From Ancylonema sp. (Eukaryota), in assembly GCA_050230475.1 (NCBI GenBank), contig JBFLGF010000080.1, positions 1-64,000 on the forward strand: a stretch of 64,000 bases of DNA. The letters are read 5' to 3'. The notes under the pieces are model-generated. The model saw only the letters and a list, made by a program, of their open reading frames with translations. It searched no databases and had not been told where the DNA came from. Shown piece after piece: positions 1-64,000 of this stretch (the stretch's first letter is position 1; every line of letters starts with the position of its first letter). The translations under genes were made by a program, and so were the position numbers.

Positions 1-69
1 GTATTAATCTAGAGGGGTTTATGAACCATCTAGATGGGTTTCGCCTTAGCGATCTCTAGCGTCATGACA
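1..69 (-). mobile_element. 5' end of an LTR in reverse orientation, same family as 56246-56844 and 57230-57828
   Basis: The reverse complement of 1-69 reads TGTCATGACGCTAGAGATCGCTAAGGCGAAACCC..., nearly identical to the starts of the two repeats at 56246 and 57230. It has a canonical TG start. Confidence 0.8.
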
Positions 70-287
70 GATGGATGGAAAAGTCGAGAAAAGTACAGAA
101 TGCATACATCAACAATCTAGAATATAGAATGTAGAACATAGAACGAAAAAAACCATGTTCTTCACGTTTGTTGTATTTACTACATGCCTAAAAAAACGTA
201 TGAGTTCTTTGTTGCTTCGTGCGACTCTTGATACCTTCCCCACTCTCCTCCCATGTTGTTGACATACATTTTCCTAGTCGCCATATG

Positions 288-1027
288 CAATGCTCCGCCG
301 ATATCAGAACCAAAACATTGTCCTTACATCAAGGATTCCTTACACACTGTATAAGGACAAGTAATACTAGAATTTGAAATGTGTGTCCTTGTATCGAGGG
401 ACTTGTCGAATGAAGCAAAGTTCATAAGCCAATTTGTTGTTCACATATTGCCTAGAGTAGGTTGCCTTGGCATCATCATCCAATTTAACGTGAGTGCTAT
501 AATACAAGCTACACAAGTGCGTAATGAGACCAATACATGCCGACTAGCAAAATATTTATAAACATCGTTATGAAAATGGGTGGGGAAGTATTTAGGCGGT
601 ACAAAGCAACAAAGATACTCGCATATTTTGTTGGACATGATAAGACACAGTGTACGGCGGGAACAACGAACAACATTTTTAATGGTAGGCAAGACACACC
701 AATTTTCATAATACATTGAACTTCACCATCTCCGAATTGTGAATCGCAAACAAAATACACACATGTTTATACAGGCCAACATACCAAAATATTTCAATCC
801 TATGTGTACAATTTTGCGATTGGAAATAGAATGCAAGATTGTCACCAACAACTTCAACATTGCATACAAACGGACTCGTATACGTTCGAAAGAATTTGAA
901 GTGTTGTTCATGAGGATAATAGATGCAAGAAATAGCGTTCCGTACACGGTAGAAGGACATCTAGTAACGAATTCTCTTGTATCGAAGTTGTCCTTACAAG
1001 TAGGGTCGTTGCATCGAGGGAGCACTC
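288..1027. mobile_element. Non-autonomous Tc1/mariner/pogo-like MITE (CAGTGCTCCCTCGATA family), degenerate copy
   Basis: Degenerate TIRs caatgctccgccgata ... atcgagggagcactc, followed by TA. Internal sequence is visibly homologous to 45289-46233 (e.g. ggtaggcaagacacacca). Confidence 0.65.
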
Positions 1028-1274
1028 TATTGGTCTCAGCACTTTTATAGACGTATTACAACACACACGCTAACTTGGATGATGATCCCAAGGCAACTTT
1101 ATCAAGGCAACAAGTAAACAATACACGTGCTTTATCACTTTGCTTCATTCATGAAGTCCATCGATACAACGACACACAATGCAAAATCCCGTACATGCCG
1201 TTTTAAAGTGTAAACGACACCTCGACATCACGACCGTATTCCAATTTGTTGTTGTTATATAAGGGAGCAGTGTA

Positions 1275-1961
1275 CAGTAAACCCTTGAAAGAGAGACACT
1301 CGATATAGTGACAATAATTATATAGTGACATTTTTGTGGCCGTTTTTCAAAACCCACTCTATATAGTGACAGTCCTTAAGTGACCAAAAATCCTTGGATA
1401 GAGATGTCACGTTGAAACCTTTCTACATCAATACTCTGAAAATTAATAACCTCGCAAATCTTATCGCAAATCTTCCCGGTTTCGGGTCGTTACCCAAAAT
1501 GTGACGTATAAATTAATAACAGTCACATTTCGTATTTCGTATTTCGCATTGTCTAAATTACTTATTTTTTTCCGGTGTGCTTTTTTCTTTAATACATTGT
1601 GGGTTATAGCCTGGAAACTACCTCTTTTTCGGAAGTATGCATTGCACACAGCATGCAAGAATGTCATTAAGAATAACGATTCCTGATTGCCAGTTGAAGG
1701 CTCGAGTTGAAGGCTCCAGCTCATGTGCCGCACAAAAGGAGGAAGTCCATTGCACATCTGCAAATCTTCAATTTTCCTCCTTTTTTGGAAAACCGTCGCG
1801 AATGATACATTTGGATATCTCCAAATGTATAAATTTTACTTTCCCTCGATAAAGAAACATTTGCCCAATGTCGTCCTATCAAATGTTAAAATGACAGCCC
1901 TGGCATTCGATATAGAGACATTATTTCCACTTAAATCTCTCACTACATCAAGGGTTTACTG
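1275..1961. mobile_element. pogo/mariner-like MITE
   Basis: Perfect 14-bp TIR CAGTAAACCCTTGA / TCAAGGGTTTACTG, left flank TA, repeated tatagtgaca subterminal motifs. Confidence 0.7.
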
Positions 1962-2170
1962 GAGACGGGGAAATCTTTCTCAGCAGTCGAAGCGATCCGC
2001 CCCGCAGATTTCGCCGTCTGCTTCGAAGGATTTCTGGCACCACTTGTGACGGGTGGGCAGAGAGAACGAGGATGGCATTCAAAGCGGCTCGCTGGACTAC
2101 GCAGAAATCCGTGTCGTACATGGTTATGGACCGATTGTACATGTACTAGAGTACTGCTGGGTGGGCTGCG

Positions 2171-4104
2171 ATGGTGGGTGGGCTGTTGCATCGTGTAAAT
2201 GGCCAGAGGGGAAGCAGAGTAAATAAGAGACCCATCGTGACAACGGAGCCGAAGAAAAGAAAGGAAAACCTTCTGAGTACAACGGGGAATAGGTACTCGT
2301 TGGACAGGGGCAGTCATGATTACGGTGTGATGCCTCTTGGAAATATGTACGCTGACGAGACAGGGTTAAATAAAGGGAATGTTAGAGATGTTGGATTAGG
2401 TTCGCTCAAGGTACTGAGTGACGAACTTTTGGTGGACATACTGGGCCTGCTTGGCGCAAGAGACTTGAGCCGCTTAGCTATGGTTAGCAAATCCTTTTAT
2501 GTCTTCACGCATCACAGCGAGCTCTGGCGCAACCATGTATTGCACGACTTCGGGGGGGGTTTTGATTTTGCTACGAGCTGGAAGCAGACATACCGACGTG
2601 GACATTCTCTGCAGCCTGTCCATAAACCATTTCGGGTATGCTCGTATGCCTCGGAGATAGACATTCGGTTTCATAGAAGATTCGGACGTTTTGAGTGACT
2701 TATTTTCTTACAGTTGGCGCTTGCTTGACCTTGCATTATCATCTCAGAGAAAGCTGGCTGCACAATTTTGATGGTTACATGGTCAGCTCGTTGTTTCCTG
2801 TATGTTTTTGGCAGGTTAATGGATTCTACTCTGATTATCTCTTCCAAAGCTGGCTGTGTGCCAGCCTTCATGTTAAGCCCGAGTGGCTTGCAAGAGATAA
2901 TATCCCGAGGCGCTCCAATCTTAGTCTTCAGGACTTTATTCAGAATTTCGAGGACACTAATCGGCCTGTTATCATTACAGATGCCATCTCAGATTGGCCA
3001 GCAGTCAATCACTGGGATCGGTCATATTTGCTGAAGCATGCTGGGCATGTCCCCCTTGCTACCGGGCCTGTGGAGATGACATTGGAAAAATACTACAAAT
3101 ATTCAGACTGCACAGAGGAGGAGCGTCCTCTCTATGTATTCGACCCGCGCTTTGGAACCAAGGCTCCGCAGCTTGTGGCTGATTATGTGGTGCCAAAATA
3201 TTTCAACGAAGATCTCTTTTCTATTCTGGATTCCGAGCGTCCTGACTAGAGGTGGCTTATCATTGGTCCAGCTCGCAGTGGAAGCAGCTGGCACATTGAT
3301 CCCAACGCAACTTCTGCATGGAATGCGGTGGTCCGGGGTTCCAAAAAGTGGATTTTATTTCCTCCAGACCAGGTTCCCCCAGGGGTCCATCCCAGCCCCG
3401 ATGGTGCTGACGTTGCAACATCGGTGTCAATCACGGAGTGGTTCATGAATTTCTATGCGGAAACGCAGAGGAGGGGCGCTCCTTCTCATATCGAGGGCAT
3501 CTGCAAGGCTGGAGAAGTGCTTTTTGTACCTCATGGTTGGTGGCACTTGGTTCTGAACCTGGCGGAGTCCGTGGCAATAACACAGAACTACGTCAGCTAG
3601 TGAGTGTGTGTTTTCTCGACCTGTCCGAACATGTCTTTGATGTTATACGCTTTTCGAGTGCAGATTATATTTCCTCAAGCCATCCGCAGCGTCTGAGTTG
3701 TATATAGATCTGAATGGGAAATGATGCATGTGTGCCTAACAGTTTCCACAACAACAGAAACCGCATAATGTAGTCTTTATATTTGCCAAGACGTCATGCT
3801 TGCCTTTATTGCTCCCTCTCTCTCTTTGAAGTTCATGTCTTGTGTGGTGCTCTACAGTCGGAACGTCCTACAAGTTCTTGACTATTTGTCTCGCCCAAAC
3901 GCGCAAGCACTCGTGTCCGGCACTCGAGATCGGGTTAGTTTGTACAATCGATTTCAAGCCAAGTTTGAGGAACGATTTCCGGGAAAACTTGATCGACTAC
4001 AAAAGGCTTTAGAGGATCGCAACCAGAAGAAGCAAAAGGACTCATTCTGGGAGACTGTAGGAGACCATAAAATAGGAGGATTTCAATTTGACTTTGAGTC
4101 TTGA
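2171..4104 (+). CDS. F-box + JmjC domain protein (JMJD6-like, plant JMJ22/At5g06550 type). Exons 2171-2635, 2815-3599, 3858-4104. One in-frame TAG at 3247-3249.
   Basis: F-box (LSDELLVDILGLLGARDL), JmjC iron ligands WHIDPN and WWHLV, LYVFDP and VAITQNYVS motifs. GT-AG introns join the exons in frame. Possible null allele. Confidence 0.9.
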
Positions 4105-4416
4105 TGACCACTGTTGAGAACCCCAGGTTGTAAGGATGCAAGACATCCTTGAGACCTGAGTTTCCATTCGGGCTATATGACTTCTATATTGGTTGTGAGA
4201 CATAAATGCATAGCACGCACACACACCTACCATGAACATACGGAATAATTAATAACTGATTATAATCATGTGAGTTGTTCTTTTGAATGGAGAAAATAGT
4301 TTCCCGTCTTGATTGATGTAGCAAGAAGTATCATACCAACACAAGTTGCAATTTCGGCTTTCAGGGTGCGTCGACGTTTTCATATATATTTTTCGGATTA
4401 TTGGTCTTGTGTAAAT

Positions 4417-6372
4417 CATAGTTGCACAGACCGCCAAGATTTGATTTTCGGACCGTGGTTTGACCGGGTCCGGAGTCGGGAGGCTGTCACACCGGGGATC
4501 TTTTAGGGTTCCCCCCCCCCCCCCGGAAAAATTCGGGGGGATATGGACATGTGAGGGATTTTTTAAGGTGTGCACTTTTCTCTTATTTTTGCTCAATGTA
4601 CAAGTCAACATGATACACAAAATATATTTTTCCGGATTTATTTCTCTGCCGTAAACCTTTCAAAATCCTAAAAGAACTACCGACGTTTTTCTACTACCGC
4701 CAATCCGGCATTTCGGCCTAAAACGACGGACCCTGGTCCGGAAACGGAACCTCGGAACCCCGATCCGCTGGTCTGTGTTACAATGAATAAAAAATCACAT
4801 CTCCAACCGTCCATTGATTGAGATGGTGAATTTTGAATTGACAAAATGGTTGGAACTTCCGCATCAAAAGTCACCATCCGATAGCATGTAATCGAAGGGG
4901 ATGACGATATTTATGGTTGCCTAGCTTGAGATCCATAGGTCAGTGAAACAAATTAACGTGATTGGTCATTTCAATGGAATTGCTTTGTCAAAATAGTATA
5001 CGCCTCACTTTGAGCCACATAGTTTTAGTCTTCAACGTATTTAAGCAACTCATCACGTAGGCAAACCGCATTTGCACCTCTAAATCAACTATGGCACCGT
5101 AAATAATCGAGAGGGAATTTACCCATTTATTTATGTAGGATATGAAAGTAAAGAGTGAGAAATTTTGATGGAGTGAGTATTGAATAGTTTGTGTTTGAGT
5201 TTGTGGGAGTAGAAAACGAATCCATAATATAAATTGTTGGATATGGGTGTTTTATTTATTTCAATCAATTCATTATGTTTTTTCTGTTCATCATGTAACT
5301 TTGTGTCTCACATTTACATCATGTCACCATTACTACTGACAATTGAAGATCGAAAAGAATACAAAAGGCGTATTTATAAACCATTCCAATTGACCTAGAG
5401 CATTTCCCCAAATGACTTCTTTAGAGATTGGTGAAAAACTATAAACACTCTGAAGCAATCCAAGTTTCCATTACTTATTTGTTTTGTCAAACATTTTTTT
5501 GTCATTTTTGTACGATGTACTTTGTAATATTATTTCGGGAAAAAAAAAAAACTTCACGGGGTTTTTTCTTCACGGAAACTCCTTAAAACCCCCAGAACCA
5601 GATACCGTAGTGGGCACCCTAAATGATTTCTGTTTTTCCAGAATTAATTATGTTCGTAATGATTTTTCAAAATGATCCCGGGAATCCGTTAGTTAATATC
5701 GATGATTTCTGGTAATGATTCCTTGAATCCGTTAGTTATTATCAATGATTTTTGGGGATGATTCCGGATTGCAGGAATAAAAAGCGTAAAAGATTTCCTT
5801 GTTTAGAAATTAAAAATCAAATGATTTGTCCTTATCTGGGTCATTCTTACATTTTTAACCGTACATTTTGACGTCACAAGTGCACGTGGCAAGCACCGTA
5901 CTAGTCGCGATATCTCGACCGGCCACAATTTTTTCGTTAAGGATGGTCTTAATTTGTCGTGTAGCGCATCTAGTCGGTATTATTTCCCATATCGTGGGAC
6001 TTCAGGGCCCGGTACGTAGTTTCTGACGTCGTAAATGTCGCTCGTCCAAAAATGTGTCCTTTTGCGCGTGCCTACTTTGTTGTGTACCCCGGCTCATCAC
6101 ATCTAGAGTCACATCCAGGTGACCCCGAATTTCCCGTAATGATTCCCAAAACGTTAAAAGGTTTTATTACTGATTTTGAGTATCATTTTTCTCCCATTTA
6201 GTATTTAATTTAAATGATTACTTTCGGGTTTCAATAATTAATTAAAAATCAGTTACGGTGCCCACTACGGTATTACCTTAAACAGCCGGTCCTGATTTTA
6301 GACCTAAAAGGGCGGACTTTGGTCCGGAACCGGGACCGCGGGACCTCGGTCCGCCGGTCCCGTGCAACTATG
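4417..6372. mobile_element. Non-autonomous hAT element (TIR CATAGTTGCAC)
   Basis: TIRs catagttgcac / gtgcaactatg; approximate 8-bp TSD gtgtaaat / gtgtgaac; ggacc/ggtcc subterminal repeats; homologous to 20030-21146. Confidence 0.8.
5605..6270. mobile_element. Tc1/mariner-type MITE nested in the hAT element
   Basis: TIR CCGTAGTGGGCACC(C/G)TAA(A/C)TGATTT at both ends and a TA target duplication. It interrupts the gata|ttacc junction that is uninterrupted in the 20030-21146 copy. Confidence 0.85.
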
Positions 6373-9096
6373 GTGTGAACTCAACGTTCTTCAAATGATT
6401 TGTAAACCCAAATGTATTGTCTTGTATGTGATGTGGCCATAGATTCAGTAATTGATTCGTAAAACCGTTAGAGTATGTATCGTGCCGGCCTGGTTTATTG
6501 ACCCACCAAACCCGGGATGAAAATAACAAACAATAATTCCAGCAATTTGCCCACCCCCCGAGCAATTATTTTTCAAGCCACAACAATTAGCCAAACAACC
6601 TGTCGATCATTTTTTTCACATATGACCCACCCCGGTATCGATTAAATTAGCTCCTAAATCCCGAAAGCTCGGTAAAATACCAAATTATTGCCTTATTTAG
6701 GCCTCAGATACCGTACTGGCGAGAGATGATGACTTGAATTTAATTCCGAGATGGCAGGATCGGATCATCACAATTGATTGGAACTTGGCCGCCCGGATCG
6801 CGTGACCAAATATTAAAACAATATTTCTACCGGAAAAGGGTGGATCTTTTTTTCTAAAAGTAGTTCCCCGAGTTTTTTATGTTTAGCATGCACGGAATAT
6901 TTACAGAGTCTCAAAAAAACGAGAAAATTCCGCGCTGACCTGATGCGAAGAACACGGACGACAGTTGAAGGTGGGACGGCCAATGTTGACCCCCCACGCT
7001 TTTGTCTTATTAGTATCAATTACCCCCCACCCCCTTCTCCCAACCAAAAAATAAACAGTTTTCGTTTTCGTCACTTAAGCTAGGGGAATGCTCTAGGGCC
7101 CACGGCCTTCCCCCAGCCTAATTGTAACAATTACGTACATTACCCTAGCGACTTAATACCCCAACCCGCCAACGGGGGCTTTTTTTCCCGGACCCTAAAT
7201 GGACACAAAAACATCCCTAAAAATACACGCTCTTGTAATAGCTAGTAGGAGCCCCTAGTATCTGCGCCTAGAGATGCCCTTCACGACGGATGCCCTTAAA
7301 GTGGGTATGAACTCCCGGCGTCAAAGCGGACGGCTCAAGATCGAAGCCCGCAACTCAGCTCGCCCGAGCGTGAGCCCGTAATTGGGCTAGGGGATTCGAG
7401 GGCCTCGAAGTTTGCCTTCCGGAAAAAAACTTGTTTATTTAGAGGTTGCCGCCGCTTTTACCCCGGGTGGTATCACACTTGAAGAAGTTTAGGATAATAC
7501 CCCACAAGTGAAAAAAAAACGAATAACCGAAGGTACTTGATACCATATATGTACCCCGCCCGCCCATAGATTTTCGATTTTTGTGTATCAAGTTCATTCC
7601 ATAGTTTTTTTTCGGCGGCACGCGTGCGCAAATCTTGCGCACGGTGTGCGGCCAAGGGCGTTCAAATTATGTTATTATCCAATGTGGGAAGTACCTCCCC
7701 CCGGGGGGGGGGAGGCACTTCCCACACCCCCGGGGGTGCGAGATGTTTCCCAAATCTTGAAATGTAATTGGTAAACCGGTTTCAACGGTGGCACTATAAT
7801 ATTTGGGCCTGAGAAGTTATATCGTACTACCTGCAGTGTAAAACGGTAAATACTCACTACATTTAGTCAAATTTCGACGTCCGAAACTAGATTACTAAAA
7901 TTATCCCGGTGCGGCACGCGTCCGCAAATGTTGCGCACGGTGCGCGTCCAACTATAGTTACTACCAAAAAATCGAAAGTCATTCATGAATATTGTTACCC
8001 CACCCCAGCCCAAAATAATGCATTAGTGGGTGATTAGATTTTGCCCTGCGGTAATCAACGAACCAAATCCGTCCGATGCATCGATTTCCCACCAAATTAA
8101 AAAAAATGGTTTTCGTACGATATGATACGACATACAAAAAGGAAACATGCGGGCGGACGGGAGTTTGCCACGTAGGTAATAATTAAGTAGATGTGCTACA
8201 CGACAAAATAGCACCACGGAACCACGGGTAATGACATGGGTATTCTCGGTATCACGGGGTGGATCCTCGTCTCGTTTTATACGATTATAATAATTCCAAT
8301 TTACCCGGATCAAGTGCTTTGGATCATTATAATATTTCGGAAATGCATTGATTATTTGGTGAATTATTTGGTGAAGTATTTGTTTTTGAAAATCTCTGGA
8401 TCATTATCTCTGGCTTGTACGGTAACCTCTAATAATCTCTAATTGCCCCCAAATACCCTTCACACCCCCGAACCAACCTCTAATTACTCAACTGTAAGAT
8501 CGGGAGGTGTGTGGGCTCTAGGCATGAACGTAGCCAAATACTTGATCCCAAAATCAGGAATTACGAGGCTTAAAAGCTTCAGGAGCAACATAGGAATTTG
8601 TATTTATGACCCGGTTTATTGGCCAGGAAAATAAATAATTGATTTCCGGTATATTAAACCTGACTAGTACGATGTAGTAACCAGCCCTGTTGATTGCGAT
8701 CGCCCTCCGAAAACGTCACACAAATTTGAAACGCTTAACACTATCGAGGTGAAAGGCTGAAACTCTACAAACCGCCATACGGTTCCTAACTGCTTTCGAA
8801 CCTCTAAATCACCACTCGGAGTGGGTTAGGAACTGGTTCAAGATATCTCGGCCGTGCAATTATGCACCACGGAGAACTCGTAGTCTCAACTTGGTCCATA
8901 TGTGTGTGGCATGAACTCGTGTTGGCCCCTACTTCCTACCCGTTTTTCTTTACCCGTGGGGTAGCCTACCGATCCCCCTACCGCGTGGTCGAAAAAGGGA
9001 TACCTACCCGTCGCGGGTCGACCGCACGTGTTGACCATACCCAAACCGGGTAGGAGGTAGGCTACCCGCTTTTCATCCCGTCGCAAACTCACCGAC

Positions 9097-11050
9097 GAAC
9101 TTGCGCGTTGGGCACTCCTACTCCGGGAGTATGAATTTGAAGTGATTCATCGCCCCGGTGTTGTAAACTCCAATGCCGACGGGTGCAATCGTTGTCCATT
9201 ACCATAGACAGCAACTGACAACCATGAGATTGAGACATTATGGGAGAAAACACCTTGCTACTACATGCAGACTTCACCCACGGGTTTAAGTGCACCATCA
9301 TACTTTGTGAGTTTTCACCAAGGTACACCACAACCAGAGGATGTCAAAGTGGACATTTGGGATGATAATGCCACAATGACACTTCTCAAAACTCATGCAT
9401 ACCTACCAGAATCGACACCACAACAAAGAGACCGTACATACCGACGGGCTCTCAAATACAAATGGATGGGGAGATATGTTTACAAAATCCCTACCTCTGG
9501 GCACATGAAAATCGTCCACCACCACCAGAACGAATTCCTCTAATCAAATACTATGCACACACGATACGGTCATTTTGGGGTGAAACGCGTGCTCCACGCT
9601 TTACAACAAGATTACTAGTGGCATGGAATGGGTGATCATGTAATCCAAGTCATCAAAGAATGTCCTGCATGCTCCCGCGCAAAAAAACAAAACTCAACCA
9701 TTACCAATTCGGTACACCCATTACCAATTTGGGGACTCTTCTACCGTTGGGGAGTTGACGTCGCTGGACCTATGCCAGAAAGTACACGTAAAAACCAATA
9801 CGTTATGATCTGCATTGAACATTTCACCAAATGGGTTGAACTTATCGCCTTACCTGACAACTCTTCAAAATCAGCAGCACATGCGTTACTCACTCATGTC
9901 CTTTCTCGTTTTGGAGCCCCTGGTGAAATCATCACCGACCAAGGCGCGGAATTTGAAGGGGCATTCACCGACTTACTTGTCGGACATCGAGTTACACATC
10001 GTACTGCAGCCCGGGAACACCCACCATCTGATGGGTTAGCAGAACGCGCATGGTTCAAACGATGAAATTATCTTTAAGGAAAATCCTCCTAAAAGAACAT
10101 CGCAGAGATTGGGACATTTACCTACCATATCGCCATGGGGTACCGCATGACAAAACAAGCCTCTACCGGGTATTCACCATACTATTTGTTGTATGGACGA
10201 CATCCTATATTTCAGGCACAAATAGAGGCAGCTGAACATGACCCCTTACCTGAGGCACTCAAAGAATTGCCAAAATTCATTCTGAAACGCATTAAACTTT
10301 TTGAAGTGGTCATGCCTCTAACAATGCGCAACCTTGCCATTGCACAACAACGGGACAGACATCAATACTTCCGTGTACACATTGGCGCATGGGCACGACC
10401 TCGCCCTCGTCTCCTTAAACATCAATATGTCTATGTGAAACGTCAAACCAAAGGCACACTTGACATCAAAACACATCCATAAATCCTCCGGATAACACAA
10501 ATCCAACCCTCCGGAAATGTGCAATTACAGGGCAAAAATGGACGCCGCATCTGGGAACAGATGAAAAACATTTCACCTTGCAGTCTTTCCATCAAAGATG
10601 ATCAGATCGACACAGATCTGTTCAACAGTTCTGATTCCACATTCTGCAGACAATGCGGTTCACGTAACGATGGAAAACATCTCATTTTGTGTGATGACTG
10701 TAATGATGGCTACCACATCTATTGTCCCGGCTCAAATCAATATCTGAAGGTGCGTGGTTCTGTCCCGACCACAAGGGGGGACGCTGCTCCTAAGACCCAG
10801 TTCCTACACTACCATTTCGCAACTGGGGGGGGGGAGTGAGAGCAGCACAATACCACACAATACCATATTGTGACTTTATGAGATATTACCAACATTCATC
10901 GATACGAGATTGTGACTATATGAGATGAGCAACATTCAGAACTTCGAGAAGAAGAAGTTATGAGGACATCAAAAGAGAGAACTCCTGTCCAGAGAGAAGT
11001 TTAAGTAAGGAGAATATTATTCCGGGCAGCCGACTTCAAACAACACGTCA
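9097..11050 (+). mobile_element. 3' half of a decayed Ty3/Gypsy LTR retrotransposon: RNase H end, integrase, PHD finger, PPT (10825-10836), 3' LTR (10837-11050)
   Basis: ELARWALLLREYEFEVIHRPG..NADG (RNase H end); HTRYGHFG...CPAC zinc-binding; RWGVDVAGP, IITDQGAEF, DGLAER integrase core; C4HC3-type PHD pattern; G-rich PPT then TGA...TCA LTR. Contains stops and frameshifts. Confidence 0.9.
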
Positions 11051-13897
11051 CATCTACGAGAACTAGCGTTCTATACACACTATAATCAGATTGAGTGACA
11101 CGATTCTTGAAAATATTGTCTTCATATAAAGTATCTTTATGCTTGTATCGAGGGCAATTTTGCAACGAGTGTAAAAAGGTTCCAAAAGATTGTAAGTTTA
11201 TCGAGGTTTAACTAATGAAGAGGGTGGTTGTATCGAGGTTTACTTGGCCCGGGTGTTGATGGAGTGATCTTCTTAATAGACAGGAGAACACTACACCCAA
11301 CAATAAATGGATCCACCAACCTCCTCTTGTTTTTTTTTTTTTTTTGCGTCGCTTGGGTCCTTTTAAGATTACTCCGAGCTTAGGGTGTCGATCTTGGCAC
11401 AAAATAGCTTAGCACCATGGTCCCATCTCCTAACTGCCCGGTAGAGATATCGATAGCTCGATGAGCGATGTTTTACAATCCAACGTAGTTCATCACAGTC
11501 GCACGTGCGACACGTGTGTGACATACTCCCCCGGCAGGGGGTAGGTGGCTTGGGGTCAGGGTATCAATTCGTTCACGTTAGAGCGGCAGCCGGCAGGGCC
11601 CGGCGGGATTTTAGTACTTTCGATGGACCTATCGATATTCGATTGCTGTGGACGGAATTATCAACTTGCCGTTTGACTTTTGGTTGGAATTCGGTATATC
11701 GGGCGTCCAGTCAGCGGACGTTCCAACGAACTACGGTCAAGCGTGGCTCCCGGAACGTGGGGTTCTATATGTGCATGATGTAGAGATGTGATTAGATGAT
11801 GTGATCGTATTCGATTGTGGCTAGGATAAGCTAGACCAGATGTGATCGATTGGACGCAATTGTACGACCACCAGTGCATTGTAGAGAGAAAGTGCCCGAA
11901 GTCCCCTGTTCAACTTTCGGTTTATGTATTCGGATATTTGAGCACTTTGACCAAAACTGCATACCGGGTAAGCAATTTCCGTCCCGTTCCCGACCTCGGA
12001 CTCGGGCGGATCAGGGTTCTATAATCAGTTGGTGCCGGAGTAACTATGGAGAAACACGAGCCGCTTTCAATGAAAGGAGCGCATCAAGGTAAACAAAGCC
12101 GTGTGAATCGATTTATGTATTCATGATCATGATCATGACCATGATTGATCATGGTGAATCTCTCATGGTGAATTTGTTTTATGGTTAACTTGTGATGCTC
12201 CGTTTTGTTTTGTTGAAGGAACCCTACAATGGTAAACAATGCATCCTTGCTCATAAGGTTGCTCATCAACTTATCTTCTGGTTTGCATTACCTTATTGGT
12301 ATTCAAGGGTCAATACGAGTTGAATAGAGGATTACAACTTGTATCACGGAGTGAAGGAAGCTCCATTGGATAGCTGAATTTGGCGTGGATTTAATCATTT
12401 GCGTATAGGATCCTGAATTTTAATATTTGGGTATGGGCTTTTTATGTGCCCATTCCTATTTGGTACAATGACCAATATGACAAAGAAATGGAAGTATATT
12501 AGTGGATATTGACAAGTTGAGTGACCTCTACCACTCTGCATATCGTTTATGACAATTGAGATGACACAATAGTCCAAAATTGACTCCTTAACGATACCTC
12601 GATAGCATGGCCTACTTTAGACAACAAACTTACGCTTTCACAAAGCCACGAATCATATTTGGTGGCTTACGCTAGCTAACTTCCACGTTGACTAGCTTAT
12701 GTTGTACACTCAACCTGGCCAACTGAATGGATGCGGGGATTGATTGTCTATCATCAAGAACCTACATGTGCGCCAATGAATCAAGACTCGACGATTCCTA
12801 AGTTCAAATACAAATGTATTTTTAGGGAGCCAACTACTAACACCATACAAGTCTCCGGCTACTAGTCATGTGGGCCCCTACATGCAAGATGATAATCACC
12901 CAACACTATGTCACCGCGTGTTACTTTTTTCAAAAAGAGACACACCACGGCCTCTATAAGAAAACACGGCGTCACCACAAGTAACGATGCCTACCTCGCC
13001 TGGCTGGAAAAATGATTATTTTACACACCCACACAAGATCTCCAACAAAGTGAAGACTTCTTCAGGCTTCTGGAAGGTTCCGGACGGTTCTGGAAGGTGG
13101 TTCTACATGTTTGGAATGTTTTGCTCCACATTAAGCTACTGCACACAATAGTGTAGGGAAAAAAGTCAACACTAATATGAATGCGTGTTGGTCGTTGCTG
13201 AAATAGTTTCCTCCATATTCACAAAATAGAAGCGCCGATCGCGCACTCTTATGCCCCTTCCCACTCCAGGAGGCGTCCCTTCCACCGATCAGGCGCCAGC
13301 TTGTTTCTGCACCCTTCTCCGATGGCACTCCGGGCAGCCGAGAGGGATGTGGGCCTGCCCGAAATCCGCGCACTTGGGAGCCAATGGCCCCTTTGCCGTG
13401 AATACCCTCACGGTGGTCGGTGGGTAGTTCTTGGGCCAGAAACAAAAACCAGAAACCAGCAAGGACGAACTTCAGCCAACAACTCCCTTCTGATCCCGTT
13501 GAATATATCCTTGATACTTTGGCAGAATCCGAAACGTGCATCCATTTGGACGGTCGCACGGTTATAACAAAGACAGCCTGGGTACTTAAATGCACCCATT
13601 TGAACATAGCTACCAACTTCTGGTTTTCTCGAAGACGTGCCACAGGCATATACACGCAACCGCACCGTGATGGAAGTTCCATCTTGCAAACAAATTCTGA
13701 CACAGCAGCAGACCGAAGAAACAGGTCCTACTCCCGACATTCCACACCTGTCTGGTCGAATGAACTGGATTGTGGGAGGCAATCCTTTCCGCAGGCTTGG
13801 ATAGAAGTAGAACTTCAACATGCCAAACCGCATCCCTTGACTGGGATGGGATGCGTACTCCCCCTTCACTTCCCCAAACTGCTCCAATGCCTGTGCA

Positions 13898-13951
13898 CCA
13901 ACCAGCCAACCAGCCAACCAGCCAACCACCCAACCACCCAACCACCCAACC
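13898..13951 (+). repeat. (CCAA/CCAG/CCAC)n degenerate tetranucleotide repeat
   Basis: ccaaccagccaaccagccaaccagccaaccacccaaccacccaaccacccaacc. Confidence 0.8.
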
Positions 13952-16766
13952 ACACAGCCAGGGTCACTTCTGCACCAAAACGTGTGGTGGAACACAGCCT
14001 TCCTCAAACCCCTTCAGCTGTGCGACTACATTTTTGATAATGTGGTTGCCTGTGGGGGCATGAATGGGCGAAAACAAGGTGACCTCCCAAACATGCTCAG
14101 CCTCCTCCTACTCTACAGTACACAGTCCACAGTCCACAGTGCAGTGTACTTCACCTCCTCCTACTACTCCAACGGGCAGCAATACGAAGAACGCGGAAGG
14201 CTATGATCTTCAGACATCCCCCCTCTAGCGCTGAAGGAAAGCGAGGAGAAACAGACAATGTGGAAGGCTGAAATCGTCAGAGATCCGAACAGAACTCACG
14301 GGTTTGACGAAGGGGTACAGATCCCGTGGAGTCCCACTCACGCCCACCCAGAACAAGGCATTGATGTCGTCTTCGATACATTGCCGGATGGGGATGTCGT
14401 GATGATCCCATTTTAAGGGAGATCGCGCCAACGCCTTCTTGCACGCAACGTCGGAGACAAATTCTACCACTGGAGATAGGGCAGGATTGAAAGACATTTG
14501 AGAAACACTGGACTCGCCCATTTCCAGGACGACAAACACAGACAACTCTGCACTATTTATAGGAGAGCTTCATAGTAGGGAAGTCTTTTGCGACTGAATG
14601 CTCTTCGGAAGTGGCCAGTTAGACACATGTCTCGCAAGTCAGTATTCCGACGCAGAATGTGCCGCCAATTTCAACACACTCCAAAGGGAATTTCTACGGC
14701 CACCTATAAAGATTCTTGTATATGCCTACTTTAAAGATTGCAATATCACATCGACTCCAGTCTATTACCCCCTGCCCACTCAGTTGTGTCACTATGTACT
14801 GAAACGAATATTCATAAACTCTCGCTGCTGTACGCAGAATTTCCAACATTAATTTTATCAATTAAAAGTGCCATGGAGGTGATGTGTTTGTGCACCCGTT
14901 GTAATTTTAGTTACTAGTTCTACATACACCACTGTATTGTGTCCAGATTTACCCGGGAAATCGCAAGATGATCCTTGCGTATCCGTAAGTGACTTATAGT
15001 GGTTATGTGCGGCACGCAGCATGCAATCACAAATTCATTTTGTCCAACCCCCACGCCATATGTACTACAGCGACACCACGCTCAATTGGACTGCAAAATA
15101 GGGTCTTCTCAATACGCAATATCCCCAAACCAATACATCACACGTGTTCTGCACGCTTGGCGGCCACAATACTACCACCCGGCTCTCAGAACAGACTTCT
15201 CACCCGCATCCCCGGTGTATGTGAATTCGATGTGTTTGATAGGATACGGGCACTGCATGTGTGACAACTGAATGTCCAGCCATCGAGTTTTCTCCACAAC
15301 AGAGGGACGGCCCTGCCAGTTCAAAAATCGCGACCAGGTCAGAATTGCACGGCCTACATGCAGGTTACGGATTCTATCGACAAGCTGCACAATACATCTG
15401 CAGAATACATACCGAACAACGCGTCCTCTAAAGGCCGCTAAAGAATCGCGTCATGCCCGCTAAATACACATGACCAATGTCTCAGAGATGTCGCAGATGG
15501 AGTAATTACTACAGTTGTCTTGAAACTTGTCAGCAGAGCACAGCCACAAAAAAGTATTTCCGTGACAAGAGCAGGTCGCTTACAGCAACTCTTGACAACA
15601 TCACCACAGCTTGTTTGTCTGGCGTGTAATGAACGGCTGAATAATATTTTGGGTCGTCCAGATTCGGAAGCTCCGGGGAAAACTCGAAATGAAATCCGGC
15701 GGGTCCTGCCATGCTTCAGTCAATTGAAATCACATTAAATATTCTAAATTTATGCACCGCGACTGCTTCGAGACAGAATTCCCCACCGCCCACACTTGGA
15801 AGGCCCCAATAGAAGTTTATCCTGTTATCCAAAGTATCTCTTGGCTGCTTGGCTACCGGTTGTATGGCGCTTTCACAATACAAGCCACATACATCACGAA
15901 GAGGGCATCTTCTAGCCTGTCTTCGTGACCTTTATGATGCCTATTTGTGGCGACAGAAATGTGTTATCCTACGGTTGTCAAACGTATCGCTCGCCCAGTA
16001 TCTTCGTTCCTCCGGCGGCACATATGCGCACATAGCCTTCCGATATTGGTTTACGGCAGAAGTAGCAGTGCTTGCGATCCACTGGAAGAAACCTTGCGAA
16101 GAGGGGAGATGGTTTCACCGTAGATTTTCAATCGTATCTGGCCGCTGCCTGGGTTGACGTCATCGGACGAATGGGGAACCTCGAAATTAGCAAGGAACAT
16201 CCGAACGCAAGTGTCGTTGCCACGTTTCGTTTCGCAAACCACCTTATTTGCGTAGACGGGTAAATGTACGGATGCACGACCGGGCATCATCATTACATAT
16301 GCAAGATAATCCACTTCTGACTGGATACGCACTTGCTGTCTGGGCCATGTCTTCGTGTGGCCCGTGTGGAATTATTTTGTCGCGACATGTTCGGGGCGGC
16401 TTTTCTTCGTCATCTTCAAATTCACATCATAAATTGAAGGGGGTCCGTCGTCCGCCTGACTAAATGGTCCAGGAGAACAAGAGTGTAAAGTTTTCACACC
16501 CGAGGAACGAAATGAGCAACCCCCGTCAACGAATGAACAAGCCATTCCCAGTAAACGTTCATGGACAGAACTCGGTGAGATCCAGAACTTATTATTACCT
16601 TCGGTGCAGGCATCGATGATGCTGATAAATGCTGCATGACCATGATGTTCGGTATCCGGTACCCACCTTTTTCCGGTTGTCACTAGTATACCAAATGTCC
16701 GGAGACACACTGAGCATGCGTGGGAGCTCGTGAAAGTATAATCAACAACATCAAAGGTTATCAACT

Positions 16767-19501
<2,735 letters not shown>

Positions 19502-19852
19502 CCGTTTATATTTGTTCTTTCTACAAGCTAGTTCTTTGTTCTCTCAAAGTATGGTATGGAGCCATTCAAACAGAGAAGCACTTTGGAGCATATTTAATAT
19601 CTGATGGGGGAATTTTCGACCCGGCGGCGCCAATCGGACCCGATCCGGCTCTAATCCGGATCGAAGGTGCTGAACATTAGGTGAAAATTAGTGGGGAGTA
19701 AAGGTTCATATGCAGCAGTGGTGGCGTAAACCCTCCAAAAACGTGTTTATTTGGTTTTTAATGACTTTTTTCCTTGTTGGGCCCGATCCGACCAGATTAT
19801 CTACGATTTAGCCCAATCCAATCCGGCTCCGATCCGGATTGGGGATCGGAAT

Positions 19853-21806
19853 CATAGTTGCACGAACCAATTGTTTTTTTTTTTGGAACTGGTTCCGAGA
19901 TGGAACCGTTTCGGAATCGGGTGATTTTTAGGGTTTTCCTCCTTCCCACGGTACAATATTTTTTCCCTCTTAAAAAATATACGCGGGGAAAATATATCGT
20001 TGTGCATGTTCATGTTGGTGTCTCCACGTCATAGTTGCACGGACCGGCAACATCGGATTTCCGGACCGCGGTCGGACCGGGTCCCCAGTCGGGACCCGGT
20101 CGGACCGGGGAACTATTAGGCTTTTTTCGCCAGACAACTTTTCCGTGGGGAAAAAGGACCCGGGGCTTCATTATTTTTCCTGTACCTCACACGTGTGATA
20201 TACATGAGTCATTTGTGGCTTGCGAAGTTGTATCAAAATTAGAAAAATAAATAAAATAAAACATCATGTTCATATCCAACCGTCCATTGATTGAGATGGT
20301 GAAAATCGAAATTGACAAAACGGCTGAAATTTTGGTGTAAGTTGGTAATTGGAAGTGTGTGATTCGGAGTGAGGAAATACTTTTGGGGAGTGACAAGTGA
20401 GGAGTGGGAAGTGGGGAGAGGGGGGTTATTTAAGATGTTGTAGACAATGAAGAGTGTTATGGGTGTAAAAATAGAACAAACATTGCGGGTGTAGAAGTCG
20501 TAATGTTTTTTTTCCCCGTTTCATAGAAGTATGGAGTTGTAGGCAAGGATAGATTTTGAGAAGGTGAGTAAATTACAGATAGGGAAGTTACCCATTTATT
20601 TATGTAGAATAGGAAAGTGATAAGTGAGGAATGTATTTGTAAGGTGGAGAGAAGTTTGAGTACAAGGTTGTGAGCGTGGAAAAAGAAATGTTTAATAAAG
20701 GTGTTTCTAATTTTACTCAATTTCATGAGACGGTGACCCTTCATCACATTTTTTTGAGCCTCACATGGGCATCTTTTCAGAATTACATCGTAACGTATGG
20801 AAAATGAAAAAATATGGAGTACTTATAACCATTCCCAATTAACTACTACATTTTCCCAAGTGATATCTATCGAAAGTGGTGAAAAACGCTATCTAGAATG
20901 ATACATTGCAAGTTTTAATGACTTATTTGATAGGTCTATTTTTTTCTCACATTTTTATAAGATGTGAAATAGAATTTTATTCGCGAAAAGAATACTTCCG
21001 GAGTTTTCTCTCCTCGGAAAACACCTTAAAACCCCCAAAAACCGATATTACCCTAAACAGCCGGTCCGGATTTTTGACCCAAAAGGACGGACCTCGGTCC
21101 GGAGTCGGGACCTCGGGACCCCGGTCCGCCGGTCCGTGCAACTATGCTCCACGTCACTTTCAGACGCTAAAACTGTTTAATATTTCATCGGGAAAATATG
21201 TCGTGGCCATTGCAAGTTTTTATTTACTTTCTTTCGCGCCATGGGAGGACGTGGTGCAATTTCATTGGCAGAAAACACCACCCGCCCTTTGCGTTGAGCA
21301 CGATTTGAAAGAGAAAATACATGGAAGTTTGAAGCATTTGTCAAATGCATTAGATTACGGGTAAAATTTTCTTCACGCAACATTTTCACATGGAAGTATA
21401 ACACGGAAATGAGAAGATATGGACCGGAGATGAGCATAGGATTTTTATAAAAAGATAAAACCATTTCATTTAATTACTTGTACATAAATAGAAACAGAGT
21501 TTGCAGATAAGCGAGCAAAACAGACAAATGCACCAAAAAACATGACGGTGTACTCATGCGGAAAATCATTTTGAGTTTTTTTACAATGGACCTCATTTGG
21601 TTGATATTGTATTTTTGTTGGATAGAGCATGACGAGCTGCACCAAAAAAAAAGTATTTTCAAATTTTCCCGTGCCATATAACCCCTCAAAATGACGTCCA
21701 AGTAAAATAACCCTAAACCATCCGGTTCCGAACCGCGGCCACTTTTGTCGGAACCGGTTCCATGTAATATCCGGTTCGGAAACGATTCGGAGTTCGTGCA
21801 ACTATG
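19853..21806. mobile_element. Non-autonomous hAT element (outer), TIR CATAGTTGCACGAAC
   Basis: catagttgcacgaac ... gttcgtgcaactatg; TSD atcggaat / ataggaat (1 mismatch); ggaaccg/cggttcc subterminal repeats. Confidence 0.85.
20030..21146. mobile_element. Non-autonomous hAT element (inner, nested)
   Basis: TIR catagttgcacggaccggc / gccggtccgtgcaactatg with a perfect 8-bp TSD CTCCACGT (20022-20029 and 21147-21154). Confidence 0.93.
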
Positions 21807-22269
21807 ATAGGAATGGATCGGGCCTAACTATGGATCGGGCCTTATGGATCGGGCCGGAATGGATCGGGCCCAGCACTATCATTCATAGTTGTGTCCAAGT
21901 GTCTCATGTGCTCTCCCTATTGCGATAAGTACGGGAAGAAACCGTACTACCTCTTGTGGGTCGGGGCCCGACCCACTTGAAATCTTTCGACTTCGTTGAC
22001 TTGTTCATGAATCTAAGAGATGCAAGGTGTAAATGCGATACAACGGGATCTTCTTCTATCTAGAAATTATTATGATTACCCAATACGGTTGGGACCACTG
22101 GATTTCAAGCTACTAAGAATCATGATCTGGATTGTCAAACATGAACTTGAAAATCTCATAGAAGATTGGATGTGTCTATGCTCAGAGGCATGACGTGGTT
22201 GGGTCCCGACGCACCTCATTTGGAAGGGGTTCGAATTCAACATGTTATCTCCCCAAAGAATTTCGAGCA

Positions 22270-22805
22270 GTGAGTAAAGCATGTGCTGCTGATTTTGAGG
22301 ACTTGTCGGGTAATGCGATAAGTTCAACCCATTTGGTAAAATGTTCAATGCAGATCATAGCGTATTGGTTTTTACGTGTACTTTCTGGCATAGGTCCAGC
22401 GAACTCTACTCCCCATCAGTAGAAGAGTCCTCGAATTGGTAATGGTTGTAGTTGGGTACGTCCATCAGCAAAGTTGGTTTTTGCGCGGGAGCATGCTGGA
22501 CATTCTTTGATGACTTGGATTACATGATTACCCATTCCATGCCACCAGTAATCTTGTTGTAAAGCGTGGAGCACGCGTTTCACCCCAAAATGACCGTATC
22601 GTGTGTGCATAGTATTACTCACGTACCGGTTTTCCAGTCTTGGTGGTTGAAGGCGACTGCGGGAATCTTTTGAATGGTTTTGGTCCATATAATCACAAGT
22701 GCCAAAGTAAAAGGGCAATTGCAAGGTGAATACTAAGTGTGAGAACCTTAAGAACATCCCAACTATCTCTTAAATTATCTAACACTGTCTCATTGGTGCT
22801 GCTCA
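22270..22805 (-). mobile_element. Internally deleted Gypsy fragment: LTR-like segment joined to the integrase N-terminus
   Basis: MHTRYGHFGVKRVLHALQQDYWWHGMGNHVIQVIKECPACSRAK...IEHFTKWVELIAL is nearly identical to 9550-9890. The upstream segment starts tgagcagcac and contains gcagtcgccttcaacca, resembling LTR 10837-11050. Confidence 0.8.
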
Positions 22806-23363
22806 CTACAGGCTCCCATCAACAAGACAAACGATGTTCTTAAAGATTCTACCCACTTTGAAAAGACACACCCTGGACAAAGATACCCAAATGCAGGCAA
22901 CCAAAACAGTCCCTAACGAAAAGGTGGAATGTGTTTGTCAAATTCGGCAAGGAGCCCAAAAAGATAAAATGAACTAAGCCCTCCTTTACAGTCCACGAAA
23001 CAATATCATTGACAGCCGTTGGGGACCTACCAAACTCATCAACTGCTTGATTACATAACAAAATAACCACAATGTCATTCATGGGTCATCCGTGACACTT
23101 CAATCTAGCGGCAGCTAGTATATACGCAATAACATACACACATAATTTCTAGAAACCCCAAGGAACCTATGATGAACCTTTCTCGCTTGTGGTGGTGGGG
23201 ATAGGCTTCAGCCCATGCGGAGAAGAGTCGCTTTTGGTGAAGTTTCGCCTCTAACGGAAGGCGTTTGCGAAGTGTGTCGTCTTTTGCGACTTTACGGATG
23301 GAGGATGAGTGAAGCACGCCTATGCGCCTATGCGCCTACGCGACGGACAATGAATGTAGCGCT

Positions 23364-25579
23364 CTACGAGTTCAGGCTGTACTTATACTTGCACTTGGCA
23401 CACTCGTAGAAAACGGTTTGCCCTTCGTCCGCAGATCGAAGCTGGAGGACATACAAATAAAGAGGGGTAGAATCAATTTCACCTTCTGTCAACTTCATGC
23501 TTCTTGCAAGTGTGGCTATGCAAGTATGCAGCCCTCATGTGTCCTCTCGACCACATCACGGACCCACACTACCAAAAGAATTCTTTTTATGGATGTTTTC
23601 ACACCACAGTTCCACAACCCCACGTTTAACCCAACTCCACAACCCCATTTCACTATCTCCACGAGTCCGTGAATCCACAATTGTGTACTTTCACAACAAT
23701 ATTTACTTCTCCCACCTTGCCTCACCTGCATTGTGTAATACTCCATCTCATCATGTCCACATTTGGGACAGGCTTCCTTCACCTGGAAACGACCCAAGAC
23801 CAAAGACAATCCCACAACAAAAGGTCAACACATCACTCTCGACTCCGTTTCTTGGCCTTTTTCACCAACCACTGACTGAATATTTATTGTATGACTGAAC
23901 AGCTTACATTTTCTGAACACGGCCCTTGTGCACATTGTCCACAAAGGCTGCGAGAGCTACATAAAACATTCCCCCTCTTGTCTACATCTTAAAACCAGTG
24001 CAAGTGCAAGTTCTGTGTTTGTAAGCAGCGACATGGTCCAACAATGTGCCGCTATGCATGGCTCTCACTCTCCATTGTAAGCCAGATACGAAAGATGTTA
24101 GCGTGGTTACCAGGGCGGGCATCAGTTCACCATAGCATGGTCGAGGTTAGTTGAAATATATAAAACAAAACCAATACATACACCAGTAGCCACAAAATTT
24201 GACGGTAACAGTCACTACTTTCCAAGAAGCTATCTCACCTTTGCCCTCTCCTTTGTTCCTTCTCCTTCCCCTGCCAGCGCTGCTCCATCCCTTTCTGACG
24301 GCACTAAGGGCTCAATGCCGTAGCGGCGCATGAAGTCCTGCACTCAAAACCCCTCCCACGTCATAAAACTCACTCGGTATACTGTGCCTGCAAGCGGTGT
24401 CCAAATCCTGTTCTGTTTTCGGGTGGACTGTCAAAGCAAAAAATGACCCCACAGCAAGCATCTGCTAGTTTTGTGATCAACCTTTCGTGGTTCTAGTTCC
24501 GATCCTCTGGGTGACCAGGTTCAAAATCATAAACGAGCAGAAGCACAAACGAGATCTCACTGCTGGGCCGCTGTGAGTCGTCCACTCCAAGTCTGAGGAA
24601 GCTGCAATGGATCAAGGGAGAGAGGCATAAGAGAGCCATTGGTCTGAAAGGGAATGATTTGCGACCCCATCGTCTGGGTGGGTGGTTCGAGACCCCAGCG
24701 TTTCCCCCAAAAGTGACTTTCATGATGCCACTGTGTGCATCATGAAGGGTACTTCCAAATCCATCCTGGGCGTTCAGATATCCTGGGCGTCCAGGAGCAG
24801 GAAACTGACTTGTTAAACTGAGAATTCCAAGACATAGATTGGCCTTCGTCCTTGGGACAACCTGAACCCGACTTCTGCATTTTCTTTCACCTCAAAATCT
24901 CTGTTCGTTTTGATTTTTCCCTGGAGCTGAGGTGATGCCCAGCTCTGCAAATACGTTTCATCTCCGAAAGACAGACCAACCGACCAATGAACTGCAGCAA
25001 AGGTGATTTGCTTGAGGGGTGAAGTATCAAACAACGACCACTCCGCCAGCTACACAACCAAATAGACTTCGAAATTGATGGTGCTACAACATTTCAGGCG
25101 AACGAATCCAATGAAGTCAGTCAAATTGGTTGAGAGAGTTCAAAAAAAATCAGTTCGAGTGTTGTTGTCAGTGCTCGCTATGCTTTGGTTAATCTAGAGT
25201 GCAAAGACTCGCCAGCCGAGGAATGAGGTTGGACTGAGGTTGGGGGGGAAACTGTATCACAAGATTTTTATGCAGTCTAAACAATAATTTAAATTGCAGA
25301 GAGCACCAATGCGAAGCGCTTCCTCATGATCAGGGAAGCAGGATGGAGAGGGTCGTAACGCAACTGCGTTTGGTTCCACCCCGCAATCCATATTTATGAG
25401 GAACACGTAGAGTGAATGGCATTTGGCGAAAAGCCCTGCCTTGAAAGAGAATGTTCCTTACCTCGAAGGTTCTTTTCGTTTTTGCACAATGGGCATGTGG
25501 CGATGTATCCGTGAGGCGGCAGGTGCAGAAGGGTTCCACATAGTGAACAAAATCGGTATGCCAGAGCCTTTGTTGTCAT
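23364..25579 (-). CDS. RPA12: DNA-directed RNA polymerase I subunit RPA12. Exons 25579-25462, 24601-24561, 24337-24239, 23782-23726, 23441-23364.
   Basis: N-terminal zinc ribbon FCSLCGTLL...CPLC and TFIIS-like C-terminal ribbon EACPKCGHDEMEYYTMQLRSADEGQTVFYECAKC. GT-AG introns are in frame. Ends with TAG. Confidence 0.9.
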
Positions 25580-26276
25580 AATCTACTAATGGCTTTGTTG
25601 CTGCATTGGCTAGATTCTATTAAACTGCTGTGGACCGTGAGATACATGACCTTTACGGACACACTGTGTCAAAAAATGTAATTTCAACGCATACGTAGTT
25701 GTAAGACGACATTTCGCACACTAGGCGCAACAACTAAACTTTGCAGATCACGTATTGCAAGCATGCACGTATACATGCAAGCTGTACCTGACTACTTTGC
25801 CTGGTTCTCTATCATAAGAAATTCCTTGCCGTCAGTCCCAAGTTGGAAATTCCGGCGAGCCATCGTACCCCGGTGCGCTCTGCACTCAGATGAGCGCATC
25901 TCTGTGCTCATGAGCGTCATACGCCCAACGCGTATCCTACTCCCCGACGATGCCCAGCCGGGCTGGGCAATGTAAGCGGCAGGAAAACAGTAGATTTACC
26001 CGACCTCCCTGCGGACAATCCAACCCTCCTTCCTTCACTATCGGCGAAGCCAACTTCAGAAAATCCTCGCGCTCACTGAAGCTGTCGGTTCCTGATCCGA
26101 CACTGCTGGGGCGTCCTTCGTGTGTCTCGACGGTGTGTCCGACTGCTAATTGGAATTGTTGTTATACAGGAGCCGACGCCAGCTTCAGTCGCAGCACCTA
26201 CAGCTTGTTGGAGAAAAAGTGTGGTTCTACTGTATCATCTGTGCGACACTGTTATATCCCGTATCTGGACGTGGAA

Positions 26277-29200
26277 ATGGCCACTGTAGCAGTTCCGCAG
26301 CTGAGTGTAAATGCAGATACACTAGCAGGTCGATACCAGTGTACCTCGATATGTGGAAATCCGAATTCCACATTGATATCAAATTCCAGGTACCAAGTGC
26401 GAACTGTATTATTCAATACTTATTTGTGTTTCGGAGGTAACCTTGAATGAGCATTCTCGCTTTGAATTCTAGTCACTGACTGCCGTTCTCTAGATCGTTG
26501 TCGCGGGTATCACGGTCGGCCTCACACACACATCCCTCGCTCAAAAGATTCCTAGCAGATGTCTCTAGACACATTTTTGCCGCCACATTTGATACTTACT
26601 GTTACTCCGTTGATGTTTTCAAGAGAGGAGCATGATTTTTAATGGTCAGGCAGTAGGGTCGCATGGTCTTAACAGCAAGAGGACTGTGTGCAGACTATTG
26701 TCGCCGAATTTTTTTCGGCATCAAAGGTTGTGGGCGAAGCAAAGCAGGCCGTGTAAACAGTCCTCCATACAAACAAGAGCAGTTTCTGGTGGAGACATCG
26801 AGCAATGGAACACGGAGGCTCGGGACCAGAGACTCAAGCACCTGGAGGAGCAAGCTCTGTCGACTTTGAAACATGCCCTTGAAAATTTTGATCACCCCAT
26901 CTTCCCCTGCGCCCTCATTGCCGGGGACGTGGTAATAAATTCCCGCCAAGCTCATTCCTCCTCTCTTTCCCGCTTGATTAGTACCGTTTCTTCATATGTA
27001 TATGCTTCTCGTACTCTTGAATATCACATCAAGGTCTCGAGTTGGAACAAGGATCCTTGATCCTCTCCGCTCGCATTCTTGTCAGGTTCTGAAGGTCGCA
27101 TCCACGGTCAGTGGACTGATAACGATTCATCTTTCATTTTCTGTCTCCCATTCTCAAACTTCATGCGATGACACCTCGAGTGCTGATTCCCGCAGGTCCT
27201 TCTCGACCTCTTTCACAAGTTGGGAGCTTTCAAAATGGAGAAATTCAAGGTCGTGTTCATCGACACGTACCATTTGTTCCCTGAAACATACCAGTTCCTA
27301 GCAGAGTGCGAGGTGAGACAGCTCCCATTCCACCACGAGCTCTTCTCTCTGACTCACATCCACTTTCAAAAACTTGGATGCCTCTTCATGTCCCTTCCGC
27401 TCCTCTTTGTCCCACTCATCCCTTCTGAGGGGAATCCCAAGCCACCTGGACAGAGGCCTCAGAGTTGTCTGTATATAGACTACAGGACTGAAAGGAATCC
27501 GTATCTTGCCCACATCACATCACATTAGGGGCACAGAGACATCAACGTGTTTGATTGCTCGAGTGGGTACTCGATTGTTTTGAGTGACATGGAGAAAATG
27601 TGTGGATTGGCTCCATAAACTTCCCTCCCTCTTGACCCCTTGATAAGGTCAAAGGGTGGAATGATACGAGAATCAGGGCTTCCATGGCATGGCACCCTGT
27701 GGTGACTGTGGCAAGATGTGATTGACCCACACTGAGTTACGCACATTCGGTACCAACGGTTGTTCAGAAACATGGTACGACCCTGAGGCCTGTGTGCTCA
27801 TCACTAAGGCGGGCTCACAACGCTTTTTCTGTCTATTCTTACTCCTTCTTTATCTCTGTACCCTACTGTGGTGCAGGAAAGGTACGGGTTCAAAGCCGAG
27901 GTGTTCCACGCAGCAGATATGAACTCGAAGGACGAGTTCAACGCCAAATTCGGATCTGATCTCTTCATTGTGGTGAGGCCACAAGGCGAAGAACGATGGG
28001 AAGGAAATTGGTTTTTTTTTTTAAATGTATAGAATAAGAATAATATCAATTTCATCCCCCTCCCCCGGCAATCGCTCATCCTCCATTCCGTCCCTTCCTT
28101 CCGCACCTTTCCTCGCCCACGTGTCCCACTGTCCGCCCGTCCTTCCATGTCAAACGAACTCTCCCCCCGTGCCAACAAGCAGAAGCCGTTGACGATGGGT
28201 GGGGCGGTCAACACTGGACTGTGGACTGTGGACTGTGGACTGTGGACTGTGGACTGTGGACTGTGGACTGTGGACTGTGGATGGGAAGAAATAGATGGCA
28301 TGTCCCACCCTCCCCATCCTTTCTCCTCCTCTGCCATTGGTGGGTTGGTGTCCCTCTGTCAGGACATTGACGAGTACGACAGGATTTGTAAAGTGGAACC
28401 GTTTGGTCGCGCTCTAAAGACGCTCTCCGTGGACGCCATGATCAACGGGAGGAGAAGGGACCACGGGGCGGACCGCGCGCAACTAGAGGTAAACAAACAA
28501 AACGGCAGGCCTTGGGACGACGTCATCATGATGTCGTCATCGGGTCACCAGGATGACGTCATCATGGCTTGTGATCGGGGCTCCCTTCTTACCTCTATGA
28601 TGCCACCTGAGTGACCATCCGTTTTGCCGCTGTTTCTCCAGACTGCCTGCCGTGCTAACAGTAGGCAGAATGCGTGACAGAGCCGGCAGAAAGAGAGGTC
28701 AAATGAGTTTTGGGTGGGTAGTGTAGTGAGGAGCGGCTGTCTGGGTTGGGTTCAGGTGTTTGAGGGGGGCGACATGGTGAAAGTGCAGCCCCTAGCCTAC
28801 TGGGAGTTCCGGTAAGACAAACACCCCACTCCCACTGCCTGCCAGACCGACAGCTGTCCGCATCCCTGACTCCCAAGGCTGCCTGTGCCGATGGCGGGCT
28901 GAACTTTTTTGTGGCAGTGACTGTTTCGCCTACCTTGAGTCCCACGGCCTCCCTGCGCATCCCCTCCACTCCCAGGGCTTCCCCAGCGTGGGCGATTTCA
29001 TGACCACGCTGCCTGTGCCAAAGGACAAGTGGTTCGAATACGGGGGGGAGAGGGCGGGGAGATTCACGGTCAGTCAAGGGACCAACGGGTCAAAGGGGTC
29101 AAGGGGTGAAGGGGTCAAAGGGTGAAGGGGTGAAGGGGTGAAGGGGAATTCGGTGCTTCCAAAAAGGGTTTCGGGTTTCAGTGGTCCTTGAGTGGGCCCA

Positions 29201-29502
29201 GGTGGCCTGAGTCATTTGGTCCTGGTGTGTTTGTGTGTGTGTCAGGGTCTGACCAACAAGGATGGGTCCGAGAAAACGGAATGCGGGATCCACGTGGGGG
29301 ACGCGCGGGAGGTGAGCGCCCGGGAAAGGATCAAGGGTTGACAAGGGGATCTGAATACTCATGGCTGTGTGCCGCTCGGTTTTAGATCCAAGGGGAGTGA
29401 ATGAAAGGAATTCCTGCCAAGGATCCTGGCGCACGGGAATCGAACCCTGTTTGAATTCGCTCTTCTTGTCGTTCGCTGTGTGCGCAGGTAGCAAAAGTTT
29501 AA
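26277..29502 (+). CDS. Plastid-targeted APS/PAPS reductase, FeS-cluster-free type (APR-B/APR-C-like), ~8-9 exons
   Basis: Transit-peptide-like N-terminus, PCALIAGDV, VFIDTYHLFPETY, YDRICKVEPF, INGRRRDHG, KVQPLAYW, HPLHSQGFPSVGD, ERAGRF, KTECGIH. Exon 1 and the last mini-exon (29488-29502) are inferred; the alternative stop is 29341. Confidence 0.88.
28216..28281 (+). repeat. (TGGACTG)n heptamer tandem repeat, intronic, about 9 copies
   Basis: tggactgtggactgtggactg...; a short antisense copy (cacagtccacagtccacagt) lies at ~14121. Confidence 0.95.
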
Positions 29503-30974
29503 CGATACGTTGTTTTTAACAAACGGATGGATGAGTGGGACATACGTCCCACACAGTTTTCTATGAAGTCCTTCTTCTCGTGTTGGAGGCTCCAATGTAT
29601 TTCTACTAAAATAGTTGATTTGGAAGGCCGTGGTTGCATACCTTGTGGATGTGAACCTTCTGGGGTGGTTCATCACAAGTATAAAAAAAAAATGTAAATT
29701 GCAAAAATGCTAAATTGCTAAATTGCATATGTGCTCATATCTGCAGTCACCTGTAAACCATTACTACGAAGGTTCGTTCTAGAGTCAGCCACCACAAATT
29801 GATGTCCGGTTCAAATTTGTATGGCAACCAATTCTACGATATCAAGAGCGTCATCGTCAATCGCCACGTCATCGTGGGTGGCGAACAAGAGAATGTATGT
29901 AAACAGGTTTGTGGCAAGTATAGAATGCAATGAATTCTATTTGAGCCCAATTACACATCAAAATGTTTAATTTTGCGGTAATAAATAGTCACCATCAACT
30001 ACCAAACGGGTCAAGCTACAGATGGTCAACGTCAGGATGGGTGTGGATGTGTTTCCAGATTTGATAATATGAAGGCTTGCAACTCCTTGTCTCAAACTAT
30101 CTTCTAAATAATTTGTGTGCTTTTTTTTTTTTTTTTTTTTTTGCATGGCTACAATAGGAGGGGAAAAGTGGTGGGTCGTACTCTTACCTATGTGTGTCAT
30201 AACACATATTTTCAGACGAGTGTGCGCTTTACTAAGAGTATGGCATGTACCCATGTCACACAAATGCACACTTGCAATACAAAATCAACAATATTGGCAA
30301 TTCGTGCGTCAACAATCTTTTCAAGTCGTGCGCGCCGCATCTCGAGCACAATTTGAAACGTAATATTTGCCAATCCATATTAGGTACAGTGAATGCCCAA
30401 CCGCTTACGATTATGCAATTCATATTTGATCAATACGGTGTTTGTGGACATTGGTACTTTCATTGCCGCAACATTGATGCATGTTATGTGGACAAACCAG
30501 ACAATGGTGAACGTGGGAGAGATTTGAATGAGAAATGTTGGAGAGAATTTCGTCCCTCAAGGAGGGGGACACATGTATTTTTTTATGATATCTATCGTTT
30601 CGTGGACTGTTGCGGATTACATATACAAAGATAGTAAATGTAATCATCACATCCTCTTCACAAACATACAAAATCTTGTTAACAAATTACACAACCACGT
30701 ATTGAAAAAAAACACAACCACACGGGTAGCTCGCTCTTCTTTCCAAAGTTGAAATTAAACACCTTTCACTTTTTGTCCACCATTTGAAAAGAAAAATCAC
30801 GTAATAGATCGCCTAGATAATCTACAGTGCATTGGTCCTCAAGCCCCCCTTCCTCCCCGATAGTTTAGATAGCCCCCCTTTGTGTGTCTGCTTGTTGTGC
30901 ACTATCCGATATTCTCCGGATTTCAAGTTGTTTTGGAGTATGTATGGTTCCAATTCATGTTCCTATGTATGGAG

Positions 30975-33900
30975 TTATCCGCCACCGATTCCGTTCCATC
31001 TCTCGCTGGATGGCACTGTAGGCCGCTTGGAGGGACGCCGGGGGTGGACAGTCATGAGTAGCCCGTATCGCATGAAGAGGGTAAGAGACATGGTGTAAGC
31101 TATCTTGTGGCCAGGCACAACTTTCAGCTTGAAATTTCGGAGTATTGTCGAGGCCACGGACTTCATCTGCACACAAAGAAGGGACACGTCTACAAAAGTG
31201 TAAGATCGCTGACTGCATCTTGCTCTTGCAAAAGTTATAATCAAAATGTGTTGACATAACGGCACGTGCCGGTTGTTACCCAAAAATGACATGGCCATCG
31301 CACTTCATGATTTGGGTGTCTTGCCCTTGCCGCACCTGAACATACGCCATGTCCTTCCCTAGGCACAAGCGTGGACCCGCATTGAATGCCGGGTACTTGT
31401 ACGGTGACTCGGGTCGAAATGCTCCATCGGGACCAAGGAATCGTCCAGGCCGAAATTCAGCCGCATCTTCACCCCATATCTTCACCATGCGGCCCATAGC
31501 GTAAGCCACGTAAGTGACCCGCCATCCCTTGTACACTCGTTGACCATCCGGGATAGTGTCATCATTAGCGACGTACCTTAAGAGCGTCAGGATAAAGCAA
31601 TCCAACAAGAATTAGTGGAAAACATAGTTGTTGGGTGTAGGCTATGAAGACGAACATACACGCCATCAATGCTATTTTGACGTGCATGAGTCCCCGTGGA
31701 TCGAGTTTTGTAGGCTTTCTAGTTCTTCTACGAGGGCTGCATGTCATGTCCTAAAAAAACAACGACCAACTACACATAATTGATGAGAATTGAAAACATG
31801 ATGTTGCACAATGATAGACAGACTTTGAAAAACAAATAAGCTAATTTTACGTCGCACCCCATCAGCCGCCTTGGACCAAATTATCCATTTGCAGTATGAG
31901 ACTCGAGTCAACTTTTCATTAACTAATGTAGCACCGTGACACGTCAAGCAAGGAAATTCCCGATCATAATCATTTGTATCTTACTTCGTGTCGACGGGTA
32001 CCGAGGGGTATAATCGCAGTGACTCCGTTAGGGCTGCCTGAATATAATGCATAGTCCTTAGCTCATCGAAGGAGAAGGTCTCGTCTCCCACACAATCTGC
32101 AAAATCGCAAATTGAAGGCGAGGGAGGGAGTCGCGTCGTTCGCAAGGGGAGGCTCACATCGACAAAAGGTTTTGAGATTAAGGCGGGGACAAAAAAACAC
32201 CACAAAATCGGGAAGGCACTCGATTCCGCATGCTAACGAGGAATATATGTTGTGTCTCCGGTTACCTCCACTTCTTGCATCCAAAATTCGATTGATCTCC
32301 TCCATGCACTTGGCCTCGACATGGGGATGCCACGTCAGCAACCAGAAGAACCAAGACAGTGCCACGGAGGACGTGTCTCGACCCGCTAATATGAAGTTGG
32401 TGCACGCGTCGCGGAGGAAGGAGTCCGAAAACTGGTTTCGAGAATCTTGCTCGTTCAAAATCATAAATCTGGAATTGTGAATCAGGAATCAAGTCGCCAT
32501 CATCTCACATTCAAGTTTGTACTCGTAAATCCAACGGCGATCATTCGTCTCGTAATCCCAACGATAACGTGCAAAAAAATATGCAATGTAAAGATATGGC
32601 GGCATGATATTTTGTTGGGCTGTCGAGTATTTGTCATCCACGGAAAATTGATTGGCAATTCATTTGATACTTTCATAGCAACACTATAAGAATATCGAAG
32701 AAATTGGAGAACCCAACGTTGTTCGCTACAAATGTATCCTCACCTGGACAGCAGATCCGTGTGCTTAGGGTTTCCTTCTTTTTGTTTGTCGGTGCTCCCC
32801 AAATAAGTGGCAACGCCGTTTTGTTCCGAGAGTTCTTGACGCCTCTTCTTGATGACGCCCGATGCGAACTCATTTATTTTCTGCAATAGATTCTTAAATA
32901 ATTTGGAAGGAATTTTTGAAAGGATTTTTTTTATACAGTAATCGATACTTGGGTTGACTTAATACACCTTGGTAATTATACCGTCAAGTTTACCCGACAT
33001 CTCCCCACTTCATCTCAATCTTCAATCCGCAAGATAAAAAACTGAATGCATCAAATATATTTTACGTGTCGATCGCGGGTAAAATGCATGCGAAAGAGGG
33101 TACACACGGGGGCGATTATTTTTCAATTATTTTATGTCCTGGATCGATTCCTTACTTCAACGGCGTCTGTGAGGTGTTTCTCCGTTCCCAACTGAAACTT
33201 TTGACGAAGTCGCCACAAAAGTGGGGGAAGGATGTTTCGGACGAGGGTGGCCTGCCATCAATACAGCGAATGAACCCTTGGTAGGATTCTGATTAACTAT
33301 CCTCAACTGTCCTCACAAGAAAACGTCATCATCGGTCCCAGCAAATAAAGAAAGATCAAGTAGATAGAGATTGAACACACAACGATCATCTATGATCGAT
33401 ATTTGCTATAAAAAACTCGTCGCCAAACGTGGAAAGAGCTTTTGTCCATTTTCTTTTCAAATATCCAAAACGATTTGCTCTCCTCATTTTTAAGATCACG
33501 TGTAGTGAACGCAATTGTGTTTTGAATCGTCAATTTTTCACCTTCGTCGCTATGTCGAACGCACTAGCGAAGGGGATATCCGGAAGTCCCGGTGCCAGGC
33601 AGCCAGGATCGACACCAAATCCGATTCTGCAGATGTTGTCGAAAGTGTACCGGAGGAGCAACTCCTGGACGTCAATAGCACGGCCGGAACTCATAGCCTG
33701 CAAATCAAATTCCAGTTAAAAAAGTCAGCATGCCTGTATACGACCCATGTCGACAACAGCCTCGTAAGTAGTCAAATATTGACCAAAAGACATATGTTTG
33801 GATTTGATTTACAGGCTTAACACCAATGCTAATAACATTATTGACACCGACTTTAAATCCGCAGTGCACTCAGATCCCTACGCCCACCTCTCGCAAGGTT

Positions 33901-35400
33901 GGCAGCAACCTCTGCGAAACTTCGTCCCGGACAGCAGTGACGGTCAAATCCCGCAGTGACCCCGCTGAGAATTCAAGACTCGCCGTCTTTCGCTGCGTCT
34001 TCCACGCGTCGCCATCGCTGTTAAATATGCCGTGGCCCAGAAGATCCCGAAAGGATTCCTACAGTAACACGGAAATTCATGATTGTTATGTCGGTGATAG
34101 TGTAAAATTATTTGCTACTGTTTAACAAAATCAGACCGAATCCAGGTGCGACAGGCAAGGCAGTACCCTGTTTACGTTCACGGAAGGCGACATATTATAT
34201 TACCTCAAACGGTGGATATCCATTCATGCCAGTACGGTGTTGACATAGAAGACTCGTGACTCCTGCGTTATCATTTTATTTTATTTTTGAAAAAACTCGT
34301 CGATATTTGAAAAACATTCGGGTATTCTGATCACATAGTCTCTCGTTCGCTTGATTGTGGTGCACTGTGAAGGCACATAAATGGGGCTAAGATTATGGTG
34401 AATCGAATATCTATTTCAAATTGAGCTGTACTAGGTCATCAGCATTACATATCATGACAAAATAATAGTAATTGATTATAATCACTATCGCGGTTTAACT
34501 ATCATCCAGGTTCTGAAGCTGCGCATAATAGTGTCCCAGTGACGGTGCTACCTGAAACTCTGGGCCCTATGGATAATTCAAAAAGTTTGTCTTCAACACG
34601 TGCTCCAGTATGTTAGGATCAGCGGTTACAATTTCATTCAATCCGAGGGCCTTCGAGAAAAATGAGCTCGAACTTGAGCGCTGCATGCAGATAGGAACGA
34701 AAATACAAAAAAGGAACCATTAGACGAAACAAATCACGATAGTTCTGGATGTTTTACAAACGAGCAGAACAAGTATGGAAGGAGAAAATGGAATCGGTTC
34801 AATCGGTACCGATTTCTACGATGAAATTTGTTATAAAAAACCGTCACCTGATCCTACATTCTTTCCATCTCCGCACTATGTTTCAGAGTGGATGCATGTA
34901 ACACTATCGTGAAGCTGGTCGAACCGATGTAGACCGGGTACAGAAACACAAATGGTAAATCCTTCGACTTCAAGAAGCAAGGTGAAATAAGTCCCAGCAT
35001 GGATTATATGTCAGTTGAGACTCGCCATGTACAGCCGTAACATACATCTGAATAGGATATTCATACCATTTCCTTTGTCTCGGATGATCCCTGGTGAGAG
35101 CAATAAGAGGATAAGACACGCAGTTTCAGACAAAACATGAACGTGCAAACAAAAATATTATAGTTATATATGTTGGTGTCAGCTTACCGCAAGAAACTCT
35201 GTTGACATGTCGTAGAGGCGATCTTTATTCCACACGATTGCGGGTATACATCCGACAACAGGCCAAAGAACTGGACCAGGGACGTTGGTTCCGTGGCGAA
35301 CAAAGTGATGGATCATGGACACAGTCAGAACGACGAAAATCAAACCAGCCACAGTAAAATTTTCTCGAACGCACTCACTCAAGTGGCTCAGAAGATCCAT
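30975..35400 (-). CDS. Cytochrome P450, clan 86 (CYP86/CYP94/CYP704-like fatty-acid omega-hydroxylase family), 10 exons. One in-frame TAG at 34567-34569; possible recent pseudogene.
   Basis: N-terminal membrane anchor + [23 protein letters not shown]-helix [20 protein letters not shown] (ExxR), heme motif [10 protein letters not shown]. Exons join in frame through GT-AG introns. PERF reads PGRF. Confidence 0.9.
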
Positions 35401-37769
35401 CGTTTCCTATTTCCTTCGAGACACTACCCTAAGCATCCATGTTCCAATAACAATGGATCTGAAGCTAGGTCTTGCTGTGCAATTTCCAGTTTACATTCAG
35501 ATATTGTTCTCACGGATTTTCCAGCTATTGAATTTCTGACGAGTACGAATTTGACTGAAAGAGTCGACCTAGTAACGTCGCTATCAGAAAGAGCTTTACT
35601 CGGTAATGCAGGCGTATACTCATCGAAGTCAAACGACAATGACGAGTCTACTTGCGATACATTGTTCTCCGATGTAATCCCATAACATTCGGTAAATCTG
35701 GCAACCACGTGCCCTTCAAATATGCATGTCATACGCCTGTAGATGTCGTTGTCATGCTAACTAAAGTTCGAGCGACTTTGTCGGCCAGTGGTGCGCTGTA
35801 ACATTGAGCCCGCGGAAGGAATCTGGCAGCCTGGCATTATGGAAGATGACCCCGCTTTTGGTGGAAATTATTGCTTCGTTATCGATGTCTACTATGGAAT
35901 TGATATGCCACGTATAAGAGTTAGGGGAACCAATAGCATGGAGGATATTGAGAACCAATTTGTGATTCCATATACTCTTGCGAATTCGTATTGAAAACTA
36001 TAGCGACTTTAACACGGGAATAACTAACTACCCATCGGTATGAAACGATGATATTTTGTAATAACTTATTCAAAAATATGGTACGAATGCGGGATACAAG
36101 AAAATTATGGCGTGATCCTATTTTGGAAGATACCGATGCAAAGCGATATTTTATGTACGCGTTACGTACAGCAACGATCCGGCGTTTTAGTTGGGTCAAA
36201 ATATAGTCATTCTCAAAATTGATTTTCTCGTCAATTGTGTCGACATGTGAACCAATCAGTTTGCCCCATAAGAAAATGGTTCATGTAACTTAGGAAATTC
36301 AAGGTTGTGTACATTTTGTGGTATGAGCCATTGAGCCGACTCTAGTCTCATCTCGTTGAACCACTATTACATCAAATAAATGCTTCTACTTGATTATAGT
36401 TGTTTCATCGATGGCATACCACTTCCCATGTGGTCGTGGGAGTGGTTGACAAAACTTTCAAGCTCGTCAACATATCGACGTCCCAGTACTGTGCACATGT
36501 TCGAGTGTTGATCATTTACATTTTGGTTCCAATGCATTCGCAAGATTTGAAGATTGACGCTTATTAACTCGGTCACATCGATGAGTGGTGTAACTTTGAA
36601 TAAAGAAGATGTTTTGATGTGTGAGGATGTTTGTGTAACTTCAAATCGAAACGAAAGCAAGGCATTTCAGAATTTTTAACAAGGTATGAACCGATGGAAA
36701 ACGTAACAATAACGTTCACGTACAAGCACACGTGTGCTTCTCGTATTGAGCCTCAATGATATCTACGCGCCAATTGGTAACAAAATCGCTCTATAGCACG
36801 GACATATATTTACATCATACCCTTGTGACAATTCATGAGTTGATCGGAACCCCCAACGTCAATCATCGATAAGTCTAAACGGCAAAAATGACGACGCGAC
36901 GACTACTCGCTCAAATCATTCAAACTCGTCATTTTCACGGTCAATGATTCGAATCGACGGACGAAAGTTGGCGCACATATGAAGTAGTACGATACCGAGA
37001 CAAAAAACGTGACATTGAGGAAAATATCGACTACTCGATTCGGGAAACAACGGGAGCGGGGCGGAATCGTTGCCATAGTTGGGAAAATTGTTACAAAGAC
37101 CGGGTTATGTTGAAAGTAAATAACGTTGGGAACTCCATCCATAATTAGACATATCGACTTCCACCCGTGAGGCCGACCCCACTTCGGTGGGAGGCGCTTG
37201 GACGGTTCAAATGCTTTAGGGCGGAAATTGGGCTTCAACGTTTGTTGCGCTTGTTGTATGTAATCAATAGACGTCATAGTGTTGTACTACTGCTTTCGTG
37301 GCTATGATTCGTATGGTTATGCTTCGGTGCTCATGGCAATAATTGGAGGAGGATGTAACTCTAAAACACAAGTTATACATGAGGGGGGTAATATTGATTG
37401 CTATAATGTATAGTGTCTGTTTTCACTTTTGTGTGAAACATGACGTTATCTCGATTTCGACCACGAAATGAAAAATAAATCACTACACCAGCGATACAAC
37501 AGTGATGATGATTAGATGTTTCATGAATTGGTGAACACATAATTGAGGCCTCCAGGTTAACTACTCGAAGTTTGAGAGCCTAGATCATGAGCCCTGGACT
37601 AGGAACGCAAATCAATTGCCACAAGATTTGCGGTACAAGTGTAATGGCCAATTCTCGTCAGATTTGAGAGCATACGCGAAAGGAAATGAAGGAAATGTCT
37701 CATTCTTCCCCACGAAATAGTTTTTTTTTTTTTTTAAATACACAAGTGAGTCGGAAATATTAACATATC

Positions 37770-37800
37770 AAGCCCATGAGCCCATGCGCCCATGGGCCGT
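37770..37800. promoter_or_regulatory. Clustered site-II-like (GCCCA/TGGGC) motifs upstream of the mannosidase gene
   Basis: aagcccatgagcccatgcgcccatgggccg lies ~320 bp upstream of the ATG. Site II is a known plant housekeeping promoter motif; function here is inferred. Confidence 0.4.
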
Positions 37801-38117
37801 TAAACTCATGAGTTCCGGCTCCGAGCTCCGCCTCTGTGCTCGGTTTCGGGCTCCCAACCAGGCTGAGGGCACCAGCGAGAGCCCAGACTTCGCTTCGGGC
37901 TGATCAATTTCCCCTCGGCCCAGACATCATGCAGTGAGACAGTAATATTCTCTGAGCCTCAGTCATTTTCTCGACTCAGAGACGCTTGGCTCGATTCGTT
38001 GGTGCCAAACTTCGTGCCGAGTCCTTCGTGGTGCCAATCCAAGATTGAATCCTGCAATTTCTTGCCGGGGGCAGTAAATGGAGATGGTCTGAGGGGAATG
38101 TTAGGCACGTCTGGCCG

Positions 38118-41100
38118 ATGGAAGGACCGGGAAAGCGGACAGTCTTCCTGCATTCTTCAAGTTATTTCTGTGGGAAAAATGCGCAAGCGGCATTCTTTAC
38201 AGCTATCTTCCTCTCACTTCTTGCCGGGCATTGCAATGGGCATCCCGTCTCTCACGTGGACCAGTCAGAAGCTTTAGAGCTGCGGGAAGAAGTAGAGGCG
38301 ATGTTTTACCACGCCTACGATGGATATATGGAGAATGCCTTCCCGTTGGATGAGCTCCTCCCGATGAGTTGTAAGGGCGAAGATTCGCTTGGTGGATATG
38401 CGCTTACACTGGTAATTCTGTGTAACTATTCATTGCACCCCAAGAGTGTGCTTCAAAATAAATTGTCCTTGATATCAGTTGATGACAAATAGGTAGTGCA
38501 GCTCGCATAACGCGACTCAGTGATTGTTGGTGTTTGTACCTGTATGGGTGCCGCCGGGCTGTGTTGTACGTGCTGGCAAGGACATACTGATACTACTCTA
38601 TAACAAGACATCTATGTGTGCACTAACCAGTGATTTCTATAGGAGACTGGAGGAGAGAGCGAAGGACACTGTTATTGCTGATTCCTCCACCTAAAAGTAT
38701 CACCTTTGATCACATGCTTGCATGCGTGCATTTTTGTCCTTCACATCCTGACCACTTGCCTCCGTGTGAATAATTAGAATCTTAACTATAGTGGTGTTTT
38801 CCAGCTTGCCTACCACCTGTCTCGGGTACTCATTTCGTTTTAGGCTCCCAGGTTGACTCCCTCGACACCCTCGCTCTGCTCGGCAACCATTCGGAGTTCA
38901 GCAAGGGCGTGCATTGGGTGGGGAAACACGTGCGGTTCCAGAAGGTAACCTCCCAATCCGGTCAACCCTCTCGAATCCGTTCGTCTGGTCCAGACTGCTT
39001 CTGGCCACGACTGACAGCCATTCGTATGCACCAACTGCCACGTGTCAGAACGAGACGGTGTCGGTTTTCGAAAGCACCATCCGAGTTCTGGGAGGCCGTC
39101 TTTCTGCGCACCTTCTTGCCAGCGACTCCCGTACCGTGAGTAGTAAGATTCCCTTCCGACTGCCTGCCACAAACACGGATCCATAATGAGTTAAGATCGA
39201 GGGTGGGGGTTGGATGGGTGACCAGGGCATGAAGGTCGACGGGTACAAGGGGCAACTGCTCCAGCTGGCAGACGACTTGGCGCAGAGGTTACTGGCAGCA
39301 TTCTCCACACCCACTGGTAAGTAACCGTAACCATAACCGTAACCGTAAATGTAACCGCAACCATGCCTGTAACCGGGAGTTGTGGCGGTTCTGGCTGTTC
39401 AGGTATCCCGTACGGTTCTGTGAATCTGAATCACGGAGTGGACACAGATGAGACCAAGGTGAGCCCGTAGGGTCTGCCACCTGGCACTGCACCTGACCGT
39501 AGTGTTGATCCAGGTGTCACCTTCTGGTCGCAGGTAACGTCGACAGCTGGCGGGGGCACTCTGACCCTGGAGTTTGGGATGCTAAGCAGGCTGACTTCCA
39601 ACCCTGGTAGGTACAGCTGGCACTCCCTAATCATGGACACACACACAACCGATGCTTCCTCACATACCCCCTCTGACGCACATGCTCTGCCGCCCTGCCG
39701 CTCTCACCCTCTGACCCTTTGATTCTCTCACCCTCTGACGCTCTGACGCTCTGCCCCAGTGTACGAAGTGGGTGGTCTTACGGCCGTCCGCGGCCTGTGG
39801 TCCCGCCGCTCCCCCCTGGGTCTGGTTGGTGCGCACATCGACGTGTTCAGCGGGGAGTGGAGTCAGAAGGACGCGGGGATCGGCACCAGCATCGACTCCT
39901 TCTACGAGTACCTCCTCAAGGCTCACCTCCTGCTGGGGGAGGAGGAGTTCCTTCACATGTTCAAACAAGCGTACTCGGCGGCGGTGGCCCACCTCCACCA
40001 CCCCCCGTGGTACGTGGAGGTCAACATGTACTCCGCCTCGCTCGTGTGGCCGCTGTTCAACGCACTGCAGGCCTTCTGGCCAGGGCTACAGGTACAGGGG
40101 TCACTTTTCCCCCGGGGGGGGGTGGGGGGGGCAGAGGGCTGGGGAGCAGATCCTGCATGCTTGACCTGTGTGAGGTGTTTGATTTCTCCCACAGGTGTTG
40201 GCGGGAGACCTTCAGTCGGCCCGCGCCACCCACGAAGCCTTCTTTACCGTATGGACCCGGTTTGGGTTCACTCCCGAGGGCTTCAACCTTGCCACGTCAT
40301 CAGTACAGCCCGGCCAACGCTCCTACCCACTCCGCCCAGAGCTGGCCGAGAGCACCTACTGGCTCTATAAAGCCACCAGGGACCCGATGTGAGATGATTG
40401 ATTCAGAAGGGGGGGGTGCGGAAGAGGGGGGGGGGGGTTGATGGGTCGAGGGTTAGGGGTTTTCCAGGTACCTGGCGGTGGGTAGGGATATGGTGACCAG
40501 CCTCCAGCTCACCCGCTGCCCGTGCGGTTATTGCCACGTGGCGGACGTGGAGACGCACGAGCTGACGGACCACATGGAGTCATTCTTCTTGTCGGAGACG
40601 GTGGGGGGGGCTGGATCCCGTGGGGAAGGTGCGAGGAAGTTTCCTGTGGCGTATCGAGTGCTTATGATTGAGGGAGAGGGGGGTTTGGGTTCAGGTGAAG
40701 TATCTTTGGCTCCTGTTTGACTTGGGAGCGGGGGGGAAGAACCTGGTGGACGGCGGGCCCCACCCGTATGGAGGGGCACCCCCTGCAAACCCTAAATCCC
40801 GAACCTGGACCGAACCCGTGTACTTTAGATCCGTGTATCCCGGTAGGTGACGTCTCACTTTGGTTGCTGCTCCCGGTGCAGGTATGTTTTCAACACGGAA
40901 GGCCACTTCCTTCCCCTCACTCCCAACCTCGCCTTCCTCAGACTGCCGCTGAGGTAACACGTACCCCCAACCCACCCCCACCCCCACCCCCACCCCCTCC
41001 CTACCTCACACTGCCTGGCGGGTGCAGCAGGGAAGAGGAGGATAGTGAGAGAGAGGAGTCGGTACCCCTCAAGGTGGGGGGGGGGGCTGGGGGCAGAAGA

Positions 41101-41215
41101 GAGTTGGGGAGGTGGGGGGGGAATGAGGTCATAGGGGGGGGCGCATTTGCAGGGTTTGTGTGGGGGGCCATCCTACTGGCAGACGCTGGGGCTGCCTGAC
41201 CCGCCCCCCCACTAG
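38118..41215 (+). CDS. GH47 class I alpha-1,2-mannosidase, EDEM/MNS4-like, ~13 exons
   Basis: MFYHAYDGYMENAFPLDELLP, GGYALTLVDSLDTL, VSVFESTIRVLGG, GIGTSIDSFYEYLLK, YPLRPELAEST, DHMESFFLSETVKYL, YVFNTEGH. The final exons and stop are inferred with less certainty. Confidence 0.9.
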
Positions 41216-44200
41216 GCGGCAAAGGCAAGGAAGGGGAGGGGAGGAAGATAATTGAATGCTGAGGAGGTGAAGTAAAAGGATGAAGGTGCCCCTTCCCCCC
41301 GTTGGGAGTAATGAGAAAGCCGGGGATGCGAAAATTAGTTTCCTTGTGACACACGTCCAACTTTTTGTTTTTCAGAGCGTTGGGATGGGAGGGCGCTTTT
41401 TTTTGTTGAGCATTCTCCCGACATATCCGTCAGGATTTCACGCAAGAATCAAAAGGAAATAAAGGACGATTCGTTATGGCTCACTTCGATTCATTCGTTG
41501 GACATCTGCTAAGCGACCTATAGTGTACATACGATATAGAGGCGAAGGCAATCGCAAATTGATGTAGAAATGTACATACATGTGTCCATTTTGCACATTT
41601 GTTGGTCGGAACGGGCCGTGTTGAATATGTAGAGCCTTCGTGAATGATGGACGAGTATGTATCCCAAGTCACTCAAGTCATTCTTTGTTGTTTTGTAGGA
41701 GCACCCATTGCATCTCTTCGTTGTGCAATAAAACTCAATTCTCTTTCGCGAAATGGATTCCGAATGGTTCCGTTGGTGTGAAACAACACTTGAAGAAAGG
41801 GATAGAAATAGAGGTAGAATGGGTGCGTGGCATTGCATACGTTTGGTGTGGTGCTTGAGATTAAGAGAAGCCTATATTGACAACGTGGCAACTTTGGCAG
41901 CTTGTGCCAAATGTCCACTAATGTTCTTTATGCAAGTTTCTAGAAGCATAGTATTGTGAAGGAAGTTGGATAGTGAACAGCCAGAGGCCTCTTCCCTTGA
42001 TGTAATGAGGTGTGGTTGTTTGAAACACGCGAGGATCACACTCAAGAAGTCACTTCTGTCGCTTAACTCGCAAAACTAATCGATTGAGGCAAGCTGACAC
42101 CCACGACACATTTATTTATGGACATAGTAAATTGTGTAAAACAAAATTGTGGCAATCAACTAACAATGACGTGCCAGATAGGATCAATAGGGTAAGGGGT
42201 CGTTGATGACGTAATCAGTTGATGTATGACGTCATAACGTAGTCCATCGACATGAATTGGTGAATGCTGATATCGATGACTTTGTAAGTGTATCTGGGCA
42301 TCTGCCCTAACTAAGGAGTTTTTGTACGCTTGACTCGCGACAGTGATTGTAAACAATCACCTAAAAGACGGCAGGAACGTCGCCTTGACTCGGCAAATCT
42401 CTCACTGCGGGCAAGTTGACAACGCGATAGCTCTACAGGATTCTAAATGCAGAGTATGCGATACAATAGTACAGTAAGAACAACGATAGCTCTCGATCAG
42501 CGAGCAACTATTTATTGTAAGTCTGCACTGCTTGTAATCAGGAGCAAAAAGACTGTGAGTCTGCACACCGACTTGCGTCGTTGTAAATGTGTGAGAAGCT
42601 GCGAAGTAGACAACGATAGTAAAGTACTGAGAACGATAGCTCGATCAGCAAAACAATGATAATAGCAAGTGACTGGATGCAGATGCAACAGATTGCAAGC
42701 AAAGCAAAGCCACACACACAATATACAATTTACAATAGAGACGAAGTGGAATGCAAGTCTCTTCAACGTTAGATTTAGCGAAAGCTGAATTCTGAGTTCG
42801 AAGTACAAAGGTTATATTCAAACTCTACAGACGACGCTAGACGCGTGTCCGATCTACAATTCAATCTCATAAAATATGCCTCGCGCGCAAATTGTCTTAT
42901 CTACAATATCTATCGTCGGATATTCATCGACGGCTAACCATTTATGACAAGTCATCACAAGTTGATTGCTGACTAGTACAAAGGTGCCACGTCGGATCGA
43001 CGGATAACAAATTGCTAAAAAAATATAATTCAAATATTGAACGGGGGCGCATGCTGACAACTCGAGCTCGGGAGCGGGACCGGCGAGCGGGGCGGAAGTT
43101 GTAGTGCGGCGGAACTCTTGATTTGGCGCGGCGCAGACGTGATTTAATATAGGGGAGAGATTAAGTAGATATTAGGGGTAAAATAGCTAACGATCTCAGA
43201 CGTCGTGACACAACGTTCAATGTTAAGTCGACAAATCTTTGTGTATCACGTCTATATGGGATTGGAAAAGCGGCGGAATGTTTGGTTACCGTATCAAAAG
43301 TCTTCATATCGAGAGTCACTGTACATTCACCCCCGTTAAAGTCACCCAAAATTTCATGACTATGCCATTGCGAGGTAATTGTTGCCAGGGACGGCAAGTC
43401 TGAAAAACCTCTTCATAATTAAAGGTATTTAGGGTATTTAGGATATTACAAAGCATGATAAGGGTATGCCCGGAAAGCACCCCTAAGAACCCTAAAATAT
43501 AATACTTAAGTTAGGGGCAATTGAGGTGAATTTCCCACCCCCAACCGTCAATTTAGGGCCTGAATTGCTCTCCCGGTCAAACAAAAAAAAAACTTGCAGA
43601 CCTCTGAGTGAACGGACTTACAAATTGTTCATGACAAGTGACGTGCCGCCATCGTGGATAGTCTGAGAGGACTTCGCACATGAGATTTCGGGCTATCACG
43701 AACTTGTCAAACTCAATCGGGTAATGTGTGCCATGAACTGCGAAACAAAATATTTTAGCGACGATGACCTCTCACCGGGGTGTACGGAATGGAGTCGCCC
43801 GGGGAACTCAGAATTGAGGCTCTTCGGAGGAAATACAATATTGTATGTCCTCCGTCCCCGTCCCCAAAATTCTCGAACGGGTGGGAGGGCTCTAGGCCCT
43901 CTATGGGAGGACATCACAAGGGGTGGCATGAAGAACATGTCTCACTATGAAGCTTTGTGCAACGCATGTGCTACGGCATGAAGTGACCACTCTGTCAAGG
44001 ATGCTTCCAATCGTTCTCTCTTTCTTTGTCACTTCGACTTTGGGCTTTTTCAACATTTTAGACACCACTAGTTGATATATCACTCCAAGTTTTCCAAATG
44101 AATCATACGCTCAAATAGGTGTTGGGAAAATAAAAAAAAATTATTCACGAAAATGGTGTATGAGAAAATGCATAATATAGTGAATGTGGTTTCACATGGG

Positions 44201-44550
44201 CTCTTACAAACGTGGTGAGTCCCGTTTTGTGTGATCATTTCAAATACACATAGCTTCGAACAAATTTATCCATTGGACTGTGAAGTTAGTGGCATCATTG
44301 TGCTCAAAATTATCAAAAGACCCAAAAAACAATGTCTACCTTAGCAATTTTGCAATTCAGTGTAACCTCTGATTAGGATTTGTAAGTACATTACCCCCCA
44401 TATATAAATTTAGGGCATAATTTGCCATCCAAGACTGTGACGTGTTTGAACTAGAGCAGAAAAAAACACCACATCCTCGATTATATACCCTCTTCCGTGA
44501 GTTAAAAATGCACACATCTTTAAAAACATGGATAGAAAGAGTATGTGCGT

Positions 44551-44640
44551 TCTCGGTCTCATCGTAGTCAAAATCACTCTCGGTCTCACCGTAGTCAAAA
44601 TCAATTACTTATCGCATTCTCTCGTTACAGTCAAAATCAT
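44551..44640 (+). repeat. Imperfect ~27-bp tandem repeat (tctcggtctca(t/c)cgtagtcaaaatca), 2 near-perfect copies plus 1 degenerate
   Basis: Directly visible; probably a subterminal repeat of a DNA transposon remnant. Confidence 0.7.
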
Positions 44641-45288
44641 GAATGACTCCCTCAACAAATTAGTGGTGTTACTGTTCGTGGTGGTCTTGACATTTGACCC
44701 ACGCCCCCACCGTTCGTGAAAAGGCGAAAATAACGAGAGATCATTGTTTTGTATCCTATGGATATCGTACTAGAACTGAAGAACGGCCGACATGGAGGTG
44801 ATTCCGGGCCCGGGCCAAGGCGGCCCACGTAAAAACGCAAGGTATCTAAAAATGGTATGAATGTTGACAAGTCCTTAACGGAAGAAAAATAAATGGTTCC
44901 ACTTTTCCAGTGAATTTGACTACCTACATGCCCCATCTTCACTCATACGCGGGTCCCGCTGTGCCCCCCCTTTCCCCCCCCTCCTTTGCTACAAGTAACA
45001 TTGTGTTCAAAATCCGTTCAAACGAATTATGGTGTTTATATTGGTTTTTTCTGATGTTTCTTGATTACCCAACTCACTATGTTAAGGCCATAAGTCATCT
45101 ATGTTACTTTACAACATACTCATCATATGAAACAATTCGATATTATAAACAACAAATATTGCTGCAAAAAAAATACTACGTCGAGGTGAGACTGTAGTAC
45201 CGACGTCGGGAGGGTTTATTTTACAATTCAGACAGGATGTAGAGAATGTAATCATGACAAGCTAGACTGTATCGAGTAGATTACTATA

Positions 45289-46233
45289 CAGTGCTCCCTC
45301 GATACAAGGAGCAAAGAAATCGGAAAAGTCCTTATATCGAGGTGTCTTTTTATTTGTATAAGGACATATACTAATGGATTTTGAAGTGTGTGCTTTTGAA
45401 TTGAGGGACTTCGTGAATGAAGTAGAGTGACTAAACCAATTTGTTATTTATATGTTGCGTATAGTGAATTCCCCCGGCATCATCATCCAATTTTGCGTTT
45501 CTACTCTGATACAAGCTATACAAGTGCCTAATGAGATCAATACATGGCGATTGACAAAATATATTTAAATGGCTTGTTGAGGAGAGTTGGGAAATTAGCA
45601 AGATCGTACGACGCAACAAAGTATCCGCATGTTTTAAAATGCTCGCATATTTTATTGGACATGAAGTAAACACAATGGTCATGAATAGTAAGGACAAACC
45701 TTGGTAGGCAAGACACACCAGTGCTTGTTATGAAGAGAACTATATTCATCCCAACTTACGAACTGCAAACAAATACACAATTTGTTATACATTACACCAA
45801 ACCAAAAAAAAAAAAAAAAAAAAAAAATGCTTGTATTCATGATTGGAAATAGATTACAAAATTGTTACCAACAATACGTTATAACAAACGGACACAAAAA
45901 ATATGGACATGATTCGACCATGAGGTGCACGGAAGAAATGTTAAATATTGGTTTACCTCCCATCTATTCTTTTCATCACTTGCATCGACATGATTTTGTA
46001 ATTTTGAAATCTGGATTTTTCTCGAGATCCATACTTCGTTATATGCGAGTAATATCGTTATATACTGACTATTAGGACATTCGGTTTCAAATTTCTAAAA
46101 TAATTATCGCAATATAGAGTGTCGTTATGCTTACATCTAGGGCGATGCTATATTGATGTTTAAAAACATCAAAAAACTTTCCATGTATCGAGGCTGTCCT
46201 TACAAAGAGGATCTTAATATCGAGGGAGCACTG
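45289..46233. mobile_element. Tc1/mariner/pogo-like MITE (TIR CAGTGCTCCCTCGATA)
   Basis: Perfect 16-bp TIR cagtgctccctcgata / tatcgagggagcactg, left flank TA; homologous to 288-1027. Confidence 0.85.
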
Positions 46234-46465
46234 TTTTGAATGTGACTGAATAAGAAGTTGAGACCTTCCCTCCTTGGTTTTCCTGTTGCGCGTCCCGTCA
46301 CAAGCCGATTGAACCCTAACGGTGTCAGCCGCCAAATCCACTATTTGGCAAGAAAGATAGGCTTCGTTTCCCAAAGAGGCACACGTGCGACAGACCGCTC
46401 TCACTTGTCCAGCTTTAACATCGCTGCAACTTCCGCTTTGTCTGCCAGCTTGTTAACGTCCAGTC

Positions 46466-49400
46466 ATGGCTGACGAGGAAGTACAAGTGCCTGGGGAGGC
46501 TGTCGAAGAACCTTCTGCTGTGGGTGTGCATGCGGAAGCCGCAGATGTACTGGCATCCGGTGAGCCTTTCGTGGTGGAAGCCCCGTCAACGACAGTAGAT
46601 CCTGCTTCTGAGGCGCCTCCGGGGATAGATGATGTCCCTGTGACAGAGAATGTCCCGGAGGCTCAGGAAAGAGTGAAGCGGAAGTTTGAGAACGTGGAGA
46701 CTACTGAGCCCGATGCAGTAGATGGACAGCAGGCTGTGAACGACGAGCCGCAGGCAGCTGCAGCGTTTGACGCAGAAGCTGCGAAACAGAAAGCTGCAGA
46801 TTTAGCTGCCAAGTTTGCTCTTGAAGGGGAGTCGAAGAGGCCCAGGACGGACGAAGCTTATGACGGGAATGGAGACTATGGAGTCCCATCTGCAGAACCT
46901 GTTGCGTCTACTCGCATTTCCGGCTTCTCTGACGGTCCTCCTGCTTACAATGATGGTACACGGGTTGCAGAAAGACCTTACGCACGCGAATTTCGGGGTA
47001 CGGTTTCTAAATGCATGTCAGTCTCTTGCTGCAGAGGCGCCTCCTGGAGCTGGAGGTGAAAATTATAGTCACGTTCCAGCTATGTCTCAACAACAGTCTT
47101 ACTATCAGTCTGGTGGTGATGGATCGACAACCAAAAGGATGGAGGTTCCAAATGCAAAGGTTGGTTCCAATTAATAAATTTCGTGCCTTGTCATATTGGG
47201 TGTTATTTTGTATGGAAAAAAACTTACCCGAAACGTTTCAATTGTTTCAGGTCGGCCTTGTTATTGGAAAGGCCGGGGAGACTATCAAGTATCTCCAGCA
47301 GCAGTCTGGAGCTCGAATTCAGGTCACTCGGGATGCTGAGATTGATCCCAGTAATCCTACAAGGCCAGTCGAGCTGGTCGGAACTCCGGAGCAAATCGAT
47401 CGAGCAGAGAAGCTTATCACAGAAGTCATCAGCGAGGTTAGATGAGCTGTCCTCTCTTTATTATACAGCTGAATGCCGATTGCGTGTTTTTCCCTTCTAA
47501 TTCCTGGTTATCAGCATATAAACCGTCGATGGTGCAGGCGGTCGTTGACTTGTTAGCGGTAGCTTATGTTTGCTTGGGTTTGGTGAGGCACAGCAGGCAG
47601 GGACCGGGGGATCTGGAGCTCTGGTCGCTAGGGGTTTTGGAGGACCGGCTCCAGAGACTGTGACCATCCAGGTGCCAAACAACAAGGTAGGAAGCTCCAT
47701 CTTTGCATAATGGTGACGATGCTTGTGCTCACTATTCAAGAATCTCTCTGTGATCAATGATGCAGACTCACATTACGTGTTCAATGCGATCCGTGTTCGT
47801 TTATCGAGCTTGAAATAGAATGACCGAGAGTTGTCGCCTTGTGTCTACGAGCAGGTTGGTTTGATCATCGGTCGAGGCGGAGAGACGATCAAGAATCTGC
47901 AAATGCGTTCGGGGGCACGCATTCAGGTGACAACAGGGTGAAGAGACGGAAATCGGTCTCTGGTATAAGTAGTGGCTGCTCAATTTTTCCATGATTTGGG
48001 AATGTCAGACGTGTTATCTCATCCTAATCCAAATTATTCTGCTGGAAATTGCAGGTTCAAAGTGACCGGGAAACGGATTCAACATTGGCGGAGAGAACTG
48101 TCACTCTGATCGGGAACAAGAGAGCCACCGATGTGGCGAAAGACATGATCTTGGATGTCATTGACGAAGTAAGTGGAAAGCTACCTCCTGTTGCATGTGT
48201 GTGTTGATCGCTTTCGCATCCATCAAGCCCTTTGCCTGGACCAACCGAAGCCCTGATGCATGTGATCACTTGCGAATCCAGTCCTCAGGATTGGATCGAT
48301 GAGTCTTGTCAGCAGTTGATCAGAGTCTGTTGTGGATAAGATTTCGACTATCACGAAATCATGTTGGAATGTGCACAACGCTTCTACGACATACTTATAA
48401 CTGCGAAAGTATGCTGCATCTGCTACTCTGCTATAAAAGAATCTGCACTTGCTAGACAGTAACATTCTCTATGCCGCTGACCCTGTTGGCCCTGCTTCTG
48501 TTCTCTTCCGTACTGAGAGTCTTGAGTGAGAAGTATCCAACAGGGGGGCGAGTCGTAGCACAGGGAAGGACCTTGAAACGACATGGTATTGGGACTACGT
48601 AAAGCTGACATACCTTTTCAAGCTCAACTCGTCTTCATTCATTTGCATGAATATGTGTTGACTGCGAATATCTAATCAACCTGTTCATAAGTTGATGTAT
48701 CTGAGTCTATGTTAAGTTGGACACAGGAAGCGGATAAGGAACATATGATCAAACTCCAAGTCTTGAAAGTCAAACGGCGATACCTGTATAGCTTACGAAA
48801 CTTTTATGCTTGAAAAAGAGAATCTACTAGTGCTAGCATCGCTTTTCCACACTGTTGTAGTACTGGTCTGCTGCACCGTGGTTGGTCGGCTCTGTTCCGC
48901 TGGAGTAGGAAGGCAGAGACGGGAAGTGGTGAACCGCCAGCTGGCAGGGCACAGACCTGGAGGTGAGTCACTGAGGTGGTCCTCTGTCGGTCGCCCTCCT
49001 GGACCTTATTGCCTTGTGCCCGAAGCCCGCTACTCTTGCCTTGGATCGCGGCGTCGTACGCGTGTGGTACACATACTGGATAGGATTGCGGAATACGGGT
49101 ACCATCAGGGTCACATCACCTCCAGATGCGCCCAACTGTCTCTATCTTGTCCACTGTTCGTCCCTCCTGAAGTCCTGCAGCTCTATCATAATCATGACCT
49201 GCAGTGATGTTGTAAGTATCTGCGTGTCACTGAACAGCCCCTCATCACTCCCCCCCGCCTACCCTGCATGCCTGTATGCCCTCCCTATCCCACCTAGGGA
49301 GATAGTCTGATGACGTGTCCGCTCACGAGGGTGGTCGACGTTTGTCTGGCAGAACCGACCTCGAGGTCCGCCCAGTTACGGGGGGGGGGGCGGGTATGGG

Positions 49401-49955
49401 GGTGGGAGGGGAGGAGGCTACGGTCCTCCCCAGCAGGGATACGGTGGCGGGTACCAGGCGCCCTACGCTGCCCCCCCCCATCAGTATGGAGGCCAGGGTG
49501 GTCAGTACGGCGACTACCAGCAACAGGCTCAATACGGGGCGCCTGCAGCTGGCCCGCCTTCCGGTTACGATTACTACGGGCAGCAGCAGGCCCCACCTGC
49601 AGCAGCAGCGCCCGCAGCCGCTGCAGGCGCTGACCCATCCTACGCCTACGGTCAGCAGAGTCAGGGGTACTACGGGGGCTATCAGCAGCCTGCCCCTGGT
49701 GCGGCGGGAGGCTACCAGCAGCAAGGATATCAACAGCAAGCCTATGGGGCCCACCCGGGGTATGGAGCCCAGGCTGCAGCGCCCGCATACGGCGGGTATG
49801 GGGCAGCAGACCAGACGTATCAGCAGCAGGGGTATGGCCAGCAGCAGTATGCGGGAGGGTACCAGCAGACAGGAGCGGAAGGGGGCGCAGCCGCAGGGGG
49901 CTATGACTACTCTGCGGGGCCGACCACGACCTCAAGTGCGCCCCCGGCTAGCTAG
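46466..49955 (+). CDS. KH-domain RNA-binding protein (FUBP/far-upstream element-binding-like) with a Gly/Tyr/Gln-rich tail, 7 exons
   Basis: Two KH domains (VPNAK-VGLVIGKAGETIKYLQQQSGARIQV; VPNNK-VGLIIGRGGETIKNLQMRSGARIQV), acidic N-terminus. The last exon 49353-49955 is YGGY/QQQ low complexity and ends in TAG. Confidence 0.9.
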
Positions 49956-50460
49956 AGGGAGTCTGGTGGGTAGCTCTCTACTTTGGAAATCTGTGGTGTC
50001 ATGGAAGGATGCTTGTTTGTTTCAATGCGTGAGGATTGGAGATGGTTTGTTGAACAGTCAGCTAGTTGCGTTGTTGACTGTTGTTGATGCTGATGTTTTT
50101 ATTTGGGGTGATGGGAATGAGCAGAGACTAGTTCGGGAGGGTTGTTAGGAAAATGTTTTTGTGAGGTTTTGAGGTTCATGTTTGCGCATTGAAATGTGAG
50201 AGGGAAGAGTTGCGCAGGGATGTTAGAGGCGATAAATTTTGCGTAGTCTGCCTGTGTAGACTCTTTTTGTAATGTGATGTTCCAAAGACTACATCGGGGT
50301 GGCTAAGAACGCATGTGGTTCTCATCTTTGTGGTTATCAATGAATCGTGCTTATATAACAAGTTTATTTATAACAAGTTTTTTTTAAGTTTCTTTATTAG
50401 GCGCAAACTAGAAGACAGATTTATGCACAAGGTGTCTGGACGTTGAGTTTAAGGTCGGTA

Positions 50461-50679
50461 CCGTTCTAGCCACACATGGGTTTAAATACCGAAATATTTT
50501 TATGCAATGACCCACCACCGCGCACCCAACAGAAAATTTCTAAATCTCCTGAATCATATTTGTCTTTTGCTGACCCACATTATAAAATGACCCACTTTTG
50601 TATCAAAAAAATAAAGAAATGAACCGTGATTCTCCCCACCTTTTTATTATCTGAGGGTTAGCATGTGTGGCCAGTACAA
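50461..50679. mobile_element. Short MITE-like element
   Basis: Imperfect TIR ccgttctagccacacatg / catgtgtggccagtacaa flanked by TA; repeated tgacccac internal motifs also seen at ~6500-6630. Confidence 0.5.
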
Positions 50680-52609
50680 TATACTTCACTGTACTTCACC
50701 ATGGTCTGAACGGGATGATACAATGTAAAATGCGAAGGAGTATTGGGCAAGAGATGGAATCATGAGCAAAGTATGAGTCCTTTATGTGGATTTCACTTAG
50801 CAGTCCCCTTCAACGGGAAATTGTGGTTTTCGAGATTATGTGGATTAGCGAGGACGCCACCCTTGTGGCCGCTAAAATGGTAACTCAGAAGTTACTTAAA
50901 GTAGCGTGTAAGCCGACCCATGCGGGTGCCACATCGGCCTATTCTTTTCGAGTCGGCCTCTTGTGCTTCCTCACTTAGGGCTCCTCACGGTTAACTCGCT
51001 CTACAACGATTATGCTTTGATGTGGTAGCGGAGATACACTAAATGATAGTATTTTCAATAGTGGGTCCCGCTCCGCTCACGGTATTAGCGAGCCCGGCTC
51101 CAAGCTGGTGTGCGCGTGTGTCGGCTCAGAGTTGTCGCGCGTCCGCGACTCGCCTGGTAAAATCGAAACATCGAGATGTGACCAAGTACAAATCCTCCTT
51201 TGTCAAGCAGGTAGTCACTGGTTACCGGTACTTCGGGCAGTACGGGTAGTACGTCTCAAACATAGTAACCATATGCTGATGGTTACAAAATTGCATCTTG
51301 ACCCCCTCCCGCACCTTCCGCCGTTTGGATTTGAGGCTCGCAACAGTTTCCCTCATTGGTTGTGACAACCCTTTGCACGAGCGCTTCCGCAAAGATACAT
51401 CTGGTGTAGCGCTATTTTTATCACATCATACTACGTGCTCTAGCCGTTGTGACGCCGAAGTGTCCGCGTTTGTGTCTTTCGTGCTTGCGATGCTATGTGC
51501 AACCATTTCGTTATAATAGAGAACGTGAGCAAAACATGGGTGACTGGTAGCAACTTGGTAATATGGTCCAGTTGTAGCGCGATAATTACTCACGCGCTAT
51601 TACGTACTCTTCGGCAAACACTTCGGTCGGTCTTGGGGTCATACAGTAAGACCCCAAGACCGTTAAATTTTCCTGCTCGGGGACCCAGTGAGACTCTTAC
51701 TTATGTTAGTGGGATGTCCGATCCGCTTCATCCCCGGACCATCCAAAACCATCCATCCAAGGTTGTATTCATTCCCCAAGTGCAAGTATACGGGTTCTTA
51801 TAAATCCGACATGTTCGTAGCGAATCTAAACATCTTCCGAACCATAGTTCGCCCCGATCCCGCCCAATCCCCGATCCAGATTGAGGCCGGATCGGAGTCG
51901 AGCGGGGGGGGGCGGGGAGGGGACACTTTTTTACGCCACATTTTACGACACGTGTTTTATTTCATCTCATCGAATATCACCTTGTGATCGGCACCCCGAT
52001 CTAGGTCTTTCCTATCCGAATCGTCAATTCCGCGATTGACTCTGTGATAACTTTCTTCTGCCATCGATGCAATAATAAAGTTCACTTATCTTAATCTCTT
52101 TTAATCAAAATGATCGCGTCATTACAAGCATTGACACAAAAAAAGTGCAAAGCTTGAAGTAGAAAGTATTGATTATAGAATTTTGCATGCAAGCTCAAAC
52201 CTAGTACAGTCGAGTGTTGCGTGGTCAAATATCTACTGATATCGAAACTGCTTGATCAACTGCCAATCATATACAAGCATTCGGCCACATCATCTTATTC
52301 TTATCGACACTTGTGCCAGATGGCCAAGCATGCCGACGAAATCATTGTAACAAGGACATCGGCCTAATTTTCTGAATAACGACAAAACTACAAACAAATT
52401 CCCGGAAAATACTAAAATCGATGTAACGACAAAAGTTCAGAGCCCCTAAAAACTAGAACCCCCTCCCTAGGTACTTTTGTATCCCCCCTCCAAAAACGAC
52501 AACAATTCAACGATAACAATTTATCGCGTTTTCTCATACGCAACCAACACAACCATCTACAATTATCTCTCATACACTAAACCCACCATAACACAATTCT
52601 TCTTTAACA

Positions 52610-55600
52610 ACTTTATAGAGACAGCCTTGGTCAACATGTATGCAGCCTGATCTTCACTCTTCACAATCGGAAGTGTGGTTTACTTCTTTGATACTCTCTC
52701 CCATATTGAATGATATTTGATCTCAATGTGCTTGGAGCGTTTGTGAAAGACAAGGTTCTCAACAAGTTTCAATCAGCGTTCATTACCCCCTAGCAGCAAC
52801 CCACACCCCCCACGAGTACCCAACTCCTTATGCATTTGGCTCAAATAAATGGCCTCATTTCCAACACTACGTAGAGCCACATACTCACTCTCGCAACTAG
52901 AGTGTGTGATTGTTTCCAGCAACCCACTCTTCCAGCTGACAACAACACCTCCAATAAGAAACACATACCCAGTTCTCCCCTTCCTAGTGTCCACATCGTC
53001 ACCATGACTTGCATCAGAGTAACCTAGAACTGGCAGATCACCCTGCTCATACATAAACCCCAAATCGACATTTCCCTTGGGATGCTTCAAAAGTCTCTTT
53101 ACCCCACCCCAATGCTGGTCTCTTGGTTGCTGTTTGTATCGACACAAATAGTTAACAGCCGCTGCTAGGTCCGAACGTGTGCCAGAAGTAAAGTAGAGCA
53201 GACTTCCCATGTCACACATTTAACCAACACCCTCAATGCTATAAAAATCAGCAGCAGGTCCAGAGTTTGCACAAAATTTCACCCCCAGCTCAAGTGGGGT
53301 AGAAACAGAATTGTATTCACTCATCCCGAACTTCATGAGCAGGTCCATTGCATATTTATCTTGAACTAAGAACACATTGCCATCAGACTGCTTGCGAATC
53401 TCAAGCCCTAACAGGGACTTTGCCTCTCCCGGATCTTTCATATTGTACCACTTGCCTAGCCCACCTTCACACCAAAGATGTTATCCAGCCTGCTGCACAA
53501 GAAAAAAACGTCATCGACATAGAGTGCTAGATATAGTGCCTCAGGTCCCTCTCCCATAATATAGAGACCAAAATCTGAAGCAAGGCGATGAAACTGCATC
53601 CCCTTCAGCACGTCGTCGATATGTTGATTCAAACCCCTAGGTGCCTGTGTTAGACCATACAAACACCGAAGCACCAGCCACACCATGTTTTCTTCACCAG
53701 ACCCACACGCGCCATCTAGAGCCTCCATGTACACTTCTTCTTCCAAGGGTGCATAGGGGAAATCTGTTTTGACTTCCATCTGGTGCATATGAAGAACCTT
53801 GGAAGCACCCATGGCAACAAGCTGATGAATGCTCTCAAGTCGAAGATGTGGCGAGAAGGTCTAGTCAAAGTCTACCCCTTCCACTTGGCTGAACCCCTTA
53901 GCCACCACTCGTGCTTTGAATTTTTAAACTGATCCATTAGCATTCTTCTTGATTCTGAACACCCACTTTGACTTTACAACCTTCCTTCCCTTCGGCCTTG
54001 GTACAAGTTTGTAATCCTCGATTTCTTGCAGGCTTCCCATTTCAGCTCACATTGGAGCCTGCCACTGAGATTTCTCTGGACTATTGAGAGCTTCTTGCAC
54101 AGTTTCTCGCGTTTTGAACTCAGCGTCCAGGTTTGCAACAAAAGCAGCAAAAAATATGTTGGAGTGAACACCTTTATTTTTTCTTGCGGATCGACGCACG
54201 GGCGGAGTGTCAGATTGTGGGTCATCGACAGAAGTTTCATGAGGGTCATCGGCGAGGGCAAGAGGATTGAGAGGGGTGGCATCATCTGGATACCATCGAG
54301 GACCGTCTTCCAACTGATCTTGGTCGTCATCGTCACCACTCGACTTGCTCACAAATTGTGGAAGGTGTGCATTATGAAGAGGAGGAGAGCTTAGAAGTTG
54401 TGGTTATGGATTTTCCACAGCATGAGGGATCTCTTCATCGACATAATTTATATCGTCATATGCAGGTTGCCGACTTCCAAAACTGCCCCCTCCCACTCGA
54501 AAAGTGCCTCCTCCCGCTCCTTGATCAGCTACATCCAGATCTGGCCATGACATTTTGGACACTTCCACTGGCTCATGCACTTTTGCTTTCTTACCAACTT
54601 TCTGTCCTTTCCACCAGCTTGATTTGACAAATTCATCAAAATCGGCATGACGAGCACCAACATTGTGAACTTTGTTTGTTGCAGGATCCTAGACTCTATA
54701 GCAAGGACTATCTGAGTTTCACCCAACCAACACACCAAGCCATAATAGTCCACTCATTCTCCCAGTGCGGTATTGCTTCTCTAGGCGCACATACACTTTG
54801 CAACCGAAAGAGCGAAGGTGATCACCTTTTGGAATTTCCCTAGACCACATCTCCTTTGGTGTTTTTGGAAGAACGCTGACTTGGTATCGATGTCTCGGGT
54901 ACGAAGCTAATGAAATTGCTTATGCCCACAGACTAGGAGGAAGTTGCATGTGCAAAAGCATAGAACGTGCTCTGTCTTGCAGTGTGCGATTCATGCGCTC
55001 CGTGATTGCATTGCCTAAAGGAGTATTTGGATGAGTTGTCTCATGTCTGATCCCTCTGTTCTTGAGCCACTTCTAGAGGTCACCATCGATGAATTATCCT
55101 CCTCGATCTGATCGCAATTTTTTGACAGGTTTTCCAGCTTGCCGATCCTAGATTGCGATCCACTGCTTCAGACGAGGAGCTCCATCATCTTTGCTTCGAA
55201 GTGTTTATACATAGGATTTGCGGCTGAATTCATCGACGTGCACCATGTTGTACACTCCACCCCCTATCGATGCTCTATTGATCGGCCCTGCCTAGTCCAC
55301 CGACACTCTTCTCAGGCAAACGTGCTCTCCTGCACTAGCGTCTCGACGAGGATGAGGTTTGTCGTGTGCCTTCCCCAGCGTGCACCCTTCACAATTTTGA
55401 AAAATACCTGAAATGCCTCCTTCCAATCCTCTTACAATATTCTCTCGTGCCAAATTTTTGAGCACTCTCTCATTTGCATGCCCGAGTCTTGCGTGCAGGA
55501 GATTGATTTCGACAGCTGCTACAACGGCTTCTCCCTCGATTTGCCGCTGATGTCGAACCGGAGTGCATATCAGAGATTTTCGGTATGTCGACGTTTCCTG

Positions 55601-56245
55601 CAGAGTACATACCTGCTGCCCAGATTCGTTGTAGACTCGAATAATGCCACCTACTTTTCCACTCCAAGTGTACGATCATCCTGCTTCTCTTGTTCTGACT
55701 GCTGAACAAATTTATGCGCATGCCACAAATGTACAGACACTTCCGGAGGGTTACTCCTCCACATTCCCCACTACTTCACACGCACACTTCCGACGAGATG
55801 ATGCATGATGCATGAGGGATGTCTTCGAGATTTTTGAAGTGGCTTTTATGCCCACTGAAACCATCGTCGAAGAGAAAACCATTTTCTTCATCATCATGGT
55901 CTGCAACATTTCCTTCATAAATCTCAACGACGTCAGGTTCTCCATGGCCACAACTTTCATCATCATCGACTTCGCCAACAACTGCGATCTTTCGCCGTGT
56001 TTGCACCCCTTTTCTCTACATGCGTGGAGCATCGTTCTTCTTGTCGAAACACGTGAATTCTACATGACCGATTGCTCCACAGTGTTTGCATTCATCAATT
56101 TTATTGGAATAGTCTGTGGTGTAGTGACCTGTCTCTCCACAAGTAGAGCAAGAATGCCCTCCATTAGATCCACTACTTCCATCTCTGCCTCCATGTCCAC
56201 CTCTGCTTCCACGGTTATCCCCTGAATATCCCGTGACTGTTCCCC
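52610..56245 (-). mobile_element. Decayed Ty1/copia retrotransposon (gag zinc knuckles, protease remnant, integrase, RT, RNase H), truncated at its 5' side by an LTR
   Basis: CSTCGETGH and CKHCGAIGHVEFTC knuckles; LRSDRGG and ERMNRTL integrase; KWVFRIK..KARVVAKGFSQVEGVDF, LYGLTQAPR, LALYVDD RT; GYSDAS, SSCESEYVA, KRSKHIEIKYH RNase H. Copia domain order; many stops and frameshifts. Confidence 0.92.
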
Positions 56246-56844
56246 TATCATGACGCTAGAGATCGCTAAGGCGAAACCCCTCTAGATTGTTCACAAACCC
56301 CTCTAGATTGATACTCTGCTATAACGAGAGTATTCGATATAACGACTTTCTAGAATTAGTACTTTGCACTAAAAAGAGTGAATTACGAAATTTGTACGAC
56401 TTGAAAATAACGCGAGGCGTATTTTCCGAAGTTTAGAATCCAGCAGTCTTCAATAAATAGTTGCGTGTCGATTTTGTTAAAATCACAAGTCTCTTTCGAC
56501 TTGTCGATAATCCCGGCGATTAAATCCAGCCGTAGAACTAGAGAAATATCTCGCGCCGTTTTCATCGGAGCGCCGAGATTAATTGTAATGTTCTAGAAGC
56601 TAGCATGTCGCTATCTTCGACAGTTTAACTCTAGTTAACTCTGCCGGTTAGCACCGTGCAACAACTATGTGATAAAATAAAAAATGTACTTTCAGATCTG
56701 CCAGCTTCCGCTATCAGATTGCGCTGTTAAGAAATCTCTCCCAACAATCTTCTGTGTTATCTGAATCCTTTGCAATTTTGTGAATATTACATCCCTTCGC
56801 TTGCGCGACTTCGCAACGTGCTCGTCTTCCGACTCAGCCTAACG
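56246..56844 (+). repeat. ~600-bp LTR, copy 1 (termini mutated)
   Basis: High visual identity to 57230-57828; internal caataaatag TATA-like motif. Confidence 0.8.
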
Positions 56845-57032
56845 GTTGTTAACCTTGATAGTCTGCACCATACTATCTTGTTTGCTTCATAGTATTTTCA
56901 CAGACTTGTGTACTATAAATCATATGTTAGCTCGCCCTCGGCGTTGAGTAGTGAATTTCACCAGACCGCTGAGACGTGTGATATATATAATATTGATATC
57001 TCAGCAGAGACTCAATCTGTAATACTACTTAG

Positions 57033-57227
57033 TGAGAGCAACCGGACCACCAAGTCCACCTGAGACCCTTCGATCACCTACGAACATCATCGATACCAAC
57101 CCGGTCAACATCGTCGCTACTCCACCGCGAGCATTACCACATGCATCATTATGAGAAACATCCGGGAACAAAGGCGACAAAGTATGAGGAATATCAATTT
57201 AGGCGGCCGACTCCAAACAACACTTCA
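57033..57227 (+). repeat. Short LTR-like segment related to the Gypsy LTR at 10837-11050
   Basis: Starts TGAGAGCA and ends ggcggccgactccaaacaacacttca, versus TGAGAGCA ... ggcagccgacttcaaacaacacgtca at 10837-11050. Confidence 0.6.
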
Positions 57228-57229
57228 GC

Positions 57230-57828
57230 TTTCATGACGCTAGAGATCGCTAAGGCGAAACCCCTCTAGATTGTTCACAAACCCCTCTAGATTGATACTC
57301 TGCTATAACGAGAGTATTCGATATAACGACTTTCTAGAATTAGTACTTTGCACTAAAAAGAGTGAATTACGAAATTTGTACGACTTGAAAATAACGCGAG
57401 GCGTATTTTCCGAAGTTTAGAATCCAGCAGTCTTCAATAAATAGTTGCGTGTCGATTTTTCGATTTTGTTAAAATCACAAGTCTCTTTCGACTTGTCGAT
57501 AATCCCGGCGATTAAATCCAGCCGTAGAAATATCTCGCGCCGTTTTCATCGGAGCGCCGAGATAATTGTAATGTTCTAGAAGCCAGCCTGTCGCTATTCT
57601 TCGACACTTTAACTATAGTTAACTCTGCCGGTTAGCACCGCGCAACAACTTTGTGATAAAAGAAAAAGTGTACTTTCAGATCTGCCAGCTTCCGCTGTCA
57701 GATTGTGATGTTAAGAAATCTCTCCCAACAATCTTCTGTGTTATCTGAATCCTTTGCAATTCTGTGAATATTGTGTCCCCTCGCTTACGCGACTTCGCAA
57801 CGTGCTCGTCTTCCGACTCAACCTGACA
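57230..57828 (+). repeat. ~600-bp LTR, copy 2 (T[G>T]TCA...TGACA)
   Basis: Direct repeat of 56246-56844; ends TGACA, the inverse of the TGTCA start preserved in the copy at 1-69. Confidence 0.85.
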
Positions 57829-58238
57829 TCCGTCAGCCAGCCGGTAAGATTGCAAACCATTCTTTGCAATCTGTGTATGTTTGTATTTGATTTGAGTCAT
57901 CTGAATCTATTGCTAACGCACTTTCTGAGCCAGCTTGTTAATCGACTGTAATTTCTTACATCGATTCGCTAACGCTCTCTCTGAGCCAACAAGCGTGCGT
58001 GTGTGTGTCAAACATCTGTCGATTTGCCCGCGTTCGCTCCGAACCGGCAATTTCATTTGTGTGTGTGTGTGTTTGTTGTCGCTCGCTCCGAGCCAGCATT
58101 TGTTGTTTACATCTGTCTGCTGACAGAGAGAGTCTAGAAGAGGGAAATTAACCACACTGGAGATAACTAAATGTGCTGAAATTGTCGATCGACCAGCTGC
58201 ACTAGCTGTCGACAAAAATTGTCCACGATCACCGAACA

Positions 58239-61200
58239 ATGGACATAATTAATATCGAATCACGAGCTGCACTAGCTGTTAATAACTATATTCATACTGA
58301 TATTGACAATACAGCTGCACCAGTTGTCAATATTTCGGCATTCCATTTGCCAACCACTCTTCTCGATAACGATTCTACAACCCAAGTAGAATTAAAAATT
58401 GAACCCAACAAATTGACACGTTATACATCTGAACCTGAACATTCTTTGGAACGCCTACCTACATGCTCCATTAACTTGAAACCTGTTTTGATTACCGACA
58501 CAGACGACCACATCGTCGACACCACAGCACCTGTGGCTGGACCATCGACCATTGTTTCCACTACAACGCCACCAAGCGCTGCAACAACATCCATTTATCG
58601 ACACAAGATAAAAGGTGGGACAGACTCTACCATGGCCAACCCAACGCCACTACCAACATATACTGGAGAAATTGGTGTCAAACAAGACGAGTTCATCGAT
58701 AGTTTGAGACAGTTAGACCGAACTCAACAACGCACACAGCGTATGGGGCATGTACAGTGGGACTCAGTACTTGCAGCAGATCAGTATATGAAAGGAGAAG
58801 CTCATCGAGAATGGCAACAGTTTTACGTGAAAATCGTGGTACTACTCCTACGGAAGATATTTGAGATATGCATCGTGAACATAATTCCAATGTCGCATAT
58901 TATCGTCTCCAAGGTAGATTGGATGGACAACATGCACCGATCAAACCCACAGTATCGGCAGCAGAACCAACAGAACTGGAACTGTTCATCACTACTATCA
59001 AAAATCGTTTTCGAACTTCAGCTGCAGAATTTGTCACTCAGATCGAAACATTTTCAGCACGACCCAACGACAGTGTTGCAACCACATTTGCACGTTTTAA
59101 CGAACCCGCAACAATTGTTCAAGAGGCAGGAGCCATGACAGAATAACAACTGGCTAGGAGGTATCTACCACATATTCCTCTACCACTACAATCCTATATC
59201 GACGACTGGCATTTCCGTGAATGAGAGGAAAGGTATTACAAGAATCCACCGGATCCTCCTATTACACGGAAGGAGATTATGGAGAAAGCCAACAAGGCTG
59301 AATTTCTACGTATGAAACAAGACGCTGAGAACCGCGCAGCTGGGATCACCAGATCTCCTAAACTACCTTCATACACTCCATCTACTCCATACAATGCTCC
59401 TAAACCAACAGGCGTATTGACACCACGACAGGATAACAACATGGAATGCTATAACTGTCATCAGACCGGACACCTTTCGCGTGACTATCCTGCACCAAGG
59501 AAACAAAACAACTTCCAGTCATCAGGTTACCGGTAGTCTGATAAAAATTACAAAACCAACCAATCCTCAAGATCACAGTTTAAGGGAGGTGCGTACGGTA
59601 CTGAAAACATACAATCTTTTAAACTACGACCTCGCCAGTTTGATGCAAAATAGTACACCGCTCATGCATTCTGTGAATACTACAAAGGGAAACACCACAC
59701 CCGAGACCAATGTCAGAAACTTGCCAAGGCACATAACTTACTAACTCTCAGTACACCACCCACTGCAGATACTCAACCCAAACAAATCGGGTGGAAGACT
59801 CCTGAGACGCAGACAAGTTACCTGGCTATGCAAGTAGACGACTTGGCACGCCAACGCGAATTCGAAAACATGTCGCACCAGACAACGGACTCTGAGGTAA
59901 TTGACCATACCATTCCATGTCAATACCTAATGTCCACCAGACGTTCGAAAAGAGAAAAAGAAACAAGCGGCTATTAAGAAACATACCCAATTTCATGTTC
60001 CTGTGGTCACTATCAGCTGTGATGCAGTTTGATACACCTGTGAATGAAACGCAAGTACCACCCTTGCCTGAAACTACACCAATTCATTATCAATCTGATC
60101 CTGAACCAAGTAGTTCTACCACTCCATATCCGGAGCCACATCTAGAGACATTGCTTGAACAACGAACAAGAGAGGGGGAGGATTACGGTCGCAGACAGGG
60201 ATACAGTACAAAGATGCCAGACTCATTTGTACCTGATTTTCCCAACATTTTGGAAGCTGGCACTACAAACATGAACCAGTTCCATAATACTGCTGTCCCT
60301 CCACCCATGCCTCTACCACAAGCACAAGCTCTTCACGACATGCTTCATGACCATGTCAATATTTTGCGTGCACAACTGCAGATCGCAGAAAAAGCACGAG
60401 ACAACGCGGCTGCACTTGTCAGTTCCATGCAAGAACCTGCAGCCCAATACACCACCAGTCAGGATTTCACCACTTCCTCAACACGAAACTCTCAGGACAT
60501 CAAATACGGTATTGCACTCCTTCGCAACAACCGTGGGGTGTTAAAAATCATGAATGAGAAACCAAACAAGGTGGTAGTCGACAGTGGTGCCATCAAAACC
60601 ATGATTGGCAGAATCATGGCATCCAAACTTGGAATCACACCAAACATGTTGAAACCTGGAACACCATACATCACCGCATCTGGTGTGCTCAATAAATCAG
60701 TCTCGGCAACCAAGGAAAAATTTTCCGATTACGATTGGCAGCGGCACACCCAATCCAACCACCATTTATATGGAACTCCACATGTCTCCATCCAGAGAAT
60801 TTGACGTCTTACTGGGCAATGAAATTCTTGGACCAATTGGTGGATACTCTGACCCTTGGCAACATCTATTTTTTTATAGGGCAGATTGGGAAAGAGGTGA
60901 GTTATGCCTAGCATCTTTACCACTCACAGTCCGACATCAATCCAACAAATTAGAAGTGTATATGACAGATAGTGATTCACCATCTCTGACCCTCACACCT
61001 TGGGATCGTGCTGCAGCTCTCCAACAGAAGGAGAAGAAGGCAAAAGCAGACCAATCTACCAGAGACAGTGAATTTGCACGTGCTAGTCCACGCCGTTCCA
61101 TTCAATTCGGCTCTCAACCAGAAGAGGCCGTCTTGCCTACCTTACCACCGGTCAAAGTGGCAGCACGTGATTATGAGGATAACTATCCACCTACACCTGG

Positions 61201-63775
61201 CTCCAAACGCATTGACCCTCCACAACGGACTATGGGGAAATACAAGAAACTGCGGATACACGTCACCAATCAGTAGTACGCAAACGATTGTATGCTGAAA
61301 TCGAGGACAAAATCAAGCGCAAGTGCATTCCCCAGGCACTTGAACAAGCAAAGTTTGTAGATTTCAACCAACCCATCTCATCTCGCAGCAGTGTGTGCCA
61401 AACATTCTTGCGCTGGTGGATTTGAAGAAACTCCTACTCCTATGGAATTAGATACATCAACCATTCCATCCTCAGACATTCCAACCAATCCTACATCTCG
61501 CCAACATCCTCTACTTGCTCCTGACACTCAGTTACTTTCAACCATGCTTTTGGATACAGACCTTTCTCGAGCTACCAACGACACCTTCGAACCAGATGAG
61601 CTACACGAGCTCACTGAAGACGAATTGCGAGACCGATACCACGTTATGATCTCGCAACAGAATTTTTTTCGAACAGTCGTCCTCAAAGCAGCAAAAACAG
61701 AGGCACAGGCAACGATTACACACAGAATCACACAAGTCATCAACGAAAAAAAATCGGTGCTTCTCTGCAAGGATGTGCAAGCTGAACTTGACATCGCCGC
61801 AGCCCGGCAGGAAGAAAAGAGCAAATGGATCCAGCAGTATGATCTTCTAGTGGACAAACTGCATTCCAAATTGGAAGACAAGATGCAGGACGTGGTCAAA
61901 CTTCACGCAACGCAAGAAGTTCGCCAAGAAGCTGCTCGTCTGGAACACAGGCTACAGATGGAAATCGGCAAAAATGTGCTGCGAGAAGAACAGTCGACAG
62001 CAATTCCCCTTTCTTCACCTACTAGCTCCGCACCCTCAACATCCATCAGTCCTGCACTTTCTCCTGTTGCAATCGCCCCTACCACCAGTGGGGGTGATAC
62101 CATGGACACCTCGGAGGCCATAAAACCTCCTACAACTGCTGCGCGCAAACGAGAGGCGTATTCCACTCAACCAATTTCCCCGAGTGAAGTACGTCCCGCC
62201 AACCGGCAGCGCATGCAGTGAGCATCACCAGTCGCGGCAACACATCGAGTAGAGACCTACCTGATGGATAGTCGGCGGTCTACACCTACAACTCCCAGCT
62301 CTTCATCCCAGCTACCCACGACGGAGGACCCAGGGCAATCCATCGTCAAAACGATGGAGAATGAAGCTGTGAAGAACAAGCCACTCGGTGCATACGCTCA
62401 CCTGCGCGACCCCAGAGACAAAACCGATGTTGCTCAACGACTGGCACGCACAAACACCAGTGTGTCAGATTTTACCTTCCGCCAATCATTCGTTCGACCG
62501 GCTATGGCGCATCTCCTTAACATGGGCGCCATCCCGAAGGCCTTCTCCGGAGCACACCACAGCAAGTTGGCAGATTCCATTTACGCGCCAAGTATCCTGC
62601 ATTACGGAGACGCGCACTACCAAAACATCAGGCGAAATGGTCAAATTTATATGCGGGAGGCACACCTCAAATTGCGGCATGACTACCAACCACTCCCATC
62701 ATCCATCAAATGGTGTGGTCCTACGTTTCAAGGAGCATACGAACTTCCCCGAACCATCATTTCTACGCAACCAGCTTATGAGGCTCGAGGCCTGCACATT
62801 TACATCCCCTTCGGAAACCTGGAGATTGTGGAGATCTGTCTTGAGGGAGGCTCCATCATGTCCCACGTCACGCCGCAGACGGACTGCATCCACACCAAAA
62901 ATCGCTACCGCCAGAAGCTGCGACAACTGCAACTCCGCTTTCCAGACCAGCTGCCGAATTTTGCTATCGAACACTGCGATGTAATCCTGTCTACGAGCGT
63001 CACCGACACGACAACGGAGCAGATGGACGCACTCTTCCGTTAGAAAGGCCCCTTCGACGTGGTCGGTGGTAACAATCACACAGAGGTGGAGCGCACCTAC
63101 ACTCCTCTACGTGGCGGTCAAGACCGTCGTCTCGCTCCACTCCTCGCTGTCATCAAATGGATACACTACAACGCACGGCTCGCACAATTATACCCGGTGC
63201 TCATTTTTTACACCAACATCGGCACACCCGAGGACCCTCCTTGGGTAGACGACCTATACCACGTGACGCGTGCATTCTTTGGCAACGCTGCGGAGCTCCA
63301 ACCACTCCAGTTCTAAGGCCACGTCCATCGCCCAACCAAGGTGTGGACCAACTGCATTACACCACGCGAGCTGGAACTTGCACAACCCAACAGGCAGATC
63401 CGGGAGCCGCTGCAGCACCTTCTGCAACCCGGGCACACTGCACAAATCATGACTCTTCCCGACCTGGTGAACCACAAACTCAACCGCATGGGCAACCGCC
63501 TGGCTGTGTTTCCCACTGTGAGTCCTTATCTCTAGACATGCGACTATACGCTGCGATCGGATGGACGACCCGGCATCGGGATGCTGTTCGATGCACCATC
63601 TCAGCAGTATGTGCCACCTTCTCCATTCGAGATCGAGCAAGCCCTGGGACGACCTGTGGGCTACACAGCTCATCGACGTATCACCGACGCCAGGCGCGCC
63701 TCCCACCTGGGCCACATGATGGACGGACGACTCATCATGTTCCTGGCGGAAATCCTTCAGGGCACCAAACCATAG
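58239..63775 (+). mobile_element. Decayed retroelement polyprotein: gag with zinc knuckles, retropepsin protease, coiled-coil region, C5 DNA-methyltransferase-like domain
   Basis: CYNCHQTGHLSRD (59447) and a second degenerate knuckle CEYYKGKHHTRDQC (~59670); VVVDSGA (60571) plus FDVLLG protease motifs; ORFs from 60683 to 63775 share one frame, broken by stops. No RT is visible before the window ends. Confidence 0.8.
62780..63760 (+). pseudogene. C5 cytosine DNA methyltransferase-fold domain (retrotransposon DNMT3-like type) with degenerate catalytic motifs
   Basis: Motifs in order: GLHIYIPFGNL (I), GPFDVVGG (IV region), IFYTNI (VI), HRPTKVWTN (VIII), EIEQALGRPVGYT (IX), RASHLGHMMD (X). Three internal stops. 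Identified by motif recall, not by a database search. Confidence 0.78.
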
Positions 63776-64000
63776 GGATCACCCCTCACCTCGGAACAAA
63801 GGTATTTACCAACCTCAACTCTGGGGGGGAGGGACACTAGATCCTCTGGTCAACAATTTTCAACCAAACCTGTGAGAGTCGCATTAGCGGCGGCTCTAGC
63901 TTATGGGAAAGCATTCATTCACAAACACAGATACACGCTGGAAGGGTTGGAAAGTGCAAGTATGAATATGAAGGAGTACAGGAGTTGATCAGGATGCATA

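Follow-up and report, generated by a model that had tools for sequence, protein, structure and literature searches.

KnitGypsy-Dnmt3 of Klebsormidium nitens carries a Dnmt3-type domain in the polyprotein of an LTR retrotransposon, and in its published description the key residues of this domain are conserved and its Ka/Ks is below 0.2 (de Mendoza et al. 2018, PMC5890265). The same source describes SymbioDIRS-Dnmt3 and SymbioLINE-Dnmt from Symbiodinium, both with conserved key residues; SymbioDIRS-Dnmt3 methylated CG in yeast, and KnitGypsy-Dnmt3 was without activity there, a result deemed inconclusive by its authors. The role of the methyltransferases of retrotransposons is called unclear in that work, which proposes self-methylation of the cDNA (PMC5890265). 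A DNMT4-related domain borne by retrotransposons, the EpiLTRs, has been described more recently (bioRxiv 10.64898/2026.05.21.726589).

The window, i.e., the whole stretch of 64,000 nucleotides of Ancylonema sp. DNA that was analyzed, contains, at 58206-63775 on the plus strand, a decayed retrotransposon copy whose family is abundant. This element descends from the Gypsy-Dnmt3 kind known in Klebsormidium. Like KnitGypsy-Dnmt3, it has a Dnmt3-type domain that is retrotransposon-borne. Unlike KnitGypsy-Dnmt3, from which the published description sets it apart, the clade of the window has the catalytic Cys, the Glu and the second Arg replaced and the SAM motifs eroded; in addition, the frame of the window ends directly after the domain and no linked reverse transcriptase (RT) or integrase is present in this copy. 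We consider the element a variant and not a plain Gypsy-Dnmt3, because the key residues conserved in the latter are not conserved here. SymbioDIRS-Dnmt3, SymbioLINE-Dnmt and the EpiLTRs resemble the window in their retrotransposon-borne C5-methyltransferase, whereas they belong to other element classes. The features of the copy and of its surroundings were as follows.

58206-59975, plus strand: gag-like region, interrupted by stops and by frameshifts (PF00098, E = 1.7e-4, 22 bits, over the curated cut-off)
59447-59491, plus strand: zinc knuckle inside the gag-like region (PF00098)
60550-60900, plus strand: aspartic protease of retrotransposon type, with D-S-G at about 60571-60591 and a frameshift near 60800
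60900-62353, plus strand: linker of about 1.5 kb, in frame with the methyltransferase fold, with stops at 61274, 61358 and 62219
62354-62770, plus strand: conserved segment preceding the domain (relative P0050, 70% over the matched stretch)
62771-63772, plus strand: predicted Dnmt3-type C5-methyltransferase fold with the catalytic residues replaced (pseudo-DNMT), 334 codons with three stops
63773-63775, plus strand: terminal stop directly 3' of the domain, probably family-wide
63823-63873, plus strand: purine run (63823-63834), then the likely break of the copy (63867-63873), marked by loose ends of contigs

The order of gag, protease and methyltransferase was that of the homologue P0010, in which RT, RNase H and integrase then follow, and both a gag with a zinc knuckle and an aspartic protease lie upstream of the domain in the same element, as in Gypsy-Dnmt3 elements. 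In the Pfam scan the protease region was matched by two families at scores under their curated cut-offs, PF13975 (E = 3.7e-5) and PF13650 (E = 2.3e-4). Over 47 aa it was 34% identical to its counterpart in P0010, a Dnmt3-Gypsy polyprotein, and tblastn with P0028 matched 60725-60925 in the same region. Between 60800, in the second half of the protease, and the terminal stop at 63773 there is a single frame, interrupted at 61274, 61358, 62219, 63041, 63314 and 63533. The linker gave no match in the Pfam scan, and its part 61361-62218 none among PDB sequences. It contains Pro/Ser/Thr-rich stretches and a charged segment that is probably helical. The conserved segment at 62354-62770 was covered by many family contigs and had no match in the PDB sequence search.

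The three close fragments that cover the end of the frame (P0002, P0096, and P0097) finish at the same residue as the window, and an equivalent end position was found in P0006, P0098, and P0099. Family contigs depart from the window at 63867-63873, where 19 and 18 contigs of run X1 have loose ends; the same was seen in X2 and X3. The contig sequence continuing past this point was searched for in the window and was absent from it, and the copy is thus likely cut at around 63870. With the copy breaking there and the window ending at 64000, tblastn gave no match to RT or integrase after 63781; no terminal repeats were found between 57500-58400 and 63760-64000, the 3' end of the copy being missing. 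Elsewhere, the window contains exon pieces of F-box/JmjC, PAPS reductase, P450, GH47, and KH proteins amid retroelement debris, as expected of a eukaryote rich in introns.

Neither the domain protein (P0001) nor its four open pieces matched any Pfam family at E ≤ 1, PF00145 included, and surveys based on PF00145 would therefore miss such domains entirely. Word-index protein searches gave no match at near and longer lengths and recovered a single fragment, P0103, at shorter lengths, limited to 30-46 aa. phmmer, by contrast of method, returned 94 matches at E ≤ 0.001 among 1.84e9 representatives. PF00145 was present in 34 of the 49 homologues scanned, and RT, RNase H or integrase domains in 23 of them; in homologous Gypsy polyproteins the Dnmt3 domain was placed at protease/RT (P0010) or at RNase H/integrase (P0019 and P0022). 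Five of the 10 homologues looked up had names, three from Closterium and one each from Scenedesmus and Cymbomonas, which makes a host of the green lineage likely. The domain is derived from Dnmt3 domains of retrotransposons. The phmmer matches to a DARPin and to a glycoprotein among PDB sequences were rejected as chance, as was a locus (L001) obtained with alignment A4, where the DNMT profile had no match. Locus scans gave no match in viral contigs, nor in metagenomes when P0001 was used.

A profile built from 79 homologues, excluding the query and its clade, scored 140.8 bits against the stop-masked protein (0.5 bits for the best of 200 shuffles), this profile being not fully independent as its members were originally gathered as matches of the query itself. 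When all six frames of the window were scanned, the domain was its sole significant match. With a profile of alignment A2, DNMT3A was the best match in the PDB (E = 2e-25). AF2 run on a 71-row alignment produced a model with pLDDT 91.7 and pTM 0.90; this model is shaped by its alignment, in which most homologues are intact, and a run on the sequence alone gave pLDDT 32.6. DNMT3A was the best match of this model in Foldseek (E = 6.7e-13, TM 0.64) and DNMT3B in VIA-align (Z 22.6, rmsd 3.5, 276 residues aligned); Z values were 21-23 for DNMT3A/B and 18.4 for M.HhaI, as compared with 8.6-9.4 for DNMT3L (174 residues aligned) and at most 9.2 for unrelated Rossmann folds. Motifs I-X appear in canonical order within a C5-methyltransferase fold, both in the alignments and in the model, which bears out the original prediction on this point; the profile and structural match proposed as its check was obtained with the homologue profile and the modeled fold, and failed for a direct match to PF00145. 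Profiles and model together indicate that 62771-63772 encodes a Dnmt3-type C5-methyltransferase fold, in which the motifs are located as follows.

62789-62824, plus strand: motif I (SAM-binding loop), degenerate, GLHIYIPFGNLE
63047-63088, plus strand: motif IV, with Thr at the Cys position (63080-63082) and the clade pattern G-N-[WY]-H-T-E
63200-63223, plus strand: motif VI, with Y-T-N at the E-N-V position, in relatives Y-T-H or Y-N-H
63317-63352, plus strand: motif VIII, retaining His and the first Arg (63326-63331), with Thr in place of the second Arg (63335-63337)
63626-63727, plus strand: motif IX at 63626-63667 and motif X at 63692-63727, both retaining their scaffold residues

Residues were counted in 79 other homologues, after removing P0053 (repeat match), P0050 (upstream segment), and P0082 and P0085 (frameshifted or misaligned). 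The catalytic Cys of motif IV, found in 62 of 62 others, is Thr in the window; motif VI has Tyr (63209-63211) for Glu (70 of 71), motif VIII has Thr for its second Arg (76 of 77), and motif III has Ser for Asp/Asn (59 of 61). The latter residue was lost in all five clade rows aligned there, its position reading Ser or Arg in the clade. In motif I the window has PFGNLE, where P0005 has PWANAD and P0063 has PLCQPE. The residues kept in the window were the Phe-Gly of motif I, the His and first Arg of motif VIII, Trp/Asn, the Pro-Thr of the TRD, the Glu and Gly of motif IX, and the Arg, Gly, and Asp of motif X. The Glu of motif VI and the arginines of motif VIII have roles in catalysis. The Cys of motif IV is the nucleophile, as described for this motif (PMC2965745), and corresponds to C710 in DNMT3A (PMC6316889).

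An ungapped register, in which Thr stands at the Cys position, was adopted for motif IV because intact members have Trp before x-Cys, as P0005 and P0012 have it before His-Thr. HMMER offered a gapped alternative with the neighboring His at that position, and Cys occurs in neither register. The minimum numbers of changes from the window codons were three to Cys, two to the Glu of motif VI, two to the second Arg, and one to the Asn of motif VI.

The original prediction of a single frame read through the stops 63041 (TAG), 63314 (TAA), and 63533 (TAG) was correct, with every quoted peptide at the position given for it, and so were the absence of the catalytic Cys from motif IV, the erosion of the SAM motif I, and the retention of scaffold motifs. 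Its reading of motif VI as TNI is replaced by Y-T-N at 63209-63217 in the ungapped register. For motif VIII, its reading RPT stands, the second Arg being changed to Thr and the first Arg retained together with the His. The assertion that every catalytic motif had been replaced applies to the Cys, the Glu, and the second Arg and is slightly overstated, as several residues of motifs I, VIII, IX, and X and of the TRD remain; that the changes were multi-nucleotide mostly holds, the Asn of motif VI being the one that needs a single change. None of the hallmarks of an active C5 DNA methyltransferase (motif IV Cys, motif VI Glu, motif VIII RxR, and SAM motifs I-III) was found in the window. With these residues, no methyl transfer by the domain is predicted, and binding of SAM is predicted to be probably absent as well.

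Such losses could be peculiar to this copy, as private decay of a Dnmt3 that had been active. The copy is indeed dead, with three stops in the domain and frameshifts upstream, and 7 of its 10 private sites, at which at least 90% of X1 depth differs, were non-synonymous (3 synonymous); over a wider stretch, 13 of 31 private sites were synonymous among the sites listed. This explanation is nevertheless very improbable and already largely refuted by the state of the other copies in the host. The contigs aligned to 62200-63900 were 4454 from run X1 and 763 from metagenome X3, contig depth not being equivalent to copy number. The stop at 63041 was missing in 94% of X1 depth and that at 63314 in at least 85%, and P0002, P0004, and P0097 read through 63533; thus, the three stops of the domain are not family-wide. 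Over 63030-63420, no variant of at least 25% was found at 63080-63081 (first two bases of the motif IV Thr codon), 63209-63214 (Tyr-Thr of motif VI), or 63335-63337 (Thr of motif VIII) in 926 X1 and 180 X3 contigs. Within motif IV, the codons for His, Thr, and Glu varied at synonymous third positions only (25, 66, and 40% of X1 depth, respectively, at the 25% threshold). Since the survey covers contigs at least 80% alike and variants of at least 25%, rare copies bearing the Cys may exist.

Synonymous changes accounted for 11 of the 21 family-variable sites in 63030-63420, 13 of the 21 being at third positions, against an expected synonymous share of 24-30% (P = 0.006 at an expectation of 25%, 0.026 at 30%, and 0.05 at 33%); the excess is modest and comes from thresholded contig depth, and it is a rough stand-in for dN/dS and not a real one.

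Private decay is also opposed by P0003, P0005, and P0012, which carry the same replacements. Beyond the family, the window shares 38% identity with P0005 and 30% with each of P0012 and P0093, and motif IV reads GNWHTE in P0005 and P0012 and RNWNQE in P0093; P0012 has additionally Y-N-H in motif VI and R-Q-T in motif VIII. Across the clade, the Cys position was Thr in four of five members (Gln in the other), the Glu position Tyr in three of three, and the second Arg position Thr in two of two. Outside the family, the clade consists of short ENA protein fragments (103-237 aa), of which P0012 alone covers motifs VI and VIII. All of these fragments could come from one genus. They formed one clade with the window in FastTree (support 0.999, 76 sequences) and in IQ-TREE (99.2/100, 30 sequences, motif columns removed), and the C-terminal fragments P0006, P0008, P0038, and P0034, whose span lies outside motif IV, also grouped with the window (0.93). 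P0003, P0005, and P0012 share 43 columns and agree at 11 of them, including the four with the derived N, H, T, and E; 7 of the 39 other columns were identical, and by our own arithmetic four would be so by chance with a probability of about 0.001.

The aligned sequences thus present the catalytic losses as a lineage trait, common to the family and to relatives 30-38% identical, and not as private decay; the losses of Cys, Glu, and Arg are shared and no consensus with intact motifs emerged. We regard a pseudo-enzyme lineage maintained by selection as highly probable. The inactive "DNMT3L-like" module put forward in the original prediction agrees with these data as to the lineage-wide inactive state, whereas the comparison to DNMT3L is an analogy only, the fold being closer to DNMT3A/B.

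What the lineage has retained the domain for admits several explanations. It might be a structural leftover, a folded domain needed by the polyprotein or the particle that has no methylation-related job. The long branches of the clade (root-to-tip 2.1-2.5 vs. 1.2-2.0 for the intact ones listed), which show relaxed constraint, and the free variation of the SAM motifs inside it would fit this explanation, which we find unlikely on two other counts: the domain is last before a probably shared stop, so its loss would not break the frame, and the strongest shared residues are in the former active site and not just in the core.

These same residues suggest a different possibility, namely that His-Thr-Glu and Tyr-x-His compose a rebuilt pocket, a new site for reading modified bases, for metal or for SAM-independent chemistry. 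The replacements are specific and shared, N-[WY]-H-T-E being present in three lineages of 35-48% identity and Y-x-H in P0003, P0012, and all X1 and X3 depth at 63215, and His, Glu, His, and Tyr align to the cytosine pocket of DNMT3A. However, Asn-Gln replaces His-Thr in P0093, P0103 deviates too, and residues of this kind could be fixed for stability, so that a rebuilt pocket appears improbable.

The explanation that we prefer, with a probability of roughly 0.42, is that the domain is a non-catalytic DNA-binding module predicted to cover the cDNA of its own element. An ancestral element would have possessed an active Dnmt3 domain, whose active site would have been rebuilt once, in one lineage, with the fold kept under selection. 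The domain, last in a Gag-protease polyprotein, would be packaged into the particle; the His-Arg of motif VIII and the target-recognition region would hold the cDNA without methylating it, and the bound domain may protect the new copy against being methylated or sensed by the host, or assist its transport to chromatin. The DNA-binding residues described for DNMT3A include H789 and R790 (PMC6316889), and their equivalents are retained in the family of the window. DNA binding may be weak or gone, however, because the R792 equivalent is lost and the Thr of the TRD, present in 78 of 78 others, is changed in four of the seven members of the full clade covering it (P0006, P0008, P0038, and P0034).

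Instead of DNA, the dead domain could bind an active Dnmt3, from the host or from an intact sister element, and stimulate, redirect or block it as a partner of the DNMT3L/DRM3 type. The helix after motif IV, which carries the heterodimer surface in DNMT3A, has retained two adjacent hydrophobic residues (LL in the window, FF in P0005, FI in P0093, and VF in P0012), although this pair may just pack in the core. Elements with intact motifs (P0007/P0009/P0032/P0055/P0094) were the nearest intact group in the FastTree analysis (0.973), but this sister relation was not recovered by IQ-TREE once the motif columns were removed. Moreover, the full TRD region is retained, unlike in DNMT3L, as reflected in the 276 residues aligned to DNMT3B and 174 to DNMT3L. 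Inactive paralogues aiding active ones have been described in DRM3 (PMC2965745) and Dnmt3b3 (PMC7608744), and even so we judge a partner role rather unlikely.

A tentative formulation, which we hold to be quite possible, is that of an old retrotransposon lineage whose captured Dnmt3 became a dedicated counter-silencing factor with a rebuilt, conserved His-Thr-Glu/Tyr-x-His pocket, acting either as a SAM-free shield or reader of the cDNA or as a dominant-negative partner of host Dnmt3. If this were true, the element would encode its own counterpart of DNMT3L/DRM3, which would suggest that some retrotransposons keep the fold and not the methyl transfer. An abundant lineage that keeps the fold and replaces the chemistry separates catalysis from binding as the value of the domain, and the lineage of the window and its relatives with intact motifs constitute a natural paired test.

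A literature search whose coverage was incomplete, most subscription papers lying outside it, found no report of a catalytically dead lineage of retrotransposon DNMTs, nor did inactive ones appear in passages of later papers that mention DNMTs of retrotransposons. Among host proteins, DNMT3L, Dnmt3b3 (PMC7608744), and DRM3 (PMC2965745) are, as far as the published descriptions go, like the window in having a Dnmt3 fold without the Pro-Cys of motif IV that is kept by selection. They differ in being host genes, whereas the loss in the window is independent and took place inside a mobile element. DRM3, as described, is without the Glu of motif IX and the Gly of motif X (PMC2965745), and the window retains both. 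By analogy, the way in which the domain works would at most resemble that of the pseudo-DNMTs of hosts, DRM3 and DNMT3L/Dnmt3b3.

The window also contains two remnants of a Gypsy integrase and several other features, some of them within the Dnmt3-bearing element or close to it.

Features of the window
9088-10836, + strand: Gypsy integrase remnant (H2C2, rve), followed by a PHD finger
22248-22769, - strand: second Gypsy integrase remnant (H2C2, rve)
53459-55675, - strand: Copia remnant (RVT_2, gag_pre-integrase)
56240-57827: repeat with a period of about 984-992 bp, copies 93-99% alike
59672-59713: second Cys/His pattern, CEYYKGKHHTRDQC, 3' of the zinc knuckle
63823-63834: G-rich purine run, 16 codons past the stop of the domain

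The two integrase remnants were inverted repeats, 92-98% alike, and matched the C-terminal integrase and PHD region of Gypsy polyproteins that carry Dnmt3 (best E = 1e-82, with P0019). No DNMT domain adjoined either of them in the window. These remnants could be the lost 3' part of the element's own family or of a sister family.

The Copia remnant and its adjoining repeat were found immediately upstream of the element. At 18701-18873, about 170 bp were perfectly self-complementary; this sequence is probably a run of a simple dinucleotide.

In the gag-like region, the second Cys/His pattern is possibly a degenerate second metal-binding motif. The purine run beyond the stop translated as LGG in the frame of the Dnmt3-type domain, and LGG(G) also occurred soon past the domain in several homologous proteins (P0038, P0040, P0046, P0061, and P0091); this run is a possible signal for frameshifting or read-through, or a possible polypurine tract.

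The most frequent differences between family contigs of sequencing run X1 across 62200-63900 were C>T (71 of 338 places) and G>A (52 of 338), a predominance that methylation of these elements by the host would be expected to produce.

In the homologous Gypsy polyproteins the Dnmt3 domain occupied one of two locations, either upstream of RT (P0010 and P0037) or in the order RNase H-Dnmt3-integrase (P0015, P0019, and P0022). A PHD finger was frequent at the C-terminal end of these polyproteins. Their hosts, where named, include Scenedesmus and Cymbomonas among the chlorophytes and Closterium among the zygnematophytes.
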